Source of the DNA: a virus
DNA: 64,000 nucleotides
Direction: 5' to 3' (one strand)
IMG/VR virus record: IMGVR_UViG_3300035703_000070
Location: 6,315-70,314 of that record
The translations under genes were made by a program, and so were the position numbers. Positions within the stretch are counted from its first letter, which is position 1. Every line of letters begins with the position of its first letter. The notes beneath the pieces were generated by a model. That model was not told the DNA's origin, ran no database searches, and saw nothing but the letters and a program-made list of their open reading frames with translations. Shown here one piece after another: positions 1 to 64,000 of this stretch.

Positions 1-5
1 TCATA

Positions 6-27
6 AAAAAGCGCCCTTAGGGGCGCT
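6..27 (-). terminator. Rho-independent terminator
   Basis: Minus strand AGCGCCC-CTAA-GGGCGCT followed by a T run, at the end of a minus-strand ORF run. Confidence 0.7.
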
Positions 28-220
28 GTTGGTTGCTGCTAGTCCAGGATGCGTCGCCTGGTATGGGCTCCATGCCGAATTCCCAATCGTCATAATCAGG
101 AGAATTGCGCAGGGCCGCTTTTTCCTGCATTGAAAGGCCGTCTTTTCCTGCATTGGAAGGACGGCCGGGGCCGTCAGGGTTGATACAGTTCACTGTTAAT
201 TGCCACTGCATAGGCTTCAA
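17..220 (-). CDS. hypothetical protein (start uncertain)
   Basis: ORF in operon position ending at the terminator. Confidence 0.45.
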   Translation of the reverse strand: MKPMQWQLTVNCINPDGPGRPSNAGKDGLSMQEKAALRNSPDYDDWEFGMEPIPGDASWTSSNQQRP

Positions 221-506
221 GATAGGCCATAAGGTCAGTTTCAGACGGAGCCTCAGTGGTAATTTCCTCGTGCTGTTGCTTATGCTTGCTATGAGCAGCT
301 TTCAGACTGAAATAAAGACGCTCCAGTACCAAACGATTGGCGAAATTTCCCTCCTTGACCACAGTCTCTTCCAACGTTATGAGCCATTCTTCCAGCTCTT
401 TAATGCGAAAGCTCCATGCAACAGTGGGATGGTTACCGTTCATCACCAAATGGTGATCTTTTGTGAAAGCAGAAGTGCCGAGCGAGTCGCGATAGATGGT
501 TGCCAT
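174..506 (-). CDS. hypothetical protein
   Basis: 110-aa ORF, ATG start, in a minus-strand run. Confidence 0.7.
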   Translation of the reverse strand: MATIYRDSLGTSAFTKDHHLVMNGNHPTVAWSFRIKELEEWLITLEETVVKEGNFANRLVLERLYFSLKAAHSKHKQQHEEITTEAPSETDLMAYLEAYAVAINSELYQP

Positions 507-560
507 GGGGAAGGACGAAGTGATTGACCTGCTTAGTCTGCCGTCCTGTCCCGATTGTGG

Positions 561-896
561 TCAAGCCCCCGAGCCATTAGCTCTACTTATCGTCTTCCAC
601 CCCATCGCCAACATCCTTCCCTTACCCACAGGTCTGAGCACTACATGCCTGCCCGCTCGGGCGATGACATTCTGGAAGGCTTGCCGCTTTGCTTTGTTCA
701 ATGGCTCAAGCGGCTCTTCTAACCAGCTCGAGGCCCAGTCCGCCAGCTCCTCCACGTCACTGAGGTCAGATGTGCGGAGGACGAAATGGCGCCCTTGCTG
801 GCTGATCTTCTTCCAGGCAGGATGCACCATAGGCTCTTCTGCGGCCACGTATTCAGCTTCTGTCTTGAGAATGGGCGGAATGCAAATGGTGACCAT
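561..896 (-). CDS. hypothetical protein
   Basis: ORF, probable start MVTICIPP. Confidence 0.65.
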   Translation of the reverse strand: MVTICIPPILKTEAEYVAAEEPMVHPAWKKISQQGRHFVLRTSDLSDVEELADWASSWLEEPLEPLNKAKRQAFQNVIARAGRHVVLRPVGKGRMLAMGWKTISRANGSGA

Positions 897-931
897 GGGA
901 GGCATGGTTGATGCTGGTGAGGAGACCATTG

Positions 932-1075
932 TCAAACTTGCAGAGCAATGATGGAAACAATGGGAAGGGGGAGTGCTTGATGAGCAAGCAACCGAGCTTG
1001 ATTTTCGTTATAGGCCAACAAGCACAGTTGCGAACCATTCTCAAACACAATCCTATAAGGGCCTGGCCAGTTCAT
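932..1075 (-). CDS. small hypothetical protein (47 aa, MNWPGPYRIVF...)
   Basis: Read manually; ATG overlaps the TGA of the upstream gene. Confidence 0.55.
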   Translation of the reverse strand: MNWPGPYRIVFENGSQLCLLAYNENQARLLAHQALPLPIVSIIALQV

Positions 1076-1536
1076 CACAATTCGCCTGAAAACACGTCTT
1101 CAATGGTGCGTCCAGTCTCTTCAATTTTCTCAAGCACTGCTTGGTTGATTTGCTTTTTGATGGCCTGTCTATAGTCCTCGTCGCCTCCAAAACTGCCAAT
1201 GTCAGCCAAAATACGAAGAGCAGTGGTGATCTTTGAAAGATCATTCATAATGAGGAGCGCTTCTGCCTGGCCGTCGTTGGCTATGTGCTCATTCAGCATC
1301 TCCTCGTGCATAGCGGCCCATTTGCCAATGGCCACCAGGCCCACTTGCTTCAGGGCTTCGTCTCCAAAGCGCTCGTAAAGCTCATCAAGGGCTTCTGCTA
1401 TGGCAGGAGGCAGGGCATAGGTGGAAGGATCGTCAAGGAAAGGCTCGAGGTGTTCGTTGATGGCTTCTCGCTGCCTGGCTTTTGCCCCTTGCGCCTTGCG
1501 CAGGAAATCGCCAACGGAATCAAGAGAAAAATCCAT
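1075..1536 (-). CDS. hypothetical helical protein
   Basis: ORF from MDFSLDSV. Confidence 0.7.
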   Translation of the reverse strand: MDFSLDSVGDFLRKAQGAKARQREAINEHLEPFLDDPSTYALPPAIAEALDELYERFGDEALKQVGLVAIGKWAAMHEEMLNEHIANDGQAEALLIMNDLSKITTALRILADIGSFGGDEDYRQAIKKQINQAVLEKIEETGRTIEDVFSGEL

Positions 1537-1616
1537 GCAATAGAAGCAACACAACTAGCCTGACGACAAGCGAAGCTATTGTCAAGCCCTCGGAAGCTTA
1601 AGACAATGGAAGGCAG

Positions 1617-2357
1617 TCAAGGGGCGTCCTCTTCAGGCATCGCCAGCATTGGCCTGCTGCTGCCAGTTGGCTCGCCGTCCTCATCGAACTCGGGCTCCAC
1701 TTCTGCCTCTGCATCAATGGCGGAAGCCCTCACTTGCGAATTGTTTTCAGCTTCTTTGATCTTTTTTACTTCCTTAGTGAGCGTATCGAGGAAGTTCTTG
1801 TAGCCGCTCTTTTCTGCGGTTTGTGGCTTGATGTCGAACAAGCCAATGAGCTTTGCCTGCTGCTCCAAACAACTGCGTGCAATGCTCAAGAAGCCACTCT
1901 CACCAGCGCTTTCTTCAATGCGCACAATGGTTTCGTCTCTGCTTTCGTTATAAGTGGTGACTTTCTTGCGCTTGCTTTGCTCAAACCCTTCCAAAGCTTT
2001 TTGCTTCAGTTCGTCCTGCTCCTGTACCAATCGTGCTCGCCAAGTGTCTTGGCTCTTCAGGATTTCATGGGTCCAGATTTGACGATTATGAATGCGATCG
2101 CTGCTTACAGTTTCTTTTGAGAGCAGCAAAGTTTCAGCGATTTGCTTGTTGCTCATGCGAGCCGCAAGCAGCTCTTGCACCATGTAGCGCCTTTGACCAG
2201 TGAGGTCTTTGTCGTAAGGAATCTTGCCAGGCCCTAGTCCTACTTTGTTGCGAATGCGGTCAATTTGCTCTGGCGTGAATCCTGCCTCTACAAGCACTTT
2301 CGTTGCATACTGCAATTGCTCTTCTTTAGAAGCAAAAGAAATCTCAGGAAGAGGCAT
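1617..2357 (-). CDS. HTH protein, possible terminase small subunit
   Basis: HTH-like MSNKQIAETLLLSKETVSSD followed by a helical region ending EQQAKLIGL, as in TerS-like proteins. Confidence 0.5.
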   Translation of the reverse strand: MPLPEISFASKEEQLQYATKVLVEAGFTPEQIDRIRNKVGLGPGKIPYDKDLTGQRRYMVQELLAARMSNKQIAETLLLSKETVSSDRIHNRQIWTHEILKSQDTWRARLVQEQDELKQKALEGFEQSKRKKVTTYNESRDETIVRIEESAGESGFLSIARSCLEQQAKLIGLFDIKPQTAEKSGYKNFLDTLTKEVKKIKEAENNSQVRASAIDAEAEVEPEFDEDGEPTGSSRPMLAMPEEDAP

Positions 2358-2376
2358 GGTCGTTCTTTGTTGGCCT

Positions 2377-2553
2377 CTATTCTAAAGGGGCATTTCCTTT
2401 GCCTATCAGGCTTCTAGTGAACAAAGCTGAAAAGCGCTCAAGCTTTTGTGGCACCACGGACGATGGAGAGAAAGTGATGGCATGAAGCAAGCTTTTCATC
2501 TCTTTCCATTCTTCCTTGGAAAGCGATGGGGAGGGATCAAAGGGAGCGCTCAT
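2377..2553 (-). CDS. small cyanophage-type hypothetical protein
   Basis: MSAPFDP...ERFSALFTRSLIGKG; ATG overlaps the upstream stop. Confidence 0.6.
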   Translation of the reverse strand: MSAPFDPSPSLSKEEWKEMKSLLHAITFSPSSVVPQKLERFSALFTRSLIGKGNAPLE

Positions 2554-2699
2554 TATGCAACTAAATAATAAAGAAAAAGAAGGGCTGCAATAATGCCACC
2601 AAAGCAAAGTATGCCAATAATGCCACTAATCAGGCCAATCCTGATCTCATGGCTTTTGATTTTGGCATCAATCATTGCAGCCACTTCTTCCTTGTCCAT
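2553..2699 (-). CDS. small membrane protein (48 aa)
   Basis: Read manually: MDKEEVAAMIDAKIKSHEIRIGLISGIIGILCFGGIIAALLFLYYLVA, C-terminal TM helix. Confidence 0.6.
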   Translation of the reverse strand: MDKEEVAAMIDAKIKSHEIRIGLISGIIGILCFGGIIAALLFLYYLVA

Positions 2700-2701
2700 T
2701 G

Positions 2702-3019
2702 TCAAAACACTTCTTTGGGAAGGGTGAAGACAAGGCTTTCTTTAACTGACAGGATAGAAAAATCTCCCATGTCATCAGCCAGTTTTTTGGCTTCTTTCAG
2801 GGCGATTTCCATGTTTCTTATTTCGTCTCCATAGTCTTTTTCGTTGCGCCGTTGCAGGCGAATGGTTCCATGGGGGCTATCGCAGCTTTCGGAGCCCTCT
2901 TCTTTCATAAGCTCAAGAATGTCTGCCTTGCACTGTTCTTCCTTTTTGGCAAGAGCCTTTTGGGAAGTCTTAATGCTTTCCAGCTCCTTCAGGAGGCCAA
3001 GCATGTCTTCGGAGATCAT
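2702..3019 (-). CDS. hypothetical coiled-coil protein
   Basis: ORF from MISEDML. Confidence 0.65.
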   Translation of the reverse strand: MISEDMLGLLKELESIKTSQKALAKKEEQCKADILELMKEEGSESCDSPHGTIRLQRRNEKDYGDEIRNMEIALKEAKKLADDMGDFSILSVKESLVFTLPKEVF

Positions 3020-3092
3020 GAGCGAACTTCTTTGGCGAGGATGATGACCGAACAAATGATGACAGAAAACAGAGCCAGTGTCAACGTTGTCA

Positions 3093-3326
3093 TCAGGTGT
3101 CTCCGCTTGCGACAAAATTGCGACCAATGAGGGAGACGATTTCCTCGTAGCTGCTGCGCCAGTGGCGTTCACCATCTTCTGGATTGCGAGCTCCGTAAAG
3201 CATGCGCGAGTGTGGTGCAGGCCCTCTATCAGGCATGGAGAAGCCATGGTGATGAATGGCTTCGATGGTCACCCCCTGATGTTCAAGCGTGGGAAGCTTG
3301 TCGGGAGCGAGAGGAGGCTTGGGCAT
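3093..3326 (-). CDS. hypothetical protein
   Basis: 77-aa ORF heading the minus-strand run. Confidence 0.6.
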   Translation of the reverse strand: MPKPPLAPDKLPTLEHQGVTIEAIHHHGFSMPDRGPAPHSRMLYGARNPEDGERHWRSSYEEIVSLIGRNFVASGDT

Positions 3327-3442
3327 TGTGCCTAGAAAAAGCCTTTGTAGTTTAAGAGAAGATTGTTGAGAAGAGCGCTATGAAAAAGCTCGCCTGGGGG
3401 CTCGCCTGCTCGTACGCGCTCTAGCAAAAGTTGCCTAGCAGG

Positions 3443-3471
3443 ATTCTCAATAAAGAACCTTTGTTGAGAAT
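3443..3471. promoter_or_regulatory. imperfect palindrome in a divergent intergenic region
   Basis: ATTCTCAATAAAG-AAC-CTTTGTTGAGAAT, 13-bp arms with one mismatch. Confidence 0.45.
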
Positions 3472-3489
3472 TCAACTATCTCCTTCCCA

Positions 3490-3792
3490 TTGCCCCTTCC
3501 AGAAGAAGCGCCGCAGGGCCAGTTGTGCAGCTCTGCGCGTGGCCGTGCCGGCTTGCCCCAGGCGCGTATATGCGCACGGTCAAGCCTCCGGACGATTGTA
3601 GAACTTGCCACAAGCCCAAATGTGCCAGTTCAGAAATTGGCACAATGGAAAAGAGGATGGTTGACGCTGGTGTACCATGACGAAGTCCTCGGCCGTGCCA
3701 TGCCCATGCTTCGTGACATTTGGCTCGTTGCAGCGCTCTACTGGAGCGTCTGTGCTTTGTTGATTTTCGTTGCCAGCAGAATCCTTCCATGA
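3490..3792 (+). CDS. hypothetical protein, C-terminal TM segment
   Basis: ORF whose stop overlaps the next ATG; start uncertain. Confidence 0.4.
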   Translation: MPLPEEAPQGQLCSSARGRAGLPQARICARSSLRTIVELATSPNVPVQKLAQWKRGWLTLVYHDEVLGRAMPMLRDIWLVAALYWSVCALLIFVASRILP

Positions 3793-4124
3793 CCAACCAT
3801 CAAAGCCCCATCACCCCACCGCCGGAGCTGGCGATGCAGTGGATCAAACAGCTATTTGACAACTCTGACGATCCTGTACAGTCTGGTTATTTACTGATAA
3901 AAGTAGCTGCCCAATACGGCGCTGACCAGGAGCTGGAAGCGTGCTGTAAATGGTTGGCTGTTGCGTGGAAATCGTATGCGTCCACCGAACTCCGCGCCGC
4001 CCGCCGCCCCAAGCCGCCGAGCTTGAAGAAACGAGCACTGGAGGCCATGCATCGCAATTGGAATCCACACAACAACGACGATTTCGCCACCATCGCACGC
4101 GCACTGGAGCAACTCGATGACTGA
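3789..4124 (+). CDS. hypothetical protein, ITPPPEL/GADQELEACC family paralog 1
   Basis: Shares ITPPPEL.QW, GADQELEACC and LRAARRPKPPSLK with the next ORF. Confidence 0.8.
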   Translation: MTNHQSPITPPPELAMQWIKQLFDNSDDPVQSGYLLIKVAAQYGADQELEACCKWLAVAWKSYASTELRAARRPKPPSLKKRALEAMHRNWNPHNNDDFATIARALEQLDD

Positions 4125-4458
4125 TCAACGGCACCCAATCACCCCACCGCCGGAGCTGGTGCAGCAGTGGTGGGAAGAAGCTGACCAGTACCAAGACGAC
4201 CCAAAGACTTACTTCGACTACGTTGCCACCGAAGCTGCCCAATGGGGCGCAGACCAGGAGCTGGAGGCGTGCTGCAAAGAGTTGATGGACCGCGATTTCA
4301 TGGCTGGTCCCTCCGACCTCCGCGCCGCCCGCCGCCCCAAGCCTCCGAGTTTGAAGGAGCAGGCGCTTGAGGCACAGCAGCGCCTAATGACCGGAGCTTG
4401 GCGTGCTGAAGACTGGCAACTTATCAGCCGCGCCCTAGAGGCACTGCCCAATGACTGA
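4117..4458 (+). CDS. hypothetical protein, ITPPPEL/GADQELEACC family paralog 2
   Basis: Tandem paralog, overlapping start/stop. Confidence 0.8.
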   Translation: MTDQRHPITPPPELVQQWWEEADQYQDDPKTYFDYVATEAAQWGADQELEACCKELMDRDFMAGPSDLRAARRPKPPSLKEQALEAQQRLMTGAWRAEDWQLISRALEALPND

Positions 4459-4927
4459 CTTCCGAGCGCTTTGCGCTGAGCTGGTTGAAAATCTAGAGCG
4501 CTATCAGTGCTGGTACATCGAGGACAATGGCTACGGCATCCCGGACCTTGAAGCTCTGCTGCGTCGTGCTAGCGCCGCCCTGGCCCAGCCCGAGCCGCAG
4601 GGGCCGACGGATGAGGAGCTTCGTGATCTTTGGAGCTGGGCGGCTGGGCAAGACCAAGGACCGTGGCCAACGCAGCAGCACTGTTTCGCCCGTGCCGTCC
4701 TCGCCCGCTGGAACCGCCCCACCATTAAGCCGGTGCTTGTCGCTGAGCGGCTGCCGGGGCCGGAGGATTGCGATGCGAAGGGTCGGTGTTGGGTATGGAA
4801 CGAAGGAAGTTGTCGCTGGTGGGAATGGGTTAGTTCAAAAATGATTTCCTATTCTCACGACGATTACACCCACTGGCTTCCCCACCACGCGCTGCCGGTG
4901 CCACAGCAGGAGGGTGCCAATGACTAA
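4451..4927 (+). CDS. hypothetical protein (C-terminal ERLP...THWLP, DUF551-like)
   Basis: MTDFRALCAEL start; ERLPGPEDCD..G.CW and THWLP motifs. Confidence 0.7.
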   Translation: MTDFRALCAELVENLERYQCWYIEDNGYGIPDLEALLRRASAALAQPEPQGPTDEELRDLWSWAAGQDQGPWPTQQHCFARAVLARWNRPTIKPVLVAERLPGPEDCDAKGRCWVWNEGSCRWWEWVSSKMISYSHDDYTHWLPHHALPVPQQEGAND

Positions 4928-5126
4928 CCGCACCCTTTCCCCCGCCGCGCAGGCGGTGCGTGATGCTGCTTTTGATCTTTGGGAAACTGTTGACACTGCT
5001 GAGGCTATTGCCGCCGCCGCCCTGCGAGCTGCTGCGGATCAGGTGGCTCCACTATCAACTAATCGCAGGCAGGATGACATTCGCCAAAAACTCCTCTCCA
5101 TCGCCGCCGAGCTGGAGAACCAATGA
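4920..5126 (+). CDS. hypothetical protein
   Basis: LSPAAQAV...AAALRAAADQV; coupled to neighbours. Confidence 0.7.
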   Translation: MTNRTLSPAAQAVRDAAFDLWETVDTAEAIAAAALRAAADQVAPLSTNRRQDDIRQKLLSIAAELENQ

Positions 5127-5341
5127 CTCAAGAAATGGACTACAAACGCGCCTATCTTGAAATCGTCGAGATCGTCGCACCTCGCTTCCCAGAGCGCAGC
5201 ATCTGCACTATCGACTTAGTGCGTATGCTTGCTTTTGAAAACGACACTTTGCGCACTGCTCTCAAGCTTCCCCATCCCTCCGAAGTAGTCAAAGCTAACG
5301 AACAAAGAGAATCGTCCTTTGAAAAAGATTTCTTCTCATGA
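5123..5341 (+). CDS. hypothetical protein
   Basis: ATGA overlaps on both sides. Confidence 0.65.
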   Translation: MTQEMDYKRAYLEIVEIVAPRFPERSICTIDLVRMLAFENDTLRTALKLPHPSEVVKANEQRESSFEKDFFS

Positions 5342-5496
5342 CCCCCTCAGAAGAGCCTAAGATTATTCGCCTTCCACGCAATGGTCCCAAGCCAGGACAA
5401 TCAACAACTGCCTGGCTCTATGGAAAACAACGTGCCGAAGAAAAAGCTCTTGAACGAGAGCGTTGGAATAGTCTTAAGAAAAAGTCTCCTCAGTAA
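5338..5496 (+). CDS. small hypothetical protein (52 aa, MTPSEEPKIIRLPRNGP...)
   Basis: Read manually; ATGA overlap with the upstream gene. Confidence 0.55.
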   Translation: MTPSEEPKIIRLPRNGPKPGQSTTAWLYGKQRAEEKALERERWNSLKKKSPQ

Positions 5497-5629
5497 TTTC
5501 CTCTTCCATTTTTTCGTCAGTTTCCTCTTCCATTGTTTCACCGCCCTCCTCTTGGAGGGCTTCTTTTTGCACAAAAGAAGGCCCTTCTTCAAAAGAAGGA
5601 CCTTGCTCGTCTTGCCAAATAATTTTCAT
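5474..5629 (-). CDS. very acidic small protein (51 aa)
   Basis: Read manually: MKIIWQDEQGPSFEEGPSFVQKEALQEEGGETMEEETDEKMEEEITEETFS, just downstream of the primase-helicase. Confidence 0.5.
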   Translation of the reverse strand: MKIIWQDEQGPSFEEGPSFVQKEALQEEGGETMEEETDEKMEEEITEETFS

Positions 5630-5653
5630 TGCCTAAAAGCGTGTTGCACTAGT

Positions 5654-7633
5654 CTAGAAAATATCGTCAATTGCGGGCTCTTCGGAAATGACAGGGACAA
5701 TGGAAGTGGACGGAACGAAGGGGCCATCGTCGTCCATGCTCTCTTGCCATTCCCAGGCATGATAAAGACGCTGTTTCTCTCCATTGGGACCATTAACGAA
5801 ACTGCTAGTGATCAAGCCTTGACGCCTAGCCACCTCGAGCATCTTACCAGTGGAGGAGGTTTCAAAATTGCCACAAAGCATGGCTGCCTGCTGTTTCGTG
5901 AATCGTTCGGTCTTGCGCATGTTGATGGCATTGACCACCCTGTCAAGCTCCTCGAGACTGCCGCCCATTGGTCCCGTGTAACGCCAGCCATAGTTCAAAG
6001 CATCACGCTGCAATGAATGCTTACCAGTAAGGCCACTCCTGCTTTTCAACCATTCAAGAATGAACTGGTTGGGGTCGTAATTCTGTTCGTCGCGAGTGAG
6101 CTTCACCACTTCACTGACGTTGTCAACAAAGCTAGTGCTATCCCGCAAACCTCCGCTCTTGTTCAGATGGTGAAGAATGAGAATCGAACAGCGGTAAGTG
6201 TTCGCAATATCCCTCAGTCCATAAATTACATCGCCCGCGTTGCTCTTGATTAAATCCACGTTCATGCCCGCGAGGCAAGCAGTGAGGGAGTCAATGGCAA
6301 TAAATAAGGGGCGATGCTTTCTCACGTGGTCTTCAAGCTGCTTCATGTGGGCAAATCGCCAGTTCTCCCAGAAGCTGATGGTGCCAGGAGCGAGCCCTGC
6401 ATCTTCATAGCCAATCACTCCCAGCTTCTCACTGGTATCCACGAGAGGCTCGTCGCTTTGGATGATCAGGCTCTTGCCTTTCATGCACCTTCTGCCGCTC
6501 CATGGCTGCCCCAGGGCCACGTTGAGAGCCCAGTTGTAAGCCACGGTGCTCTTGCCGGTGCCGCCCGACGCAGCCAGAAGCATCACGCTGCCCAAGGGGA
6601 TGATGCCTGCAATGAGCCATTCCCTTGCCTTGTCAGAGCCTGCAATGGTGAGGGCGTCAATGGTTTCAATTTCTTCTCTGCCATAAATACGAGCCTTGGC
6701 CTCATCGATGATCCTGTCGATATTTTGCTGACTCATCTTCAAACCATGCTGCTCCATCCACAGCACTGTTTCGTAACCAATGCGAGCATCATTGGCATAA
6801 AGGCCAACAAAGTTTTCAATGGTGGAAACAATTTCCTCGTAAGAAGGCTTGCCATCTCGTCCCTTGTGACGACAGGGGCCAATGGAGGCAAGCAAGTCGT
6901 CTTTCGTGGCGCCTTCTTCGATGTAGTCGGCCAGGTCGTAGCCGTTGCCAGGCGGCAGGTTCTCCCACTCCCAGCTACGAGGATCGGCATAGAGCCATTG
7001 AGCACCAGGATTGTCCGTGGCCACTTCCGCCATGAACGCCACGCCCTGTTGGTCCCTGTCGGGGCACAGCACCACTTGCTTGTTGCGGAACAAGCCTGAA
7101 TAGTCTCCGTTGGTGCGATATTGCTTGCTACCGCCAAGGAAAGTTACGCAAGGAATGTCCAGAGCCCACACAGATTGGCAAGTGAGCTCACCTTCGACAA
7201 TAAAAATGGGCAGGCCAGTCTCATTACTTTTCTCCATCGCCTCTTTGTACTGAAAAGGCAGGATGTTTGCTTTAATTTCTTGAAGCTGAGTTTTATGGTT
7301 TTCGCCGCTTTTGATGGTGGGGAAGTCTTGCCAAATACGTTTTGAGCCTGATGAGTCGTCACGATGAACGACAACTACTTCCTTTGCTTCGTTGTTGTAG
7401 TAAGGGAAATGATGCAGACCGGTTTCACGAGGTGGCTTCTCCCAGCGAGTGAGAGGCGCCAGCGCGTCCCTGATTTCAGCTCGATGCGGCGGAGAAGGAT
7501 CGTGCCAGCAGTTGTAACCGCCAGTGGTCTTATTGACGGTAAAGTCGTTGCCACCACAGGCAGGGCAGACAAATTTGCCGGGCTCGTTACTGGCCTCAAG
7601 CTGCTCGAGGTGGTCAAGGATGGAAAACGCCAT
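5654..7633 (-). CDS. primase-helicase (Zn-finger + TOPRIM + AAA_25/RepA-like helicase)
   Basis: CPAC...CWH zinc motif; IVEGE...DRDQQG TOPRIM; Walker A ASGGTGKS; IAIDSL; ILHHLNK. Confidence 0.88.
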   Translation of the reverse strand: MAFSILDHLEQLEASNEPGKFVCPACGGNDFTVNKTTGGYNCWHDPSPPHRAEIRDALAPLTRWEKPPRETGLHHFPYYNNEAKEVVVVHRDDSSGSKRIWQDFPTIKSGENHKTQLQEIKANILPFQYKEAMEKSNETGLPIFIVEGELTCQSVWALDIPCVTFLGGSKQYRTNGDYSGLFRNKQVVLCPDRDQQGVAFMAEVATDNPGAQWLYADPRSWEWENLPPGNGYDLADYIEEGATKDDLLASIGPCRHKGRDGKPSYEEIVSTIENFVGLYANDARIGYETVLWMEQHGLKMSQQNIDRIIDEAKARIYGREEIETIDALTIAGSDKAREWLIAGIIPLGSVMLLAASGGTGKSTVAYNWALNVALGQPWSGRRCMKGKSLIIQSDEPLVDTSEKLGVIGYEDAGLAPGTISFWENWRFAHMKQLEDHVRKHRPLFIAIDSLTACLAGMNVDLIKSNAGDVIYGLRDIANTYRCSILILHHLNKSGGLRDSTSFVDNVSEVVKLTRDEQNYDPNQFILEWLKSRSGLTGKHSLQRDALNYGWRYTGPMGGSLEELDRVVNAINMRKTERFTKQQAAMLCGNFETSSTGKMLEVARRQGLITSSFVNGPNGEKQRLYHAWEWQESMDDDGPFVPSTSIVPVISEEPAIDDIF

Positions 7634-7799
7634 TCAGCAGGCATGGAGGGAAGCGCCCTCCATCATGGCAGTCCTAGCCAGTAGCTGCAAGCAAAATGGC
7701 TAATGCCTTAAGGCACGGCCCATAAGCAACGCTGATAGCCCAAAGGCTTGCGAAAGGCCATTGTGGGCCTAAAGTCAGGAAGTCCTTCGCAAGTGGCCA

Positions 7800-8027
7800 T
7801 TGCCCAGAAGCTTTTACGAAGGCGGCAAGAAGCGCCGCCACTTCACTCTTTCGGACCAAGCCCACGAGCATCTGTGCCGACTGGCGCAAGAAGCGGGCAT
7901 TTCCAAAAGTGAAACTATCGAGCGCATCGTGCGCTGCCAACACATTTCCGAAGGTCGCTTCACTCTTTCCGATGAGGTGTGGCCTGAAGTGACTGACTTT
8001 TCTCTTTCTTCTCATGAAACTCTCTAA
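7800..8027 (+). CDS. ribbon-helix-helix DNA-binding protein
   Basis: RRHFTLSDQAHEHLCRLAQEAGISKSETIERIVR CopG-like pattern. Confidence 0.7.
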   Translation: MPRSFYEGGKKRRHFTLSDQAHEHLCRLAQEAGISKSETIERIVRCQHISEGRFTLSDEVWPEVTDFSLSSHETL

Positions 8028-8256
8028 ACTTCGCGAGCTTTGCGGCAAAGCAATTGACAAGTACGGCGACATGGAAGTGGGCTCCCATGACAAGGACTAT
8101 GCCTACGACATTGACAGCGCTTCCGACATGAATTCAATCAAGTTTCGCGTTTTAAGTCCTTCTGGTTCGCTGCCTGGTGAATCCATGGACGGAGACGAGG
8201 AAGAAGCCTCTGGCACTCCCGTTTCTCACTTTGCTTGCATTTTTTACGAAGGTTGA
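8014..8256 (+). CDS. small acidic protein, paralog A
   Basis: MKL..L....KA....G...EV, LPG.S and IFY motifs shared with the next ORF. Confidence 0.7.
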   Translation: MKLSKLRELCGKAIDKYGDMEVGSHDKDYAYDIDSASDMNSIKFRVLSPSGSLPGESMDGDEEEASGTPVSHFACIFYEG

Positions 8257-8259
8257 ATC

Positions 8260-8523
8260 ATGAAACTCGGCGCCTTGATTGACACCCTGGACAAAGCCCG
8301 TCACCAGGCGGGCAACGATGCAGAAGTGTTTCTTTGCTTTGAAGAAACTGCTCTTGACGAAGGTTATGACGAAGCTTCCACTGAAGGCATTAGCGACATT
8401 CGTCTTTTAGAAGACTGGCCGCTTCCTGGCAAAAGCTTGTGCTTTACAGAAGGGGAAAAGGCTCAGAAGGTGGTCATCTTCTATGACAACCACTACAAGC
8501 TTGACTCCGCCAAGCAAGCATGA
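8260..8523 (+). CDS. small acidic protein, paralog B
   Basis: Same motifs as paralog A. Confidence 0.7.
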   Translation: MKLGALIDTLDKARHQAGNDAEVFLCFEETALDEGYDEASTEGISDIRLLEDWPLPGKSLCFTEGEKAQKVVIFYDNHYKLDSAKQA

Positions 8524-9494
8524 ACCATTCCCTTCTCTTTTACGACCCTGCCCATTTCCAAAATATGACCCTGCCTGTTACTGCCGTCAACGAAGCCATG
8601 CTCACTGAGCGCATGCTTGGCCATTTCAGCCCCCTTGAAATCTCTCCAGAGGCCTTCACCAAGGCTTACGAGTTGCCAATTGGCGATCACGTGGAGAAGA
8701 ACTACAAAGGTCTCTCCTATCTTTCCTGGCCTTTTGCCTTTCGCTACTTGAAGGAACAGTTCCCCTCTGTCTATGTGGCCTTTGAAGAAAAGGAAGCTGG
8801 CTGGCCGGTGTTTGGCCAAGAGGGCTGCTGGTTGTTGCGTCCCTACCTCACGGACGGCATCAAGCGCACACCCGCGCTGGTGTTTCCCGTGATGGATAAC
8901 AAGCACAACGCAGTGAAGGCCCTCGACGCTCGTCAGGTGAGCGACAACATCCAACGCGCTTCCGTTAAGTGCATTGCCACTTTCACGGGCTTGGGCCTCA
9001 AGCTCTATGCAGGTGAAGACGTTCCCAAAGCAGACGATGAAAAAGAGCAATCGCCCAGGCTCCCGCTCCAACAGACGACTACGAAGCCTGAAGCGCGGAC
9101 TGTCGCGAAGGAGCAAGGAGCTGCAGAGACTGTTGCAGCGCCTGGAGGCAATGGGACTGTTGCATCCAATGGAACCGCCGAGTTCGATGGTAAAGGAGCA
9201 CTTCTTAGCTTCTGCAAGGCCAATCTCTTCTTCCACGCGGACGAACGCAGCAGCATGATGGCTGGTAAGCGGGCGCTCGAAACCGTGGGCCTGTCTAAGG
9301 GCGAAGACATTAAAGATGCTGCAATGTTTGCCAATGTGGTCACCTCTATGGTTGCCGCATGGGTGAAGGAAGAGGGCATCAAAATTACAAAGGCTGCAAT
9401 GGGGAAAGACATTGACGCTTTGCGTGAGGCATGCCTGAACGGAGCCGATAGTGCTATCGAGGCAGTGAGAGTCTATGTGGAAGCAAAAAAGTAG
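8520..9494 (+). CDS. Sak3/DUF1071-like single-strand annealing recombinase
   Basis: GLSYLSWPFAF, PVMDNKHNA, QRASVKCIA..GLGLKLYAGED motifs. Confidence 0.8.
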   Translation: MNHSLLFYDPAHFQNMTLPVTAVNEAMLTERMLGHFSPLEISPEAFTKAYELPIGDHVEKNYKGLSYLSWPFAFRYLKEQFPSVYVAFEEKEAGWPVFGQEGCWLLRPYLTDGIKRTPALVFPVMDNKHNAVKALDARQVSDNIQRASVKCIATFTGLGLKLYAGEDVPKADDEKEQSPRLPLQQTTTKPEARTVAKEQGAAETVAAPGGNGTVASNGTAEFDGKGALLSFCKANLFFHADERSSMMAGKRALETVGLSKGEDIKDAAMFANVVTSMVAAWVKEEGIKITKAAMGKDIDALREACLNGADSAIEAVRVYVEAKK

Positions 9495-9575
9495 ATAGGG
9501 CAGCAGCCGCGCTCGCGAGAGCTTTCGCGGGCGCAGTTGCCCTTGACGCTGAAGGTGCCCCTCTTTCTGAAGATT

Positions 9576-9827
9576 ATGATCAGCCTGCCCAAACCTCGCT
9601 CCTTTTGTGATATTTCGCACTGTCCCGAGTGCGGAACGCTTTGGCATGACACGCCCATTCCAGAAGAAAGCCGTTCGCTATTCGGAAATAGCAAATGGTT
9701 CTCACGGGTGATCGCTATCAGCTCTTGGCAGCAAGACCGTTGCATTGCTTATCAATGCCCCGACTGTCATGCTTGCTGGGACCGTGACACTGGCGCAATT
9801 GTTGATTCCTACGATCTTTCACGATGA
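9576..9827 (+). CDS. zinc-ribbon protein
   Basis: CPECG and CPDC pairs. Confidence 0.65.
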   Translation: MISLPKPRSFCDISHCPECGTLWHDTPIPEESRSLFGNSKWFSRVIAISSWQQDRCIAYQCPDCHACWDRDTGAIVDSYDLSR

Positions 9828-9961
9828 CTATTTTTCTTTCGCTTTTCTCCATTGTCTTCCTTGCGTCGCCCATCATGGCGTGCAACGAGCCAATTCTTAA
9901 AAATGGTTCATGCCCGCTTGGCTATTACAGCAGTGGAAGCTATTGCATTCCTAGTCGATAG
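9824..9961 (+). CDS. small secreted Cys-containing peptide (45 aa)
   Basis: Read manually: hydrophobic N-terminus then CNEPILKNGSCPLGYYSSGSYCIPSR; ATGA overlap. Confidence 0.55.
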   Translation: MTIFLSLFSIVFLASPIMACNEPILKNGSCPLGYYSSGSYCIPSR

Positions 9962-10003
9962 GGGCGATAGTTGGCTTGTTACGACCTTACCTTGTCCCGA
10001 GTC

Positions 10004-10834
10004 ATGCCCTCGTTCGAGCGCTTTGAACCCAAGCGAATCAGTCTCAATGGAAAGAGGCATTACATTTGCGAAGGCTTTCCAAACGTGCCTGATGGAACTG
10101 TTTTGCCTTCCGTGACCACCGCGCTTTCCTCTATGGCGCCAGTTGCCAAGATCATGGCTTTGATTAACTGGAGACGCAAAATCGGTGAGTCGGAGGCCCG
10201 CAGACGCACTCGACTTGCGAGCGACAGGGGGACATGGCTGCACGGAGTCATGGAAGATTGGTTCAATGGGGAAGACATTGAGAATCACCTAGAACGTAAT
10301 CCTGAATGGAAGCCATACTTTGATTTGATGGAGCCATTTTTGCTGGGAGACAAAGATCGCCTCACTCTTATTTGCGATCAAGAATCTCTTGAATACATTA
10401 AATACTGCGATGGCATTGAAAAGCCATTAATGACGGAAAGTGCTGTTGCTTGGTATGACGCCGAGTCGCGAATTGGAGTGGCTGGTACTGTAGACCAGTT
10501 TGCATTTACGAAGGCAGGCAAACTTTCTCTTCCCGACTGGAAAAGCTCATTCAAGGTCAAGCCGCAATCGCAACTAGCAGACTACAAACAGCAGCTTGGA
10601 GGCTACGCACTGGCCATTGAGCAAATGGAGCAATGCTCAATAGACGAAGCATGGTCCGTGTTGGCTTGTTATGATCCAGAGAACGATAACAGCGTCCCCA
10701 CCTTGCAACTCGTTCGTTTAGACGGTTTTGAACTGATGGTGCAGCAGCGTATCATGCAAGACACCGTGCGAAGATACTTTGAACAGGAGTATCCTGGCGG
10801 CAAGGCAATGACTTTGACAACAGACAAGGGGTGA
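10004..10834 (+). CDS. PD-(D/E)XK exonuclease
   Basis: LPSVTT, RGTWLH, E...AGTVD...DWKSS, QLGGYA motifs. Confidence 0.85.
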   Translation: MPSFERFEPKRISLNGKRHYICEGFPNVPDGTVLPSVTTALSSMAPVAKIMALINWRRKIGESEARRRTRLASDRGTWLHGVMEDWFNGEDIENHLERNPEWKPYFDLMEPFLLGDKDRLTLICDQESLEYIKYCDGIEKPLMTESAVAWYDAESRIGVAGTVDQFAFTKAGKLSLPDWKSSFKVKPQSQLADYKQQLGGYALAIEQMEQCSIDEAWSVLACYDPENDNSVPTLQLVRLDGFELMVQQRIMQDTVRRYFEQEYPGGKAMTLTTDKG

Positions 10835-11763
10835 TGGGAGTTCTATTGCAGACTGGTGTGAACGATTTGCAAACTCTCTTTCCCGCAATCTGTCAAGAAT
10901 GTGATGGATGGGACGCATCAACTTTTCACGCATTTTCTAATAAAAAGATGCCGTGGAAATGCAGCAAAGGTCATCGCTGGATTGCAATGGTCGCTAATCG
11001 CACCAAGCATGGGAAAGGGTGTCCGTATTGCGCCAACAAATATGCGTGGCCGGGTGACAATGACCTTGCAACGTTGTTTCCCGATCTGGCCAAGGAAGCT
11101 TACGGATGGAATGCTTCGCGATGCTTGCCTTATTCTCACGAAAAGAAGAGATGGGTGTGCCCTAGTGGTCACATATGGGAATGTGTCGTCAACAAGCGTA
11201 CTGCAAGGGGCACTGGCTGTCCAATTTGCAGTAAAAGAGTTTTAATTCCTGGCGTAAATGACTTAAAAACGATGTTTCCAGTAATAGCAGCGCAAGCCTT
11301 TGGATGGGATGCTGAGCTTGTCCAACATGGGTCAAGCAAGAAAAGAAAATGGCTATGCGATAAAGGCCATGTTTACACGGCCACACCTAATCATCGAACA
11401 AGACCAGAGTCTCCAACTGGCTGTCCTTGCTGCCGCAAAACTGGTTACAACAAAAACAAGAAAGGATGGGTGTATTTAATGAATAGAAACGGTGAGCAGC
11501 AAATCGGAATAACCAACAAGCCTAAGCAACGAATTAAAACTCACTCAAGGAAGGGCTGGTATCTTGTTGATTTGATTGGTCCAATAAATGGCTGCTTAGC
11601 TGCAGACATTGAGCTTATTGTCAGACGCTATTTAGATCGCCGTGGTTTAAAAATGCAGGGCACTTACGAAAATTGGTCCACTCAAAACATGGAGGTGCGC
11701 TCCTTGCGAGAGTTGTTGGTGCTGGCGGGGGTTGACGGCCTTCTTTGCGGACTGCTAAGCTAG
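10831..11763 (+). CDS. zinc-ribbon repeat (DUF4379-like) + GIY-YIG-like endonuclease, putative homing endonuclease
   Basis: Three W.C..GH.W...R....GCP.C repeats; C-terminal WVYLM...QIGIT..P..R. Confidence 0.75.
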   Translation: MMGVLLQTGVNDLQTLFPAICQECDGWDASTFHAFSNKKMPWKCSKGHRWIAMVANRTKHGKGCPYCANKYAWPGDNDLATLFPDLAKEAYGWNASRCLPYSHEKKRWVCPSGHIWECVVNKRTARGTGCPICSKRVLIPGVNDLKTMFPVIAAQAFGWDAELVQHGSSKKRKWLCDKGHVYTATPNHRTRPESPTGCPCCRKTGYNKNKKGWVYLMNRNGEQQIGITNKPKQRIKTHSRKGWYLVDLIGPINGCLAADIELIVRRYLDRRGLKMQGTYENWSTQNMEVRSLRELLVLAGVDGLLCGLLS

Positions 11764-11807
11764 CGAGGCCCTGAACAAGGGCTCCATCACTCCCCAGGAG
11801 AAACACC

Positions 11808-12059
11808 ATGGCTGGAAAGCCTCCAATTACTGCTGCCATCGACCTCACTCCTGACGTGCTTAATGCACTGAAGGCCGCTGGTCCAAACGATCGCGGCAAC
11901 TACTCTCTCGACCTTGCAGTGTGGGAGAACACTCGTCGCACTTCAGACCGCGCCCCTGGCTACACGGGCAGCGTCAAGGTGAAGGGCGCAGATCGCGACG
12001 CTCCCAAAGGCTACGCTTCCGTGTGGACCAATATGGGCGGCTCTGACGATCTGTTCTGA
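11808..12059 (+). CDS. small putative ssDNA-binding protein
   Basis: GGAG RBS; RAPGYTGSV beta-rich motif; acidic DDLF tail. Confidence 0.55.
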   Translation: MAGKPPITAAIDLTPDVLNALKAAGPNDRGNYSLDLAVWENTRRTSDRAPGYTGSVKVKGADRDAPKGYASVWTNMGGSDDLF

Positions 12060-12063
12060 AAAT

Positions 12064-12088
12064 AAGGGGCTTCGGCCCCTTTCTTTTT
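12064..12088 (+). terminator. Rho-independent terminator
   Basis: AAGGGGC-TTCG-GCCCCTT-TCTTTTT. Confidence 0.85.
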
Positions 12089-12166
12089 ATGGAACACCTA
12101 CTCATCTTCATTGTTTGCTTTGCTTTTGGCTACTTTTTCGTCGATCTTTTGATTGACCGCAGTTGA
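12089..12166 (+). CDS. tiny membrane peptide (25 aa)
   Basis: MEHLLIFIVCFAFGYFFVDLLIDRS fills the intergenic gap. Confidence 0.35.
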   Translation: MEHLLIFIVCFAFGYFFVDLLIDRS

Positions 12167-12185
12167 TCCTTCTCATCACACAACC

Positions 12186-12773
12186 ATGCTTCTCACTGAC
12201 AAAGAAATCAGCAAGCTTGCCGAAAATGATTTGCTCATGCCCTATGTGGGCGAAAAACGGCGCAAGCTTGACAATGGCATTGGGGCTATTTCCTATGGCC
12301 TTTCGCAAGCTGGCTACGACATTCGGCTTTCAGACAAGCAATTTTTGGTGTTCAATGGGAAAGCATATAGAGCTGCGGATCGATCTATTCTCGACCCCAA
12401 AATGCTTAGCTATCAGCCCTATGAAGCCGTGCTGAATCATGGCGACGGGGAATCCTGGTACATTCTTCCTCCTAACAGCTTCGGACTTGGCGTGAGCGTA
12501 GAGCGTTTCACTATGCCCAATGATGTGTTTGCTTTGTGTGAAGGCAAAAGCACCTATGGGCGCATTGGCTTGATTGCCAACATTCTTCCTATCGAGCCTG
12601 GCTGGACTGGTTATTTGACCATGTGTCTTGTCAATCCCACTTCTTTTCCATTGAAGCTCTATGCCAATGAAGGCATCGCGCAAGTTGTTTTCTTTCGTTG
12701 TGGCACTGTTGACAGGCCCTACGAAGGACACTACCAAAACCAAGGCGCTAAGGTGCAGTTAGCTGCCGTCTAA
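12186..12773 (+). CDS. dcd: dCTP deaminase
   Basis: ISYGLS.AGYDIRL, GKSTYGR.G, PIEPGW.G, YANEGIAQ, YQNQ. Confidence 0.93.
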   Translation: MLLTDKEISKLAENDLLMPYVGEKRRKLDNGIGAISYGLSQAGYDIRLSDKQFLVFNGKAYRAADRSILDPKMLSYQPYEAVLNHGDGESWYILPPNSFGLGVSVERFTMPNDVFALCEGKSTYGRIGLIANILPIEPGWTGYLTMCLVNPTSFPLKLYANEGIAQVVFFRCGTVDRPYEGHYQNQGAKVQLAAV

Positions 12774-12776
12774 TTA

Positions 12777-13154
12777 GTGAGCGCTCTTGAAGATCAATTC
12801 CTAGGCCTTTGGCAGGCGCATTATCCTCAGCTTTCTCTAGAGCGAGAATACAGCGACATCGAAGCTTGGGAAAAAGATTTTCAAGAGCGCTATTCCCGCA
12901 GCAAACGATCAAAGAGGTACAGGCTTGACTTTGCTCACCCCGACTCTCGCATTGGCATCGAAATACAGGGTGGTGTTTACAATCGTGGCCGCCACGTCAC
13001 TGGCTCTGGCTATGAGCGAGATTGCAAGAAATACAATCTTGCTTATACGAGCGGTTGGACAATCTTTCTTCTCACTTCTGCCATGGCCAAAGACGCCGCG
13101 TGGCTTTCGATGATTGCTGGGCATATTGCTGCACAACTTCAGCGGCCTCGTTGA
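12777..13154 (+). CDS. Vsr/DUF559-like endonuclease
   Basis: YRLDFA.P...IGIEIQGG....GRH....GYERDC.KYN.A...GW. Confidence 0.75.
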   Translation: MSALEDQFLGLWQAHYPQLSLEREYSDIEAWEKDFQERYSRSKRSKRYRLDFAHPDSRIGIEIQGGVYNRGRHVTGSGYERDCKKYNLAYTSGWTIFLLTSAMAKDAAWLSMIAGHIAAQLQRPR

Positions 13155-13437
13155 GCATTTCTTCAGCAGCGGTCAAATCATTGTCCTTCTGCGCCATGGC
13201 TTGACGAAGCCGGATGTTTTCAAGCATCAAGCTCTGAACGGCAGTCTGCATAGAGCACCAGCCCTGTAGCAAATTCTTTGACACCTCCTTGAGCTGCTTC
13301 AAGTCGGTGCAATCGTCAATGGCCCTTTTGTTCACCGTCAGGGCAAATTCCCTTTCGGCTGAATGCTCAAATGGCCCCATAACTGCATGGATATGACGAT
13401 TGTTGAATGTTAGCTCAACGGGCAAGCAAAACTTCAT
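13072..13437 (-). CDS. hypothetical coiled-coil protein
   Basis: 121-aa ORF. Confidence 0.6.
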   Translation of the reverse strand: MKFCLPVELTFNNRHIHAVMGPFEHSAEREFALTVNKRAIDDCTDLKQLKEVSKNLLQGWCSMQTAVQSLMLENIRLRQAMAQKDNDLTAAEEMLNEAAEVVQQYAQQSSKATRRLWPWQK

Positions 13438-13570
13438 TGTTTGTCTGATGGCCTTTTCTCAAGCTTAATCGCGCATTAAGAAGGACCATGGGGGAGGGCC
13501 GAAAAGGAACGGACGGCTTGCCGAAAAGCACTGCCTTGCTTACAATTGCAAAGCGTTCGGCTTTCCCCTT

Positions 13571-13777
13571 GTGTTGAGGCCTGAAAAAACTACTGCTGAG
13601 AAACACGGTGAGCTCCTTGTTCTGATGGTCACTGCCGCCATCACTTCTGCTCTTTATGGTTGGCTTCTCAGCCTTTGCGCCTCGTTCTTTTTCCCGGCGT
13701 TCTCCCTTGCTTTTTGGCAGTGGTGGCTGACTGCTTTCACCTGGCGTTGCCTGTTCAGTTCTTCCTCGAGCAACTAA
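13571..13777 (+). CDS. small membrane protein
   Basis: Hydrophobic; stop overlaps the thyX ATG. Confidence 0.55.
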   Translation: MLRPEKTTAEKHGELLVLMVTAAITSALYGWLLSLCASFFFPAFSLAFWQWWLTAFTWRCLFSSSSSN

Positions 13778-14487
13778 TGCTTCTCCCCTCCATCGACCCC
13801 CTTCAAGACGGCACCAGCGAAGTGAGGCTGCTTGATTTCATGGGCAATAGCTTGTCCGTGGTCAACGATGCCCGTCAAAGCTTTGAAAAGGCTTCTGCCG
13901 ACTGGTCCGAAAAAGATGCAAAATTGTTGAACTATTTGGCTCGCGAACACCATACCAGCCCGTTTCGGGGAGTGGTTCTTAAATGGTTCGTAAAGGCGCC
14001 GCTGTTCGTGGCCAGGCAATGGTGGAAGCACACAGTAGCCTGCACTTATGTGGATGACCAACTGGGCTGGAATGAAAAAAGCTATCGCTATTGCTCGGCA
14101 GAGGATGCTGAGTTTTACATGCCCAGCGTTTTCTTGGAGCAAAGCGAGAGCAATCGACAAGCCTCTGCAGGACCCCTGTCCGACGAAGATCAGCAACGGG
14201 CCAGGCTTGCCTATGCAAGCGGCTTGTGGGCGGCCAAGGCGGCCTATGAAGACCTTCTGGCGATAGGAGTGAGCAAGGAGCAGGCTCGCGCCGTGCTGCC
14301 TGCGGCCTTGTACACTTCTTTCGTCTGGACCTGCTCGTTGCAAGCCCTCCTCCATTTCATCAGCCTTCGCAAAGGAGACGGCGCCCAAGGAGAAATTGTC
14401 CTCTACGCCGATGCGTTATTTGCTCTTGGCCGACCAGTGGCGCCAGAAGCCTTTGATGCGTTTGCAGCCAACGAATACCAATTTTGA
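13777..14487 (+). CDS. thyX: FAD-dependent thymidylate synthase
   Basis: VVNDARQS, HTSPF, APLFVARQWWKH, NEKSYRY, EQARAVLP, LLHFISLR. Confidence 0.93.
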   Translation: MLLPSIDPLQDGTSEVRLLDFMGNSLSVVNDARQSFEKASADWSEKDAKLLNYLAREHHTSPFRGVVLKWFVKAPLFVARQWWKHTVACTYVDDQLGWNEKSYRYCSAEDAEFYMPSVFLEQSESNRQASAGPLSDEDQQRARLAYASGLWAAKAAYEDLLAIGVSKEQARAVLPAALYTSFVWTCSLQALLHFISLRKGDGAQGEIVLYADALFALGRPVAPEAFDAFAANEYQF

Positions 14488-14864
14488 TCATGCACGACCC
14501 AATCAATCCGTCTCACTACACCCACGGATCCATCGAATGTATTGAAGCTATTGAAGACTCAATGGGGGCAGAAGGTTTCAAGGGGTTTCTTAAGGGCAAC
14601 TGCTTGAAATACCTGTGGCGCTATCAACAAAAGAACGGGGCAGAAGACCTCAAGAAAGCTCAATGGTATTTGAGCAGATTGATTGACGCTCAAGAATACG
14701 AAGAAGACAAGGCCGTTGCAGTGAAGGAACAAAGCAAGCAAGTGGCAGAATACATTGCAGGCGGCGATCCAGATGCCTACATGATCAGCGGGTGCCCTGA
14801 CGGCTTCTGCTCATTGCCCAACGTAAGGCAAGGTCCCGCTGAGATGTTCGAGCCAGTCGGCTAG
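14484..14864 (+). CDS. DUF3310 domain protein
   Basis: INPSHY..G.IECIEAI, GN..KYLWR...KNG.EDLKKA.WYL. Confidence 0.85.
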   Translation: MIMHDPINPSHYTHGSIECIEAIEDSMGAEGFKGFLKGNCLKYLWRYQQKNGAEDLKKAQWYLSRLIDAQEYEEDKAVAVKEQSKQVAEYIAGGDPDAYMISGCPDGFCSLPNVRQGPAEMFEPVG

Positions 14865-15349
14865 CTTGCCAGTCCTAATTGCAGAGAAAGCGGCCAGACA
14901 CGGGCCGCTTTTTCATGCGCTTCATGAATGGGCACGATTCGCTGCGTTTCGTGCATCCACTGTTCCCAGTCGCCAATGGCAGTGTAAGCGCTTACAAAAC
15001 TATGAGCATAAATCCATGCCATCAAAGCGTCTTCACGCTGTTGCGTCCAAAATTGCTGGGGCCTCCACCATTCAAACAGCGGCAAATTGCTTTTGCTTGC
15101 ATTGCAGCTCAAGCATGACGGAGCGCTGTTCCATTTCGAGAAATGCGGCCCTCCCTTGCTCTTGGGCACAATGTGATCAATGGTTAGCTTCTCGTTCCAT
15201 CGCCCGCAATAAGCGCAGGCACAATGACCGAATGGCCCCTTGACTGGGTAGTCTTCAAAAATGCTTTTGCGGAATCGTCGCTTGGCTTCGCCAGGGCGTA
15301 GAACAGACAAAGAATAGAGCAGGTTCTCTGGTCCATTGTCTTGCCGCAT
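14861..15349 (-). CDS. HNH endonuclease
   Basis: CAYCG...TIDHIVPKSKGG...N...C..CN..K; start MRQDNGPE. Confidence 0.85.
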   Translation of the reverse strand: MRQDNGPENLLYSLSVLRPGEAKRRFRKSIFEDYPVKGPFGHCACAYCGRWNEKLTIDHIVPKSKGGPHFSKWNSAPSCLSCNASKSNLPLFEWWRPQQFWTQQREDALMAWIYAHSFVSAYTAIGDWEQWMHETQRIVPIHEAHEKAARVWPLSLQLGLAS

Positions 15350-15439
15350 AGCATCACAATGCTCGCTTGTCTTTAGCTTAAACCACAGAAGACGATGGAT
15401 GGGAGAATGTAGAATAGAGGAAAAAGTGTCACCCGTCCA

Positions 15440-15649
15440 ATGAAGACTTGGCAGGAAAAGGCCGCCGATTTGGCGGTGACCGTTACAGCAGGAATGCTTC
15501 TTGCTACTGGTGGCACAATGGTGGCCATTGGCACTCAACAGGCTCGCATCACCACGCAAGTTGAGACCGTCATTGAAAAGCTTGATGCTCTCACTGAAAA
15601 CATTAAGAGCCTTGAAACTCGCGTGCGTTCGTTGGAAATCGAGCGCTAA
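15440..15649 (+). CDS. membrane/coiled-coil protein (holin-like)
   Basis: TM helix then coiled coil, upstream of the endolysin. Confidence 0.55.
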   Translation: MKTWQEKAADLAVTVTAGMLLATGGTMVAIGTQQARITTQVETVIEKLDALTENIKSLETRVRSLEIER

Positions 15650-15673
15650 GCTAAGGGAAAAGCTTTTCTCATC

Positions 15674-15817
15674 ATGACTTCCATTGAATGGTTTGTTGTT
15701 GGCGGTATTGTCATTGCAGCCGCCGACCAGGTGATTCAACACACCCCCTGGAAGAGCAACAACGTGGTGCAATTGCTCTTGACTGGGCTCAAGGCAGTGT
15801 TCCGCGTGAAGGCCTGA
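15674..15817 (+). CDS. putative holin (47 aa)
   Basis: Read manually: MTSIEWFVVGGIVIAAADQVIQHTPWKSNNVVQLLLTGLKAVFRVKA, immediately before the endolysin. Confidence 0.6.
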   Translation: MTSIEWFVVGGIVIAAADQVIQHTPWKSNNVVQLLLTGLKAVFRVKA

Positions 15818-15820
15818 GTT

Positions 15821-16762
15821 ATGACGGCAGAGCAAGTATTCTGGAAGCGATGTTTTGACATTGCCCGCAAATGCGGGGCTCGCTTTCCAGAACTTGCTGC
15901 TGCTCAATGCTGCTTAGAAAGCGGCTTCGGTAAGCATTTTTCTGGCAAGAACAACATCCTTGGCCTCAAAGGCGATGGCTCCAATGTCTCGACAAAAGAG
16001 TTTTACGATGGTCAATGGGTGACAATCAAAGCGGGCTTCATTGATTTCCCTTCCATTGAAGCTTGCATTGAATACTTGGTCACTCGCTGGTACAAAGACT
16101 ATCGACATTTCAAGGGCATCAACAAAGCCCCCAATCGCTATGCTGCGGCTCGCATGCTTTATCAGCAAAGTTATGCGACGGATCCCGACTACCCGGCAAA
16201 ACTTTCAAAGCTGATGAAGCAATACGCTCCTGAATCTACAACTTCCACCATGATTGGCCCTAAAAAGCGTCCGCAAAATTTTGACTTCAAGCCTGGTGAT
16301 TCTCACTTGGTCGTTAATGATGCCGTGGAAACCATGAAAGCTTTTTCCTACGAAGGAAAGCTGTTGTGGGAAATTCCTTGCCTTGCTCGTGGACAATACA
16401 GTGACTTTGAATGGCGCATCCAAAACAGTGACACTCCCGTGGGAATCTACCTATTTGGGGAAGTGCACAAAGACTACGAGCGCGTAGGCGACAAGCCTGC
16501 ATATGATCGAACTTTGATGGCATATGGCTGGTACAGTTTCGACATGATTGACTTGGAAGGGCAGGAAAGAAATAATGGAAGGGCGGGAATTATGGCCCAT
16601 GGGGGTGGCAGCGCTAATGGCTGGCCAGGCGCGTGGGCGCCCAACCAGCCGCTAGTGCCTTCTCATGGATGTCTTCGTCTAAGAAATGTTGATCTTCGCG
16701 ACAAAATTCTTCCACTTTACAGACAAGGCAAGATCTTCTGTTCCGTGTGGCAAGAAGGCTAG
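15821..16762 (+). CDS. endolysin: GH73 glucosaminidase + L,D-transpeptidase-like domain
   Basis: AQCCLESG.G...NNILGLK, YATDP.Y (GH73); TP.G.Y, HGGG...SHGC.R (YkuD-like). Confidence 0.82.
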   Translation: MTAEQVFWKRCFDIARKCGARFPELAAAQCCLESGFGKHFSGKNNILGLKGDGSNVSTKEFYDGQWVTIKAGFIDFPSIEACIEYLVTRWYKDYRHFKGINKAPNRYAAARMLYQQSYATDPDYPAKLSKLMKQYAPESTTSTMIGPKKRPQNFDFKPGDSHLVVNDAVETMKAFSYEGKLLWEIPCLARGQYSDFEWRIQNSDTPVGIYLFGEVHKDYERVGDKPAYDRTLMAYGWYSFDMIDLEGQERNNGRAGIMAHGGGSANGWPGAWAPNQPLVPSHGCLRLRNVDLRDKILPLYRQGKIFCSVWQEG

Positions 16763-17286
16763 TCAACGTGCTTCCATATTTTGCGCAAACGAATTGCGCT
16801 AATAACGGGCTGAGTTACTCCATAGGCTTCTGCCAAGTCAGCTTGCTTTTCATTACTAGCTCGTATAGCTAGCACGTCAGCTTCAGTAAGCTTGCTGGCT
16901 GGATTTGCAATGCCGCGCAAAATTGTGCCATGCCTAACTTTATCGGCTTCATTCTCAGCCTTTGTTCCCCAAGCCAAGTTATCAAGCCTGTTATTGCTGG
17001 GATCGCCATCCAGATGCCTGGCTTCACAATTCTCTGGGCGAGGACCAACAAATGCTTCGAGCGCCAAGTGATGAACAGGACGCTGTTTGTCTGGATTACG
17101 TAAAAGAACTCGCTTGTATTTTCTGCTCTTCCCAGACGAAGACGGAGTGAAGTAACGAACCCCAGTCCTCCTCCGACCAGAATTCGCCTTCACCCAGCGA
17201 TCCAAGCTTCGCACCCGCCCAAAATTACTTACCTCGTAAATCCCTTCGTATCCAGCAATGGGGCGCCATTCTTCTATTATGGACAT
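16759..17286 (-). CDS. NUMOD4-HNH homing endonuclease
   Basis: EEWRPIAGYEGIYEVSNFGRVRS; VHHLALEAF...RHLDGD..NN...NL.W. Confidence 0.9.
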   Translation of the reverse strand: MSIIEEWRPIAGYEGIYEVSNFGRVRSLDRWVKANSGRRRTGVRYFTPSSSGKSRKYKRVLLRNPDKQRPVHHLALEAFVGPRPENCEARHLDGDPSNNRLDNLAWGTKAENEADKVRHGTILRGIANPASKLTEADVLAIRASNEKQADLAEAYGVTQPVISAIRLRKIWKHVD

Positions 17287-17340
17287 GATGCCTACCTCCT
17301 TTAGGTGTCCGTGGGCAGGGAATTGCAGTTCCGCTGCCCT
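17281..17340 (-). promoter_or_regulatory. two-hairpin leader sequestering the SD/start of the HNH gene
   Basis: GGGCAG...CTGCCC hairpin, then GGACA-CCTA-AAGGAGG-TAGG-CATCA-TGTCC pairing over the ATG. Confidence 0.6.
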
Positions 17341-17356
17341 TTTACTTTAACTTGCA

Positions 17357-17770
17357 ATGGACTATAGCTGGCGGGAATGGTTGCTTGCGTTGTGCTACGA
17401 GCTAGCTCTTGAGCTTGCCAAGCAACGCCCTTCCATCGCTTCTAAATGGTGGTACAAGCGGCTTCTGGAATGGTGCCGTCCTGCATGGGTGGAGTGGAAA
17501 ACGGAAACCACGCTGCAGGCCGTTGACAAGCAGGCCAAGGTCTTGGTGGAGCAATGGGAAGCAGAAGAGCGGGAACATCGATCAGAAGCGCTTGCAGCTA
17601 AGGCTCAGGAGCTTTTCCCTAAAGCCACTGTCACGCCATTGCCCAATACGGCAGTGCCTAGCGTGATGATCGTCCACGAGGCTCCAGACGACGCCAGCGA
17701 CGCCATCAAGGCGCTTGGGGCTGAACTGCGCATCACCTGGACTCTTGGCAGTCCATCCCCTTCCCAATAA
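17357..17770 (+). CDS. hypothetical protein
   Basis: 137-aa ORF. Confidence 0.6.
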   Translation: MDYSWREWLLALCYELALELAKQRPSIASKWWYKRLLEWCRPAWVEWKTETTLQAVDKQAKVLVEQWEAEEREHRSEALAAKAQELFPKATVTPLPNTAVPSVMIVHEAPDDASDAIKALGAELRITWTLGSPSPSQ

Positions 17771-18035
17771 GGTTGTGCAGGACCATGAAATGGTCTAAGC
17801 CATCACCATATTCCAAGCCGAAAACGTTATAAATGGCCCAGCGATAGGTGCCATTGTCCTCCACTTCTGCTTTGTGCATCAGTTTGCACACCTGCCTAAA
17901 CGCTCGTGCCCTGCCCTGATAATCAAGACTGTCCCACCACGCATCATCTTCAGCTCCTTGTTGCTTTTGAAAGGCGCCAAAAGACTCTCTAAGTTGTTTG
18001 ATCTCTTTAGAGTTCAACCAATCTTCCATTGTCAT
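17733..18035 (-). CDS. hypothetical protein
   Basis: ORF from MTMEDWL, ATGA overlap. Confidence 0.65.
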   Translation of the reverse strand: MTMEDWLNSKEIKQLRESFGAFQKQQGAEDDAWWDSLDYQGRARAFRQVCKLMHKAEVEDNGTYRWAIYNVFGLEYGDGLDHFMVLHNLIGKGMDCQESR

Positions 18036-18226
18036 GCCATCGTCCGTCCTTGGAGACTGACGCGCAATGCTCTCCATTTGCGAGCCTCCTTTTCGTGATA
18101 CGTCGCCCATTCCTCCACTGCATTAATGATTGAGCTGTAAGCCTGGCTGCAATCGTCCTGATTACACATCAACTCACACAGCGCCTCACTAATGGCTTCT
18201 TGCTGTTGCTTCAAATGTAAGTCCAA
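18032..18226 (-). CDS. hypothetical protein
   Basis: 64-aa ORF. Confidence 0.55.
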   Translation of the reverse strand: MDLHLKQQQEAISEALCELMCNQDDCSQAYSSIINAVEEWATYHEKEARKWRALRVSLQGRTMA

Positions 18227-18263
18227 TGGAGGAAAGACTAGATGGTGAGATCATACCACCGTT

Positions 18264-19487
18264 TCACACCACTTCCACCCAGCCAATCATCCCAAGAGTT
18301 TTTGCATTGACAGAGCTGTCCACCGTAAGAACAAGCGTGTCGCTAACCCCTGAGGCATTTTGCCCTAATGACAGTCGAATGGCCTCTGCCACTGCATAGT
18401 TATTGGCACTACCTTGGCTCACGAAGCCGGAGTCAATCACGGTGCCGCCAGTCGCCGTGCCACTTGTAGTCACTTCCACGTTGCCCCGTCCATTGTCGGC
18501 AGCGCTCCATGTGACGCCAGTCAATTCAGGGTTCAGACGAAGGCGCCAAAGCACCACGTCACTAGAGGCAGTGGTAGTAGAAATGCGCACAGGAAGGATG
18601 ACATTGTCCGTGCGTCCGCTTGCCATGCGGATGCCAGCAGTAACACGCTCTCCAGAAGTGTTGGGAGCCGTAGCCAGGTCATGACTGACGGAGTAAATGG
18701 CACCATCCGGTTCATAGCCGCCCTCGCTTAATAGACTGCAGCAAATGTGTTTCATTGTCGCGCTAGATGCTTGCGCGGTTGAATTGTGCAGACGATAAGA
18801 CAATGGCAGAATGGCAGTAGTCATGTAGACGCTACTTAGCGCATTGTAATGCTCAAATTCGTGGCAATAAGTGATCTCCCCGTTCACGACGAAGCCACAG
18901 CGAACGCGACCCGAACCGAGCCACTCCAAATCTGCGGTAAAAATCTGCGCCTTAGAGAAATCTAAAGAGTCCAGCGTGTTGAGGTTCCACTCTGATTGAT
19001 TGACCACGTTTTCTTGCACGCTGCCGCCTGCGTAGCTTCTAATGACAAACTGAATTGTTGTTCCGTTTGCTCGGACCATCACTCCATTTTGATCATTGAA
19101 AAGACCCACCTCTTGGACAAGTCCGGGCGACAAAGGAGCACCAACAAAACTTTGTAAAAGCATCATGCTCTTACCGGCTTGATACGGAAAATTTTGCTTG
19201 GTGCGCCTTAGCACAGTGTCGCCGGACGCCGTAGTGGTCGCCATGGCCACGCTGCTTTGGTTAGCCAAGAAAGTGGAGGTGCCGCTTCCAACAATTGCGT
19301 CAAACCATTGATCAGGACGCTTGTCGTAGCGCATGGTGCTATCAAAAAGCGTGTAAGGGGCGCTAGTGCGTTGTCTACCAAACGCATCTACCGCCCCGCT
19401 GTCAACGCCGGTTTGTAAAAGCTGGCCGCGATAATCAGCGAGAATATGCGTCTCGAACTGCTCACCGCCCTTGACTACTTGGCCCAT
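18264..19487 (-). CDS. virion structural protein (beta-rich, cyanophage type)
   Basis: DAFGR.R.S.P.TLFDS, YQAGKS, D.EWLG.G.VR.GF motifs. Confidence 0.7.
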   Translation of the reverse strand: MGQVVKGGEQFETHILADYRGQLLQTGVDSGAVDAFGRQRTSAPYTLFDSTMRYDKRPDQWFDAIVGSGTSTFLANQSSVAMATTTASGDTVLRRTKQNFPYQAGKSMMLLQSFVGAPLSPGLVQEVGLFNDQNGVMVRANGTTIQFVIRSYAGGSVQENVVNQSEWNLNTLDSLDFSKAQIFTADLEWLGSGRVRCGFVVNGEITYCHEFEHYNALSSVYMTTAILPLSYRLHNSTAQASSATMKHICCSLLSEGGYEPDGAIYSVSHDLATAPNTSGERVTAGIRMASGRTDNVILPVRISTTTASSDVVLWRLRLNPELTGVTWSAADNGRGNVEVTTSGTATGGTVIDSGFVSQGSANNYAVAEAIRLSLGQNASGVSDTLVLTVDSSVNAKTLGMIGWVEVV

Positions 19488-19494
19488 TTGCTAG

Positions 19495-19749
19495 TTATTT
19501 TTTGTTTTCTCCATTGTACTGGTTTCCGCCATTGGCTTCTTCATATTCAGAGCCAATGCAAAGCATGGCATCCGCCACGGTGGACGACCCATAACCGCAA
19601 CCCAGCATGAACTGATAGAAAGCCCGTGTCACAGCAGTAGCGGTATCAGCGCTATAGGTGTGATTTATTTCTTGATAGGAGCATGTGTCGTGACACACGC
19701 CATCGTCAGAGAAACGATGGGAAAAGGAAATGGAGTTGACAAACGCCAT
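19495..19749 (-). CDS. hypothetical protein
   Basis: 84-aa ORF, FYQFMLGCGY. Confidence 0.6.
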   Translation of the reverse strand: MAFVNSISFSHRFSDDGVCHDTCSYQEINHTYSADTATAVTRAFYQFMLGCGYGSSTVADAMLCIGSEYEEANGGNQYNGENKK

Positions 19750-19881
19750 GGGGAGGAGCGGAAAGGCTTTTCGAGATTAGCGCGAAAAGCCCACGAATCA
19801 AGACGCCCACGCGTTTTATAAGCATTTGTAATGCGTCAAGAAAAATGGCCGTTTTTGGATTGCTTTTCTTTATCAGCGTGC

Positions 19882-20157
19882 TCAGCAATCCACGGCGTCG
19901 GCGTACTCGGGCTGAGTCTTGAGCCAGGCGTAGCCAATGGCAAGTGGATTGTCGCCGGGCTGCAGCTCACTGGCGGGTGCGAACAGCGTGCGGTCATAGA
20001 TTGGGCTGGCATTGGCGTGGCGTGCATCAGCGGTGGCGTAATGCGAGATTTGCATCAGGCATTGCTCCTTGTCGCAGCGCAGCAGAGTGATGCGGGCGTA
20101 GGTGTCGGCAAGCGGGATGCCGATGTTGGTTTCGGTCAAAGAAGTGGTGAAGGCCAT
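19882..20157 (-). CDS. tail fibre assembly/chaperone-like protein
   Basis: Follows the fibre gene; ends YAWLKTQPEYADAVDC. Confidence 0.55.
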   Translation of the reverse strand: MAFTTSLTETNIGIPLADTYARITLLRCDKEQCLMQISHYATADARHANASPIYDRTLFAPASELQPGDNPLAIGYAWLKTQPEYADAVDC

Positions 20158-21296
20158 TAGAAGGTCATTTCAACAGTGGATATGCGGCAGACCCAACGAA
20201 TCGTGGTGGCTGCTGCACCAGTCACTTCCACTTTGATGCCGCCGTTGGTCGTGTCTGCGGTAACGGCAACCAACCAAGCTGCAGCACCAGCGTCGTTGTG
20301 GGTCATGGTGACGGTGGCCGTGCCAACCATGGTGGTGGAGGCTGCGTTAGCGCCGCGCTTGATTGCACCGTTGATGGTCCACCGGGCAGTATCACCAGCG
20401 CCGGTCACGCCAGCGATCACCTCACCCGAGAAGCTGTAGGCGCTGTTATTGGGCAGGATGACTTGGTTGGTGGTGCTGGCGGCGCTGGTGTCGCTGGTGA
20501 GGACTGTTGCGGTGGCGTCAGTGGTTTGGCGTCCCAGGAGAAGAAGGGCGGATTGGGTGACTCCTGTTGATCCTGCAATAGGAGCGTTGCAAGCAGGAAA
20601 AACGTGATAACCGCTAATGCTGCGTGTGTTGCCATAAGTGCCGCCTGCAACAAAAGAGCGGGAGCCGGAAGCGGTGTTATTTTGGCCGCCTGCGATGGCG
20701 GCACCGACGCCGGTTGTGAGGTTGCTAATGCCGCCTGCAACAATGGACCAGGTGGCGGAGGCGGTGTTCAAGTAGCCACCTCCCACAAACGAATACTGCC
20801 CACTCGCCGTGTTGCCATTCCCCCCACACACCGTTGCGTGCGTGTTGGTTTGGGCGGTGTTGCTCTGGCCGCCGCCGACGAAGCTGTAGCTGCTGGATGC
20901 GGTGTTGCCGTTACCACCTGCAATTGTGCTACGAGTGCCGGACGAAGTATTTGAATCGCCACCTCCAATAGTGGCGAGGGTAGCGGAAGCGGTGTTGTTT
21001 TGACCCCCTCCAACGGTGGAATAGTTGCCAGATGCAACATAGGTATTGATTGTTCGAGATTTCTGCCAATCTGTGGCTGCAATTCCCCGTTTATTCCCAC
21101 CCGCAGCCGTCCCATCCGGCACCTGCGCCAACGTTGCACCCGTGCCCTTGGCGACTAAAGCGATGTCAGCGTTAGCCACGCCCACCGGCGCTTCGCTGAT
21201 TGCCGTCACCGGCGTAGTGCTATTGACGCCGCTGTTGAACAACCGCGCCACCAACCGCAGTGACGATGACGCCCAACCGATTGGATTTACGTTCAC
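20157..21296 (-). CDS. tail fibre / adhesin-like protein
   Basis: Multiple 14-aa GG..N.AS...S.V repeats (beta-roll like). Confidence 0.72.
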   Translation of the reverse strand: MNVNPIGWASSSLRLVARLFNSGVNSTTPVTAISEAPVGVANADIALVAKGTGATLAQVPDGTAAGGNKRGIAATDWQKSRTINTYVASGNYSTVGGGQNNTASATLATIGGGDSNTSSGTRSTIAGGNGNTASSSYSFVGGGQSNTAQTNTHATVCGGNGNTASGQYSFVGGGYLNTASATWSIVAGGISNLTTGVGAAIAGGQNNTASGSRSFVAGGTYGNTRSISGYHVFPACNAPIAGSTGVTQSALLLLGRQTTDATATVLTSDTSAASTTNQVILPNNSAYSFSGEVIAGVTGAGDTARWTINGAIKRGANAASTTMVGTATVTMTHNDAGAAAWLVAVTADTTNGGIKVEVTGAAATTIRWVCRISTVEMTF

Positions 21297-21688
21297 GTCA
21301 GGTCACCTCCGAACGCCAGCACACGCACTGTGCCAGTGGTCGGTGCAACGGTGATCGTGGCGCCCAACTTGTAGCTCGCGCTTGGCAGCACCAGATCGGT
21401 GTAGGCCGTCACCAAACGGTAAGCCTTGGCGGTGTTGCTGCCCGTGGTGGCGCTGATCGTGATCTGATCAAACAGATCCCACTGCGTGCCGTCGTACAGG
21501 AACAAGTTGACCAATGCCGCCACCGTCGTCGCGGTGCCCTGCACGTTGACGCTCAAGATCCTGGTGCCAGCCGAGACACCCGTGATCAGGTCGTTGATCG
21601 TGCCAGTGCCATCAGTGGCGGTGTTGGCCGTGCTAAGCGACACCCGGCCGATGCGGGGCGTCGAGATGAAAGCGGGAGAGGCAGCCAT
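21293..21688 (-). CDS. tail fibre accessory protein
   Basis: Beta-sandwich-like, coupled within the fibre cassette. Confidence 0.6.
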   Translation of the reverse strand: MAASPAFISTPRIGRVSLSTANTATDGTGTINDLITGVSAGTRILSVNVQGTATTVAALVNLFLYDGTQWDLFDQITISATTGSNTAKAYRLVTAYTDLVLPSASYKLGATITVAPTTGTVRVLAFGGDLT

Positions 21689-21691
21689 GGC

Positions 21692-21958
21692 TTAGATGCA
21701 GATGCTGTTGAGGTACAAGTTGTCACCAACGGAACTGCCGCCACCGCCACCGCCTGCTGTGGCCCACGACAGCACGCCGGAGCCGTTGGTGCTAAGCACC
21801 TGGCCGCTGGTGCCATCCGTTGCCGGCAGTGTCCAGATACGGTTGGTGGTGATGGTTGCAGGGGCTTTGAAGCCAACATAAGCGGACGAATCCGCATCCG
21901 CCAGCCGCAGCTCGCGCTGCGCGTTAAGAGCAATGTCAGTCTCAAAGACCCTTGCCAT
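21692..21958 (-). CDS. short tail fibre protein
   Basis: TLPATDGTSGQVLSTNGSGVLSW fibre motif. Confidence 0.65.
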   Translation of the reverse strand: MARVFETDIALNAQRELRLADADSSAYVGFKAPATITTNRIWTLPATDGTSGQVLSTNGSGVLSWATAGGGGGGSSVGDNLYLNSICI

Positions 21959-22749
21959 CAGCCAAGCACCACCACGCGATAGGCGTTAGAAGCCGGGGCC
22001 GTGGCGAACACCACAGCGACCGTGTTCACGCCAGTGCGCTGCACGTCCACTTCTACGTCGTCGTACTGTCCGCTGTTTGGGAACACCCGCACCACGACAT
22101 CCCTGGTGTTGAGGTTGTGGGTGACGGTGTAGCTGGTGTTGCTGCCATCGCCAACATCAGACGACACCTTCCGCAAACGGCCAGACCAGTTGGCCAGCTT
22201 CAGCGGGGTGATGATGCGGGCGTCATCGGTGCCGGCGTCAACCTCGGCCTGCGTGGCAATCTCAGCGATGCCTGCCGTTGACTCGCTGGCGGCCGGTGCT
22301 GCAGCAGCAAACGATGTGAACAGCACGTTGCTGCTGTCGATCGTGCCGTTGACCTGCGTTTGCCGCCAAGTGGTACCAGCGTCGGTGCCCTCCTCGACGG
22401 TGATGATCGCCTGCTCTAGCTCGGCAAACGTGCTGGCATCAAGCGAGCGGGTCATCGCCACTGCTGAGCCGTTCCAGACGTAGATGCCGTTTTGGCTCTG
22501 CGTGGATTGGTTGCGGACCAGCACGCGGTCCTGGCTGGCCATCGTCACACCATCAATCGTCGAGCCAGGGCTGCTTAGATTAATGCTGCTTTGCGTGGCA
22601 ACGCGAGCGCTGTCCTTCCAGGCCAGGCCCTCAATGGCGCTGTCAACGTAACTCTTGGGAACCGCATCACCCGCTGCGCTGGGAGTGGGGACGTTGATGA
22701 CCTTCGACGTGCTTTGCAGGTCGATGTCAGTAAAAAACTTTCTTGCCAT
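21958..22749 (-). CDS. tail fibre protein
   Basis: DAVPKSYVD, WKDSARVAT, DRVLVRNQ...QNGIY, GIAEIATQAE, VTHNLNT. Confidence 0.75.
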   Translation of the reverse strand: MARKFFTDIDLQSTSKVINVPTPSAAGDAVPKSYVDSAIEGLAWKDSARVATQSSINLSSPGSTIDGVTMASQDRVLVRNQSTQSQNGIYVWNGSAVAMTRSLDASTFAELEQAIITVEEGTDAGTTWRQTQVNGTIDSSNVLFTSFAAAAPAASESTAGIAEIATQAEVDAGTDDARIITPLKLANWSGRLRKVSSDVGDGSNTSYTVTHNLNTRDVVVRVFPNSGQYDDVEVDVQRTGVNTVAVVFATAPASNAYRVVVLG

Positions 22750-22750
22750 G

Positions 22751-23119
22751 TTAAATTAGGCGAGCGAGGCCGGCGGACGCTGGATTCAGTATAACAACAG
22801 TTTGATTTGTGGATGGATGGGCAACTTCACAATCGATTTCTTGACTCCCGGAATCAAGAACTTCTACTGATGGCTTATAGCCAAGATTGTGATTGATGGT
22901 CCAAGTTGTCGCGGGTGATTCTTGCGTGAACACATATGGGCTGACGCCCGCCGGCCCCTGTGGCCCAGGGGGGCCAATTGGACCTTGAGGGCCAGTGGCC
23001 CCTTGAGGGCCAAAAGCAGCGCTTTCGACAATAGTTTCGACGATGGGAGCAAGTGATACCACCACTTGCTGCTCATCTACAAGTACAGTCGTCTGGTTTT
23101 CGTTGACTACGACAGTCAT
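22751..23119 (-). CDS. collagen-repeat tail protein
   Basis: GPQGATGPQGPIGPPGPQGPAG; WTINHNLG..PSV. Confidence 0.75.
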   Translation of the reverse strand: MTVVVNENQTTVLVDEQQVVVSLAPIVETIVESAAFGPQGATGPQGPIGPPGPQGPAGVSPYVFTQESPATTWTINHNLGYKPSVEVLDSGSQEIDCEVAHPSTNQTVVILNPASAGLARLI

Positions 23120-23454
23120 TTCCAGCTCAGTCCCGGATTAAAGAATGCAGTGCCTTCCAGAAGATAATACTTGCTATTGTCGGGCTCCACAATTAAAACG
23201 TCATATTGTCCTTGCTCAGTAATACCACTCGTCGTTGCAGCCTCGAGGCGAATCTTAAAAATGCCACTTGCTTGGCTCACATAGGGAGTGGAAAAATCAG
23301 CAAGCTTAGTCACACCAAGCTTGTCGTAAAGCTTGGAAGCAACTGTATAACCGCTCATATTAACTGGCGTACCATTGCCATCTTTGTACTGCACCTGCAG
23401 CTCAAAAGTGGCGCCTTGATGAATGGTGATGTCGTGGCGTCCCGGAGTAATCAT
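23116..23454 (-). CDS. fibre-anchoring/baseplate-upper-like protein
   Basis: I.QGATF...Y.D..G.PVN.SGY...YDVLI...LLEG pattern. Confidence 0.6.
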   Translation of the reverse strand: MITPGRHDITIHQGATFELQVQYKDGNGTPVNMSGYTVASKLYDKLGVTKLADFSTPYVSQASGIFKIRLEAATTSGITEQGQYDVLIVEPDNSKYYLLEGTAFFNPGLSWK

Positions 23455-23608
23455 TGTTTCATCTCCGTTGCAAATTGCGGTCTAACAAGGCCGAGATTGC
23501 GCAATGCCAACGGTCACGATTTGTTTCATTATAGCCTTGGCCATGAAACAAACAATGGAAAAGGGAATTGTCGCTGATCGCCCCCGCCAGAACAGAAAAG
23601 AGATTGTC

Positions 23609-23749
23609 CTAGCGGCCTTGTCCACGAAGAGGCTTCTTTCCTCGTCTTGCGGGCCGCGAATTTTTGCCTTGCCCAATTGACGTGGTCTTAGGCTTGCTGA
23701 TGATAATACGCTTGGAGCTTGACGCTCCAGCCTTGCTCTTGACGGCCAT
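23609..23749 (-). CDS. small highly basic protein (46 aa)
   Basis: Read manually: MAVKSKAGASSSKRIIISKPKTTSIGQGKNSRPARRGKKPLRGQGR. Confidence 0.7.
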   Translation of the reverse strand: MAVKSKAGASSSKRIIISKPKTTSIGQGKNSRPARRGKKPLRGQGR

Positions 23750-23809
23750 GAACGGAGGAAAACGAGGGTGCGATGGATGGTAAAGGGAAGTGCTCTAATT
23801 CCGCCGGGC

Positions 23810-24265
23810 TCAGTCAGCGTCGGCCAGTAAGCCAAGTGACGCCAGCTTGGTTTCCATCTCATTCAGGCGAATTTGCAAGTTGCGAATCACCGACAACACA
23901 GTATTCCCTTCATCCTTGGTAACAAAACCAAAGCCTGTATTTTGCACCAAATCCTGCACAGCATACTCTGGCGTGCCAGGCGACGTGTGCGTGATAGTGG
24001 TCAGCTCATCAGTCAGCTCTGTCGGCTGCACCACAGGCGTGGCATTGAAAAAGCCGATCTTTTGACTGGGACTGGTGCCGAATTTGGTGCCAGTGGTCGT
24101 ACCAGTGGCAATGTCAAGGGCGTCGGGAATCTTGAACAGTTCCGTCAGCGTGATACGCTTATTTTTACTAGAGGCCGACGCTTCACTGATGTCAACAATC
24201 GGCAGGTAGTCGCCCGCCGCCGGAGTGGTCAGTGCTGTCAGGTCTGAAATCTTGCGGTCGGCCAT
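23810..24265 (-). CDS. fibre/decoration protein with MADRKISDL N-terminal domain
   Basis: KISDLTALT.P...D.LPIVD...KNKRIT; KIGFFNATPVVQP. Confidence 0.65.
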   Translation of the reverse strand: MADRKISDLTALTTPAAGDYLPIVDISEASASSKNKRITLTELFKIPDALDIATGTTTGTKFGTSPSQKIGFFNATPVVQPTELTDELTTITHTSPGTPEYAVQDLVQNTGFGFVTKDEGNTVLSVIRNLQIRLNEMETKLASLGLLADAD

Positions 24266-24275
24266 GGAAGTGGTT

Positions 24276-24464
24276 TTACTCCGATTCTAAGGGCTTGGGT
24301 TCAGGAGGGGCAATGAAAGTGCCGTCTGCATAGGTCCAGCCAGGCGCCACCATCACGTCATCCTCGACGACGTGGGCAACTGTGCCGTCTGGCGCTATGC
24401 AGGAGTCGTCCCACACAATAACATTGGCAACAAAGCCTGCATCAATAACCAGTGCTGCTTTCAT
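24276..24464 (-). CDS. tail fibre assembly protein
   Basis: V.NVIV...GWTY.DGTF..P pattern. Confidence 0.6.
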   Translation of the reverse strand: MKAALVIDAGFVANVIVWDDSCIAPDGTVAHVVEDDVMVAPGWTYADGTFIAPPEPKPLESE

Positions 24465-25375
24465 TAACTGTACTCCCAAATGCGAATCATGCCGGAACCA
24501 CCAGCCTTACCGACCACGTTACCAATACCACCGCCACCGCCTCCTCCTCCACTGGCGCCAGCCACGTTAACTGCGGCACCAATCTGAAAAAATGAATCGC
24601 CGCCACCGGCGCCAGTATATCCAGGACCGCCACGACGAGTGATGTCGCCGTTGCTTGCACTGCCGCCGGCACCACCACCGCCGGACACTGGATAACCTTC
24701 GCCATCGGTAGTACCACCAGTGCCACCACTGCCGCCCGTGGCAGTTATCGTTGTCGCTCCAACGGTAAAAGTGGTGCTTCCTCCTGTGCCGCCGACACCG
24801 CCAATGGCGCCACCATTACCACCGGCTCCAATCGCGTAGGTGTAGGAGGTTGATGCCGTAACTGTAAAGAACTTTGCAACGAAACCGGCGCTGCCGCCTC
24901 CACCGCCGACGGCGGTACCAAAATATAAGAGGCCGCCGCCACCCCCACCTCCTCCTCCAGCGGCTTCAACATATATTTTCGTGCAATTCGCTGGCGTCGT
25001 GTAGCTTGTGCCAGACGTTAAAATTTGTGGCGCCCGTAAAAGCTGTCCACCAGATGTAACCGCCGCCCAGCTCGCGCTGGTGCCGTCAGTCGTTAAATAT
25101 TTGCCGCTATTGCCGGTCTGCGAAGGCAGCGTGCCTTCAAACGCAATGGAATTACCACTAATAGTGGCAATCGAAATCCACGAACTGTCTGCAGGGTTGC
25201 GCAATTTCCACACTGCGCTAGCGCCACTAATGTCCACCCAGTCCATATATGCCACCGTCGTTGATGGCTCGCCAACGCCGCTGCTTTTGCTGAACAGCGC
25301 AGAAAGGTTGCTGTTAATGTCTCCCCTAACAACAGGGAACGTATTATTTTGTACAGTCTGGTCTGCTTGAGCCAT
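24464..25375 (-). CDS. glycine-rich tail fibre protein
   Basis: VRGDINSNL.AL N-terminus; LPSQTGNSGKYLTTDG; Gly-rich C-terminal domain. Confidence 0.75.
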   Translation of the reverse strand: MAQADQTVQNNTFPVVRGDINSNLSALFSKSSGVGEPSTTVAYMDWVDISGASAVWKLRNPADSSWISIATISGNSIAFEGTLPSQTGNSGKYLTTDGTSASWAAVTSGGQLLRAPQILTSGTSYTTPANCTKIYVEAAGGGGGGGGGLLYFGTAVGGGGGSAGFVAKFFTVTASTSYTYAIGAGGNGGAIGGVGGTGGSTTFTVGATTITATGGSGGTGGTTDGEGYPVSGGGGAGGSASNGDITRRGGPGYTGAGGGDSFFQIGAAVNVAGASGGGGGGGGIGNVVGKAGGSGMIRIWEYS

Positions 25376-25377
25376 TC

Positions 25378-28300
25378 TTAGATTTCCTTGCCGTAGCCAG
25401 TAGCAGTATAAGCAAAACTGCGTGTAACCGCAACATTGCTGCTGTTTTTGAATGCTACCGTAAATCCTGTGCGCGATGCGCTGCTAACCGTATAATAATC
25501 GCCAGACACCATATTTGAAGAGCTGATGACAATTTCAGGAGTTTGGTAAAATGCGTCCGTAAAAGTCACTGCATAAGTGCTGTTGCCAGTGCCGCCGCCG
25601 CTTTCAACACGCTGCTGCAATTCCGCCACCGCCCCAAGCTCGGAAACGACCAGTCCCACTTGTGACGAAAGGGTTGAGCCTTCCACTTTTAACTGAATAC
25701 CTCGACCGCGAACAATGGCATTTACATATTCGTTCCAATCGCCCCAGGTCGGGTCCATAAACAAAAACGTGCCATCTTCTAGCAGCAAGTCGTCGCCATC
25801 TTCCAGCAAGAAATTATCTGACAAAGAATCATTTGTAGTGCGCACGTAGGTGATTGCGTTGACAACATCTAGACTGCCGCCATCGAAGTCCCCCGGCTGG
25901 TCGTCAAAGTTTCCACTTACATCGTCAAACGTGATTCCGCTAATGGTAACAGGAGAGCTAACGATGCGACGACGAATGTTCACGTCGTAAATTTGCGTTA
26001 AATCCAGCTCCTCTGCGTAAACATAGCTTCCCGTTGGCGCGACAGTTGGATCAAGAAACAAGCCGGCATATTCATTTAGGGATTCCTGTAATAGCGGATC
26101 GCCTTCTTCGTCAAGCATTGCATACTCGTCCTCCAGTAGCAATAGCATCGGAGGCAAGTTAAGGTTTAGATTTTCTCCTTCGCCCGTGAAGCTTGGATTT
26201 TCTGTCCATGTTTTCAGCGCCAGTCGCGGTTGTGGTGTTGGTAGCACCGCCGATATTGCAACTGGATTTTCTGAACGCACGCCGGCCTGATCTCGGAATG
26301 CCACAAAATAGGTGCCATCAAGCAAGGGCACTTGCTTTTGAGTTTGGTTGCCAGCCGCTGATTGCACAATGGCATTACTTGTGCTCCATTCCGCTGTATC
26401 AATATCACGTGGATCGTGACGAATTAAGACTTCACCGCCAACCAGCACGTCAAGATCAGTGGCTAAATTCCATTGAATGATGGCGTTGCTTTCGTTGATT
26501 GGCACCAAGCTGACACCAGTCACGTCCGAAGGCGGTAAGCCCACGCCGGTAACATAAACGGTTATCGTGGTCGGTATGCTGTACAGAATTTTTGAAGTGC
26601 TAACTGACTGCACTTCAATGTTGTAAGTGCCAGGAGCGGCGTCTAAAATTTCATACGATGGGCCGTAAACTCGACGTTCAGTCCAGTTGGTAAAATCACC
26701 ACGCCAGCGCACGAAGTATTCATTAATGCCTCTAACCTGCTGCCAAGTGAGCAACAATTTGGCAGCAATGCGTCCGTTCAGATTGTATAAAAGCTCTTCG
26801 CTGCTCAGATTGGTTGGTTGATCAGGCAATTCGTTCAGGCTGCTGATATTTTTTGCTTCAAGCGGTGCGCCACTTTCAACAAACGCGTATTTACTTTGGT
26901 TGTACGAAATAGCGCTAACGGCAAAATTCATTCCATCCTGTTCCTGCACCCCTAGCACTCGCCATTTCGTTGGGGCAACGTTGTCGCCGTCACACATCCA
27001 AATGGAGCCGGCATTTGGCGCACTGCTAAACGCGGGCGACACGGTAACAACATTACCGACAGGCAGGCCGCTGATTGCACGGCTTTCAACGATGCCATCA
27101 GGCAGCACCACGCTCAATGTGCCAGCCGTCACGTCACCAATGTTGTCAACAGTGACAACGGTGGTAGTAGCAGAGCTAATGCGGCCAGCGCGACGTTGAC
27201 CACTCTTAACGGGGTCGGCAATTTCGATGATCGAACCAGGCCGCAGCACCACTCCATTTTCCAATCCAGTGGTAAATGACACCACGTCGGTTTCGTAGCG
27301 CTCGGAATAAAGTAGCCATTTGCCAATGCGATGGGCTTGAGCGCGACTGGTACAGGCAAAGGCACTCACTTCTTTCGTAGTGACGCCATACTTGGCAATC
27401 ATTTCGGTATCTTCCACCACTTCACGATCAATGTCGCGCAGTTCCATGTTCAGCCAGCTAACAATGGCAACCGTGGCGCGAGTTTTAATGCTGCTTCCTT
27501 CATAGGCAAAGTTGCCCTCAACGACATTTGCAGGGCTAAATAGTGCCACTGCATCAGAGGGACGATCTTGCGCAACAGTTAAACTGCCGATGCTCCAAAA
27601 TGGCATGGCGCGAAACACCGAGCACAGATCATTGATAAGTTTATAGGCCTCTTCTGCTGTTTGCATGTTGACATTGCAGCTAAAACGTGGTTCCGTCAGC
27701 GGGTTATTCAGGCCAGTATTGACCAGTTCAGAGCAATATTGACTTGCGCGATAAAATGCCCATTTATCAAGATTGGCGGCCTTGATATGATCACCCAGTC
27801 CATAGCGCGTAGCAGTGAGCAGGTCGTACAAGATCCACGCCGGATCCGTTGTCCATTGCGCCGCAGCAAATGTGCCGTCCCATACGCCGCTGTAGATCAA
27901 ACGGCCATTCTCAATGTCTACAGTGGCATTACTCGGAACGGCAATCTTTATGCCGCGAATTCTGTAACTGCGACTTGGAATGCGACTAAACTGCTCTGCG
28001 TCAATTCGCAGCGCTACGTATGCACTATTTGGGTAACGTAGCTTTTCGTAGACCAACTCTGTATAACTCGACCAACGGAAGGCGTTGCTTAGCTTTGCGC
28101 TGGTGCTGTCGTTAGTAACTCGTGTTACCTTGATGTCAACGGGGAATGAGTCATTAAGCTGCAAGGTGCCGCTTGCCGTCAGACTTGCTGTGTCCGTATA
28201 GGTGAATACTGTCGGACTGACTACGTTCAATACCTTGCGTGTTCCACTTGCAGCGGCTCCCGATGTAATGTTGGCCAAAAAAGTGGCGCCCACGGACAGT

Positions 28301-29004
28301 TCGTGATCCGTTGATGTTGTAACGGTGACAGTAGTATTAACCTGCGAATAGGTGCCGGTCAGGGTGGATCGAACTGTGTCCAAGGTGACCACGTAATCAC
28401 GCTGATACAAATCACCAGTGCGCCCGGCAATCCGATCGCTAATAACCGTTGCGTAGCCGCCACCGTTATATTGAATGGCGATTTCAAGATCAATCTCCGA
28501 TCCGACAATGTCTCCGGCGTCCGTAATGCGCTGTAGCGTCGGCACGTCAATCGTGATGCGGACGGCATCAACATCTGTGTCGGTAATGGTGCGCACAACA
28601 GGCGTGGCCTTTACGACATCGGCGCTTACTCCCACTTCGTTTTCAATGGCGTCAAAGCCCGGCACGTAGCCTTGTGCTTGCGTGCCAAAGCGCGTTGCGA
28701 CAGTGACACCCTTGAAGTTGAAGTCGGTGCTGCCCGGCTCAGTATTGCTTGCCGATGGATTAAGAATTGGCGTGTTATCAAGGAACATGTCCTTGAGCGA
28801 CGCATTGTCATAGGCAGTGGTGCCTTGAATCAGTCCAAGTTTTGATGGTGTGGCAAAGCCTTCAATTTCACCCTCGCTCAACAGCTCAATAATCTTGGCA
28901 TAGCTTGTTGAGTCGAGATTGTCTTTGGCCTCGGAGCCGCCTCCACCTCCTCCGCCGCCCTTGCCCTTGCCACCACCACTGCCACCAGCGCCGAAAATAT
29001 TCAT
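25378..29004 (-). CDS. central tail fibre / tip attachment protein (lambda J-like)
   Basis: LLSEGEIEG, YPNSAY, WTTDPAWILYDLLT..RYGLG, EPRFSCN, FN3-like region. Confidence 0.92.
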   Translation of the reverse strand: MNIFGAGGSGGGKGKGGGGGGGGSEAKDNLDSTSYAKIIELLSEGEIEGFATPSKLGLIQGTTAYDNASLKDMFLDNTPILNPSASNTEPGSTDFNFKGVTVATRFGTQAQGYVPGFDAIENEVGVSADVVKATPVVRTITDTDVDAVRITIDVPTLQRITDAGDIVGSEIDLEIAIQYNGGGYATVISDRIAGRTGDLYQRDYVVTLDTVRSTLTGTYSQVNTTVTVTTSTDHELSVGATFLANITSGAAASGTRKVLNVVSPTVFTYTDTASLTASGTLQLNDSFPVDIKVTRVTNDSTSAKLSNAFRWSSYTELVYEKLRYPNSAYVALRIDAEQFSRIPSRSYRIRGIKIAVPSNATVDIENGRLIYSGVWDGTFAAAQWTTDPAWILYDLLTATRYGLGDHIKAANLDKWAFYRASQYCSELVNTGLNNPLTEPRFSCNVNMQTAEEAYKLINDLCSVFRAMPFWSIGSLTVAQDRPSDAVALFSPANVVEGNFAYEGSSIKTRATVAIVSWLNMELRDIDREVVEDTEMIAKYGVTTKEVSAFACTSRAQAHRIGKWLLYSERYETDVVSFTTGLENGVVLRPGSIIEIADPVKSGQRRAGRISSATTTVVTVDNIGDVTAGTLSVVLPDGIVESRAISGLPVGNVVTVSPAFSSAPNAGSIWMCDGDNVAPTKWRVLGVQEQDGMNFAVSAISYNQSKYAFVESGAPLEAKNISSLNELPDQPTNLSSEELLYNLNGRIAAKLLLTWQQVRGINEYFVRWRGDFTNWTERRVYGPSYEILDAAPGTYNIEVQSVSTSKILYSIPTTITVYVTGVGLPPSDVTGVSLVPINESNAIIQWNLATDLDVLVGGEVLIRHDPRDIDTAEWSTSNAIVQSAAGNQTQKQVPLLDGTYFVAFRDQAGVRSENPVAISAVLPTPQPRLALKTWTENPSFTGEGENLNLNLPPMLLLLEDEYAMLDEEGDPLLQESLNEYAGLFLDPTVAPTGSYVYAEELDLTQIYDVNIRRRIVSSPVTISGITFDDVSGNFDDQPGDFDGGSLDVVNAITYVRTTNDSLSDNFLLEDGDDLLLEDGTFLFMDPTWGDWNEYVNAIVRGRGIQLKVEGSTLSSQVGLVVSELGAVAELQQRVESGGGTGNSTYAVTFTDAFYQTPEIVISSSNMVSGDYYTVSSASRTGFTVAFKNSSNVAVTRSFAYTATGYGKEI

Positions 29005-29606
29005 GCTGCCACCTGCACGATGTCAATGCCAGCGCTGACAACAACACTGCCAACAATCACTTCACCATAGACTATTGGCACCGGCAGACCGGGCCGGCTT
29101 GTATTCTGAATGCCGCTGAAGCTAAAGCTCTTGCGTGGATCCCCTTCGTCTTTGGTGATGGTTGGCGTAGGTGTGAGAAGATTGGAGATGCCTGTTAAAA
29201 CCAGTCCAACGCCAACGTTAAGGAAGATGCCGCCGATAAGCTTCAGTGATCCAGCGGTGGCCGCTGTCGTAGACGTGGCCGCAGCACCAGCCGCCCACCC
29301 GATGCCAGGCACGAAAGCAAGCGCGATCAGTGCGATGCCCAAAATAACTCGCCCCACGTTACCAGCGCCTTCAATCACTGGAATAATCCGCAGATCCTGC
29401 CCCATTGGATTGTGTAAATCCTCTTCGCCCAAATCGCTGGCAGCAGTCCTCACTCGATAACGCTGGTCGGCCATGTGACGCTCTAGCTCCGGCCAGTTTG
29501 TCACCAAAAAACGCACGGCTTCGGCAGCAGTTGCTACATCCGCCTCTAACACGCGATGGCCAACAAACTTTGCCAACGCTCCATATAGCCGAATCTTACG
29601 CAGCAT
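29001..29606 (-). CDS. tail assembly protein I-like
   Basis: [26 protein letters not shown]...GS. Confidence 0.88.
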
Positions 29607-30297
29607 ATCGAAGGCGCTTTCCTGTACATTTTAGAAGCCACCCACCGTAAACGTCGCGACCACTGAGGCGGCCCTGGAGGTGATGCAGGATCATCTGTTG
29701 ACCAAGATATACGCCGCAATGATTTAACCCCCTACTGCTGATGCTCATGAACAATAAATCACCACGCTCCAGCGATTCTTTTGGTTGCAGCTCTCGAAAG
29801 CCGGTGGCTTCCCAGCGGTCGTCAAAATACGGCTTAGCTTGAAATTCGCTTGGATTGCCGGTGCGCTCCCAGTCACGGAGCATGATGCCCTGCTCTGCAT
29901 ACCAGTCGCGAGCCAAGCTCCAGCAGTCATGCACTCCCCACACCCATTGCCTGCCAATCAACGGCGCCTTGTACCCAGACGGCCTGCATTCGCCCCATAG
30001 CTCAGTCTGAGGATTGACGATGTACCAAGGCAGCCCCGAAGTCTCGCAAGCCGCAAGGTCCGCTGGCGACGGCTGCGCTGCCGTGCGAGGATGCGAATGC
30101 ACGATGGCCACGACCTCACCTTTGTCCTCGCCAGCAGCGTAGTCATCGGGATCCAGCAGAAAGAAGTCGTCGGGGTATTCGGCAAGATTTTTGCACGGCC
30201 AATACTGTTCGCGCCCTTTGACGACCAACAACAAACCGCATGCCTCGCGAGGGAAGCACTGCTTGGCATGTTCAAGAGCTTTTGTTTTCCAAGTCAT
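29596..30297 (-). CDS. tail assembly protein K-like (JAB + NlpC/P60)
   Basis: PREACG, HSHP...PS..D; [16 protein letters not shown]...LHH. Confidence 0.92.
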
Positions 30298-31271
30298 TAG
30301 CCGTAACTACTGCCGATACCAGGGAAGCTTCCAAACGGTAGCTCATTGTTAGCGCCAAATCGTGCCTTGCAGCTTGATAACCGCTTGCCACACACGTCTT
30401 GGCTTGCGACGCCAACGGGCTGATCATTGGCATCAAAATAATTTGTGCCACTGTAGCCGCACTCCGTTGATCTGTACACCCATTGGCAAATGTTGCTTAT
30501 ACATTGACGCTTTGGAGCTCTAACGCCAGCCAGGTCCATGCTGCTGACCATCTCAAACTCAACCACGTCGCGATTTTCAGCAGTTTTTCGGTCGATGTAA
30601 TAAATCTCACGCGGGAACTCGGCAGTTTCGTCTGCAGTCGGATTGACGGGCTCCAGGTAAATCTCGGTGTCATCTTCGTACAGCAGCGAAAAAGCGTCTT
30701 CGGTCAACAAAGTGTTTACTGGGTCAAAATTAACTGAGTCAAGATATTTGCGTAGTGTGCGAACTCTTGTGACCTTGGCCCCCTCTAGCCCGGTGGGCAG
30801 CGTCAGCAGTAGCGCGGTGATGGTGCTGAAGATATTGCTAACGCGGATTTTGGGGCGCGGCAATTGCCCCTGGCCGTTGTATTCAAAACCGTCGGCTTCG
30901 ATGGGAAAGGCCTGGTATGTCTGTGTGCGCCAGACGATGTCGCCGTTGCCCGCTTCGTTGACGCCGGCGTGGAAATAGTAGGTGTCGTCGCCTCCATGAA
31001 TGCTTGCGACGAGCTCCAGCTCAAACATTTCAATGACGGCATCTGGTGACGGCGTTTGCAAGTCACCGGCGATGATCGACACCGCCATCCACGTGACCGT
31101 ACCATCTTGCACTGTATTGGCGATGACGGTCGGCCAAAACGGCTCATTGGCGCCAGTGGTGCCAGAAGCGGTGCAGCGAAAAAAGAAGCCCGTGTCGTTG
31201 TCGTATGTGGGGCGAACAGTGTCACCGACAACATAAACAGTAGTAGCCGCCCATTGCGTTACTGCCGTCAT
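30297..31271 (-). CDS. minor tail protein L-like with N-terminal extra domain
   Basis: [46 protein letters not shown]. Confidence 0.9.
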
Positions 31272-31609
31272 GGCTCAAATACTTGGCGAAAGGTGGCGCT
31301 AATTTGATTGAATCCATCGCTCATCAGTCCACGAGACCACTCTTCGCACACCCACTTGTAACTAGTCAGCTCTCCTGGAGGAGTCCAATCAAAACTTGCA
31401 GAGTCGGCGGCCCTGGCATCCAAGAATGCTTCAATCGTGTCGGCATCAGTGTTATCCACCATGAAAACCAAGGACCACTCTTTAGGGTTTTGATTGAGGC
31501 CGAAAGTGACACGTTGTTCGTAGCCGTCTCCAAAGCGAACAGTTCGTTTGACTGGCTTGCTCGTCTTGCGAGCGTCAAAAGTGGGAGCAATGGAAGGAAA
31601 GGTGGCCAT
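31268..31609 (-). CDS. minor tail protein M-like
   Basis: FGDGYEQR...[18 protein letters not shown]. Confidence 0.9.
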   Translation of the reverse strand: MATFPSIAPTFDARKTSKPVKRTVRFGDGYEQRVTFGLNQNPKEWSLVFMVDNTDADTIEAFLDARAADSASFDWTPPGELTSYKWVCEEWSRGLMSDGFNQISATFRQVFEP

Positions 31610-34600
31610 CAGCGTCTCCCCGCAAGAAGGCCGCCTGGGCGTTGCTGTTTAATAATTTCCCCTTGAACTGCAGCAGAAACAACCCTGCCAAGTTCCCTTG
31701 CTGAGGTATTGTCGCCTGCCACGTCCGTCCCCTTTGCGTCCACATTGACTACCACGTTAACACCTTCTCCTCTACCGCTTCCTTGCAGGTCCACTGGAAT
31801 AGATCGGCCATCGGGCAGTGGGACGACAGCCTCGTTGTAGCGCCCTTCCCCAACAAGCCCAAGCGTGGGACCAGTGACGATGCCTCCATTGGCAAACTTC
31901 ACTCCCGAATAGAAGCCTCCACCGCCAGCCAGTGCGCCCTCGCCGCTAAGCCCAGGAAGGCTGATGCCGGCATTACTGCCAAAGCTTCCGCCAGTGAAAC
32001 TTCCGAAGCCGCCTCCGCTCATCTTGCCCATACCTGCCAGCGGCCCAACGCTTGGCAAAAGGCTTTGTACCAGGCCGATAATTTGCATCTTCACCCATTC
32101 GGCAATCATTTTGGCTGCCATGTCAGCAAAGGAACTGGCCACGCTTTGAAAAAAGCCTGCTAGCGCTTGCTGGGCGCTAGCCGATCCGCTAATGATATCC
32201 TTAAACGCAGTGCCAAAAGAGTCTCCGATGGAAGAAGCAAGTCCACGCATTTGATCCCTAAAAGCAACTGTTTTATCAATGCGCTCTTGCAGGCCAGCCA
32301 TTTCTTCAATGTCGGCGCTTGGCAACAAAGGATTTTCTTGCCGCAACTTTTCTCGCAGCTCTAGCCTTGGGTCGATCATTCCAGCAAGCCTTAGCTCGTT
32401 ATTCAGTTTGAACAGCGAGGCCTGCTTGGTTAAGCGAATATTGATTGAGTCAATTGCCGCCGCCAGTTGTCTTCTGGCATCAATTTGGCCCTGAATTGTT
32501 TCAATTTCCTCATCTTTTAGTCCCACCAGAGTGCGAGAAATGTCAATCTCCGCTTTTTCGCTTTCATTCAACTCAAAACGGCCTTGGCTGGCGAGTTGCA
32601 TCTTGGCCGTCAATTCTGTATACGTATCGGCCAATTGCTCATTCGCCTGAAGAAGCGGACTTGCGATGGCTGTTTGAAATCGAGCCTGTAGTGTTTTCTT
32701 CTCGGTCTTGGCCTGCTCTGCTTGCTCCGCCAAAAACCTTGCTCTGTCCTGTACTCTGTACTGAAGACTTTCGCGCTGTGCCGCAGCAAGCTGCTCGTCA
32801 ACGATTTTTTCTCCATATTGCAGATCAAGACGAGCTTTTTGAACAGTTTTTTCCCTTTCGACTAGGTCCAAAGATGCGTCGATAAACGTTTTTTCGTATT
32901 CAAGGCGTTTGCGAAGAGTATCAATTCGATCATTCACAAATTCTTTGAGCTCTTTGTCTTTTTTGGGCTTTTCTGGCTTTCCTGGTCTTTCCAAGGGCAT
33001 GCTTGCACCAGCCCCTCCAAAAGTTAAATTTTGCGGCTGACCAGTTGGCAGCGCCGCGAGACCACCTGCCGCCTTGAATCTTTTCTCCGCCCTTGCCAAT
33101 CGCTCCTGAGCCCTGTCGAATTCGATCTTGTCATACATAGAACCACTACGTCGCTCCCCTGTTAAATAGGCATCTCTTCCTCTTCCCGTGCGTTGAATAA
33201 TCGCCTTGGCCGCATCCATTTCTGCCTTGGCGGTAGCAGCATCCGCCGCGCCGGCCATTACTCTCAATTGACGAATAACGCTAGCAATGTAACCCAAGAC
33301 GGGACCAAGAACCTTTGCTATGAACTTGGCGGTTTCAGATACTACAGACACAATGCCTGCAAATGTAACAGCAAAATCTTTGCCCAACTGACTCAATAAA
33401 TCCTTGTTGTCAGCGATAAATTTTGTAAGATCCCTAACTGCTTGCGTCGAGAAATTTTGTATGTCGGCTCCCGCAGGGCCAAGCGCCTGCCCAATAGCAA
33501 GCTGAAGTTGTTCAAAAGCAATCTGCAGTCGCTTGCCCGCGAATTCAGGGGCAGTCGCAAGTTGCTTGCTAAATGCTCCATAGTCCGTGTAATTTTTTTC
33601 CGCAAAGGCAACAAACTCTTTGATGCCAATTTTGCCTTGCTCAAGCCCTTCTTGCAGTTGCTCAAAGCTGAGCTTGTTGGCTTGGGCAAATTTCACCACA
33701 GCACCAGGAAAGCGCTCACCCAACTGTCCGCGCAATTCCTCTGCTTGCACTCCGCCTTTGCTCATAATCTGAACCACAGCTCGCATGGCTCCCTCAAGAT
33801 CTTCTGAGCTTCCGCCTGTGGCCATAATGGCCAAGGCCGTACCCTCCATAATCTTCGCTGTATCTTGCACAGACAAGTTGTATTGCTTGGTATTCACTCG
33901 CAACTGAGTGAACAAGCGCGTAGTTTGCTCCAGGGGCATGAGCAGTCGCTGGCTCATACTTGCAACCGTAGCTTGGGCTTCCGCGAAATCCTTGGCATCT
34001 ATTGACGCCATGGCCAAGCCCCTCTGCATTTGCATTAGCGCCGAAGCCTGCGTAGTCATAGCCGACACGCTTGCCATGATGCTGTCGGTCACTTGTCCAA
34101 TGGCAGCACCAGTGAATGCTCCTGGCACGCCTCCCATCAAGCCGCCAGCCACGCCTCCGAGTGCGCTCCCAATGCCACCTCCCATGCCTCCGCCATAAAG
34201 AAATGCACCTCCAGCCGCGCCGAGGCGCTGTCCTTTTGTGATTGGTTTTCGACTTGCTCGTTCCGCGAGTCGCTCAGCCTTTTGAATTTCACGATTAAGA
34301 GCCTTCCATTCGCTAGTGTCTGGAGCAATTTCTCTGGCTCTGCTCTTGAGGATGACAAGCCTGCTTTCAAGCGATGCCAAGCTTCCAGGAGCGTAAGCCC
34401 CTAAATTTTCCCTCATTTGAATTTCTTCCGCAAGCCTATCTGCTTTCTGCAAGTCAAAATTCACTTGAGCAATTGTTTTCTGCAGATTATTCCAGTCGGC
34501 AGTATTTGGCTTGATCTCTGATGCTTCAATTTGCAGCGATTGCAACAACTTGCTTAGCGCTTGATAACTTCCCCCCTCGAATTCTCCTGCCGCACCGCGC

Positions 34601-35448
34601 AGTTGCAAAGCTTCCGCTCGGTTTTGCACACGTTCCCTCTGCCCCATTGCCGAGCCTGCCTCGCGTTGAGCCAGCTCAAACCCTGGCTGACCGGGAGCAA
34701 TTGCTCTTGCCTTCCTTTGCCGTAGTTCAACAATGCGATCAAGCTTGCGCAGGCTTGCATTCATCACGCCCACAGCATTTCTCGTGGCCTCCTGCAAAGA
34801 TGCAATTAGTCCGTCATTAAAGCCTTGACCTGCCTGCTGGCCAATGCGAAACATTTTTCGCGAAGGCGATCTAATTTCCAAAGACTGCTCAAGGGCTTGC
34901 AGTAGCTTTGCGCCCAAAGACGCAGCCACCCCTTGCAGTTGTCCTTCGCCTTTTAAGATGCCTCGAATTAGCCCGGACATGGCTTCTTCGCCCGCCGAAG
35001 CAAAACCGGTTTGCAGTTCTGCAACCAGCTCTTTTCTAGTGCGATCAACAGCTCCCTTTACGATACCAAGCTCTTTGGCCGCACCAAAAATAGATTGGAC
35101 CTGCGGAGCGCTTACTCCTCCGGCTCCAGGAGCAGTTGAAATGACACTGCCTAACGCCCTTGCCCTTTCCGCAGCTCCACGTACTCCGCTTAGCTTCCCA
35201 GCAAGCTTATCCGCCTGAGCAATGGCACTTTTAATGCTTGTATCGTCAAGATCAATGCGATATTTACGTTGTCCCAATTGACGGCCCAAAAGCCGCATCT
35301 CTTCATTGATGGAAGTTCTATCAAACTTAATTGCGATGGGAAGGGTAAAGCTTGACGCGGCCTGGGCAAGACTCGGCAGTGCAACAGTCTTGAAGCTTTG
35401 CAGATCAAAGCTGATGCCTAGCCTTAACTCGGGACTACCTGTCGCCAT
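31609..35448 (-). CDS. tape measure protein
   Basis: 1279 aa, helical; QIMSKGGVQAEELRGQLGER; C-terminal FANGGIV..PT...GE; QQRPGGLL. Confidence 0.92.
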   Translation of the reverse strand: MATGSPELRLGISFDLQSFKTVALPSLAQAASSFTLPIAIKFDRTSINEEMRLLGRQLGQRKYRIDLDDTSIKSAIAQADKLAGKLSGVRGAAERARALGSVISTAPGAGGVSAPQVQSIFGAAKELGIVKGAVDRTRKELVAELQTGFASAGEEAMSGLIRGILKGEGQLQGVAASLGAKLLQALEQSLEIRSPSRKMFRIGQQAGQGFNDGLIASLQEATRNAVGVMNASLRKLDRIVELRQRKARAIAPGQPGFELAQREAGSAMGQRERVQNRAEALQLRGAAGEFEGGSYQALSKLLQSLQIEASEIKPNTADWNNLQKTIAQVNFDLQKADRLAEEIQMRENLGAYAPGSLASLESRLVILKSRAREIAPDTSEWKALNREIQKAERLAERASRKPITKGQRLGAAGGAFLYGGGMGGGIGSALGGVAGGLMGGVPGAFTGAAIGQVTDSIMASVSAMTTQASALMQMQRGLAMASIDAKDFAEAQATVASMSQRLLMPLEQTTRLFTQLRVNTKQYNLSVQDTAKIMEGTALAIMATGGSSEDLEGAMRAVVQIMSKGGVQAEELRGQLGERFPGAVVKFAQANKLSFEQLQEGLEQGKIGIKEFVAFAEKNYTDYGAFSKQLATAPEFAGKRLQIAFEQLQLAIGQALGPAGADIQNFSTQAVRDLTKFIADNKDLLSQLGKDFAVTFAGIVSVVSETAKFIAKVLGPVLGYIASVIRQLRVMAGAADAATAKAEMDAAKAIIQRTGRGRDAYLTGERRSGSMYDKIEFDRAQERLARAEKRFKAAGGLAALPTGQPQNLTFGGAGASMPLERPGKPEKPKKDKELKEFVNDRIDTLRKRLEYEKTFIDASLDLVEREKTVQKARLDLQYGEKIVDEQLAAAQRESLQYRVQDRARFLAEQAEQAKTEKKTLQARFQTAIASPLLQANEQLADTYTELTAKMQLASQGRFELNESEKAEIDISRTLVGLKDEEIETIQGQIDARRQLAAAIDSINIRLTKQASLFKLNNELRLAGMIDPRLELREKLRQENPLLPSADIEEMAGLQERIDKTVAFRDQMRGLASSIGDSFGTAFKDIISGSASAQQALAGFFQSVASSFADMAAKMIAEWVKMQIIGLVQSLLPSVGPLAGMGKMSGGGFGSFTGGSFGSNAGISLPGLSGEGALAGGGGFYSGVKFANGGIVTGPTLGLVGEGRYNEAVVPLPDGRSIPVDLQGSGRGEGVNVVVNVDAKGTDVAGDNTSARELGRVVSAAVQGEIIKQQRPGGLLAGRR

Positions 35449-35484
35449 TCGATGATCATCGTACCCTTAGCCATTATTATAGCC

Positions 35485-35952
35485 TCAGCTCATTTCTTCA
35501 CGATTAGAAGCTGCCTTCAAGTCGTCTGCCAATAGCGCCAAAAGCCTTCCGTCAAGTTTTTGAGTTTTCATTAAGCGACGCAAAATTTGCAAACTCTTGC
35601 TTGTAATGCCGTTTTCTTTCTTAATTTTTCTAGTATCAAACGGAAGAAAATCATCAACGGTTGCGTTAATTTTTTTACCGCCCAATGCTCCCATGACCAC
35701 CATGCACAATTTTGCGGTGGTCATGCTTTGCGCGTTATGTTCGGCTATATCGCGCTGTTCTAGCCATTTCAGCGCAGCCAACGCATCCTTCGTCCTTTGA
35801 CGCGCAAAATTTTTGCAGTTCCAGCGATCATCCCTAAAAGCCGACGAGGATAATCGAAAATATACTTTGTCCCATGGAGAATCAGAAGATAATGCTGCCT
35901 TTGCTCGTTTTTCTAATTTTTCAACATGGCTAAGATTATCTTCTTCTAGTCT
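35485..35952 (-). CDS. tail assembly chaperone GT extension (-1 frame)
   Basis: The -1 frame is open from the A8 run (35952-35959) through the 35485..35781 ORF; fusion about 321 aa. Confidence 0.8.
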   Translation of the reverse strand, partial: RLEEDNLSHVEKLEKRAKAALSSDSPWDKVYFRLSSSAFRDDRWNCKNFARQRTKDALAALKWLEQRDIAEHNAQSMTTAKLCMVVMGALGGKKINATVDDFLPFDTRKIKKENGITSKSLQILRRLMKTQKLDGRLLALLADDLKAASNREEMS

Positions 35953-36449
35953 TTTTTTTCGGAATTTTCACCTTCCTTGTCTTGCTCATCATTTACAAAC
36001 GTTAAAATTTTTCGCACTAAGGGGCGCGACAGTTCCTTGGTGTCCTCCAGCGTCCAATCCTCTAAGGGTTTCCATTCTCCAGCGATGTAACCTTGCCCCC
36101 TGGATCGTATGAATACGGTGACGAGCTTTGCGCTTGACGCGTCAGCACTTTTACTTTCGCCCAGCAATGCCAAGATCTCATCGGCAAACTCATCTGCTAA
36201 ATCTTCTGTAGCCACCTTGCCTTCTTGAAGAAGGACAAACGCGTTTTCCAGTGAAATCTTTTTGACTTTGGCAATTTTGCGTGCTAATTGCACGGCCTTG
36301 AGGGTAGAGGCGCTTTGAGCCTTTGTGATTTCTTCGTGCTCGATGCTTTCCCCGACCAGCCAACCGTTGTATTTAATGAGCCGCAAGCAGTCATTTACTG
36401 CGAAATACTCGGGCTCTTTTGCCGTAACAAGAAAACTATACTTGCTCAT
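35946..36449 (-). CDS. tail assembly chaperone G
   Basis: Between major tail and tape measure; ends GAA AAA AAA GAC TAG. Confidence 0.8.
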   Translation of the reverse strand: MSKYSFLVTAKEPEYFAVNDCLRLIKYNGWLVGESIEHEEITKAQSASTLKAVQLARKIAKVKKISLENAFVLLQEGKVATEDLADEFADEILALLGESKSADASSAKLVTVFIRSRGQGYIAGEWKPLEDWTLEDTKELSRPLVRKILTFVNDEQDKEGENSEKKD

Positions 36450-36675
36450 GGTCAGAAATCAACAAAGTGGTGTTAAAAACCTTCACTCGTTCGCTACCGG
36501 AGCGAAAGGGCTTAGGGATGGCCACGACAAAAGAATGATTGTCACTGGATATTCTACACGTGGTTTCCTGAAAGGCTATTAGACATAAGATGCCCACAGC
36601 AATTTCGCCGTCAAGCACTTGGCAGTTTATTGCATGCACTTGATTGTTATCACTGCGCAGGTAGTCTATTTGCAT
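36436..36675 (-). CDS. hypothetical protein
   Basis: 79-aa ORF coupled in the tail operon. Confidence 0.6.
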   Translation of the reverse strand: MQIDYLRSDNNQVHAINCQVLDGEIAVGILCLIAFQETTCRISSDNHSFVVAIPKPFRSGSERVKVFNTTLLISDHEQV

Positions 36676-37154
36676 TACAGGCCCTCTAAAGCGAGAACCA
36701 CCCGACGCTGTAGAGCCATGCCCGGCTTTTTCAAGAAGAAAGAAGCTGCGATGGAAATGTCATCAGTAAATTTGCGAGCGTTTTTATTGGTGCCCAACCC
36801 TTCATGTACGTACCAAGCGTACTCTCTCCCAGAGGAATTTTTGGCGTCCCAGTGCCACGATGCTCTCATTCCAGCCCCGACAGAGGTCAACGAAAAACTA
36901 TTCACGCCACTTTCATAAAGTGTTCCAAAATCATAAATGTCTCGGGGGTTGGAGGCGTTTTGCACTGGCGCAGATGGATTTTTTCTCCTGGTCTTGCCAT
37001 CGTATTTCCAGTCTCTTTCTAAAAATTGCTCTCGCCAGTGAGTTTCGTTGACATCCTCTTCTGCCCATTGAGTAAAAGCATCCGACAACGCCTTCACAAT
37101 GGCGTCTTCGTTGAAAAAAGACGCAGAGAGCGAAAGATTATTCTTGATTGTCAT
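36675..37154 (-). CDS. neck/tail-completion protein (HK97 gp10-like)
   Basis: PRDIYD.G.L, YAWYVHEG..., R.FTD motifs; position. Confidence 0.55.
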   Translation of the reverse strand: MTIKNNLSLSASFFNEDAIVKALSDAFTQWAEEDVNETHWREQFLERDWKYDGKTRRKNPSAPVQNASNPRDIYDFGTLYESGVNSFSLTSVGAGMRASWHWDAKNSSGREYAWYVHEGLGTNKNARKFTDDISIAASFFLKKPGMALQRRVVLALEGL

Positions 37155-37155
37155 G

Positions 37156-37563
37156 CTATTGCGTGATCAAGCGGCGAATTTCTCTGTCAGGGATGACAAT
37201 GCGGCAGCGTTCGTAAGCCACGTCGTCACCGGGAAGGTAGCGAAACTCTGCATCGGGGAACCGTCTGCTCATCCTGTCCATTGCAGAGGCAATTTCAGAA
37301 CCATCGGGGTTGTATTGCATCAGCACGACCTCCCATTGCTGCAGCACGTCTACAACACCTATGGCTGCCCTTGGGAGCAATTCCGGATATTGACGCATGG
37401 TTACCTCCAGTCCCGTCACCTTCCACTCCGAGGGAACACTTTTTTGTCCCACCACGTACACGGCGGGCACATGGGATCCTCCGGGCAGAATATAGCTTCC
37501 AATCAAATTGGGGCTTGCTCCTAGCAGCGTCGTAATAGTTTCTCGCAGTTGCGAAATGTTCAC
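37156..37563 (-). CDS. putative tail terminator protein
   Basis: Size and position in the head-tail region. Confidence 0.45.
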   Translation of the reverse strand: MNISQLRETITTLLGASPNLIGSYILPGGSHVPAVYVVGQKSVPSEWKVTGLEVTMRQYPELLPRAAIGVVDVLQQWEVVLMQYNPDGSEIASAMDRMSRRFPDAEFRYLPGDDVAYERCRIVIPDREIRRLITQ

Positions 37564-37566
37564 AAT

Positions 37567-37593
37567 AAAAAGCCTGCCCAGTAAGGACAGGCT
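37567..37593 (-). terminator. terminator after the major tail gene
   Basis: Minus strand AGCCTG...CAGGCT-TTTT. Confidence 0.55.
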
Positions 37594-37617
37594 AGCAAAA
37601 ACCGTGGGAAAGAAAAC

Positions 37618-38196
37618 TTAGCTGTTGGGAGCAGACGGAATGATGCTGCCGGTCTCAGTGGCATTCTGATGGATGCCAATACGACCCCGACTCATGAGGT
37701 CGAAAGTTACTTCCACGAGGTTGTCAGCAGGATAGCTCTCGTTGTAGTTCATCACGCGAGCAACATAAGCCACCCGGTCGTAGTAATAAGTGGTGCCAGA
37801 AACACCAAGCTGCTTATTGATTTCTACGTAGATTTCATGGTTCTTGTCGTAGCGATTTTGAGCGATCACCTGGAAGGCCTCGTCAAAGCTGTTGGGCAGG
37901 AACACTGTGCCGTCAACATCCTTCTGGAAATACGAGGTGACAGATGCCGTGGCCTGCGAAGTGACGATAACGCTATCGGAGAAGCCGCCGCCGCCAAGTA
38001 GGTAAAACTCAGTGTTGCCGTCGTTAAAGGCCACGGAAGCTGTTGTGGCGGCTTGCAAGGTGTACAGAGTAGGAGCGCCGCTAACAGTAAAAGTGGCGCC
38101 GCTCTGGGTGATCACGGGGCGAGCAGCCCCGGCAATCGAGCCAACACGCACAGTAACGTCTTGGCTCTTAACCAGCTCGGTAGGATGATAGAGCAT
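37618..38196 (-). CDS. major tail tube protein
   Basis: Beta-rich 192 aa, E..PADNLVEVTFDL.SRG; position; biased codon usage. Confidence 0.75.
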   Translation of the reverse strand: MLYHPTELVKSQDVTVRVGSIAGAARPVITQSGATFTVSGAPTLYTLQAATTASVAFNDGNTEFYLLGGGGFSDSVIVTSQATASVTSYFQKDVDGTVFLPNSFDEAFQVIAQNRYDKNHEIYVEINKQLGVSGTTYYYDRVAYVARVMNYNESYPADNLVEVTFDLMSRGRIGIHQNATETGSIIPSAPNS

Positions 38197-38233
38197 TTGA
38201 AAGTCCTCAATAGAGAGAGAAAGTGGTTAAGCG

Positions 38234-38623
38234 TCAGACGTTCTGAACGCTTCCTTTGCCAACCAGTCTAAAAATTCCCCGGATTGGCGTGCCTAAGAAC
38301 TGCCAATAATGCTCGGCAATTTGTTCGTTCGGCAAAAGCTCAAACCGCCCCTCTCTTCCATTGATTGTTGCGGAAGCAGAACTGCCAGGAGTGATACCGG
38401 AAAGGGCTAGCGGCCCCGTCAGTCGTCCCTCCATGTAAACGGCCGTATTATCTGCGCCAAGCAAATAATCGAACCGTGGATTCTGCTTTTGCCTCAGTGT
38501 GGCATAATATGTCACTCCCGAAGAGAGTGCAACATAATTGCCGGTTTCGCTGTCCTGAGCGTAGCCAGACGCAACTTGCCAGACCAGTGTGGCATTAGCA
38601 AGTGGCGAAAGACCGTTGATCAT
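38234..38623 (-). CDS. head closure protein
   Basis: Position after the adaptor; beta-rich. Confidence 0.5.
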   Translation of the reverse strand: MINGLSPLANATLVWQVASGYAQDSETGNYVALSSGVTYYATLRQKQNPRFDYLLGADNTAVYMEGRLTGPLALSGITPGSSASATINGREGRFELLPNEQIAEHYWQFLGTPIRGIFRLVGKGSVQNV

Positions 38624-38934
38624 ACGACGAAGCCAATGGAAGAAGCGCCAGCGACGGTTTCAAGCATTCGTTTGAACTCTTGACCATATTGAGTGGCCTC
38701 GAGCCCGTTGCCATAAACCTTGCCATCCGTGGCGCCAATTTGAACGCCCATTTGTGCAAGCTGAATGGCGATGATGTGCGCGGCAAGATGCTTAACTGCC
38801 CGATCCGTTTGACTACCAAACACATCAGCGCTTGCGTCTGCCGTCGCCTCGTCAATGGCCCCGTTTACGATTCCCGATGGATGAGGAGTGAACTCGGGGA
38901 AGCGATCGAGAAAGCTCGCGTAGGTTACGGCCAT
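38620..38934 (-). CDS. head-tail adaptor (DUF4054-like)
   Basis: FLDRFPEF, LAAH, T.YGQEF.R. Confidence 0.8.
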   Translation of the reverse strand: MAVTYASFLDRFPEFTPHPSGIVNGAIDEATADASADVFGSQTDRAVKHLAAHIIAIQLAQMGVQIGATDGKVYGNGLEATQYGQEFKRMLETVAGASSIGFVV

Positions 38935-38936
38935 GA

Positions 38937-39323
38937 TCAGGCTTTCCCTGTGCGAATGTTCTCAAGTCGCTTGTTGATGGCGTTACGGATGCGCACTCGC
39001 CCCTCTGCCTTTTTCCAGTCCTGGAGCTGGTCTTCATCGTGCATGATTTCGATCATGCGCAAGGCGTCAGTAAGGGGCAGTTGGGCGAGTGTGGACACCT
39101 TTGTGGGAATGTCCTGCACCGTAGGGGCTTCTTTCAGCTCTTCAATTGCGCCAATTGCCATAAGGCGCTTGACGGTTCCATTGTTTCGTGCCTGAGCCCA
39201 TTTGGTATCAGGCACGTCTGAATTCACCCCTGGACTGAGCTGGATCATTCCAGCATCAGTAATAACACCAAGACCACCTTCACGAGGCGGATTTTCGAGG
39301 TCAGGGCGATAAGCGATCAACAT
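38937..39323 (-). CDS. head-associated hypothetical protein
   Basis: Follows the capsid gene; L.PGVN, E.R..IRNAI..R. Confidence 0.6.
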   Translation of the reverse strand: MLIAYRPDLENPPREGGLGVITDAGMIQLSPGVNSDVPDTKWAQARNNGTVKRLMAIGAIEELKEAPTVQDIPTKVSTLAQLPLTDALRMIEIMHDEDQLQDWKKAEGRVRIRNAINKRLENIRTGKA

Positions 39324-39371
39324 TGTGTGTTCATTAGAGAACTGCTTTCAAGCTTAACGCCCAAATCCCGA

Positions 39372-40277
39372 TCAGTTGTCCTGCACGTAGATGACGCTCT
39401 TGGGATAGTACAGAGCAACACCACCAACCCGAGCGTGAGCAGGAACGATGAATTCCAGGCCGCGCTGTTGAGGGGGGAACAGCTCGAGGGGCTGCGGAAT
39501 GTGCAGTTGCACTTTCTGAGGATCACGCTTGTAGACAACCATGCGGTTCTTGTTGAGAACGCTGTTGTCGGCGTCGAGCTGGTTGATGGGCTCAACGTTG
39601 CGGATGTAAGGGTTGGTGCGCAGGAAATACTCCAGGACGGTAACGTCCGAAGAGTCGCTGTTACGAGTGGTGCTCACCTTGTTGTAGTCCTCATAAGCCA
39701 TGAGGATCGTGTCGGGCTCTTCCTTCATCTTGGAAGCGCTGATGATGGCACTCACGCCATAGTTCAGCAGCTCAAGCATTTCCTGAGCAGTGGTGCCACT
39801 ATCAGTGAACCACTTGTCAGCGACCACAAGGTCAACAGTTGAGTTGTTGAAGAAGCCGGACAGGCCCACCGACGATTCACCGAACATCGCCACTTCCTCG
39901 ACCTTCTCTTCGTAGGCGCGACGAACGGCATTGGCACGACGCTGCTCAAGGGCGATATTTGCCATTTGAGCGGCACGCAGCTCCTGAACGGTGTAGCCAA
40001 AGCTACCGCCGAAAGAGCGAATGTTGATGCTCTTCTCGGTTTGGCTGATGTCGGCACGGGGCAGATCGTCAGCGGCGTCAGCAATCAGTCGGAATTCACC
40101 CGTAGCATCCATGATGCGGTAGGTGAAGGTTTGTGCGCCGGGACCAGCTTCACTGGTTACAGGCAGAATAGTGGGGTATTTGATGTCAGCGTAGGTGACT
40201 TCAAAAACCTGCGGGCGAATGTACTCAAGCTGACGCTCGAGAAACAGACCCGCTTCATCCATGCGAAAATCAGACAT
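39372..40277 (-). CDS. major capsid protein (DUF2184 family)
   Basis: FLERQLEYI, DDLPRAD, YTVQELRAA, MVVY..DP, GGV..YYP. Confidence 0.9.
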   Translation of the reverse strand: MSDFRMDEAGLFLERQLEYIRPQVFEVTYADIKYPTILPVTSEAGPGAQTFTYRIMDATGEFRLIADAADDLPRADISQTEKSINIRSFGGSFGYTVQELRAAQMANIALEQRRANAVRRAYEEKVEEVAMFGESSVGLSGFFNNSTVDLVVADKWFTDSGTTAQEMLELLNYGVSAIISASKMKEEPDTILMAYEDYNKVSTTRNSDSSDVTVLEYFLRTNPYIRNVEPINQLDADNSVLNKNRMVVYKRDPQKVQLHIPQPLELFPPQQRGLEFIVPAHARVGGVALYYPKSVIYVQDN

Positions 40278-40291
40278 TGGAGGGCCTCCTA

Positions 40292-40852
40292 TCAGGTGTC
40301 AGCGGTGAGGGTGAACGAAGGACCGTTCAGCTCAACAATCGCCAGGCCAGAGCCGGTGACCGAAGTGAGATAACGGGCATTCGCCAGGCGAGCAGACTTG
40401 TTCGCAATGGCATCGCCAGTGAACTGACCTGCATACTTGACGCCAGTGGCGGTGTGAATGACACGCACTGCGGTTGCAGGAGTGACATCGCCATGCACAT
40501 ACACAGCAACGGCGCCTTCGTTGGCAACGTTCAGCACTTGAGCAGCCTTCACACCGGGGCGACCGTTGGAGTCTTCTGCGGTCTCATCCACGTAGGTGAG
40601 AACGTTCAGGCCAACAACAGTCTCGCCCACGCCGCCAATAGTCTTGGCAGAGTTGGCAACGGTGCCGCCGCTGGCATAGGCCACGACGTTGCCGAAGGGA
40701 ATAACAGCACCAGTCTCGTTGACATAGGTGCCGATGGTATTGTCGCGAATATCGGACAGTTGGCCTTCCAGGAGGGCGGTCAGCTCAAGAGCGTAGCTCT
40801 GCTGAACACCACCTGCAGCAGCCGTGCCCGAGGGGGTAAAAGTAACGGCCAT
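40292..40852 (-). CDS. capsid decoration/cement protein
   Basis: IPFG.VV, V...G.V.V pattern; between scaffold and capsid. Confidence 0.75.
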   Translation of the reverse strand: MAVTFTPSGTAAAGGVQQSYALELTALLEGQLSDIRDNTIGTYVNETGAVIPFGNVVAYASGGTVANSAKTIGGVGETVVGLNVLTYVDETAEDSNGRPGVKAAQVLNVANEGAVAVYVHGDVTPATAVRVIHTATGVKYAGQFTGDAIANKSARLANARYLTSVTGSGLAIVELNGPSFTLTADT

Positions 40853-40855
40853 GGA

Positions 40856-42052
40856 TCAGCGCTCCTTGGAGATGGAAAGAGGAGCCTTCCAAGCATTCTG
40901 CAGGCGCTCCATATAGGAGGACGGTGCAGAAGCAGGAGAGGCGATGGAAGCAACGGCCTTGCGCAGCTCATCGGTGGCAGCCGAATCAGCGCGGGGCAGT
41001 TCAGCCAGAGTGTCAAACATGGCTTGCACGTAATCGTCGGAGCGTTCCGACAGATCAAGCGCATCGCCGCGAACCGCCTTGATAGCAGCCTCCATGACTT
41101 CACGAGCACTCTTGCCGGTGAAGTCAAACTCGCTATCCAGAGTGGTGCGAGCCTTGTCGATCAACGCAACGCGCTCTTCAACGAGCGAGTCAAGATTGAC
41201 ATTTTTAGCGGCGTCAAGATCAGTCTTGATTGACTGCAGCTCTTGCTCAAGAGCATCAGCGCGACCCTCGGCGGCATCGCACTTGCCCTTCATTTCTTTG
41301 CTCATGGCGTCCATTTCTTCCTTCATTTTGGAAGCTTCGGCCATCATTTCATCATATTTGCGTTTCATATCAGCATAAGTCGCCTTCGCGTCTTCACGCT
41401 CAGCCGTAATGGCGGCTGCAAGGGCGGAATCTGCCTCAAAAGAAACGCCGTCAAACACAATGTTTGCCGACATAATTTCTCCTTGAATAGAGGTGAGCAA
41501 TTCGGTCACAGCGGCATCCGCTGAGTCGAGCATGAGACGAACACTTGGACCGCCTCTGGCTCTTTTGACAATGGCCACATGATTACCGCGAATGTTTCTT
41601 TGGTAACCGTCGTAATGTTGACCGTCTGGCGTAATGCCAGCTTCGTCAACATAATCGACCTTGTATCCACAGGAAACTTCGCGAACGTCGCCGCGCATGA
41701 TTTCCTCGATGGTGTCCTTGTCAGTGACTGTTAAAGTGGATTCAACGAAGCCATCGGAATACGAGACATCTGCACTTGTAAAGCCAACTGCATAATCCTT
41801 TGTGTTTGACGCATCGAGCAACACCGGGGGATGCTCTTTGGTTAAACACTTTTCCTTGAAACTATCAAGAGCCTCTTGAGAAGCAACTTCAGTTTCAGGG
41901 CGGTATTCCAAGCGGATGCCACCACTTGCATCCGTATACGACTGAATGCCCGTACGCGCAATGCGAGCACGAACCTTTAGGTAACCCTCCTCCGTGATTT
42001 GATAATCACTGATTTGGGATACGTCGTAGCGAAAGCAGGAGCGTGAATCCAT
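40856..42052 (-). CDS. prohead protease-scaffold (DUF2213)
   Basis: EGYL....IARTGIQ.Y, HP, EVSCGY, QRNIRGNHVAIV.RARGG; coiled-coil C-terminal half. Confidence 0.9.
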   Translation of the reverse strand: MDSRSCFRYDVSQISDYQITEEGYLKVRARIARTGIQSYTDASGGIRLEYRPETEVASQEALDSFKEKCLTKEHPPVLLDASNTKDYAVGFTSADVSYSDGFVESTLTVTDKDTIEEIMRGDVREVSCGYKVDYVDEAGITPDGQHYDGYQRNIRGNHVAIVKRARGGPSVRLMLDSADAAVTELLTSIQGEIMSANIVFDGVSFEADSALAAAITAEREDAKATYADMKRKYDEMMAEASKMKEEMDAMSKEMKGKCDAAEGRADALEQELQSIKTDLDAAKNVNLDSLVEERVALIDKARTTLDSEFDFTGKSAREVMEAAIKAVRGDALDLSERSDDYVQAMFDTLAELPRADSAATDELRKAVASIASPASAPSSYMERLQNAWKAPLSISKER

Positions 42053-42111
42053 AGTCACATACTAAAGAGAAAAATGCATTAAACTACAAGCTGTGATTCA
42101 TAGGCGAATCG

Positions 42112-42642
42112 GTGGCGGCGACTTGGCACTACGTCTATTACTCTTACGAAGAGTGGGGAAGGGGCTACATCGGGAAGCGCAGCTCCTCCTGCGCTCCCGA
42201 CGACGACCCTTATCTCGGAAGCTTTGGCGATAAAACTTTCAGGCCCACGCAAAAAATTGTTCTTGCAACTTTTGAGACAAGCAAAGAAGCTTTAGAGGCA
42301 GAAATTGTATTACATGATTTCTACGAAGTGCACAAAAATCCGCACTTTGCGAATCGGGCAAAGCAAACAAGCGCAAAGTTTCAATGCGATCCAGAATGGT
42401 ATTCGAGGATGGGTGAAAAAGAAAAGCTTATCAGGGCGTCCAAAATCAGTCGATCAATGTCCGGAGGTGCCCGAGGCTTCTATTTCTGCCTTCGATCCCC
42501 CGATGAAAAAATTATTGTCACTCAAAATTTACGAGAAACGTGTCGCAGTCATGGGTTGCAACGAGCGAACCTTCAAAAGGTCTTAAAGGGCGAGCGGGAA
42601 AATGCCGCTGGATGGACGATAACCAAACACTTTTTGCCATGA
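42112..42642 (+). CDS. GIY-YIG homing endonuclease
   Basis: HYVYYSYEEWGRGYIGKR, YLGS, EALEAE, FANRA; C-terminal NUMOD-like segment. Confidence 0.8.
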   Translation: MAATWHYVYYSYEEWGRGYIGKRSSSCAPDDDPYLGSFGDKTFRPTQKIVLATFETSKEALEAEIVLHDFYEVHKNPHFANRAKQTSAKFQCDPEWYSRMGEKEKLIRASKISRSMSGGARGFYFCLRSPDEKIIVTQNLRETCRSHGLQRANLQKVLKGERENAAGWTITKHFLP

Positions 42643-42935
42643 AACTTTTCACAGAAAAAACCAACGCGCTAAAAATGCCGCATCCAGAGCGAAGATTGTT
42701 GGTTGCATCAAGGATGCGAAACTTAAGAGAAAACAGCGGACTATCCCAACGCCACGTAGCAAGCACACTGCACGTTTCGCAAGCGACTTATTGCAGAATG
42801 GAGCGCGGCGATTCCGAGCCATCAGCCGTTCAGCTAGCCACTTTAAGCGGATTGTATGGAATATCCGTCCTGTGGATGCTGGGAATGCCCAACTTTGTTG
42901 TCAATGCGGCTCAGTCCTCGTCGTCGTCTTCTTGA
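42639..42935 (+). CDS. XRE-family HTH regulator
   Basis: LRENSGLSQRHVA..L.VSQATYCRMERG..EP. Confidence 0.85.
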   Translation: MKLFTEKTNALKMPHPERRLLVASRMRNLRENSGLSQRHVASTLHVSQATYCRMERGDSEPSAVQLATLSGLYGISVLWMLGMPNFVVNAAQSSSSSS

Positions 42936-43222
42936 ATGGAGCGAATCTGCTCTTCCACGCCTTCCATTACATAGGCCTTGGCGATAGCCTCAGCCTCGAA
43001 AGTAAGCATCTTCACAGGCTCGAAATGTTCGTCTGGCTTTTCATAAAAGCTCTCCACAAAAATATGAGTTTCGTCAAGACGGCCATTCTTGAAATGCTGT
43101 CGCTCAACCAATCGCCAGTGCGAAGTGCTGCGATGCTCGTGAGCCGAAAGAATGGCCAGGGCTTTCAAAATGCCAATGCCGTCCTCTTCTTCCTCTTCAA
43201 TCACGCGAACGTATTCGCTCAT
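42911..43222 (-). CDS. acidic hypothetical protein
   Basis: 103 aa, ATGA overlap. Confidence 0.65.
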   Translation of the reverse strand: MSEYVRVIEEEEEDGIGILKALAILSAHEHRSTSHWRLVERQHFKNGRLDETHIFVESFYEKPDEHFEPVKMLTFEAEAIAKAYVMEGVEEQIRSIQEDDDED

Positions 43223-43572
43223 TGATCCTTTTTGCGGCTTTCAACCATCTTAATGATCCGATTGGCCCACGCCCTTCCCGCGTCACCACCCCATAAAAGC
43301 CAGGCAATGTAACCAGCATCGTTTTCACCGCCGCTCTTGTTTTTCTCATGGCGAGAAAAGAACGCAGACATTCGCATAATGGTTGCATAACTTAATGAAC
43401 TGCCACTAGCTAGGTCAGACGCCCTTGCCACTCCGCTTCCAATGCCCTGCTTGCCGGCTTCCTGAGTGGTCAGGCCGCCCTTGCCATATTTCTTGCGTAG
43501 TTCGAGGCCACGACGCGCTGCGGCTCGAACAGACGATGGAGGGGAAAATGATTCGGCGTCTCCCCTCAGGGC
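43219..43572 (-). CDS. -1 frameshift extension of the 43805 ORF (head-associated RGL...RM..FF.RH...AW.LWGG domain)
   Basis: Frame open from the GGGAAAG site: ALRGDAESFSPPSSVRAAARRGLELRKK...WLLWGGDAGRAWA. Confidence 0.72.
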   Translation of the reverse strand, partial: ALRGDAESFSPPSSVRAAARRGLELRKKYGKGGLTTQEAGKQGIGSGVARASDLASGSSLSYATIMRMSAFFSRHEKNKSGGENDAGYIAWLLWGGDAGRAWANRIIKMVESRKKDQ

Positions 43573-43805
43573 TTTCCCAGTTCGTCCTCCATCTCCTCTT
43601 CGCCAGCCAGCTCCTTCATGAAGGCCAGGTAATATTCATCGCCCATGTCCTTCTTGGGCTTGCGAGACAGGCCGGCTTCGGACAGAGCAATTGCCAGGGC
43701 TTGTTGAGGATTTTTTACTGACTCCCCGCTGCTGCTCTTAAGCTTGCCGCTCTTGAATTCTTTCATCACCAAGCGAACCTTTGCTTGCTTCTCTTTTGCG
43801 GTCAT
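43566..43805 (-). CDS. DUF6496-like small protein
   Basis: KV..VMKEFKSGKLKSSSG..VKNPQQA.AIALSEAG. Confidence 0.75.
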   Translation of the reverse strand: MTAKEKQAKVRLVMKEFKSGKLKSSSGESVKNPQQALAIALSEAGLSRKPKKDMGDEYYLAFMKELAGEEEMEDELGKP

Positions 43806-43825
43806 GGCAATGGTTTTCTTTTAGT

Positions 43826-44545
43826 TTAAGGGCCAAAAAATTGAATGGGGGCAGTTTCAATGGTCATGCCAGGCCATACCTTGTCTCGATGGAGAACAAG
43901 GGCGGTCATGATGCGTTCCGCCAGGAAAGAAATATAACGACAATTGTATCCTTCAATTTGCATGATTTCCTCCTTCCCATTGTCCCATATTGGCCACATG
44001 CAGTCCAGGAGTGTTTGCATGAATCGACAGTAAAGCTCATGCGGTCCACGGGCCATAATGTGACCGTAGAAAATTTTCTGACAAAAAGCGGCCTCAAGGT
44101 CTTCTTTTGAGAGTGGCAACTGCCCTTTATTTGCAGCATCTAATGCTCGATCGATGCCGTCCATTCCTTGATGGCCGCCTGCATATTGCTCAGCGACAGA
44201 GCAATGAAAATGCTCCGGCTCTGGAATGTAAAGCACAGAGGGCGACGATGGCCCGAGGCCGTCGTCTCTCCACTTGCGCCTGTATTGAGCGTTACCAATG
44301 AAATCGTAAGATGAATTGTTGACGGCCCAGTAAACGCCAGTTAGCTCGGACCACCATTTGTTCATCCAGGAAATATTGCGTCCTTGACTATCCAGAATCC
44401 AGCCATCATGCACTAAGTCAATTTGATCGTAAACGCTTAATTTTGCGGCATCAAGGCGCATACGATGAAGGGTGGCAGCGCTTTCATAGCGAGGCACATT
44501 ATCCCCGTGGCACATAACAAGAAGGTGCCAATCTTTAGCCTTCAT
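43826..44545 (-). CDS. DUF4422-like glycosyltransferase
   Basis: G.NIS..N..WSELTG.YW, FIG.AQYRR, R...FLAER. Confidence 0.75.
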   Translation of the reverse strand: MKAKDWHLLVMCHGDNVPRYESAATLHRMRLDAAKLSVYDQIDLVHDGWILDSQGRNISWMNKWWSELTGVYWAVNNSSYDFIGNAQYRRKWRDDGLGPSSPSVLYIPEPEHFHCSVAEQYAGGHQGMDGIDRALDAANKGQLPLSKEDLEAAFCQKIFYGHIMARGPHELYCRFMQTLLDCMWPIWDNGKEEIMQIEGYNCRYISFLAERIMTALVLHRDKVWPGMTIETAPIQFFGP

Positions 44546-45245
44546 AAATATCACGAGCCGCCCAGAGTTCGTTGTAATTGTTCACTCCTTTTGCTCCCAC
44601 GCCCGTCAAGTCGCCTCCACCGGAAGGCTTGCTCCAGGCCATGATCGTACCATCAGGCAGAACAAATGCCCTGTTTTTTTGTTCATGAGTGGGAGTCAGT
44701 TCAAGGTAGTCGCCATAGACAAAGTCAGATTGCCCTTTGTTAATTGCAAGTGCTTCTCCCAGAAGCGTAGGACCAGTGGGGCACAATGGAGTGATTCCAT
44801 AGTATTGCTCGTGGCAATTTTTCACAATCAGTTCGATAGCGGTAACTAGCGCAGGATTGCTGGGCTGCGAGTAAAGCACGGTCGTAGCGCACGCCCAGGA
44901 GGTAAAACTGAAACGCTGAATGTCTCGAAATGCCAGCATTTTAATACGGGGACCAACATCCACTGGATTGGCCACTCTAACTGCAATATCCATGTACCAT
45001 CCACCCAGTTTATTCAGCAGGCAAAAACGACCAAGATCCGCTTTATACGAATAGGGCTTAAGAGTGTCATAGGCCCAAAGAACTTCCGCGTCGTAATTAT
45101 CAGAAATGAATGCCCTCAGACTTTCTTTTCCGTAGATTGTGTGCTTCGCACCAGGAAACGCAGCCTTAACAGTGCCAGTGGCATACTGGAGAAACGGCGA
45201 AAGGTCATCGCCAGCGTCGCTCAAAAAAATCTGAGAGATTTCCAT
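44535..45245 (-). CDS. GT32 (OCH1-like) glycosyltransferase
   Basis: KADLGRFCLL...GGWYMD, TGP.LLG. Confidence 0.8.
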   Translation of the reverse strand: MEISQIFLSDAGDDLSPFLQYATGTVKAAFPGAKHTIYGKESLRAFISDNYDAEVLWAYDTLKPYSYKADLGRFCLLNKLGGWYMDIAVRVANPVDVGPRIKMLAFRDIQRFSFTSWACATTVLYSQPSNPALVTAIELIVKNCHEQYYGITPLCPTGPTLLGEALAINKGQSDFVYGDYLELTPTHEQKNRAFVLPDGTIMAWSKPSGGGDLTGVGAKGVNNYNELWAARDIYEG

Positions 45246-45247
45246 GG

Positions 45248-46471
45248 TCAAGCAATGCGAGCAGGGGCGCCAAATCCCTTGAAGTCGGCAGAACCATCTC
45301 GTTTCTCGAGGGTGTTCTTAATGATGTTAAGCATTTGCTTCTGAACAAAGGGCCAAGTAAAAGTTTTCTGATGGAGACGTTCGTAACACCACTCTCCCGC
45401 CATTTGCAGCGCCTCACGATTCTGATAGTAATAATTCAAAATGTCGGCTAAATCACAAGGTGACGGCTGCCCTCTTTCTAGGCCATAGTTTCTGTCTGTC
45501 TCCCAGCTTTCGATGGCGATTCTACGCACTCCGCTAAAGATCTCTTTCAGGCTCGTATGGTCAGGGACCACCTGCGCCACCCCAGTGGCGGCATGCTCGC
45601 TATTCACCAACCCCCAGCCCTCTCCAATGCAAGTATTGACGCCAATGTCACAAGCATTGTAAACCTTGTTGAGCTTCTCAATCGGAAGACAGTTATGCGT
45701 TGAAAACTGTGGGCTGGTAAGGATCAGCTTGCCAACGGCATCGTAGCCCTCGTCCCTAGCCACTCTCTTGAACAAGGGAATCAGCTCCCATCCCATATCC
45801 TTTTTGCCCATATTCAACCAAAGACGAGCGTCGGGCTTGTCTTTAGCAAACTTAATAAAGCCCTTGATGGTCAAGTCGATGCGCTTCCGGGGCTGGTTCC
45901 GATTGCCATTGAACACAATAAAAACGTCTTCAGGAACGCCAAGCTCCTTGCGGCATTTGCTCTTGTCGATGGGGAAAAAGTCGGAAAAATTAGTGCCATG
46001 GCCGACAACGTGGATGGGCTTGTCATATCCAATCTTCTCAACCTCCTCTTTTGCAAACTGCGTGTAAGTGATCAAAGTGTCCCATTTTTGTATGGCTGGG
46101 AGCAACTGAGGGAAGAGCCCATAGGAATCAATTGGTGTGTACACAATGGTTTTGAAGCCGATCGACTCCTTGAACGGCTCAGCTTGATCCAGAAGGTTAA
46201 TGGCCACCCAAATATCGTTAATAACGAAAATAAGATCAGGCTTGATCAACTGAACCAGTTCTCCCATCCGATGGGCGCCAAAGGGGTCGGTTCCATGGGC
46301 CATTGCTGGATACATTTTGCAGTGTTGCTGCATTCCGTCTGGGTCGCCGTGCCAGTTAACAGCCAGAGCATGCACTTCGTGTTCTTTGGCCAGGGCAGGA
46401 ATCAACTGTTCGGCCACCCGTCCAAAGCCGGTCTGTGCGCCAACATCACCGCAGTAAAGAATGGTAGCCAC
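45248..46471 (-). CDS. GT4 (GT-B) glycosyltransferase
   Basis: TGFGRV, HG, NRNQPRKRID, YNACD......GEGWGL...E.AA.G. Confidence 0.88.
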   Translation of the reverse strand: MATILYCGDVGAQTGFGRVAEQLIPALAKEHEVHALAVNWHGDPDGMQQHCKMYPAMAHGTDPFGAHRMGELVQLIKPDLIFVINDIWVAINLLDQAEPFKESIGFKTIVYTPIDSYGLFPQLLPAIQKWDTLITYTQFAKEEVEKIGYDKPIHVVGHGTNFSDFFPIDKSKCRKELGVPEDVFIVFNGNRNQPRKRIDLTIKGFIKFAKDKPDARLWLNMGKKDMGWELIPLFKRVARDEGYDAVGKLILTSPQFSTHNCLPIEKLNKVYNACDIGVNTCIGEGWGLVNSEHAATGVAQVVPDHTSLKEIFSGVRRIAIESWETDRNYGLERGQPSPCDLADILNYYYQNREALQMAGEWCYERLHQKTFTWPFVQKQMLNIIKNTLEKRDGSADFKGFGAPARIA

Positions 46472-46533
46472 AAGAGTTCCAAGACTGGCCTTATCTTAAT
46501 GCGCTTTTAGACTGTGGCAAAGGTTGGTGCAAC

Positions 46534-47511
46534 GTGAAAATGAGACTGGCGATCATTGGGGCTGGCTGGGTGGGATGCCATTTGGCCCTAAAGTTGCGCG
46601 ACGAGCATGAAGTAACCATCTTTGACCCCACCCCTTTCGAGGGGGCATCGTTGTTGAATCAGAACCGTATGCACATGGGCTATCACTACGCCCGAAACCA
46701 TGCCACGAGAGAACTGTGCCAAGTTACCTTTGACGCATTCATGCGAGATTACGGAACGCTTACGGAGCCAGTGCAGAATAATCTTTACGCCGTGCCACAC
46801 GAGGAAAGCTTGCTCGACGCGAAAACAATTGAAGCAATCTTTCCTCCATTGTCATGGCAACACGAAAAGCACGAGGCACCCTATCTTCTTAACACCGAGA
46901 TGGTTTGGCGCACTCGAGAGCGATACATTTGCCCTCTGAGAACTAAGCAATTCATGTTTCAAGAGTTGTCTTCGTCCCTCCGCCTAGAGCGAGTTAAAGC
47001 GGGCGACCTTGCAACATTAAGACAGGATTACTCGTTGATCGTTGATTGCACCAACAATACACTCCTTCGGCCGACCTCAGGCGAATACTTTGAGGCCGTG
47101 GCAATGTTCATCTACGACATCATAAAACCTTTGCCCTTCGGCGCTCTTACCTATATCGATGGCCCTTTATTTTCCATCTATCCTTTTCACAACGACACCA
47201 TCTCCCTCAGTCACGTTGTACACAGTGTCATCCACTCCTCTGTTGCGCCCATTTCCCCTGAGGAGGTGAAGGACGAAGGCAAGTCAAGGCGGCAGGCGGA
47301 GCTTCATGCCCGCCTTTACTGGCCTGAGTTTGCAGACCACCTTTCGTTCTCGAAGACGGTTTATTCAATGAAAAGCAAGCGGTCCAACGCAAGCGCCTAC
47401 AGGGCTCCTTTGTTCAAGAAAGACGGCAACGTACTGTCATGCTTTACCGGCAAAATTCAAGGCATCTACTTGATCGAAGCCAAGGTCCGAGAAGTCTTGT
47501 CAGGCTTGTAA
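46534..47511 (+). CDS. FAD-dependent oxidoreductase
   Basis: AIIGAGWVG Rossmann motif; NQNRMH.GYHY.R; GKI. Confidence 0.8.
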   Translation: MKMRLAIIGAGWVGCHLALKLRDEHEVTIFDPTPFEGASLLNQNRMHMGYHYARNHATRELCQVTFDAFMRDYGTLTEPVQNNLYAVPHEESLLDAKTIEAIFPPLSWQHEKHEAPYLLNTEMVWRTRERYICPLRTKQFMFQELSSSLRLERVKAGDLATLRQDYSLIVDCTNNTLLRPTSGEYFEAVAMFIYDIIKPLPFGALTYIDGPLFSIYPFHNDTISLSHVVHSVIHSSVAPISPEEVKDEGKSRRQAELHARLYWPEFADHLSFSKTVYSMKSKRSNASAYRAPLFKKDGNVLSCFTGKIQGIYLIEAKVREVLSGL

Positions 47512-48209
47512 AGATGAGCGAAGTAGTGGTATTCGCCAGGGTGGTTCTTAGCCTTGAGCAATTCACGAATCACCGCTCCCGAGTAGCGCATGCAGCGCAA
47601 AGCATCAGCAAAGCGCTCGTGTTTCACTTGCTCAACAATAGGACCAATTTTCTCGTCGCTAACATGCACGTGCGCGATGTAGGGGAAATATTGCATGAGC
47701 ACTTCTTCTGGCCATTGGTTCTCCAGCCAGACGCTGTTTGTGTCGATCATGGTTTGAACGCGAGGCAATGAATACTCAGCCAAGCTTTTCACAATTTCTT
47801 CAACCGTGAAAAAGTAATTGCCTCCATATTGCCTTGCCACTGGCTCAATACAAATTGTGCATTCCGTGTCCTCCAGGAGTGGATGAACGGCTGCTAGTCC
47901 ATCCATCAAATAGCGACAGTCACCTTTCCTGAGGCCGGGGCTGCCCAGGACCATTCGTCGCCAACCAAAGGACTTGGCCTGCTTGATCAGCAACTCCAGG
48001 CAATTATGAAGCGATTGCTGGTCCCAGAACGCTTCAATATCCATTCCGTAAAACAATGACTGCGCCGAATATTTTTGCAAATGCCCGGAAAACTGGCTAT
48101 GCCTTTTGAAGGGCACAGCCTCTAGCAACTCCACCTCGTCAGGAAGGTGCAGAACGATTTCCGTGTGATCTTCGGCGTCCCAGCCGATAGCACTAACCCC
48201 GAGCTTCAT
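47466..48209 (-). CDS. sugar phosphate isomerase/epimerase (TIM barrel)
   Basis: MKLGVSAIGW, QSLFYG, VLGSP..R, CIEP....YG, DT, H.HVS. Confidence 0.78.
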   Translation of the reverse strand: MKLGVSAIGWDAEDHTEIVLHLPDEVELLEAVPFKRHSQFSGHLQKYSAQSLFYGMDIEAFWDQQSLHNCLELLIKQAKSFGWRRMVLGSPGLRKGDCRYLMDGLAAVHPLLEDTECTICIEPVARQYGGNYFFTVEEIVKSLAEYSLPRVQTMIDTNSVWLENQWPEEVLMQYFPYIAHVHVSDEKIGPIVEQVKHERFADALRCMRYSGAVIRELLKAKNHPGEYHYFAHLYKPDKTSRTLASIK

Positions 48210-48942
48210 CGATAAAGTCTCCAATTAGCCCAAGGGCTTCCGACCGCGTTGGCGGCCAGTATGCACTTTTTGTGTGCATTGTAAAGTGGTTGTATTCAAT
48301 CCTATTCCCCATATTCTTGGGAGCCCAAGGGAAAAACGTGTCCAAAATCAGCTCGGTCTCAATAGGAGCCGGAAATAAATTAGCAATGCCATGAGCCGGA
48401 CATTTTGACAAGTCTTCCCAGAGGCGGCCCAATGGATACCACTGGTAACAACTATTGGCATTGATTCTTTCCACTTCATGATTATTAATCAAGTCGAACA
48501 AAATGTTCTTTTTGATTAGCCGATGGAAAAGAGCGGGAAGGCGAATAATTTGCATGGAATTGCACCAAAGCCGCTCTTTGACAAGTGTCTCGAACAGCAG
48601 GCGATTCGCCCCGTATCCCGGCTTCTTTAATGACGGCGTAATAATTTCATCCATAAACGCACATTCATGCCCGTACACGTCAATGGTTGAAATGAGGGTA
48701 ACATGATCGGCTTGAATATTATCTAAAATATCGACAATCGAAAAAATGTTTTCCAGGTCGGCAAGCGGATCCTGGTTGGCTTTCCATTTGGCTGCAGGCA
48801 GGCAGCACAGTACCAGATGATCTATTAGTGCGTCTTCTGTTGTGATTTCGCGAAAATTGCTAGACGAGTAGGTGCGGTCGAAACTGGTTTGCTCCTGCAG
48901 GGCAGAGCCGACCAAGCCAGTGCTGCCAACGAGGACTTTCAT
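48193..48942 (-). CDS. NAD-dependent epimerase/reductase (SDR)
   Basis: VGSTGLVGS, KWKAN..P..D, ISTIDVY, YG.NR..FE, IRLPALF. Confidence 0.8.
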   Translation of the reverse strand: MKVLVGSTGLVGSALQEQTSFDRTYSSSNFREITTEDALIDHLVLCCLPAAKWKANQDPLADLENIFSIVDILDNIQADHVTLISTIDVYGHECAFMDEIITPSLKKPGYGANRLLFETLVKERLWCNSMQIIRLPALFHRLIKKNILFDLINNHEVERINANSCYQWYPLGRLWEDLSKCPAHGIANLFPAPIETELILDTFFPWAPKNMGNRIEYNHFTMHTKSAYWPPTRSEALGLIGDFIDEARG

Positions 48943-48963
48943 TTTGATACTGCAACACAGCTA

Positions 48964-49641
48964 CTATACCGGCACCGTCGCGGCTTGCTGTCTGTAGTAG
49001 CGCACGCTGCAGCGGCACCTGGCTCCGCATTCACAGCGTTGGCCCGGCAGGGGGAGCGTGCCAATAGAAACTACTCCCTGGGCCGCATATCTAAGGCAGT
49101 CTTGGCAATGCTGGGCCTGACTGTCCAGTATGCGTCGCATGAGACTGAAGCCTTGCTGCTGCTGCCGAAGCTCGGCTCCTTGCCAGTAAGAGCCACGAAC
49201 GCTTTGAGCGTATAGGCCAATGCGAGCCAAAGCCATGGGAGCAGAAAGGCGATTGCCAAGCAAATCGGAAACAAAACGTTGGAGATAAGCATATTCCTCG
49301 CGAAGGCGCTGACCGACGCGACCGTATTCCGCGCTGCCCATGCCGTCTCGACCACCATGGCCAATGATTGCTGCCTGAATATGAGCAGCCTTAAGCGATT
49401 CGCGGACACTCCCTTGCCACTGGTCAAGCGTGATGGCCCCATCAATCAACATGCGCGTGAAGCGCCGCAAGCTTGTCTCCAGCTTATCAATCCGGGTGTC
49501 CACAAGCTTTTCAACGGCTGCCTTGCTTAAAAACCGCCCTTTTTCATCTCGAAATCGGCCGCTTTTCCGATCGTACGACCATTCGGCGTCCATCCTGCTG
49601 GACATCACTGTTTCGGAGAACGCCGACAGATCATTCAGCAT
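48964..49641 (-). CDS. minor head protein (MuF/SPP1 gp7-like)
   Basis: Follows the portal; C-terminal HC.DC...PG..C.C...CRC. Confidence 0.75.
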   Translation of the reverse strand: MLNDLSAFSETVMSSRMDAEWSYDRKSGRFRDEKGRFLSKAAVEKLVDTRIDKLETSLRRFTRMLIDGAITLDQWQGSVRESLKAAHIQAAIIGHGGRDGMGSAEYGRVGQRLREEYAYLQRFVSDLLGNRLSAPMALARIGLYAQSVRGSYWQGAELRQQQQGFSLMRRILDSQAQHCQDCLRYAAQGVVSIGTLPLPGQRCECGARCRCSVRYYRQQAATVPV

Positions 49642-51724
49642 TGTCAGCTTCCAGGAGGTCCTTGAAGCGCTCAGGAGCTTCTTCTTTCCATTGCTGTAGC
49701 GCCGCATCTACGTCTGCCTCGCTGATGAACGCAGCCTCGTCAATACCTCCAAGCATCAGCCCCTCCACTTGCACTGGCTCAATTGCATCCACTTTGCTAC
49801 TCACCATTTTCGCGGCCCCCTTTCGCTCTGGATCGGGATCAGTCTTGCGCTTGCGGGCGACAATCGTCTGTCGCTCTTCGCTGCTCATCGCTTGCGCCTT
49901 CGCCTTGGGCAGGCACTTAGGCTTGCCTTCGTTCTTTTCGCGGCCGCCGCATTCACCAAGAATTTCTCCATTGGCCCCGATCCTCACCCATTCCTCCTTG
50001 AACCACCTGTCAAGATCGTCGTAGTTGACATCGCCATCGTCTCCCTTGAAGCCACTGCCACCACCGTGTTTCTTGGCATACAGTTCTTTATATTTCTGAA
50101 CCATGTAAGCGCTGGCATAAGCGCTAGGCCACACCTTGAACTTTGACTTTGCGGCAGCAATAGCCTGCTGGTGGAGGTCCTTGTCCTTGAACTGCACGTC
50201 GCCCCTAACCTCTTCAAGGTCGCGAGGCAAGAACAATCCTGCTGCATCTTCCACTTCACGACTCCCGTCCATGGGCAGTGTGCCATTCTCTTCGTTCATT
50301 GGGTCGCGACCCCCAGGGGGCACAACAAAGCCACCCCTCCCTTGAGTGGAACCACCCCCTCCTTGAGTGGAACCACCCCCTCCTTGAGCAGGAAGCTCGC
50401 GAACCACCGATGGGTCAAGAGTCAGTTCCATTGACCACTCAGAGCCCCCATAGCGGGCGTCGGCCACTTCCTTGGGACTCAGCACCCCCAGTTGGATGTA
50501 GCGCCCGTCCACGGCCGCCACTCGAGCTCTCACGTCGGCCTTTTCTCTTTCGTTCAGCTCAAACAAATCATTGAATTTGACGCGCCACGATTCCGGCACT
50601 CGGCCATTTGTCGGCCCCGTCTTGCTAAGCATGATGTAGGTCATCAGCTTCTTGAGGGGGCGATGGAAAGTGGATTGCTGGTAATCCGCCAGCGTCTTAG
50701 CAAAATCACGTTCTTCGCTGCGTCCAGTGGAGCCCAGGCCTCCAGGGCTCTCGCCAAACAGTACGGTGTGAGGAATCTTGGAGGCGCCAATGATGTCTAT
50801 TCTTGTCTTCTCCAAGATTTCTCCAATGCCGCCAAAGTTTCTACTAATAAAAGCAAGCTCTTCTTTTTCTGCGTCAATTGCATAGCCGCGATAAACGCTC
50901 TTGCTCATGTCATTCAGCACCAAGCGATCCCTCACGTCATTCTCCTTGCCAGCCGCAAGCATTTGCGCCAATCCGCGAATTTTATGAACAAAAATATCAA
51001 ACTCGCTCAAAAGTGTGGCGGCACTGTTTAAGCCGGTCCAATAATGCTTAAAGCTTTCGTAAACAGTTTGCAAGCTGCTCATTCCCCACCCATAATTCCT
51101 CTGCCTGATGCGATAGGGCAGCCAGTCACCATCAAAGCGCAAAATTCTATCTTTATGGATGTAAGTGAGTTGCGGCTGTCTAATAAGATCGCCGGAAATA
51201 ATTTGATAATAAGTTGCCTTCGAGTAATCGTATAAATTTTCTTCATTGATCACTGGCGCGATTTGCCAGCGATCAAGAACTTCCATGCCTTCCACGGCAT
51301 AAATGCGACTCTTGTCCACTGGTTGATCTGCCGGTCTGCCGTCGTCAATGTAAAGAAGGATAACGGCGCCTCCATAGAGCCTGGAGTTCTTGGACGCAAG
51401 CATAAAGGTTTCGAGGATGTACAGATCCTCAATCACCTGCTCGATGCCCACCACTTCTTCCGCAGCGGCTCCTTCGCCGCCAAACAACACCTTGAAGCCT
51501 CTGCGAGTGGCCTGCTCTGCGTAGATGTCCACGATGCGACGAGGTAGCCATTCGCCATACAACGCCTCTAGTTCTTCTTGTGTCAGAAAAACAATTGGCT
51601 GCGCCTGTGTCTGAAGACTTTTGTCCCTTCCAGCGATGCCCATGCCAGTAAGGGCATTTGCGAGACCATCGCTTCGCAGGCCTGCACCAGTGGCATGCCC
51701 AAGATCAACCGCTTCTTCCGACAT
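49631..51724 (-). CDS. portal protein (DUF1073) with extended C-terminus
   Basis: DGL.N.LTG.G, RIVD..A, SRLYGG, IH..RILRF, IP.T.LFGESP.G; extra C-terminal domains. Confidence 0.88.
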   Translation of the reverse strand: MSEEAVDLGHATGAGLRSDGLANALTGMGIAGRDKSLQTQAQPIVFLTQEELEALYGEWLPRRIVDIYAEQATRRGFKVLFGGEGAAAEEVVGIEQVIEDLYILETFMLASKNSRLYGGAVILLYIDDGRPADQPVDKSRIYAVEGMEVLDRWQIAPVINEENLYDYSKATYYQIISGDLIRQPQLTYIHKDRILRFDGDWLPYRIRQRNYGWGMSSLQTVYESFKHYWTGLNSAATLLSEFDIFVHKIRGLAQMLAAGKENDVRDRLVLNDMSKSVYRGYAIDAEKEELAFISRNFGGIGEILEKTRIDIIGASKIPHTVLFGESPGGLGSTGRSEERDFAKTLADYQQSTFHRPLKKLMTYIMLSKTGPTNGRVPESWRVKFNDLFELNEREKADVRARVAAVDGRYIQLGVLSPKEVADARYGGSEWSMELTLDPSVVRELPAQGGGGSTQGGGGSTQGRGGFVVPPGGRDPMNEENGTLPMDGSREVEDAAGLFLPRDLEEVRGDVQFKDKDLHQQAIAAAKSKFKVWPSAYASAYMVQKYKELYAKKHGGGSGFKGDDGDVNYDDLDRWFKEEWVRIGANGEILGECGGREKNEGKPKCLPKAKAQAMSSEERQTIVARKRKTDPDPERKGAAKMVSSKVDAIEPVQVEGLMLGGIDEAAFISEADVDAALQQWKEEAPERFKDLLEADNAE
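50340..50388. repeat. 21-bp in-frame tandem repeat (QGGGGST) in the portal linker
   Basis: CCTTGAGTGGAACCACCCCCT twice plus a partial copy. Confidence 0.85.
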
Positions 51725-51789
51725 TGTTCACACTATTGGCTTGCTTTCATTCTAAACGTGGCTATGATGACGACGACGTTCTCTTTATT

Positions 51790-52281
51790 ATGCCCACTCC
51801 CATTGAATTTGTCTTCTCCGAAGAGGAAAGGAAGCAGGCGATGGAGGAAGGACAAAGGCGACAGTCGGTAAACGCCGCAAAGGCGCTAAGGGGAAGGAAT
51901 GGGGGTGCGTCCTTTGGGGCCAAAGCCTTGGACATTCACCTTCTGGGCGCCGCCGGCGAGATGGCTGTAGCTTCGTACCTTGAAATGAAAGATTTTTTGT
52001 TTCAAGAACAGGAGGCCCGTCGTGGATCATGCGACCTGCCAGGTATTGACGTTAAAACCAGGAGCAAGCACTGCTACGATCTCATCGTGCAAAAACGAGA
52101 GTCTCCAAGTAAAAAATTTGTCCTTGTGACCATTGAGGCTGGAAAAACTTTGATTCATGGCTGGTGCTACGGGCATGAGGCCATGAAGGAAGAATACTGG
52201 GCCGACCCGGCTAGAGGAAGGCCCGCCTATTTCGTCCCCAAAGAAAAACTTCGCAATATTACATCGCTGACGCATGAGTGA
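51790..52281 (+). CDS. PD-(D/E)XK-like hypothetical protein
   Basis: GA.GE.AVA, D...IDVKT, GW, YFVP. Confidence 0.65.
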   Translation: MPTPIEFVFSEEERKQAMEEGQRRQSVNAAKALRGRNGGASFGAKALDIHLLGAAGEMAVASYLEMKDFLFQEQEARRGSCDLPGIDVKTRSKHCYDLIVQKRESPSKKFVLVTIEAGKTLIHGWCYGHEAMKEEYWADPARGRPAYFVPKEKLRNITSLTHE

Positions 52282-52891
52282 AAATCAGCAATTTTACGTT
52301 TACGCATATTTGCGCAGCCAAGATTCTTTTTGTGGCCTCAAGTGGAGTCCTTATTATATTGGCAAGGGCCACAAAGGGCGAGCCTTTAAACATCACGGAC
52401 GGAGATGTCCAGCTCCGAGGGACAAGAGCTACATTGTTTTTGTTCAGGAAGGGTTAACTGAGCAAGAAGCGCTGAAACTGGAGCAATATTGCATTGCTCT
52501 TTACGGAAGGATCGATATTGGAACCGGTATTCTGCATAATTTAACCGATGGAGGAGAGGGAGCATCTGGCATGAAACACGGAGAACAAGCGAAACAAAAA
52601 GTGTCGCAAGCCAGGCGCGGCAAGAGATTGTCCATGGAGCATAGGCTAAAATTATCGCAATCACACAATGGCAAGACATTGTCGCGTGATCACAAATTAA
52701 ATATTGGACGAAAAAGTTTAAGACATCTTTACGAGTTTATTGATTTAAGCGGCGAAGTGTATATCACGGAAAATGCTAGTGACTTTTGCCGCCAGCATGG
52801 ATTAGATGATGGCTCCATGTCAAAAGTTATTCATGGAAAAAGAAATTGCCACAAAGGCTGGACTGGACGCATCGTCGAAACATTGCAATGA
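52274..52891 (+). CDS. GIY-YIG/NUMOD3 homing endonuclease
   Basis: FYVYAYLR...PYYIGKG...R, L.NLTDGGEG.SG, NUMOD3-like repeats, HKGW. Confidence 0.85.
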   Translation: MSENQQFYVYAYLRSQDSFCGLKWSPYYIGKGHKGRAFKHHGRRCPAPRDKSYIVFVQEGLTEQEALKLEQYCIALYGRIDIGTGILHNLTDGGEGASGMKHGEQAKQKVSQARRGKRLSMEHRLKLSQSHNGKTLSRDHKLNIGRKSLRHLYEFIDLSGEVYITENASDFCRQHGLDDGSMSKVIHGKRNCHKGWTGRIVETLQ

Positions 52892-54270
52892 GCAACTCTC
52901 TCAAATGCAGCGACTTTGCCAAGCACGTACTAAAGCTTGAGCTTTGGCCTGAGCAAAAACGCATTCTTGATGGCTACTTTGGCGGCAATAAAACTCATGC
53001 CGTATGGGCACTTGGGCGACGCTGTGGCAAAACGCTTATGGCTGCAATTGCAGCTCTTTATGCTTGCTTTGTTCTGGAGGATCAATATAGAAGGCGCGTG
53101 CGCAAAACTGAAAAATGGTACATTCTTACCATTGCCAACGACCAGAGCCAAGCAAAGCTTGCCCTGAATAACATTCGCCAGTTGCTCATGGACAGTCCTC
53201 TTGTTGATGAAATCACAAGAGAGACTGCCACGGAAATTGAAACCAGCAACAATTGCGTGTTTCAAGCCATTCCCGCATCGGCTCGCGCCTCTCGTGGCAA
53301 GGCCGTGGTGATGCTGATCATGGACGAGCTTTCCTTTGCTATTGAAGGCGATGCAAACCGTGGCGCAAAAGCTATTTACGACGCTCTGTCTCCATCTATT
53401 GCACAGTTCGGTCAGCACGGTCGCATCCTTGAACTTTCGTCACCTTGGCTAACCGATGGCCTGTTCTATCAGCATTATTGCGAAGCAAAGTCAGGCGAAT
53501 TTCCCTTCATGCAGGCAGTAAATCTCCCAACTTGGGAGGTAAACGTCAATCTACCCTGGGGCTGTGCATTTCTAGACGCCGAGCTCAAGCGCGATCCTGA
53601 TAAATTCTGGGTGGAATATGGCGCCCAGTTCGCAAAAAACAACTCTGCCCTATTGGCCACAGAGATTGTTGAAGCTGCTATCAACAAAGAGCGAGGAGTG
53701 CTCTTTCCTGAGAAAGAGTTTACCGGCACTTACGTGCTCTCTCTAGACCCAGCCCGAGGCGGCGTGGGGCGAGACGACTATACGGCTTGCATTGTTCACT
53801 ACGAAGGCGAAAGGCTAGTCGTGGACAAGTTTCACGCCTTCGAGCCCGATTTCGAGATTGGCGGAAAAAAAGAAGTGAACATGGCGAAAGTAGAAGAGTG
53901 GATTAAAGAGCATCATCGCATTTACGAATTTCAGAGCATTGTTCTTGACCAGTTCAATAGTAGTTTTATTATTCAAAACCTATCAAAGGAATTCCCCATT
54001 GCGGAACTAGCCTGGTCTGTCAGCACAAAAATGAAAGCGTTCAGCAAAATGAAAGAACTGTTCAACGCTGGCCTCATTGAACTGTATCCTCATCAAAAAG
54101 CAATCAGTCAGCTCAAAAACCTAAGCGTTATCTACAGGGCAAGCGGACAATGGGCGGTAACCGGTGGAAAGGAAGTGGGCGTTGATGACTATGCCTTTGC
54201 ACTTGCGGCAGCAATTCTTGAAGCATCCAAAGAAAATGACATTGACTGGCTGAATAGTCTCGTGCGATGA
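52888..54270 (+). CDS. terL: terminase large subunit
   Basis: Walker A GRRCGKT, Walker B LIMDE, SSP, EYGAQF, nuclease LDPA...D, DD..FALA. Confidence 0.9.
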   Translation: MSNSLKCSDFAKHVLKLELWPEQKRILDGYFGGNKTHAVWALGRRCGKTLMAAIAALYACFVLEDQYRRRVRKTEKWYILTIANDQSQAKLALNNIRQLLMDSPLVDEITRETATEIETSNNCVFQAIPASARASRGKAVVMLIMDELSFAIEGDANRGAKAIYDALSPSIAQFGQHGRILELSSPWLTDGLFYQHYCEAKSGEFPFMQAVNLPTWEVNVNLPWGCAFLDAELKRDPDKFWVEYGAQFAKNNSALLATEIVEAAINKERGVLFPEKEFTGTYVLSLDPARGGVGRDDYTACIVHYEGERLVVDKFHAFEPDFEIGGKKEVNMAKVEEWIKEHHRIYEFQSIVLDQFNSSFIIQNLSKEFPIAELAWSVSTKMKAFSKMKELFNAGLIELYPHQKAISQLKNLSVIYRASGQWAVTGGKEVGVDDYAFALAAAILEASKENDIDWLNSLVR

Positions 54271-54320
54271 TTGCCTTTAGAATTTTCAGCAATTGTTGAA
54301 ATTTTCACTTTTACTGAAAA

Positions 54321-54497
54321 ATGATTGGCATTGAAATTTCCAGCAAAGAGCTAGCTTTTCTCTTGGCACTTCTAGAGTCGGACAGGCAGACCGCTCTGCA
54401 GCTCTTGGCGGCGGAGCACGCTTACAGGCCCGGATTGTTGCCGAAATTGCATGAAGCAGAGCGAGTGCTTAAAGCAATGAAAAACTTGGAAGGATAG
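54321..54497 (+). CDS. small hypothetical protein (58 aa)
   Basis: Read manually: MIGIEISSKELAFLLALLESDRQ... Confidence 0.55.
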   Translation: MIGIEISSKELAFLLALLESDRQTALQLLAAEHAYRPGLLPKLHEAERVLKAMKNLEG

Positions 54498-54522
54498 ACT
54501 AAGCACATTCCCCTTGATCGCC

Positions 54523-54738
54523 ATGGCATCCTCCTTCACTGCAGAAGAAGCCCTCGCCTGGGCAATGAAGGCCGCAGAAGCCGTAGAAGAAGCCGGCAAG
54601 AGCTTTGGGCCCATGAGCGAGGAATCGCGGCTCGCGAAAGCTGCTTTCGAGCATTTTATGGACGATTATCGCGAGCATTGGAACGCCGCCTGCGAAAATC
54701 GCTTTGGCCAGCAAGGGTGCAAGGAATACGACGTTTGA
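54523..54738 (+). CDS. hypothetical protein
   Basis: ORF ending C.....CKEYDV. Confidence 0.6.
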   Translation: MASSFTAEEALAWAMKAAEAVEEAGKSFGPMSEESRLAKAAFEHFMDDYREHWNAACENRFGQQGCKEYDV

Positions 54739-54741
54739 GCA

Positions 54742-54870
54742 ATGGTTTGCCTGTGCTATAGCCTTTATGGCCAAAGGCATGAAATCAGGGTGCCATTTCA
54801 CGAGGCTCGTTTCGTCAATAAGCGTTTGTTCCTAGAAGGAGCCGCCGTTTACTGGACCTTTCTCTGTTAA
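54742..54870 (+). CDS. small hypothetical protein (42 aa)
   Basis: MVCLCYSLYGQRHEIRVPFHEAR... Confidence 0.4.
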   Translation: MVCLCYSLYGQRHEIRVPFHEARFVNKRLFLEGAAVYWTFLC

Positions 54871-54900
54871 GCTTTCAAAGCTTCCTGCAGGAGCCCGTTG

Positions 54901-55092
54901 GCCAACGGCTTGCCAGCATCCTCGTCAATGCTGGCACCATCGTGGATTCCGTTCACTGTCTTGAGTGAGTTGAAGCACTTAAGACGCATGGCAGAATGTC
55001 AGGGCCGCACCCTGTTTATTTCCTGATGCGGAAACATTCTGCCTCTCGCCTCTTCTGGTGATGAAAGCTGGTTTGATTCCAGCACGAGGCAT
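54901..55092 (+). ncRNA. large structured RNA, manA RNA motif-like
   Basis: Stems TGCCAGCAT/ATGCTGGCA, GTCTTGAGTG/CACTTAAGAC, GGCAGAATGT/ACATTCTGCC; T-loop-like GCTGG-TTTGATT-CCAGC; pseudoknot CCTCGT/ACGAGG. Family name from recall. Confidence 0.65.
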
Positions 55093-55110
55093 TGTTTGAT
55101 ACAGTAAAGA

Positions 55111-55181
55111 TACGTTTGCCCCGCAAGGGGTGCATGCAAGCCATCCATGAAACGGGGGATGGGGACCATGGAGAAACGGTC
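55111..55181 (+). promoter_or_regulatory. glutamine-II (Downstream-peptide) riboswitch
   Basis: CGTTT-GCCCC-GCAA-GGGGT-GCA...CCATCC-ATGAAACGGG-GGATGG with pseudoknot CGTTT/AAACG, followed by GGAG RBS and a short ORF. Confidence 0.7.
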
Positions 55182-55283
55182 ATGAACAAGCTCATGCTTG
55201 TGAAGCTGCAGCTCCTGAAGGCCGCAAGGCTTCATCAGGCGCAGTTGGCTTCAGTCTACGGCTACCGCCCTTGCGTGGCCTGA
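55182..55283 (+). CDS. riboswitch-controlled peptide (DUF4278-like, 33 aa)
   Basis: MNKLMLVKLQLLKAARLHQAQLASVYGYRPCVA. Confidence 0.65.
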   Translation: MNKLMLVKLQLLKAARLHQAQLASVYGYRPCVA

Positions 55284-55286
55284 AAG

Positions 55287-55505
55287 CTACATGGGCTCGC
55301 TACGGCGAGCCTTTTCTTCTTGGTGGTGAATGTAAGTTTTCAGTTCGTGCAAATAAGAGCGAAGCATGGCAGCCTTTTCTAGATGCCAAGGGTCACGATG
55401 GAGAAAGTAAAGCTCCATGTGATTATCAATGGCCTTTAAGCAATTGTGAATGGGCGCATTCCAGCGCGAACGGATCGGGGTGTTAAACGTCCGACGATCG
55501 TCCAT
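55287..55505 (-). CDS. hypothetical protein
   Basis: 72-aa ORF. Confidence 0.65.
   Translation of the reverse strand: MDDRRTFNTPIRSRWNAPIHNCLKAIDNHMELYFLHRDPWHLEKAAMLRSYLHELKTYIHHQEEKARRSEPM
55294..55315 (+). terminator. Rho-independent terminator
   Basis: GGCTCGC-TACG-GCGAGCC-TTTT. Confidence 0.75.
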
Positions 55506-56043
55506 TGGCTTTGAAATAAGCCTTGATGTCTTCTAATGCTACTGGCTCAAAGTTATTCCTCTCCAGGCAGGCATTGAAATAGCGCCTATCCACTTGCCCA
55601 TCTTCTGTATGAACAAGATGGCAATGGAGATGGCCGTGAACATTGCCTCGATAATGACCGACAATATTTTTAGGGTGGACAGGGATGTGCGTGAAGATGA
55701 GACCACCAAGCATGGTGCTATCACCATGGTGGAAATATGCCCCGCGAATGTCGTCGAAATATTGAAAATAGAGCTTAGCCGGAAGGCGATCGTGGTTTCC
55801 AGCAATCAATACTTTCCTTCCATTGAAGCCCTTCAAAAGCCTTAAGGCAGTGTTAGAGAATGCCACGTCACCAAGAACATACACATTGTCTTTCTGGTGG
55901 ACTTTCTTGTTCCAGCGCTCTTGAATTATTTCGTGCATTTCCTCAATAGAGGAAAAGGGCCGCATTGCCGAACCATCTGGCGCGTCAAACTCCAGAATCC
56001 TGGAATGACCCATATGAAGATCTGCCGTAACAAATGCTGTCAT
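55483..56043 (-). CDS. calcineurin-like metallophosphoesterase
   Basis: DLH.GH, LGD, GNHD, THIP, HGHLH. Confidence 0.9.
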
Positions 56044-56624
56044 TTTGCTTCTTGATTGATTGGAGTGCGTGTTGCTGTCCAGCCTTGACAGTGAGGCCTT
56101 TCCCCCCTGGAGACAGCCCTGATGTTAGCGCTTTCCACCGATGGATGCTGGGTGCAAAATTCAGAAACAGTCAAACCAGTGATGACTTCGCCGCTTGGCC
56201 CATAAAAGGTGTACTCATATTTTTTTCTTATTTGTCGGTAATGTTCTTTGGTTTTTTCTGAATGCTTACTTCCGCGTGGCCAAGGATCCTGCCTGTAGCG
56301 AGCAGCCCTAATTCTTTCAATCACCTCCGGGGAGAATCCTGAGCTACCTTCCCCGCCTTGTGTCAGGTTTCTTAGTAAACCAGTACCAATGTCTTTGCGG
56401 CCCAATACCGCAATCATGTAGCGTTCGTGCTTAAACGCTTCTTTTTCGGTTAGGTCTTTTTTGAGGATCAGGATTCGACTGGGATCACTGGGTTTGTTTA
56501 CGGCGCATCTTGAATGCGAAACCCATGCGCGATAGCCACGACCTTTGCCGATGTAATACGGTGTTCCGTCTTGCCTCATGTACGCATAGGTGTAAAAATC
56601 TGCCTTCTGTCCCATCGAGACCAT
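56040..56624 (-). CDS. GIY-YIG-like homing endonuclease
   Basis: [17 protein letters not shown]...[17 protein letters not shown]. Confidence 0.85.
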
Positions 56625-56643
56625 GACACTAATCTTGGCCTCT

Positions 56644-56691
56644 TTATTCTATAGCCCCAAGGTGCAGGTCTGAGGTGACAAAAGCGCTCAT
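56644..56691 (-). pseudogene. relic 5' end of the metallophosphoesterase gene
   Basis: ATG AGC GCT TTT GTC ACC TCA GAC CTG CAC CTT GGG = MSAFVTSDLHLG versus the functional [12 protein letters not shown]. Confidence 0.8.
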
Positions 56692-56696
56692 GATGA

Positions 56697-56897
56697 TCAG
56701 TGCTTTTCGTAAACCACTTTTCTTTGCACGGGATCAGGACGATCTTCCAGCTCATGCAAAAGATCAAGAGCCTGATCAAATGTGCTAAACCAGCCCCTCT
56801 CGTCCCAGATAAAAGGACAAATGCGCTCTTGTACTTCGTAGAGGGGCTCCCATGGACGCACGGCGCTTGGACGTTGAACAATGCGAAATCGCGCCAC
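56697..56897 (-). CDS. hypothetical protein
   Basis: 66-aa ORF, GTG start. Confidence 0.6.
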   Translation of the reverse strand: MARFRIVQRPSAVRPWEPLYEVQERICPFIWDERGWFSTFDQALDLLHELEDRPDPVQRKVVYEKH

Positions 56898-56944
56898 AGC
56901 AAAACTTAGAAGGCAAGCCTCAGTTTAGTACGGTTCGGAAGAAA

Positions 56945-57014
56945 GGGCTCCTCCAGGAATCGAACCCGGCATTCCAGGCTATCGGCCTGACGTGTAAGCC
57001 TACACTAAGGAGCA
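56945..57014 (-). tRNA. tRNA-Ile(GAT)-like, atypical
   Basis: TGCTCCT TA GTGT-AGGCTT-ACAC G TCAGG-CCGATAG-CCTGG AATG CCGGG-TTCGATT-CCTGG AGGAGCC; C33, short D-loop, 1:72 mismatch. Confidence 0.65.
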
Positions 57015-57016
57015 AG

Positions 57017-57132
57017 TGACCCCCAAGTTTGAGCATCGTTGAGAGGCTTAGGGAGTGTTAAACGATGGAGCAAGCGTGAGGGTCATCCGGGATTGGCTCC
57101 CAGTGACGCACAGAGGCTTGCCCTCCGTCGCT
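57017..57132 (-). ncRNA. candidate structured RNA (two hairpins) upstream of the tRNA
   Basis: Long imperfect hairpin CGACGGAG/GCAAGC/GTCA/CTGGGA with partners, then CCCTAAG/CTTGGGG hairpin; TGCTATAGT -10-like element upstream. Confidence 0.5.
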
Positions 57133-57145
57133 TGACACTATAGCA

Positions 57146-57838
57146 CTAAGCGCGACCGTAGGAAGGCAGACTAGTGTTGCGCTTGGGCTTGTCACGCCCA
57201 AGGAGTTCGCCATTGAGGCGCTCCGCCATGTCCCAAAGCGGCTCCGTGGTCAATTCATCCCATCCTTTACCCCCGTATTTAGCACTGCTAATAGTAGAAG
57301 GCTTTACGCCCCATGCTTCAGCCAATTGAGTGCGCAAGCCACGCAAATGCCGCATGTCTTTGGGAAGTCGCAACAACACCCTGACCTGGGCTTCGTTGAG
57401 CAGTGGGTCGCCAATTTTTTTGCGTGGACGCTTGGATCTGCCGTCAATGTACGCGGGCCAATACCCAAGATTACGTTTCATGTCGGCGGCATTTTCCTTG
57501 AGACTGCCCCATCTAAGGTTTTCTGGCACATTATTGGTGTGAACGTCGTCGTAGTGCAAAACGTTTTCCTTCCCTTCTGGAGGAAGTCCATGGAAAGCAA
57601 GGCACACAAGGCGAGCCACAAGAATTCTTTTCAGTTCTCCATTTTTAGACAGCATCACAGACATTCGCCCATGGCTCTTGCTGATATTAAACCGAAGGAT
57701 TTTCTCTTTGAACACGCGAGTGCGCTCTTTGTTGTTCTTAGTATCCTTGACAACGCGTTGAACACTTTTGATGCGTCCAAGACTTGAAGCTGCGTAATGG
57801 GTTTCGTAACCAGGAATGGGTTTCCAAATTTCTTCCAT
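57146..57838 (-). CDS. NUMOD4-HNH homing endonuclease fused to the relic NrdB C-terminus
   Basis: EIWKPIPGYE..YAASSLGRIKS, VARLV..AFHG, H.DD...NN...NL.W; ends NTSLPSYGRA. Confidence 0.88.
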   Translation of the reverse strand: MEEIWKPIPGYETHYAASSLGRIKSVQRVVKDTKNNKERTRVFKEKILRFNISKSHGRMSVMLSKNGELKRILVARLVCLAFHGLPPEGKENVLHYDDVHTNNVPENLRWGSLKENAADMKRNLGYWPAYIDGRSKRPRKKIGDPLLNEAQVRVLLRLPKDMRHLRGLRTQLAEAWGVKPSTISSAKYGGKGWDELTTEPLWDMAERLNGELLGRDKPKRNTSLPSYGRA

Positions 57839-57904
57839 GAAAAAGGCGGAGAACAAGAACCCCGCCAGTTTAGCATGGATAAGCTGGAAGATTGCAGGTG
57901 GTCT

Positions 57905-58639
57905 CTAAGAATACATAGGCAGTGAAGTATTCGGACTTTCAAAAAAAGCAGGGCATCGACTGCTGCGCGTAGCAGCCATTTCGGGAGCCTTGCCAGTCCA
58001 GAATAAAGAGCGAGATTGACGCAGCCAGAAATCTTTGTTCAGCCATTGATTGGACGAAGCGCCGAGATCATCAAAAAGCCAGGCAACAGTGGCGGCCCGA
58101 AGCTTGTCAAGACTTTGGCTTTCCTTTTCCCCTAGTTCCTTGCTCACCATGGCATTGACCACGGTATGAACCCTTTCATCCCTCGAAATATCTTGCGAGA
58201 CAGTGCGCATGCCCACGTCACCCGTCTGCCTGAAAAACGGAAGCGCCACGAAAAAAACGGAGCGTTCCATAACGCCTGCCTTGAGAATGGGATGAGCAGG
58301 GTGCTCGTTCCAGGCTTTTAAAATGCTCATCACTTCACGCTCTGACTTTGTGTCAGTGCCGTGGGCATCGGCCACGTAGTTCAAAGCCTCCAAGTGGCGG
58401 TCTTCATCGTCCTGGTTAGAACGAAGAGTCTCGATAAGGCCAGGGGTGGAGGGCAGTTCACGCTTCATGCCCTCCTCAAGAAGCTCCTTTACGGGAATTT
58501 CAAGGTGGCGCAATGCCAAAGCCTTAAGCAAAGTGCTTTCAGCGCCCTCTGTCACCTGTCCTTTTGCCACTTGCACAGGCGTCCATGCACGCTTTTTGGC
58601 AAGGACATTCAAATAGGGACTCTGCTGGGAGGTGATCAT
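57905..58639 (-). CDS. nrdB: ribonucleotide reductase beta subunit (cyanophage type, ferritin-like)
   Basis: DE.RH and DE.VH diiron motifs, ERSVFFV.LP.FR; adjacent to nrdA. Confidence 0.8.
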   Translation of the reverse strand: MITSQQSPYLNVLAKKRAWTPVQVAKGQVTEGAESTLLKALALRHLEIPVKELLEEGMKRELPSTPGLIETLRSNQDDEDRHLEALNYVADAHGTDTKSEREVMSILKAWNEHPAHPILKAGVMERSVFFVALPFFRQTGDVGMRTVSQDISRDERVHTVVNAMVSKELGEKESQSLDKLRAATVAWLFDDLGASSNQWLNKDFWLRQSRSLFWTGKAPEMAATRSSRCPAFFESPNTSLPMYS

Positions 58640-58712
58640 ATTCAGGAAAGCGATGGAAAAGAATGAAAAAGGGGAAGAAACTCCCCCTTTGCGAAGAACT
58701 ATGGAGAGAAAA

Positions 58713-60161
58713 TTATTCAGCGCAGCTAGAGCAGAAGCCTGCATCCAAACTGCAAGTAACAACCTCTCCGGAAGGCTCGCTATCTTCGAGTCCAAATATG
58801 CTCTTGAAATCGTCATCAAGAGCGGCGTAAGCATCGTCCTTTCTTTGCATGTCAGACATGACCTGCAAGGAATAGTACATGCTCGTCTGAGGAGAGTCTA
58901 GCCAATCTTGAAGGAACTCTCGATCGTAAGTAACCAAATCTCCCCATGTGTTCATGGAGTAACCGTGAAAAAGGCCAGTGGCTTGGTACAAGCGCACGAG
59001 TTCGTTGACGACAAGAACGTAAGTGTTCCAGCCAACTTGTTCCGCAATTTCCACTTCCCCATAGTCAAAACTTTCCACGCCAAAGGTGCCAGAGTCCCTA
59101 TCAACAAGCCGTCCAATGGGAGGGGCAATTTCAGGGGCAGTGGTGAAACCTTTCTTGTCGAGATAGCGATAGGAGCAGGAAGCAGTGGGGGCAATACAGA
59201 AGGCACGGTGCATGCCGTGCTCGCGGGCAATCTTTGCTGCAGCTTCAATGCCGTCACGAATGGCTGCTGCGGCCCTCCCGGCAGGCCTCTCTCCCCAATA
59301 GTGGCACCATGGATGGGGATCATCGTCATTCAGCGCTTGCAGCGCCTTGCCGAAGTCTTCGTAAGAAATACCATGGAGGGAAAGGAAATTGGCAAGACCA
59401 AGCATGCCAAGCCCCACTTGCTTGTCAATAGAAGGGGAAAGGTATTCGCCAGTCTCGCCAACACCAGTATTTGGATGGAGCTCACACAGTTGCTTCATGC
59501 CCTCCGCAAAAGCTTCTTCTACTTCGTCGATGTCACAAGCACCCATGTTGACGTGCTGCAAAAGGCAAGTGCCACGATGAGGAAGATAAACTTCAAGGCA
59601 GACATTGGCGCGAATGCGATTTCCTTCTTGATCGTACCGAATCTTGTTCAGCCAAATGTCGCCGGAGGCAATGCCCTTTAGCAGCTCATCAATCAGTTCT
59701 TGAGAAGAGTTTTCAATAAACCGCTCATCCACGTTCACACACCTTTTCACCCATGGAAGCTCTTGGCGGGAGGCCTTGATGAAATCAAGAATGTCAGGGT
59801 GTGTATAGTCAAGATGAAGCACTACGGCCCCATTCTTATATCGTCCACCCCTACGGAGAATTTCATTGAGAGTGGAATAAATCTTGCCAAAACTAATAGG
59901 ACCACTTGCGACAAGGCCCTTGCCGTTTTCATCGCCTTTTCCGCGCAGTTCCGACAAATGCACTGCCACACCTGCGCCATTACGCAAACCATGAGAGACG
60001 AAGCGCCACGACGCTTCGATGCCATTTTCCCCCTCCATTGAATCATCTACTACAAAGACCGTGCAGCTTACGGCAAGGCGGCCTTCTGGATCATCCAACC
60101 AACTCTGCACACGCCCTGTACGGGCAATTTTTTCGCACTTCGCCTGTTCCTTGAGCTCCAT
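58713..60161 (-). CDS. nrdA: ribonucleotide reductase alpha subunit (cyanophage type)
   Basis: SC.V, NVCLE, C.L.HVN, GLG.LG, APTAS, C-terminal CSSC. Confidence 0.9.
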   Translation of the reverse strand: MELKEQAKCEKIARTGRVQSWLDDPEGRLAVSCTVFVVDDSMEGENGIEASWRFVSHGLRNGAGVAVHLSELRGKGDENGKGLVASGPISFGKIYSTLNEILRRGGRYKNGAVVLHLDYTHPDILDFIKASRQELPWVKRCVNVDERFIENSSQELIDELLKGIASGDIWLNKIRYDQEGNRIRANVCLEVYLPHRGTCLLQHVNMGACDIDEVEEAFAEGMKQLCELHPNTGVGETGEYLSPSIDKQVGLGMLGLANFLSLHGISYEDFGKALQALNDDDPHPWCHYWGERPAGRAAAAIRDGIEAAAKIAREHGMHRAFCIAPTASCSYRYLDKKGFTTAPEIAPPIGRLVDRDSGTFGVESFDYGEVEIAEQVGWNTYVLVVNELVRLYQATGLFHGYSMNTWGDLVTYDREFLQDWLDSPQTSMYYSLQVMSDMQRKDDAYAALDDDFKSIFGLEDSEPSGEVVTCSLDAGFCSSCAE

Positions 60162-60169
60162 AAGACAAC

Positions 60170-60190
60170 AAAAGCCCGCCTAGCGGGCTA
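60170..60190 (-). terminator. putative terminator
   Basis: Minus strand AGCCCG-CTAGG-CGGGCT-TTT. Confidence 0.5.
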
Positions 60191-60233
60191 GCGATCAACC
60201 AGAGCAGGCTAGCGCAAAAACCCTTCTTCCCAG

Positions 60234-60422
60234 TCAGTCGCACAAGCCTTCAGGATCGCTTCCACTTTGAGCATCCTTCGCGAATAGCATTGCTTCATTT
60301 TTGCTTCGGAAATAGTAAGGCTTGCCTTCATGGGCAATGAAATGAGAAAAGCCTGGGCGACCGTGGACAGGCCACACCTTTACGCTTCCGACCATAAACG
60401 GCATTGGTAAATCTTCAAACAT
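60234..60422 (-). CDS. hypothetical protein
   Basis: 62-aa ORF. Confidence 0.6.
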   Translation of the reverse strand: MFEDLPMPFMVGSVKVWPVHGRPGFSHFIAHEGKPYYFRSKNEAMLFAKDAQSGSDPEGLCD

Positions 60423-60507
60423 CGTTCGCTAGCCATGATTCACTAGGCTACCGAAAAAGCAAAAGCTGGCTTGTAAAATAAGCCATGCAAAAGAAAATCT
60501 TCGCTTT

Positions 60508-61479
60508 TTGGTCGTGCATATTGCTCTTCTTTTCTCTGGCCACAAACGCTCATTCCTGAAGCACGCAGAACGATGGAGGGAAATGATCAAGGAGCTCGAG
60601 GCTAATGGCGCTGTTGTTAATTGCTTTTTTCATTCCTGGACTGTTGACTGCCATGCCGAAATGCGAGGCAATCAACGCATCGAAGGTTCCTATGTCAAAA
60701 GCCCGCTCACTGACCAGAAGGCAATAATCGAAGCATTGCCTTTTCGGCATTACTGCTTTGAGGACGAAGACAAAGCGGAGGCAAGCCTCGTACTGCCTGA
60801 AAGAGTTTTCCTGCTGGATAAGCAAGCCGCCAAAAAACACATTGGCCTTCAGCTTTATTCAATGCAGCGCAGCTATGAAATGATGCTTCAATGGGAAAAG
60901 GAAAATAATATTGAACACAGCACTATTGTTAAGCTTCGTTTTGATACAGCTCCTGCTCACTGGAGCGTAAGAGAATTTTTTCTTTCCACTGACCATCGTT
61001 TCAAAAAACTGCTCATTGCCGCTAACGAACATGCCCATCCCCATCCGGGCGGGGGAGGAGGCTGCGTTAAATGTCAGCGTTTGCACAATGATTGGTGGGA
61101 GCACTGCCGGAAAGAGGGGAAAGAAGAGCCAGGGCCTAACGATCCACTTTGGCAGCACGAAGGCGCCCACAGCAATGATATTTGCGACCTTTATGCCATT
61201 GGCAATAGAGAAACCATGGCTCGTTATATGACCCTCTACAGCAGAGTTGTCGAACTATATTCGCCAGAGCTTTTTGAACGCAGCTACCAACGTTGGCACA
61301 ATGAAAAAAGAAAAGGGGCAGTTGTCTGCCCCTACGACGAAAACGATTTGAAAGCTGCTGCTTGGGGAATGGAAATGGAAGATGAGCATTTCGCTTGCTT
61401 CTACCCAGAGCGTCTACAACGTCTTAATTTGGAAGGCTTTGCAGTATTGCATGCAGCTTCCGTCTTTTATCGAGACTGA
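60508..61479 (+). CDS. putative glycosyltransferase with His/Cys insert
   Basis: IALLFSG..R.F, FFHSW, QLYS, VKLRFD, D..AIG....M..Y, PE pattern of viral GT-A-like proteins. Confidence 0.55.
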   Translation: MVVHIALLFSGHKRSFLKHAERWREMIKELEANGAVVNCFFHSWTVDCHAEMRGNQRIEGSYVKSPLTDQKAIIEALPFRHYCFEDEDKAEASLVLPERVFLLDKQAAKKHIGLQLYSMQRSYEMMLQWEKENNIEHSTIVKLRFDTAPAHWSVREFFLSTDHRFKKLLIAANEHAHPHPGGGGGCVKCQRLHNDWWEHCRKEGKEEPGPNDPLWQHEGAHSNDICDLYAIGNRETMARYMTLYSRVVELYSPELFERSYQRWHNEKRKGAVVCPYDENDLKAAAWGMEMEDEHFACFYPERLQRLNLEGFAVLHAASVFYRD

Positions 61480-61871
61480 TCAATAACGCCTGGTTTCACA
61501 AAGGCCTGAAACTTCTTCCCCAAAAGCTCAATAAAATCGCCTGACAGTCCTTCTCCAATGAGCTCCTCGTTGAGCCAGAGATAAATCAGGGCGAAAACTG
61601 TTTCCGTAGCATCTTCGCTTGTCATCCATTCATCAGGATCGTCAAGTTTGTCCATCACTGCACAAACTTTGTCGTAAATAGAAGGGCCTTCTTCATCCTC
61701 TTTTTCTTGGTCCCGCAGAGCGGCAAGATAGCCAAATGCAGCAGCAGTGGCCATGTCTTTGCAAATGGAAAAGCCCTCGAAGCGTTTCTTCAGAGCAGAC
61801 AGCTCCGCATTGGCTCCATGGTCCATGGCAAGAGCAAAAAGTTCTTCGTGGAAGGGCATGGTGGAAGTCAC
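61467..61871 (-). CDS. hypothetical protein
   Basis: 134-aa acidic ORF. Confidence 0.6.
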   Translation of the reverse strand: MTSTMPFHEELFALAMDHGANAELSALKKRFEGFSICKDMATAAAFGYLAALRDQEKEDEEGPSIYDKVCAVMDKLDDPDEWMTSEDATETVFALIYLWLNEELIGEGLSGDFIELLGKKFQAFVKPGVIDQSR

Positions 61872-62146
61872 CAGTCGGGATACGAACAGGGTAGCTGGTC
61901 TTCGCCTTTTGTCAATTGCCAGCTCATTAGGGTCATTTGATGGCCTTGCTTGCCCGTGTAAGCCCCTGGCTGGTAGTAGCTGGTCTTCTCTGGTCTGATG
62001 GCTTTTTCAAGCTCTTTCACTGCTTTGTTCCAGGAACGCTCAGAAGGCACATACACCCTCCATAGCTCCGTTACTTCTACATAGTCGCAACGACTGTCCG
62101 TGTAGGCCATGGGAGAAAGGAAATCAGGATAACAAGGATCTAACAC
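61868..62146 (-). CDS. hypothetical protein
   Basis: 92-aa coupled ORF. Confidence 0.55.
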   Translation of the reverse strand: MLDPCYPDFLSPMAYTDSRCDYVEVTELWRVYVPSERSWNKAVKELEKAIRPEKTSYYQPGAYTGKQGHQMTLMSWQLTKGEDQLPCSYPDW

Positions 62147-62822
62147 TTTTTCGCAAATAGCGACGCTCCAACCATTTCTCCTCTAGCAACGCCAATCCTT
62201 TCACTCCCTTGCCTGTTAGCGAGTACAGCTTATCACTATCCTTGGCAATCAACTGTTCCTCAATCAGAAAGGCCAATGTGTTGTAAATGGTTTTTGATGT
62301 GTACAGCGAGCTATTCGATGGATGATTGATGATGCCAGCGGCATCACAAACGTAATTGCGTTCTTCTAAATATTTAATGGCCCATAAAATATAGCGTCGA
62401 GCATTATTGATGTATCCAGGTATTTTGCGGGATTTGTGAGCGGCCTCTAAGCGTTCTTGAACAATTGGCACCATGGGCTTCCACAGTATTCGATTCTTAT
62501 GAGCGCCTTGAAATTCTTGTTTTGCTTCCTTAGTGTTGCATCGGCATTGTTCCTTGAGAAAAAAGGCGAGCGACGATGAAAGCGTAAACCATTCACCGTT
62601 ACCTCTTGTTGCTTGAAATTTTTCATGCAAAAGTTTTTCTTCTTCTTGGTCCCCACGAAACGCTTTTAGGACTACGAGGTTATGAGCGGAATAAGTGAGG
62701 AAGTCCCCAAGCCTACTCTTGAGGTCGCAACTGAAGCCAATTTTCACGGTTTCCTCATCATTCTCCCATTGGACCACATAAATCCATCCTTCGTACCTCC
62801 TGACCAGGCCTTTAGTTGCCAC
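62124..62822 (-). CDS. T5orf172/MUG113-type GIY-YIG protein with C-terminal winged helix
   Basis: IYVVQ...VKIGFS.D...RL...E..LHEKF...R..GEWF; wHTH-like tail. Confidence 0.75.
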   Translation of the reverse strand: MATKGLVRRYEGWIYVVQWENDEETVKIGFSCDLKSRLGDFLTYSAHNLVVLKAFRGDQEEEKLLHEKFQATRGNGEWFTLSSSLAFFLKEQCRCNTKEAKQEFQGAHKNRILWKPMVPIVQERLEAAHKSRKIPGYINNARRYILWAIKYLEERNYVCDAAGIINHPSNSSLYTSKTIYNTLAFLIEEQLIAKDSDKLYSLTGKGVKGLALLEEKWLERRYLRKSVRSLLS

Positions 62823-63687
62823 AAGCGTTTTAGCGATTGACCTACGCCCATCATACTCCCTGTTTCAACAGTCGGGAGCCCTCTGTGTCCATTGACAGGG
62901 TGTTATACTGTACGTAGGCGCAGCGTAGTCAACACTACGAGCAGTTCATTAACCTGCTTGAGCCGCTCGCGATGGAGCCCAAAGCGACCTTGTCATAGCG
63001 GCTCTTCTCAACAACACTCCTCTCGACTACTTCTTTTAAGAAACCTTCGCCAGGAGCCCGTTACGAGCATTAGCCCCCAAGGCGTACGATCCTAGGGCTC
63101 CCTCCTAACCACCTTCCTCTCAATCATTTCTTTTCTGACAGTAGTGTGATCGCCCATGGTGTGCGCAGCTACCGCCAGTCTCATTGTTTTCTCATTTAAG
63201 ACTATTTTGAGACAAGACTGAGACTAAAGAAGGGGCACGAACAACGCCGCTTGGGGCGGCTCCTGAACATAGGCCCCTTCTTTGCACAATTCAACATTCA
63301 GGCACCATCTCACGCTTGAAAACGATCTTAGTGCGCTCACTCCTCCTCGTAAGCTTTAGATCGTTCGCGCAGTGCGCACTAGTCTTTCGCCCATAGAAAA
63401 TAAACGAAAAGAATGTAGCGTGGTGAACAAAAGCAAAAAAGTCGTTTGAAAATTACGTCGCAGTAAAAAGGGGTACCCCCGCCCCAGTCAACGCCCATAG
63501 CAGGCGCTACTGCTCCCTGTCTGTATCCGTTGTTACAGTTTGGCAGATTGGTCTGACCAGGGTTGGCAATGAGTCGTTCGCAATTGTCGCTTTTGTTGAG
63601 AATTCTCCCCCAGCTCAACCAACAAAAAGACCCCACCTAGCGGCAGGGTCCACAAGCAACCATCAACCTAACGCCCCCGGAAGCCCC

Positions 63688-64000
63688 TCAAGCGGGCTTG
63701 AGGGCGGCTGTCATGCCATGGCCGTCAAGACAGAACGCGTCGCGCTCAGCGGCTGAATAGGGCACGCCGTGAGGTAGTTTGAACCGTAAGCCGATAATGG
63801 TGAACCCTGCAGGATCGGCCGGCCGATAGTCTGTAAGGTCACCGTCTACCACCCTGAAACCACGGTTCGCAATGTATGCAACGGGGGGCAATGACTGGTT
63901 CTTTTTGATTGCAAAGGCCGCCGCTACGTTAACTCCTGCAGCTAATGCACTTGCAACGATCTTATGGTTGGCAATGTTATCGGCGCCATCGTAACTGACT
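63688..64000 (-). CDS. GP88-like protein (5' end outside window)
   Basis: Frame open to the window edge: ...GVNVAAAF...LP...VVDGDLTDYRPADP.G..IGLRFK. Confidence 0.6.
   Translation of the reverse strand, partial: VSYDGADNIANHKIVASALAAGVNVAAAFAIKKNQSLPPVAYIANRGFRVVDGDLTDYRPADPAGFTIIGLRFKLPHGVPYSAAERDAFCLDGHGMTAALKPA

What the first reader, a model, noticed from the sequence alone, without database searches (positions are those of the whole stretch)
55483..56691. Homing endonuclease inserted in a phosphoesterase 5' end, supplying a recoded replacement N-terminus
Seen: at the natural operon position (5 nt after the upstream stop) is a 12-codon stub MSAFVTSDLHLG (56656-56691) that breaks off at the DxHxGH metal motif. 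A -10-like TAGAAT and a GIY-YIG gene follow, and the nuclease stop overlaps a fresh start [13 protein letters not shown].... The two copies share 9/12 aa but only 24/36 nt, and 9 of 12 third positions differ. Inference: the element cuts within this conserved motif, inserts there, and carries a diverged, cleavage-immune copy of the displaced gene start. The host gene is restored without any intron or intein.
Basis: partly seen in the sequence, partly recalled or inferred. Interest (0 to 1): 0.85.

Follow-up and report, generated by a model that had tools for sequence, protein, structure and literature searches.

The report
Homing nuclease carrying a spare gene start
A selfish nuclease gene sits inside the first dozen codons of a cyanophage phosphoesterase gene and keeps that gene whole by bringing its own diverged copy of the displaced gene start, the mirror image of a trick described for gene ends in fungal mitochondria.

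Summary
On the minus strand, a 66-codon ORF is followed after 5 nt by a 12-codon stub. Then come a 32-nt leader, a 194-aa GIY-YIG-like nuclease gene, and an ATGA overlap into a complete 186-aa metallophosphoesterase gene.

Fourteen close relatives lack the nuclease. In 8 of them the same ORF and 5-nt spacer precede a stub-like start that runs straight into the gene.

A separate metagenome contig (L025) carries the same cassette: 9 differences in 660 nt. It lies in a different background whose near-identical relative L005 is an empty site. L025 also keeps a stub, of its own background's type. The near-identical segment spans the leader, the nuclease gene and about 43 nt of replacement gene start.

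The "recoded" start is largely a natural allele: its Ala-7 state occurs in all 6 relatives without the upstream ORF and in none of the 8 with it. The cleavage site and the immunity of the copy remain untested.

The neighbouring HNH gene does the mirror thing at the nrdB 3' end. Other members of this nuclease family also show flanking duplications.

Closest known: fungal mitochondrial mobile-ORF gene hybrids. I rate this a new variant of a known kind.

The parts
56697..56897 (-). 66-codon ORF of unknown function upstream of the target gene. It marks the resident genome background and is the inferred left homology arm.
   Evidence: ORF list. No Pfam, PHROG or NCBIfam family. It is 98-100% aa identical to L014-L016 and present in 8 of 14 relatives.
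56644..56691 (-). Stub ORF. It holds 12 resident codons of the phosphoesterase start (56656-56691; native sequence ends at about 56657), then 3 codons and a TAA supplied by the cassette.
   Evidence: It matches relatives' gene starts at 31-33/36 with the same 5-nt spacer. L025 has its own background's version, which reads MSAFVTSDLHLGL*.
56625..56656 (-). Cassette leader, with stop codons in two frames (TAG, TAA) and an AGAGG 14 nt before the nuclease ATG.
   Evidence: It differs from L025 at one base (56630). The TAGAAT hexamer is not called as a promoter.
56040..56624 (-). Free-standing homing-endonuclease-like gene (194 aa): an N-terminal GIY-YIG-like domain and a C-terminal I-HmuI/NUMOD-like DNA-binding domain.
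   Evidence: phrog_15526 at 9.9e-24 and phrog_314 'homing endonuclease' at 6e-08. Invariant Y11 Y13 Y23 Y24 I25 G26 R32 E67 N86 in 23 homologues. PDB profile match to I-HmuI 1u3e at E 8.1e-06. Foldseek: 1u3e at E 1.6e-04, and UvrC GIY-YIG 1yd6 at E 0.29, TMt 0.52.
56008..56043 (-). Replacement 5' end of the phosphoesterase gene (12 codons, [12 protein letters not shown]). Its ATG overlaps the nuclease TGA (ATGA).
   Evidence: 24/36 to the stub, 23-24/36 to relatives that carry the upstream ORF, 30/36 to L004.
56001..56660 (-). Segment nearly identical between the window and L025 (9 differences in 660 nt). This is the inferred mobile unit: leader, nuclease gene and about 43 nt of gene start.
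   Evidence: One search lists the difference positions. The flanks diverge sharply on both sides.
55483..56043 (-). Complete metallophosphoesterase gene (186 aa), the host gene that is kept whole.
   Evidence: phrog_547 'phosphoesterase' at 1.5e-43 over residues 1-181. TIGR04123 PdeM at 5.8e-06, below its cut-off. 44.6% identical to the annotated phosphoesterase of S-CBS4. 70-92% aa identical to 14 relatives over residues 1-186.

Best explanation
A free-standing GIY-YIG-like homing endonuclease gene moves as a roughly 650-nt cassette: a 32-nt leader, the nuclease ORF, and 36-43 nt of replacement gene start. The cassette occupies codon 12 of a cyanosiphovirus metallophosphoesterase gene, inside the codons for the first metal-binding motif (D-x-H).

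The resident first 12 codons are pushed upstream and remain as a dead stub that the cassette's own stop codons close. The cassette's diverged copy of those codons, started by an ATG that overlaps the nuclease stop, rebuilds a full-length gene. No intron or intein is needed.

Shown here:
- the anatomy;
- the empty sites in relatives;
- the same cassette in two different genome backgrounds, each with a stub of its own background's type.

Inferred:
- The nuclease cuts nuclease-free alleles at or near codon 12, and the cassette is copied in by double-strand-break repair. The stub plus upstream ORF serve as the left homology arm and the gene body as the right.
- The arrangement first arose by one-sided repair. 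The donor had the nuclease gene just upstream of an Ala-7-type phosphoesterase allele and lacked the 66-codon ORF. The right end was therefore repaired by homology, and the left end was joined without homology at the break, stranding the resident start.
- The divergence of the copy protects it from cleavage and from repeat-mediated loss.
For: 1. Empty sites. All 14 close relatives (70-92% aa) lack the nuclease at this site. In 8 of the 14, the 66-codon ORF, a 5-nt spacer and a stub-like start run straight into the gene.

2. Filled/empty pair, L025 versus L005: upstream 153/158, stub 34/36, copy 25/36, downstream 204/216.

3. Discrete mobile unit. The window and L025 differ at 9 of 660 nt between 56660 and 56001. 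The upstream ORF differs at about half its positions, and the gene body at about 1 in 5.

4. Each stub is of its own background's type. The window's is 32-33/36 to L016 and L013; L025's is 34/36 to L005.

5. The nuclease gene is intact in both copies, with 5 synonymous and 2 non-synonymous differences, and keeps the family's invariant residues.

6. There is a recombination break at the cassette. The window's upstream ORF is 198/206 to L016, but the gene body is 374/528 to L016 against 450/525 to L003.

7. Donor class. The copy's Ala-7 state occurs in 6 of 6 relatives lacking the upstream ORF and 0 of 8 having it. Nt 16-42 are identical to L004.

8. In public runs, nuclease-free contigs join across the site (X2 record 3, X3 record 10, X4 record 16). 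Contigs holding the nuclease gene occur in the same runs (X2 record 6; X3 records 11-13; X4 record 18).

9. The same logic recurs. The HNH gene at the nrdB 3' end behaves this way. So do other members of this nuclease family: 11 of 81 copies score above the 99th percentile of mismatched controls for flanking duplication.
Against: - No cleavage data exist, and free-standing phage nucleases can cut at a distance from their genes. The SegG paper title, seen in a reference list, says so.
- The copy-type allele exists in nuclease-free genomes (L004 and, in part, 5 others). Its divergence therefore needs no selection for immunity.
- Only two full filled sites were read, the window and L025. No stub-less ancestral arrangement was found.
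- The two stubs differ by a 1-nt indel 5 nt from the junction. That could mean decay of the stub or independent joining.
- The window's gene body has no near-identical donor in the collections (best DNA identity 75-94% per 60-nt bin). A long co-conversion tract cannot be told from ordinary mosaicism.
- Pfam's GIY-YIG model is not matched, and the fold match of the N-terminal domain is weak.
Confidence: 0.8

Rival explanations
1. The arrangement is a one-off recombination scar carried passively. A single illegitimate recombination once joined a nuclease-plus-phosphoesterase block from one phage lineage into codon 12 of another. The block has since spread only through ordinary phage mosaicism. 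The nuclease is inert, or it targets some other site, and the divergence of the copy is just lineage divergence.
For: The copy is largely a natural allele: L004 matches at 30/36, with nt 16-42 identical. These phages are highly mosaic throughout. No cleavage data exist. Only two filled sites were read in full.
Against: Both ends of the near-identical segment coincide with the insertion boundaries, within about 5 nt on the left and 7-14 nt on the right, in two backgrounds whose flanks are 50% and 80-85% alike. Ordinary recombination would not be expected to stop at both edges. Each stub is of its own background's type. The nuclease ORF is intact with mostly synonymous change. The same design recurs with unrelated nucleases and genes.
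Confidence: 0.12
2. The duplication is an assembly artefact: a chimeric metagenome assembly joined two strain variants of the gene start.
For: The window comes from a metagenome-derived virus record. Nuclease-free relatives coexist in the same kinds of samples.
Against: L025, a contig from another collection, shows the same stub, leader, nuclease gene and copy in a different background. Low-depth contigs of three further runs hold the nuclease gene at 94-99+% identity, reaching 18-30 letters into the stub (X2 record 6, X3 record 13).
Confidence: 0.03
3. The stub is a first exon or extein. The nuclease gene lies in an intron or intein, or a recoding event joins the stub to the gene body.
For: Stub codon 12 is followed, in relatives, by exactly the sequence that follows the copy's codon 12. 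A splice would therefore be in frame.
Against: No group I or II intron, or any other RNA family, is found in 55200-56944 at E up to 1. The nuclease is a separate ORF that begins after stops in two frames. The downstream ORF is full length from its own ATG, aligned with relatives from residue 1.
Confidence: 0.02
4. The stub has been put to use as a leader that controls nuclease expression. This reading is compatible with the best explanation. Translation of the short stub ORF, or a hairpin between stub RNA and the nuclease start region, would time nuclease translation.
For: The predicted hairpin pairs stub nt 5-36 with the nuclease start region in the window (-33.3 kcal/mol, z -2.0, 8 of 200 shuffles as good). 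It also forms in L025 (-30 kcal/mol, z -1.5, 15 of 200). The stub keeps the gene's native start context.
Against: The z-scores are weak. With only two sequences there is no covariation test. The stub sequence is inherited from the target, so the complementarity may be chance.
Confidence: 0.15

Closest known systems
Mobile-ORF (mORF) gene hybrids of fungal mitochondria: atp6 of Allomyces macrogynus; atp6, atp9, cox2 and nad3 of a Glomus species
   Same: An endonuclease ORF travels with a diverged, foreign copy of a gene terminus that replaces the native one. The native terminus stays beside it as a remnant that matches close relatives (passages of PMC3630166; C-terminal duplications of atp6 and cob next to GIY-YIG/LAGLIDADG ORFs in PMC6279837). 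The test used there, native piece close to relatives and inserted piece diverged, gives the same result here: 31-34/36 against 23-25/36.
   Different: The mitochondrial cases replace the C-terminus, often with the endonuclease ORF in phase with the gene, and occur in organelles. This case replaces the N-terminus, including the start codon, in a phage. The nuclease is a separate ORF upstream of the rebuilt gene and is coupled to it by an ATGA overlap. The window's HNH/nrdB cassette is the true C-terminal counterpart.
Free-standing homing endonucleases of T-even phages and 'intronless homing' (SegF, SegG, MobE)
   Same: The nuclease gene is free-standing and sporadically present between conserved genes. 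It has a GIY-YIG-type nuclease with a modular DNA-binding tail, and flanking markers are exchanged at the site. The family is described in passages of PMC10448857. The SegF and SegG papers were seen only as reference-list entries; their content is recalled.
   Different: As I recall them, those genes lie between genes and leave no duplicated piece of the target. Here the insertion point is inside a coding sequence, and the cassette carries the displaced codons.
Genes split by nuclease insertion: nrdA of Aeromonas phage Aeh1 (recalled; cited in PMC8351571) and 'fractured genes' with split inteins (PMC2677866; title and start of abstract only)
   Same: A homing nuclease gene sits inside a conserved gene without an intron, and gene function is preserved.
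   Different: There the gene is left in two pieces whose products reassemble or are spliced as proteins. Here one uninterrupted gene is rebuilt and the other piece is discarded.
Free-standing nuclease beside cyanophage psbA (F-CphI, 'collaborative homing'; recalled, and mentioned in a passage of PMC10448857)
   Same: A cyanophage free-standing nuclease lies next to, and is thought to target, a conserved gene. Loci L063 and L065 here show members of this nuclease family just after psbA-like genes.
   Different: Collaborative homing relies on a neighbouring intron to interrupt the target. No intron is present here.

Membership tests
Free-standing homing endonuclease gene (phage type) | Nuclease domain of a homing-endonuclease class (GIY-YIG) | tested here: inconclusive
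   Pfam's GIY-YIG model is not matched, even at E up to 10. For: the invariant Y-x-Y, Y-I-G, R32, E67 and N86 in 23 homologues; phrog_314 'homing endonuclease' at 6e-08; weak PDB matches to GIY-YIG proteins (E 0.03; Foldseek 1yd6 at E 0.29, TMt 0.52). Equating these residues with the catalytic residues of I-TevI is from recall.
Free-standing homing endonuclease gene (phage type) | Modular DNA-binding tail of the NUMOD / I-HmuI type | tested here: met
   Profile match to the C-terminal part of I-HmuI 1u3e at E 8.1e-06. Foldseek match to 1u3e at E 1.6e-04. Many homologues carry PF07460 or PF22083.
Free-standing homing endonuclease gene (phage type) | Present or absent at one site among close relatives, with empty sites otherwise colinear | tested here: met
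   0 of 14 relatives carry it at this site. 8 of the 14 are colinear empty sites. L025 is a second filled site.
Free-standing homing endonuclease gene (phage type) | The same element in different genome backgrounds (evidence of movement) | tested here: met
   9 differences in 660 nt between the window and L025, against strongly diverged flanks.
Free-standing homing endonuclease gene (phage type) | Site-specific cleavage of the nuclease-free allele and resistance of the nuclease-bearing allele | not testable with these tools
   This needs protein expression and cleavage assays.
Fungal-mitochondrion-type mORF gene hybrid | The endonuclease ORF travels with a diverged duplicate of a gene terminus, and the native terminus remnant matches relatives | tested here: met
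   The stub is 31-33/36 to the relatives with the upstream ORF (L006: 28/36), and the copy 23-24/36. For L025: 34/36 against 25/36 to L005. The criterion is taken from passages of PMC3630166.
Fungal-mitochondrion-type mORF gene hybrid | The replacement concerns the C-terminus, with the inserted piece in phase with the gene | tested here: not met
   Here the N-terminus and start codon are replaced, and the nuclease ORF lies upstream of the rebuilt gene. The neighbouring HNH/nrdB cassette does meet this feature.
Intron- or intein-borne homing endonuclease | The nuclease ORF is embedded in a self-splicing intron or fused in frame as an intein | tested here: not met
   No intron family at E up to 1 in 55200-58000. 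The nuclease is a separate ORF bounded by stops.
Calcineurin-like metallophosphoesterase (the host gene) | Family profile match and an N-terminal D-x-H metal motif | tested here: met
   phrog_547 at 1.5e-43. TIGR04123 at 5.8e-06, below its cut-off. PDB 1xm7 at 3e-06. Pfam has no hit. D-L-H lies at residues 8-10 in the window and in all 14 relatives, as D-(L/I)-H. That this is metal motif I is from recall.

The most novel reading that the evidence does not exclude
Terminus replacement may be a general, so far undescribed way for free-standing homing nucleases to colonise the gap-free coding sequence of phage genomes, at both 5' and 3' gene ends.

- The nuclease would cut inside a conserved terminal motif.
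- One-sided break repair would copy in the nuclease gene plus the donor's gene end, and sometimes the whole donor gene.
- The resident end would be stranded as a stub or as a tail on the nuclease ORF.

On this reading, two unrelated nucleases within 2 kb of this genome (GIY-YIG-like at the phosphoesterase 5' end, HNH at the nrdB 3' end) and several other members of the family are instances. Such cassettes would then be a direct driver of allele and gene-end exchange between phage lineages. The stub may also have been recruited to pair with and time the nuclease's own translation start.
Probability: 0.35. Interest if true: 0.8.

Novelty: new variant of a known kind. Interest (0 to 1): 0.62.

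Why it matters
Homing nucleases are thought to survive inside genes only when an intron or intein removes them, and otherwise to sit between genes. This cassette shows a third solution in a phage: bring a spare copy of the codons you displace.

- It explains how a nuclease can target the most conserved, and so most widely shared, part of a gene in a genome with no intergenic space.
- It gives a natural pair of cut-prone and putatively immune alleles that can be tested directly.
- It shows how such elements swap gene ends or whole genes between phage lineages.
- Short stubs like this one, and odd tails on nuclease ORFs, are markers that annotation pipelines could use to find more cases and to avoid miscalling gene starts.

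Tried and rejected
- **Promoter.** The sigma-70 scan of 55300-57300 calls no site at the TAGAAT hexamer on the minus strand; 2 sites were found against 2.0 expected.
- **Pfam GIY-YIG.** No match, even at E up to 10.
- **Named phages.** blastn of 55200-57200 found only 2-4% coverage in 7 records. No close named relative exists; S-CBS4 is the nearest, at 44.6% aa.
- **More copies in the viral collection.** Exact-pattern scans with the copy's start and with the leader each gave 0 hits. The protein scan found no homologue above 53%. The window's own record may be left out of these scans.
- **Independent read support for the left junction.** X2 record 6 reaches 30 letters into the stub and X3 record 13 reaches 18. 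Both are under the tool's 31-letter rule, so neither is counted as bridging. Stretches without cover, and contig depths, were not used as evidence.
- **Second GIY-YIG-like gene (52274-52891).** It lies exactly between the upstream 207-codon ORF and TerL, with an ATGA overlap at its 3' end into TerL and an 8-nt overlap with the upstream ORF at its 5' end. By eye, a few end codons look duplicated (TLQ*). The flanking-duplication score of 31 is below the control threshold of 35, so I do not claim it.
- **RNA hairpin between stub and nuclease start.** The z-scores are only -2.0 and -1.5, so it is kept as a minor rival.
- **tRNA upstream of L004.** My early description of L004's upstream region as tRNA-like was not borne out; ARAGORN finds none there.
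- **PMC5626475.** Its duplication passages concern a nad2 repeat that the passages read do not tie to a nuclease.
- **Literature on phage cases.** Searches found no description of a nuclease-borne replacement of a gene end in phages. Subscription journals are not covered.
- **Supplements.** The supplementary figures and tables of PMC3630166, which hold the identity values of the Glomus duplications, were not seen.
Full report
**Setting.** The window is bases 6315-70314 of a 70.3-kb virus record rated 98% complete. Its nearest named relative is the cyanosiphovirus Synechococcus phage S-CBS4. The phosphoesterases are 44.6% identical, and S-CBS4 has the same gene order: rnr, nrdB, an endonuclease, phosphoesterase and onward to terL.

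On the minus strand the window reads as follows:
- nrdA-like gene, 58713-60161;
- nrdB, 57905-58834;
- an HNH/NUMOD4 gene, 57146-57856;
- tRNA-Ile, 56945-57013;
- a 66-codon ORF, 56697-56897;
- the stub;
- the nuclease gene, 56040-56624;
- the phosphoesterase gene, 55483-56043 (phrog_547, 1.5e-43).

- The stub ATG (56691) lies 5 nt after the stop of the 66-codon ORF.
- Twelve codons (MSAFVTSDLHLG) are followed by three more codons and a TAA.
- The nuclease TGA overlaps the ATG of a full-length phosphoesterase ORF that starts [13 protein letters not shown].
- Stub and copy share 24/36 nt and 9/12 aa. By my count of the codons printed there, 9 of 12 third positions differ.
- In both strands of the window, the stub is the only other 36-mer with at least 24/36 matches to the copy.

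A scan of viral contigs gave 14 relatives whose phosphoesterases are 70-92% identical over all 186 residues. None has a nuclease gene at this place.
- Eight of them (L003, L005, L006, L011, L013-L016) have the 66-codon ORF, a 5-nt spacer and a start that matches the stub at 28-33/36. That start runs straight into CAT TCC or CAT/CAC GCC/GCA.
- The other six (L004, L007-L010, L012) lack the 66-codon ORF and carry Ala instead of Ser at codon 7.
- None keeps a stub.

**A second filled site.** L025 also has a stub, the same leader and the same replacement start. Its background is different:
- Its upstream ORF differs from the window's at about half the positions.
- Its gene body differs from the window's at about one position in five.
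- Between window positions 56660 and 56001 there are only 9 differences in 660 nt.

L025's background is that of L005, which is an empty site: upstream 153/158, stub 34/36, copy 25/36, downstream 204/216. The shared segment therefore begins within a few nt of the point where the stub leaves the native sequence. It ends 7-14 nt beyond the 36 duplicated nt. I take this segment to be the mobile unit.

Each stub is of its own background's type. The window's is 32-33/36 to L016 and L013, whose upstream ORF is 85-96% identical at the DNA level. L025's is 34/36 to L005. The nuclease ORFs differ by 5 synonymous and 2 non-synonymous changes.

**Public runs.** Parts of 55950-56760 are held by runs from 14 studies. 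Those labelled by habitat are mostly freshwater or lake metagenomes, and one run may be the source sample. Contigs of four runs from four other studies were laid on 55300-57100.
- Nuclease-free contigs join across the site. X2 record 3 goes from 56660 to 55725 with 286 unlike letters between, which is the length expected for a diverged gene 5' part. X3 record 10 goes from 56657 to 55921. X4 record 16 goes from 56943 to 55921.
- Other contigs of the same runs hold the nuclease gene. X2 record 6 covers 55744-56686. X3 records 11-13 have one differing letter each. X4 record 18 also holds it.
The junction's independent support is therefore L025 alone.

**What the nuclease is.**
- Pfam has no match.
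- PHROGs gives phrog_15526 (9.9e-24) and phrog_314 'homing endonuclease' (6e-08).
- Of 2643 homologues found, many of those listed carry NUMOD3 or I-HmuI-NUMOD-like domains.
- In an alignment of 23 homologues, Y11, Y13, Y23, Y24, I25, G26, R32, E67 and N86 are invariant. From recall, this is the GIY-YIG residue pattern.
- A profile of that alignment matches the C-terminal DNA-binding part of I-HmuI (E 8.1e-06) and, weakly, GIY-YIG proteins (E 0.03).
- An AlphaFold model (mean pLDDT 79.5) matches I-HmuI (E 1.6e-04). Its N-terminal half matches the UvrC GIY-YIG domain only weakly (E 0.29, TMt 0.52).

I call it GIY-YIG-like and treat strict membership as not settled.

**Where the replacement start comes from.** It is not simply a recoded stub.
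- Nt 16-42 are identical to the natural allele of L004. Over the first 36 nt the copy matches L004 at 30/36.
- Its Ala-7 codon is the state of 6 of 6 relatives without the 66-codon ORF and 0 of 8 with it.
- Only codon 2 (ACA for AGC) and codon 5 (GTT for GTC) are shared by both cassette copies and found in none of the 14 relatives.

The simplest history is as follows. The nuclease gene once sat directly upstream of an Ala-7-type gene in a genome without the 66-codon ORF. It cut a Ser-7-type gene near codon 12. The break was repaired with homology on the gene side only. After that, the stub and upstream ORF can serve as the left homology arm for ordinary homing, which would fit the background-type stub in L025.

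In the window the gene body (450/525 to L003, 374/528 to L016) does not go with its upstream ORF (198/206 to L016). That may be a long conversion tract or unrelated mosaicism.

The cleavage position, the immunity of the copy and the repair route are all inferred.

**Other readings.** No intron or other RNA family is found at the site, and the downstream ORF is complete on its own, so splicing is not needed. An assembly artefact is unlikely given L025. A predicted hairpin pairs the stub with the nuclease start region in both copies, but only weakly (z -2.0 and -1.5).

**The same design elsewhere in the window.**
- Relatives without the HNH gene (L011, L013) end nrdB with ...NTSLPSYGRA*.
- In the window and in L003, nrdB ends instead with a diverged ...NTSLPMYS* (57905-57931).
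- The native 33-nt end, identical to that of L011 and followed by the same downstream sequence, forms the last 11 codons of the HNH ORF (57146-57178).
- L006 keeps the replacement end plus only the last ~30 codons of the HNH ORF.

This is the C-terminal arrangement known from fungal mitochondria.

**A survey of the nuclease family.** I compared the 200 nt before each nuclease start with the region around its stop, in 81 usable copies. These came from 80 viral loci plus the window's two copies, L025 and L012. The controls were 600 mismatched locus pairs, with a 99th percentile of 35. Eleven of the 81 exceed that threshold.

I inspected six of the eleven:
- L062, L078 and L063 duplicate the C-terminal codons of the upstream gene, at 44/69, 47/72 and 21/24 nt.
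- L083, L065 and L111 have 24-42-nt near-perfect direct repeats flanking the nuclease gene.

Of the remaining five, two are the window's copy and L025, which are the only N-terminal cases. L070, L047 and L107 were not inspected, and L070 looks low-complexity.

**Comparison with what is known.**
- Passages of PMC3630166 describe mitochondrial 'mORF' gene hybrids. An endonuclease ORF comes with an inserted, diverged C-terminus, and the native C-terminus remains downstream and matches close relatives. The paper cites the Allomyces atp6 case as the first.
- PMC6279837 reports C-terminal duplications of atp6 and cob among GIY-YIG and LAGLIDADG ORFs.
- Phage literature read here (passages of PMC10448857 and PMC8351571) describes free-standing nucleases between genes, genes split by nucleases, and intron-linked cases.
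- Four searches found no phage case of a nuclease-borne replacement gene end, nor an N-terminal case in any system. The library lacks most subscription journals.

**Verdict.** The finding is real and well supported by comparative evidence. I rate it a new variant of a known kind: an N-terminal, phage-borne version of the mitochondrial terminus-replacing endonuclease element. Its C-terminal counterpart lies 1 kb away in the same genome.

Noticed in passing
window 57146-57931 (-); L003, L006, L011, L013: The HNH/NUMOD4 gene is a mirror-image cassette at the nrdB 3' end. nrdB ends in a diverged replacement (...NTSLPMYS*, 57905-57931). The native 33-nt end (...NTSLPSYGRA*), identical to that of HNH-free L011, forms the last 11 codons of the HNH ORF (57146-57178). 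L006 keeps the replacement end and only the last ~30 codons of the HNH ORF, which looks like a decayed cassette.
   Followed up: partly
L062, L078, L063, L083, L065, L111 (viral contigs): Other members of the same nuclease family are flanked by duplicates. L062, L078 and L063 duplicate the C-terminal codons of the upstream gene (44/69, 47/72 and 21/24 nt). L083, L065 and L111 have 24-42-nt near-perfect direct repeats. L063 and L065 lie just after psbA-like genes.
   Followed up: partly
window 52274-52891 (+): A second GIY-YIG-like gene (39% identical to the first) lies exactly between a 207-codon ORF and terL. Its start overlaps the upstream ORF's end by 8 nt, and its TGA overlaps the terL ATG (ATGA). 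L012 has a homologue at the same place, and 11 other relatives have an empty site. A few end codons (TLQ*) look duplicated, but this is not significant.
   Followed up: partly
L004 3002-3580: A 53% identical homologue of the nuclease sits immediately after nrdB in L004, the relative whose phosphoesterase start is closest to the cassette's replacement start. The nrdB-phosphoesterase interval appears to be a hotspot for nuclease genes in this phage group.
   Followed up: no
window 57019-57055 (-): An abiF RNA motif (RF03085, 48.9 bits, E 2.3e-07) lies directly upstream of tRNA-Ile (56945-57013). One search shows DNA similarity of this area to cyanophage S-CREM1, where the feature under the match is annotated abiF.
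   Followed up: no
window 56590-56710 (-) and L025 140-259: A predicted RNA hairpin pairs the stub with the nuclease's start codons in both cassette copies (z -2.0 and -1.5). The statistics are weak and it remains unexplained.
   Followed up: partly
window 56661-56662 versus L025: The two stubs differ by a 1-nt indel 5 nt from the junction, so they end in different cassette stop codons (TAA in the window, TAG in L025). This could be decay of a dead fragment or a trace of separate joining events.
   Followed up: no

Follow-up and report, generated by a model that had tools for sequence, protein, structure and literature searches.

A free-standing NUMOD4-HNH gene probably resident between repeats of the nrdB terminus in S-CBS4-like cyanophages

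Two neighbouring genes on the minus strand of the analysed window (the whole stretch of viral DNA, 64 kb in length) end almost alike. The ribonucleotide reductase (RNR) beta subunit, NrdB, terminates in NTSLPMYS, and the HNH endonuclease frame located downstream terminates in NTSLPSYGRA (here and below, tails are written up to their stop codon). The locus therefore raises the question of how a nuclease gene came to end like the essential gene preceding it. A sequence-only reading had proposed that an HNH element settled at the end of nrdB, brought in a replacement tail and took the displaced one as its own C-terminus. The proposal is partly supported by the comparisons described here, which uphold its core. 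The explanation regarded as highly probable is that 57146-57838 is a free-standing NUMOD4-HNH gene, resident at the extreme 3' end of nrdB in S-CBS4-like cyanophages, between repeats of the nrdB terminus.

Three copies of the nrdB terminus

The features of the locus, in the direction of the genes, are the following:

58713..60161, minus strand: nrdA, RNR alpha subunit, 482 aa (Pfam Ribonuc_red_lgC, E 3.5e-19)
57905..58639, minus strand: nrdB, ferritin-like RNR beta subunit, 244 aa (PHROG 6799 and tblastn)
57905..57931, minus strand: tail copy 1 (functional), NTSLPMYS and stop, the ORF ending ...FFESPNTSLPMYS
57870..57893, minus strand: tail copy 2, untranslated spacer relic NLPAYPC and stop, out of frame with nrdB (offset 14)
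57867-57875, minus strand: -10-like box TGCTAAACT, by eye, overlapping tail copy 2
57845..57866, minus strand: G+C-rich hairpin followed by a T run, terminator-like, 6 nt before the HNH start codon
57146..57838, minus strand: NUMOD4-HNH homing endonuclease gene, 230 aa from MEEIWKPIPGYE (Pfam, PHROG)
57146..57178, minus strand: tail copy 3, putative displaced nrdB terminus NTSLPSYGRA and stop, in-frame HNH C-terminus, ...GRDKPKRNTSLPSYGRA
57137..57145, minus strand: TGCTATAGT box directly after the relic stop, -10-like by eye, shared with relatives
about 57056-57136, minus strand: conserved non-coding element, within the native region 3' of nrdB (56945..57136)
57019-57055, minus strand: abiF RNA motif (Rfam, 48.9 bits)
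56945-57014, minus strand: tRNA-Ile (GAT) (ARAGORN; Rfam tRNA, 35 bits)

The nrdA gene is syntenic with the rnr of S-CBS4. The nrdB frame is open to 58834, and homologues begin with MITSQQSPYL, at 58639. Its product covers positions 2-238 of the 238 of PHROG 6799, 'ribonucleotide reductase class Ia beta subunit' (E 1.6e-106), and matches by tblastn 56 cyanophage records annotated as RNR class Ia beta, while no match was returned by the Pfam profile search; identity to the beta region of S-CBP4 is 49%. The gene is a single continuous ORF, completed by NTSLPMYS, with the PHROG profile covered to its last position. LPxY followed by 1-4 residues closes all 32 distinct NrdB sequences compared. In the available text of PMC9531940, class O RNR beta subunits are described as ending 1-4 residues past the radical-transfer Tyr, with no alpha-binding extension. 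The RNR of the window, with a minimal alpha of 482 aa, a beta directly after it and a tail of LPxY plus a few residues, would be of the class O type. The tail had been supposed to bind alpha and to carry the radical-transfer Tyr; the second attribution holds, but the first is at odds with the class O description.

The HNH frame spans 57146-57856, and the ATG at 57838 (MEEIWKPIPGYE) is its probable true start. Its product matches Pfam NUMOD4 (53.2 bits, cut-off 23.4, E 3.5e-14) and HNH_3 (31.9 bits, cut-off 24.8, E 1e-7), as well as PHROGs 1492 and 59, 'HNH endonuclease'. Both tails were confirmed on the minus strand, at 57905-57931 and, in frame, at 57146-57178, together with the codon differences AAT/AAC, TCA/AGT and TAT/TAC between them. 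In the six frames of the window NTSLP occurs twice, as does N..LP.Y, in each case at these two tails only; the looser pattern LPxY, up to 4 aa and stop is found six times, three of them within these 800 nt (57922, 57890 and 57169). When random 12-mers of HNH composition were generated, 10 out of 30000 shared even a 4-mer with the NrdB tail. None of the HNH homologues in the phage collection aligns beyond query residue 224 of 236, and homologues elsewhere end in ...GRDK, ...GRDKA or ...GREKPKRKxx. On these comparisons, the HNH ORF is taken to end in 10 codons of a displaced nrdB terminus, not of HNH sequence.

An Rfam scan of 56000-58200, at E up to 1, returned the abiF motif and the tRNA only, and no intron RNA. 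Since nrdB is moreover unbroken, matching its PHROG profile end to end, an intron or an intein is ruled out and the HNH element is free-standing. A second HNH paralogue is found at 16759-17286, with no terminus duplication seen in the ORF list.

Tail copy 2, in the nrdB-HNH spacer, had been overlooked in the earlier reading. Of the 16 HNH-bearing loci tabulated, 15 (all but L042) have a spacer relic of the type (L/F)PxY in this position, and an equivalent hairpin stands ahead of every HNH copy aligned. Read-through from PMYS into this relic was considered and dropped, because it is out of frame in the window; in one relative, L100, it is in frame. At the other end, the stop of copy 3 abuts the box and the conserved element found behind the nrdB stop of the HNH-less L016 and L013. 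The TGCTATAGT box lies 20-38 nt past the nrdB stop in these two loci, and directly past the relic stop in L004, L042, L043, L094 and L104; the native downstream region is kept in L004, L016, L013 and L031. No full sigma-70 promoter was found by the promoter scan at either box, the -10 reading being made by eye; a role of the relic TTGCCA/CTGCCT as -35 for the TGCTATAGT box is unlikely, because of a spacing of 21 nt.

Distribution and exchange of the cassette

The comparison covered nrdB loci from viruses (29) and metagenomes (36), and 57 HNH loci. A nrdB tail was readable in 27 viral and 35 metagenome loci, and HNH is present in 3 and 8 of them, respectively. This patchy presence concerns one fixed site, located in every case 52-66 nt behind nrdB: in the viral collection the close homologues of HNH number 15 (L034-L048, 61-99% identity), and each is found at this distance from an nrdB stop. 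HNH is better conserved than NrdB, with identities to the window, for HNH versus NrdB, of 83 versus 63% in L037, 77 versus 55% in L041, 76 versus 63% in L042, 77 versus 57% in L043 and 96 versus 87% in L094.

Of 11 HNH lineages, 10 have an nrdB-like tail relic at the 3' end of HNH. It is fused in frame in three of the 11 (window/L003, L094 and L045-48, the last with a different junction), follows the HNH stop in L037-40, and lies in another frame in L041-44, L101, L104 and L110; no relic can be recognised at the HNH of L014, L015 and L105. An nrdB-like tail is absent from all 41 distant HNH homologues located in other contexts, so that an NTSLPSYG end on HNH proteins from unrelated settings, which would have spoken against the sequence-only reading, was not encountered. 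As the frame of the relic varies among lineages, its in-frame fusion in the window, given weight earlier as an absorption of the old tail, is incidental.

The extent of exchange can be followed in identity tracts. The window and its nearest relative, L003, agree at 55-93% upstream of 59134; identity then reaches 94-100% between 59133 and 57146, a tract including the 3' 420 nt of nrdA, and drops to 39% beyond. No difference is seen in the 87 nt that precede the relic, and identity breaks exactly at the relic, where 4 of 33 nt differ, all synonymously. On the left side, a rise in identity between the window and L094, to 88-97%, sets in at about 57964, within the nrdB 3' end. A 17-nt stretch, made of the MYS codons, the stop and the next 5 nt, is shared without difference by the window and L037-40, the preceding five codons being different (L037). 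As the NrdB of L037-40 is only 63% identical to that of the window, with the sister L045-48 ending in CYG, this identity suggests that the tail moves with HNH in present-day transfers. The PMYS tail is also polyphyletic on the NrdB body tree, and the functional MYS end thus appears to travel with the HNH cassette between nrdB clades. Taken together, the fixed position, the relics, the 41 distant homologues and the L003 tract point to the relic as a displaced nrdB terminus and to gene conversion as the way in which the cassette spreads.

A mechanism can be proposed on this basis. The cassette would be flanked by diverged direct repeats, in which the N-x-x-L-P-x-Y-... codons and stop are joined by a TGCTAnAnT box. 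From the upstream repeat nrdB would obtain a whole tail, PMYS in the window, that keeps the terminal Tyr; the spacer would hold a second, vestigial copy, and the downstream repeat would be the earlier nrdB terminus, displaced and, in the window, read through to the old nrdB stop. Splicing would not be needed, because both neighbours keep a complete copy, nrdB of its tail and the RNA genes of their box; three tail copies, rather than two, would imply at least two rounds of displacement. The HNH enzyme would nick or cut HNH-less alleles in or beside the nrdB terminal codons, and repair from an HNH-bearing co-infecting genome would copy the 3' end of nrdB along with the spacer and HNH, and the relic downstream would act as a short right-hand homology arm. 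With such an arm the cassette may enter genomes with unrelated regions 3' of nrdB, and carriers would be immune, since the insertion splits the recognition site.

Origin of the duplicated tail

PMYS closes nrdB in each of the 11 HNH-bearing loci that the two nrdB scans returned; the same holds for 8 of 23 viral and 6 of 27 metagenome HNH-less loci (14 of 50). At face value, empty-site alleles ending in PMYS contradict the earlier reading; they are read here as loss or empty-site forms, not as a refutation. The spacer relic is kept in three of them (L018, L109 and L111). Another, L004, is a deletion derivative lacking window positions +70 to +670 past the nrdB stop, with microhomology (short matches) at the deletion ends and the relic retained. 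A fifth, L100, has PMYS, 15 nt and a complete second tail, YLPTYGKP, with no nuclease. It is collinear with the HNH-bearing L101 (95.6% over 320 nt) up to the LP of the tail copy, and again from xYGK. and stop on; the insert of L101, made of spacer relic, hairpin and HNH, falls exactly in the second tail copy. L100 can alternatively be read as a precise deletion rather than as an empty site.

These forms bear on the view that the duplication is older than the present HNH. An earlier, lost nuclease cassette or a small tandem duplication would have produced PMYS and a displaced copy, and HNH would then have entered the untranslated copy between LP and xY, so that the functional tail was not brought into the window genome by the present HNH. 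The L100/L101 pair, the relic left between PMYS and HNH in the window spacer and the 14 HNH-less PMYS loci agree with such an order of events. However, L037-40 have PMYS and the next 5 nt unchanged despite their distant NrdB, the tract of high identity between the window and L094 begins within the nrdB 3' end, and PMYS is constant among the HNH-bearing loci of the scans. An older duplication is therefore held to be possible but doubtful. As to the claim that HNH brought the replacement tail, MYS does move with the cassette, but in the window PMYS may predate the present HNH, and it may be native to part of the clade, given its frequency on HNH-less loci.

The sequence-only reading had also led to expect empty alleles ending in NTSLPSYG(RA) immediately before the ncRNA/tRNA region. 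No HNH-less allele with NTSLPSYGRA right in front of the box was found at 90% NrdB identity or above in the viral or metagenome collection. The closest HNH-less relatives end in PDYSA, PAYSR, PNYSRQ or PMYS. A functional tail GTSLPSYGRA, with 9 of 10 residues equal to the window relic, occurs in the HNH-less L024, L119 and L120; L024, the nearest SYGRA-tailed HNH-less allele, has 80% NrdB identity and a different downstream region.

The fused relic could also be a passenger from an earlier host, carried in the co-converted flank, instead of the old tail of the resident backbone. L101, L104 and L110 belong to the NTSLP-tail clade and have xLNLPxYG relics, like the distant L041-43, among which L042 has NTSLPSYGR as its own tail; such foreign relics indicate that they can travel with the cassette and, as far as tail types can tell, that the relic is not always the recipient's own tail. 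Moreover, no nucleotide separates the relic stop from the box in several HNH lineages, a condition not found in HNH-less genomes. For the window itself this origin is unlikely: its near-identity with L003 ends at the first relic codons, with unrelated sequence beyond, which assigns the relic to the differing downstream backbones, and its NTSLP relic is of the type of its own nrdB clade.

Much less probable is that the in-frame tail is kept for a function in the HNH protein, such as docking to RNR alpha or regulation of its own expression. All 6 inferred relic substitutions among the window, L003 and L004 are synonymous, L004 having 4 further differences from the window, again all synonymous, and the frame is open in three lineages. 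However, the L004 HNH remnant beside the relic shows, as counted on the alignment, 9 synonymous and 3 non-synonymous differences from the window, so that the silent changes in the relic may partly reflect its translation as HNH. Three lineages in frame out of 11 is about the chance expectation, a stop directly precedes the relic in L037-40, L014 and L015 have no relic, and class O beta tails, in the available text of PMC9531940, have no alpha-binding extension. Finally, that NTSLPSYGRA is the native C-terminus of this HNH family, resembling NrdB by chance, finds some room in the shortness of the shared stretch (5 identical residues and the Tyr), but it can be ruled out for practical purposes, as the tail is present in no HNH homologue outside the nrdB context, close homologues stop before it and within the window the motif occurs nowhere else.

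A second nuclease family is also found behind nrdB. Endonuclease_7-type ORFs hold the post-nrdB slot in L009-12, L020, L022, L023, S-CBS4 and others; in L020, L113, L114 and L122 such genes are followed by ...LPSYGAA or ...SYGAA and the box. An overlap of the Endonuclease_7 C-terminus with a tail-like stretch in S-CBS4, L022 and L023 was judged too faint and set aside. It is tentatively suggested, with a probability below even, that the last nrdB codons, at the radical-transfer Tyr, are a landing pad shared by at least two nuclease families (NUMOD4-HNH and Endonuclease_7), whose cassettes would have the replacement tail as left arm and the displaced tail as right arm, and so home despite unrelated downstream regions. 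Repeated gain and loss would stack the copies and would have diversified the tails into MYS, DYSA, NYSRQ, AYSR, AYF, SYGRA and others.

Related systems and significance

Terminus replacement by a second nuclease family close by had also been proposed. It is indeed found about 1 kb away, in mirror image, since the duplicated end is the N-terminus of a phosphoesterase:

56644..56691, minus strand: relic phosphoesterase N-terminus, MSAFVTSDLHLG then AIE and stop, upstream of the second nuclease
56040..56624, minus strand: second free-standing nuclease gene, 194 aa (PHROG 314 'homing endonuclease', E 6e-8)
55483..56043, minus strand: phosphoesterase gene with replacement N-terminus (PHROG 547, E 1.5e-43)

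The second nuclease has a GIY...YIG-like motif by eye and no Pfam match. It is missing from L003 and L004, in which the phosphoesterase N-terminus is intact and continuous with the gene; in the window 11 of 12 codons of the replacement N-terminus differ from the relic.

The principle has a precedent in the mobile ORFs (mORFs) of fungal mitochondria, reported for Allomyces macrogynus atp6 and for Glomus atp6, atp9, cox2 and nad3 (PMC3630166, citing Paquin et al. 1994). As in the window, a free-standing endonuclease gene lies near the 3' end of an essential gene, with no intron or intein; a replacement C-terminus is inserted in phase, the native one is displaced downstream of the endonuclease ORF, and the ORFs are sometimes fused in phase (available text of PMC3630166). 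According to the same text, mORFs belong to organelle genomes, encode LAGLIDADG or GIY-YIG enzymes and have duplications of 50-280 nt. The window, in contrast, is from a phage. Its enzyme is of the NUMOD4-HNH kind (Endonuclease_7 genes using that slot elsewhere), the duplication covers no more than about 8-10 codons and a short box, the copies are stacked three deep, and the displaced tail is read as the nuclease's own C-terminus. By analogy, the cassette would work like an mORF outside that group, in a phage genome and with an HNH enzyme. The general splicing-free strategy suggested earlier is already described for these mitochondrial elements (PMC3630166).

Among phages, T4 mobE and 'intronless homing' (PMC2988022, PMC2790892, in their available text) share with the window a free-standing HNH gene by the RNR genes and nrdB as target, and also flank co-conversion and hairpin/terminator elements around the gene (PMC2988022). 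T4 mobE differs in lying between nrdA and nrdB, with no duplicated termini described, and the available part of PMC2988022, a review of free-standing phage endonucleases, makes no mention of duplication. F-CphI of cyanophage S-PM2, by psbA, is a precedent for cyanophage Endo VII-motif ORFs being homing endonucleases; it has another target gene, and no terminus duplication is reported in the available text (PMC6083498). The window cassette differs from T4 mobE in being bracketed by copies of the last codons of the target gene. In Aeromonas phage Aeh1, mobE, an HNH endonuclease gene, reportedly splits nrdA into 'genes-in-pieces', the host gene becoming two polypeptides with RNR function retained and no intron, as Friedrich et al. 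2007 are said to have described; in the window, unlike Aeh1, nrdB stays whole through the duplicated terminal codons. Within the literature searched, of incomplete coverage and in part seen as excerpts, no description of duplicated gene termini around a phage homing nuclease was found. The principle is thus known from fungal mitochondria, and its occurrence in phages appears to be new by that literature.

The locus indicates that a phage homing nuclease can occupy the coding end of an essential gene with neither intron nor intein, since duplication of a few terminal codons leaves the host gene whole and the target site split. With loci that carry the cassette, one that looks empty and one derived by deletion, with relics in and out of frame, a second family and an N-terminal mirror case, these phages offer a natural experiment on the invasion, co-conversion and decay of free-standing nucleases. 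For annotation, 10 C-terminal residues of a protein labelled 'HNH' would be foreign to HNH, short orphan ORFs such as 56644-56691 would be gene-terminus relics, and nrdB 3' ends, being mosaic in these phages, should be trimmed before use as phylogenetic markers. If the nrdB terminus is truly a shared landing pad, selfish nucleases would shape the end of an essential enzyme.

Tail copies at the nrdB locus

The virus record that contains the window is 70.3 kb long and rated 98% complete; the window covers 64 kb. It was compared with viral and metagenome loci carrying nrdB or HNH genes (handles within L001-L125). The features of the region are:

58713-60161, minus strand, nrdA
57905-58639, minus strand, nrdB
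57146-57838, minus strand, NUMOD4-HNH ORF
about 57056-57136, minus strand, conserved non-coding stretch
57019-57055, minus strand, abiF RNA motif (Rfam RF03085, 48.9 bits, cut-off 37)
56945-57014, minus strand, tRNA-Ile
56697-56897, minus strand, 66-aa ORF
56040-56624, minus strand, second nuclease ORF
55483-56043, minus strand, phosphoesterase

NrdB ends in ...FFESPNTSLPMYS and the HNH ORF in ...GRDKPKRNTSLPSYGRA, and the synonymous codon differences listed between the two tails in the sequence-only reading were confirmed. NTSLP and N..LP.Y are each confined to these tails in the six frames of the whole window, and a 4-mer of the NrdB tail turned up in only 10 of 30000 random 12-mers drawn with the HNH composition. 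A third copy, NLPAYPC before a stop, had been overlooked; it is located at 57870-57893 within the 66-nt spacer and is not in the nrdB frame. A TGCTAAACT box overlaps it, and behind it a terminator-like hairpin (57845-57866) stands 6 nt ahead of the HNH ATG.

Among named phages, Synechococcus siphovirus S-CBS4 (L001; NrdB identity 65%) comes nearest; its genes run rnr, beta, endonuclease VII, phosphoesterase. Class O was defined from the RNR of S-CBP4, whose beta is 49% identical to that of the window. In excerpts of PMC9531940, class O beta is described as ending 1 residue past the Tyr equivalent to the radical-transfer Y356, and as being without the roughly 10-residue alpha-binding extension.

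The 195 nt (58640-58834) upstream of the homologous nrdB start are still open and overlap the end of nrdA; nrdB homologues begin at 58639, and over-extension by automatic callers is possible. In L031 (3619-4353), the nrdB frame halts after 154 residues and similarity goes on beyond. The abiF motif sits between nrdB/HNH and tRNA-Ile. Just ahead of it is an 80-nt element that is conserved in L004, L013, L016, L025 and L031 and matches no Rfam family.

Origin of the HNH C-terminal segment

In a phage collection with 814 matching records, the 40 HNH homologues listed aligned no further than query residue 224 of 236. Close homologues on viral contigs end in ...GRDK (L037-40), ...GRDKA (L014, L015) or ...GRE(K/R)PKRKxx (L041-44). 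Because they stop before the tail, the native HNH protein ends at about ...KPKR, the last 10 residues in the window being extra. Among 41 distant homologues from other genomic contexts, not one had an LPxY tail, nor a tail-like relic in the 60 nt next to its stop. The tail is thus not HNH sequence, and the first refuting outcome named in the sequence-only reading, HNH homologues that end in NTSLPSYG in unrelated contexts, was not seen.

Comparative evidence identifies the segment (the relic) as an nrdB terminus. Its stop is directly followed by TGCTATAGT and the conserved element, and the same box and element are found 20-38 nt past the nrdB stop in the HNH-less L016 and L013. Functional nrdB tails read GTSLPSYGRA in the HNH-less L024, L119 and L120, and NVDLPSYGRE in S-CBS4. 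In 10 of 11 HNH lineages the 3' end of the HNH gene carries an nrdB-like tail, in differing relation to the HNH frame: NTSLPAYGRG is joined in frame in L094, NVNLPSYGS is fused in frame at another junction (...PLWEIA) in L045-48, NNDLPQYGRA immediately follows the HNH stop in L037-40, and xLNLPxYGxx lies in another frame, overlapping or after the stop, in L041-44, L101, L104 and L110. Only the L014/L015/L105 type lacks the relic; a 36-nt in-frame gap takes it out, and what comes after the HNH stop is homologous to the sequence behind the L024 nrdB stop. The sequence-only reading had taken the relic as the C-terminus of the HNH protein; it is in frame in the window, but since the frame varies among the lineages the relic is not maintained as part of that protein, and its in-frame reading is incidental.

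Mobility of the cassette and HNH-less loci

All close HNH homologues (L034-L048, from the HNH scan) and 8 HNH-bearing metagenome loci are located 52-66 nt behind nrdB, next to NrdB sequences 55-99% identical to that of the window. HNH was better conserved than NrdB in 5 of the 5 divergent lineages compared.

Identity to the window in divergent HNH-bearing lineages
L037: HNH 83%, NrdB 63%
L041: HNH 77%, NrdB 55%
L042: HNH 76%, NrdB 63%
L043: HNH 77%, NrdB 57%
L094: HNH 96%, NrdB 87%

Per 100 nt, the nearest relative, L003, is 55-93% identical in the stretch upstream of 59134. The tract that starts at 59133, in the nrdA 3' end, and takes in nrdB and HNH is 94-100% identical, and identity drops to 39% past 57134. 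The 87 nt ahead of the relic are identical, 4 of 33 nt differ within it, all synonymously, and the sequences are unrelated past the 9-nt box. The exchanged tract thus reaches only as far as the relic's first codons, and the relic belongs with the differing downstream backbones. In L094, identity climbs from 55-86% to 88-97% at about 57964, within the last 60 nt of nrdB. In L102 (3287-3944) the HNH match falls into two parts that overlap, residues 5-152 and residues 146-223, suggesting that this copy is frameshifted and in decay.

On the NrdB body tree the functional tail PMYS is polyphyletic, being carried by the window's clade, L014, the L008/L027 clade, L018 (sisters ending PDYS, PSYSA, PAYF) and the distant L037-40 (sister ending PCYG). 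The MYS codons, stop and 5 nt beyond are identical in the DNA of the window and L037, while the five preceding codons differ, and PMYS is found in 11 of 11 HNH-bearing loci from two nrdB scans. The replacement tail therefore moves with the cassette. Empty alleles ending in PMYS, the second refuting outcome named in the sequence-only reading, do occur on the face of it: the tail stands in 8 of the 23 HNH-less viral loci and in 6 of the 27 from metagenomes (some metagenome contigs apparently duplicating viral ones, judging from their equal lengths). The forms observed fit repeated gain and loss. L004 has the window arrangement with a deletion from +70 to +670, counted from the nrdB stop; the two ends of the deletion share microhomology, and the relic is kept; L018, L109 and L111 retain the spacer with relic and box, directly followed by the downstream RNA element. 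L100 has PMYS, 15 nt and a complete second tail, YLPTYGKP, and is collinear with the HNH-bearing L101 to the LP of the second copy and again from xYGK. on, which makes it an exact empty site or else the product of a precise loss. PMYS may or may not have entered the window genome with the present HNH gene.

Among the NrdB C-termini of L001-L125, LPxY is invariant. The residues beyond are hypervariable within one clade (80-99% NrdB identity to the window): MYS, DYSA, DYSS, DYS, NYSRQ, NYSR, NYSG, NYSS, NYS, AYSR, AYF, SYSA and SYGRA, some differing through single-base indels around the stop (TCTTAG vs TCTAGG).

Other nucleases and proposed mechanism

Several subtypes of Endonuclease_7-type ORF fill the same slot immediately behind nrdB in S-CBS4, L009-L012, L020, L022, L023, L030, L093, L095, L098, L113, L114, L116-118, L122 and L125. 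The gene is followed at once by ...LNLPSYGAA and TGCTATATT in L020, L113 and L114, and by ...SYGAA and TGCTATAGT in L122. In two subtypes, then, an nrdB-tail relic and a TGCTATAnT box come after the gene; nuclease families of different kinds thus succeed one another at a single site.

The second window nuclease matches PHROG 314 ('homing endonuclease', E 6e-8), has a GIY...YIG-like motif by eye and gave no Pfam match. Its insertion (56040-56691, minus strand) falls about 12 codons from the start of the phosphoesterase gene. The 48 nt upstream encode MSAFVTSDLHLG then AIE, a 15-codon orphan ORF that is the native phosphoesterase N-terminus; the gene after the nuclease has a replacement N-terminus with 11 of 12 codons changed. 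L003 and L004, where the N-terminus is intact and nuclease-free, are clean empty sites. This displacement, also alluded to in the sequence-only reading, is real and is the mirror image of the nrdB case. Another NUMOD4/HNH-like paralogue (16759-17286, minus strand, 175 aa, 39% identical over residues 9-129) has a plus-strand gene on either side; the ORF list gave no sign of a terminus duplication there.

At nrdB, the compared loci show that the nuclease cassette lies between diverged repeats of the terminal segment of its target gene and is patchily distributed. Elevated-identity tracts have their limits at these repeats, and some loci are empty-like or decayed. The HNH enzyme would cut HNH-less alleles in or near the LPxY codons, and repair would copy the donor nrdB end, spacer and HNH gene. 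The right-hand relic would serve as a short homology arm, which would explain why the cassette is found ahead of unrelated downstream regions (the window-relic element, the L003 type and, in L014 and L045, terminator types). Insertion would split the site and make carriers immune. The hairpin ahead of the HNH ATG may keep read-through expression low, as excerpts of PMC2988022 describe for nuclease genes of T4.

The displaced nrdB terminus at the nuclease gene is therefore real, largely as first proposed, and of a kind already known. In fungal mitochondrial mobile ORFs, as excerpted from PMC3630166, the endonuclease ORF brings a foreign C-terminal segment that replaces the end of the host gene, and the native C-terminus is left downstream, sometimes in phase; the architecture at the window nrdB matches. 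Free-standing phage nucleases, T4 mobE among them, target nrdB and co-convert flanks, but duplication goes unmentioned in the T4 review searched (PMC2988022). A literature search of partial coverage found no report of duplicated gene termini around a phage homing nuclease.
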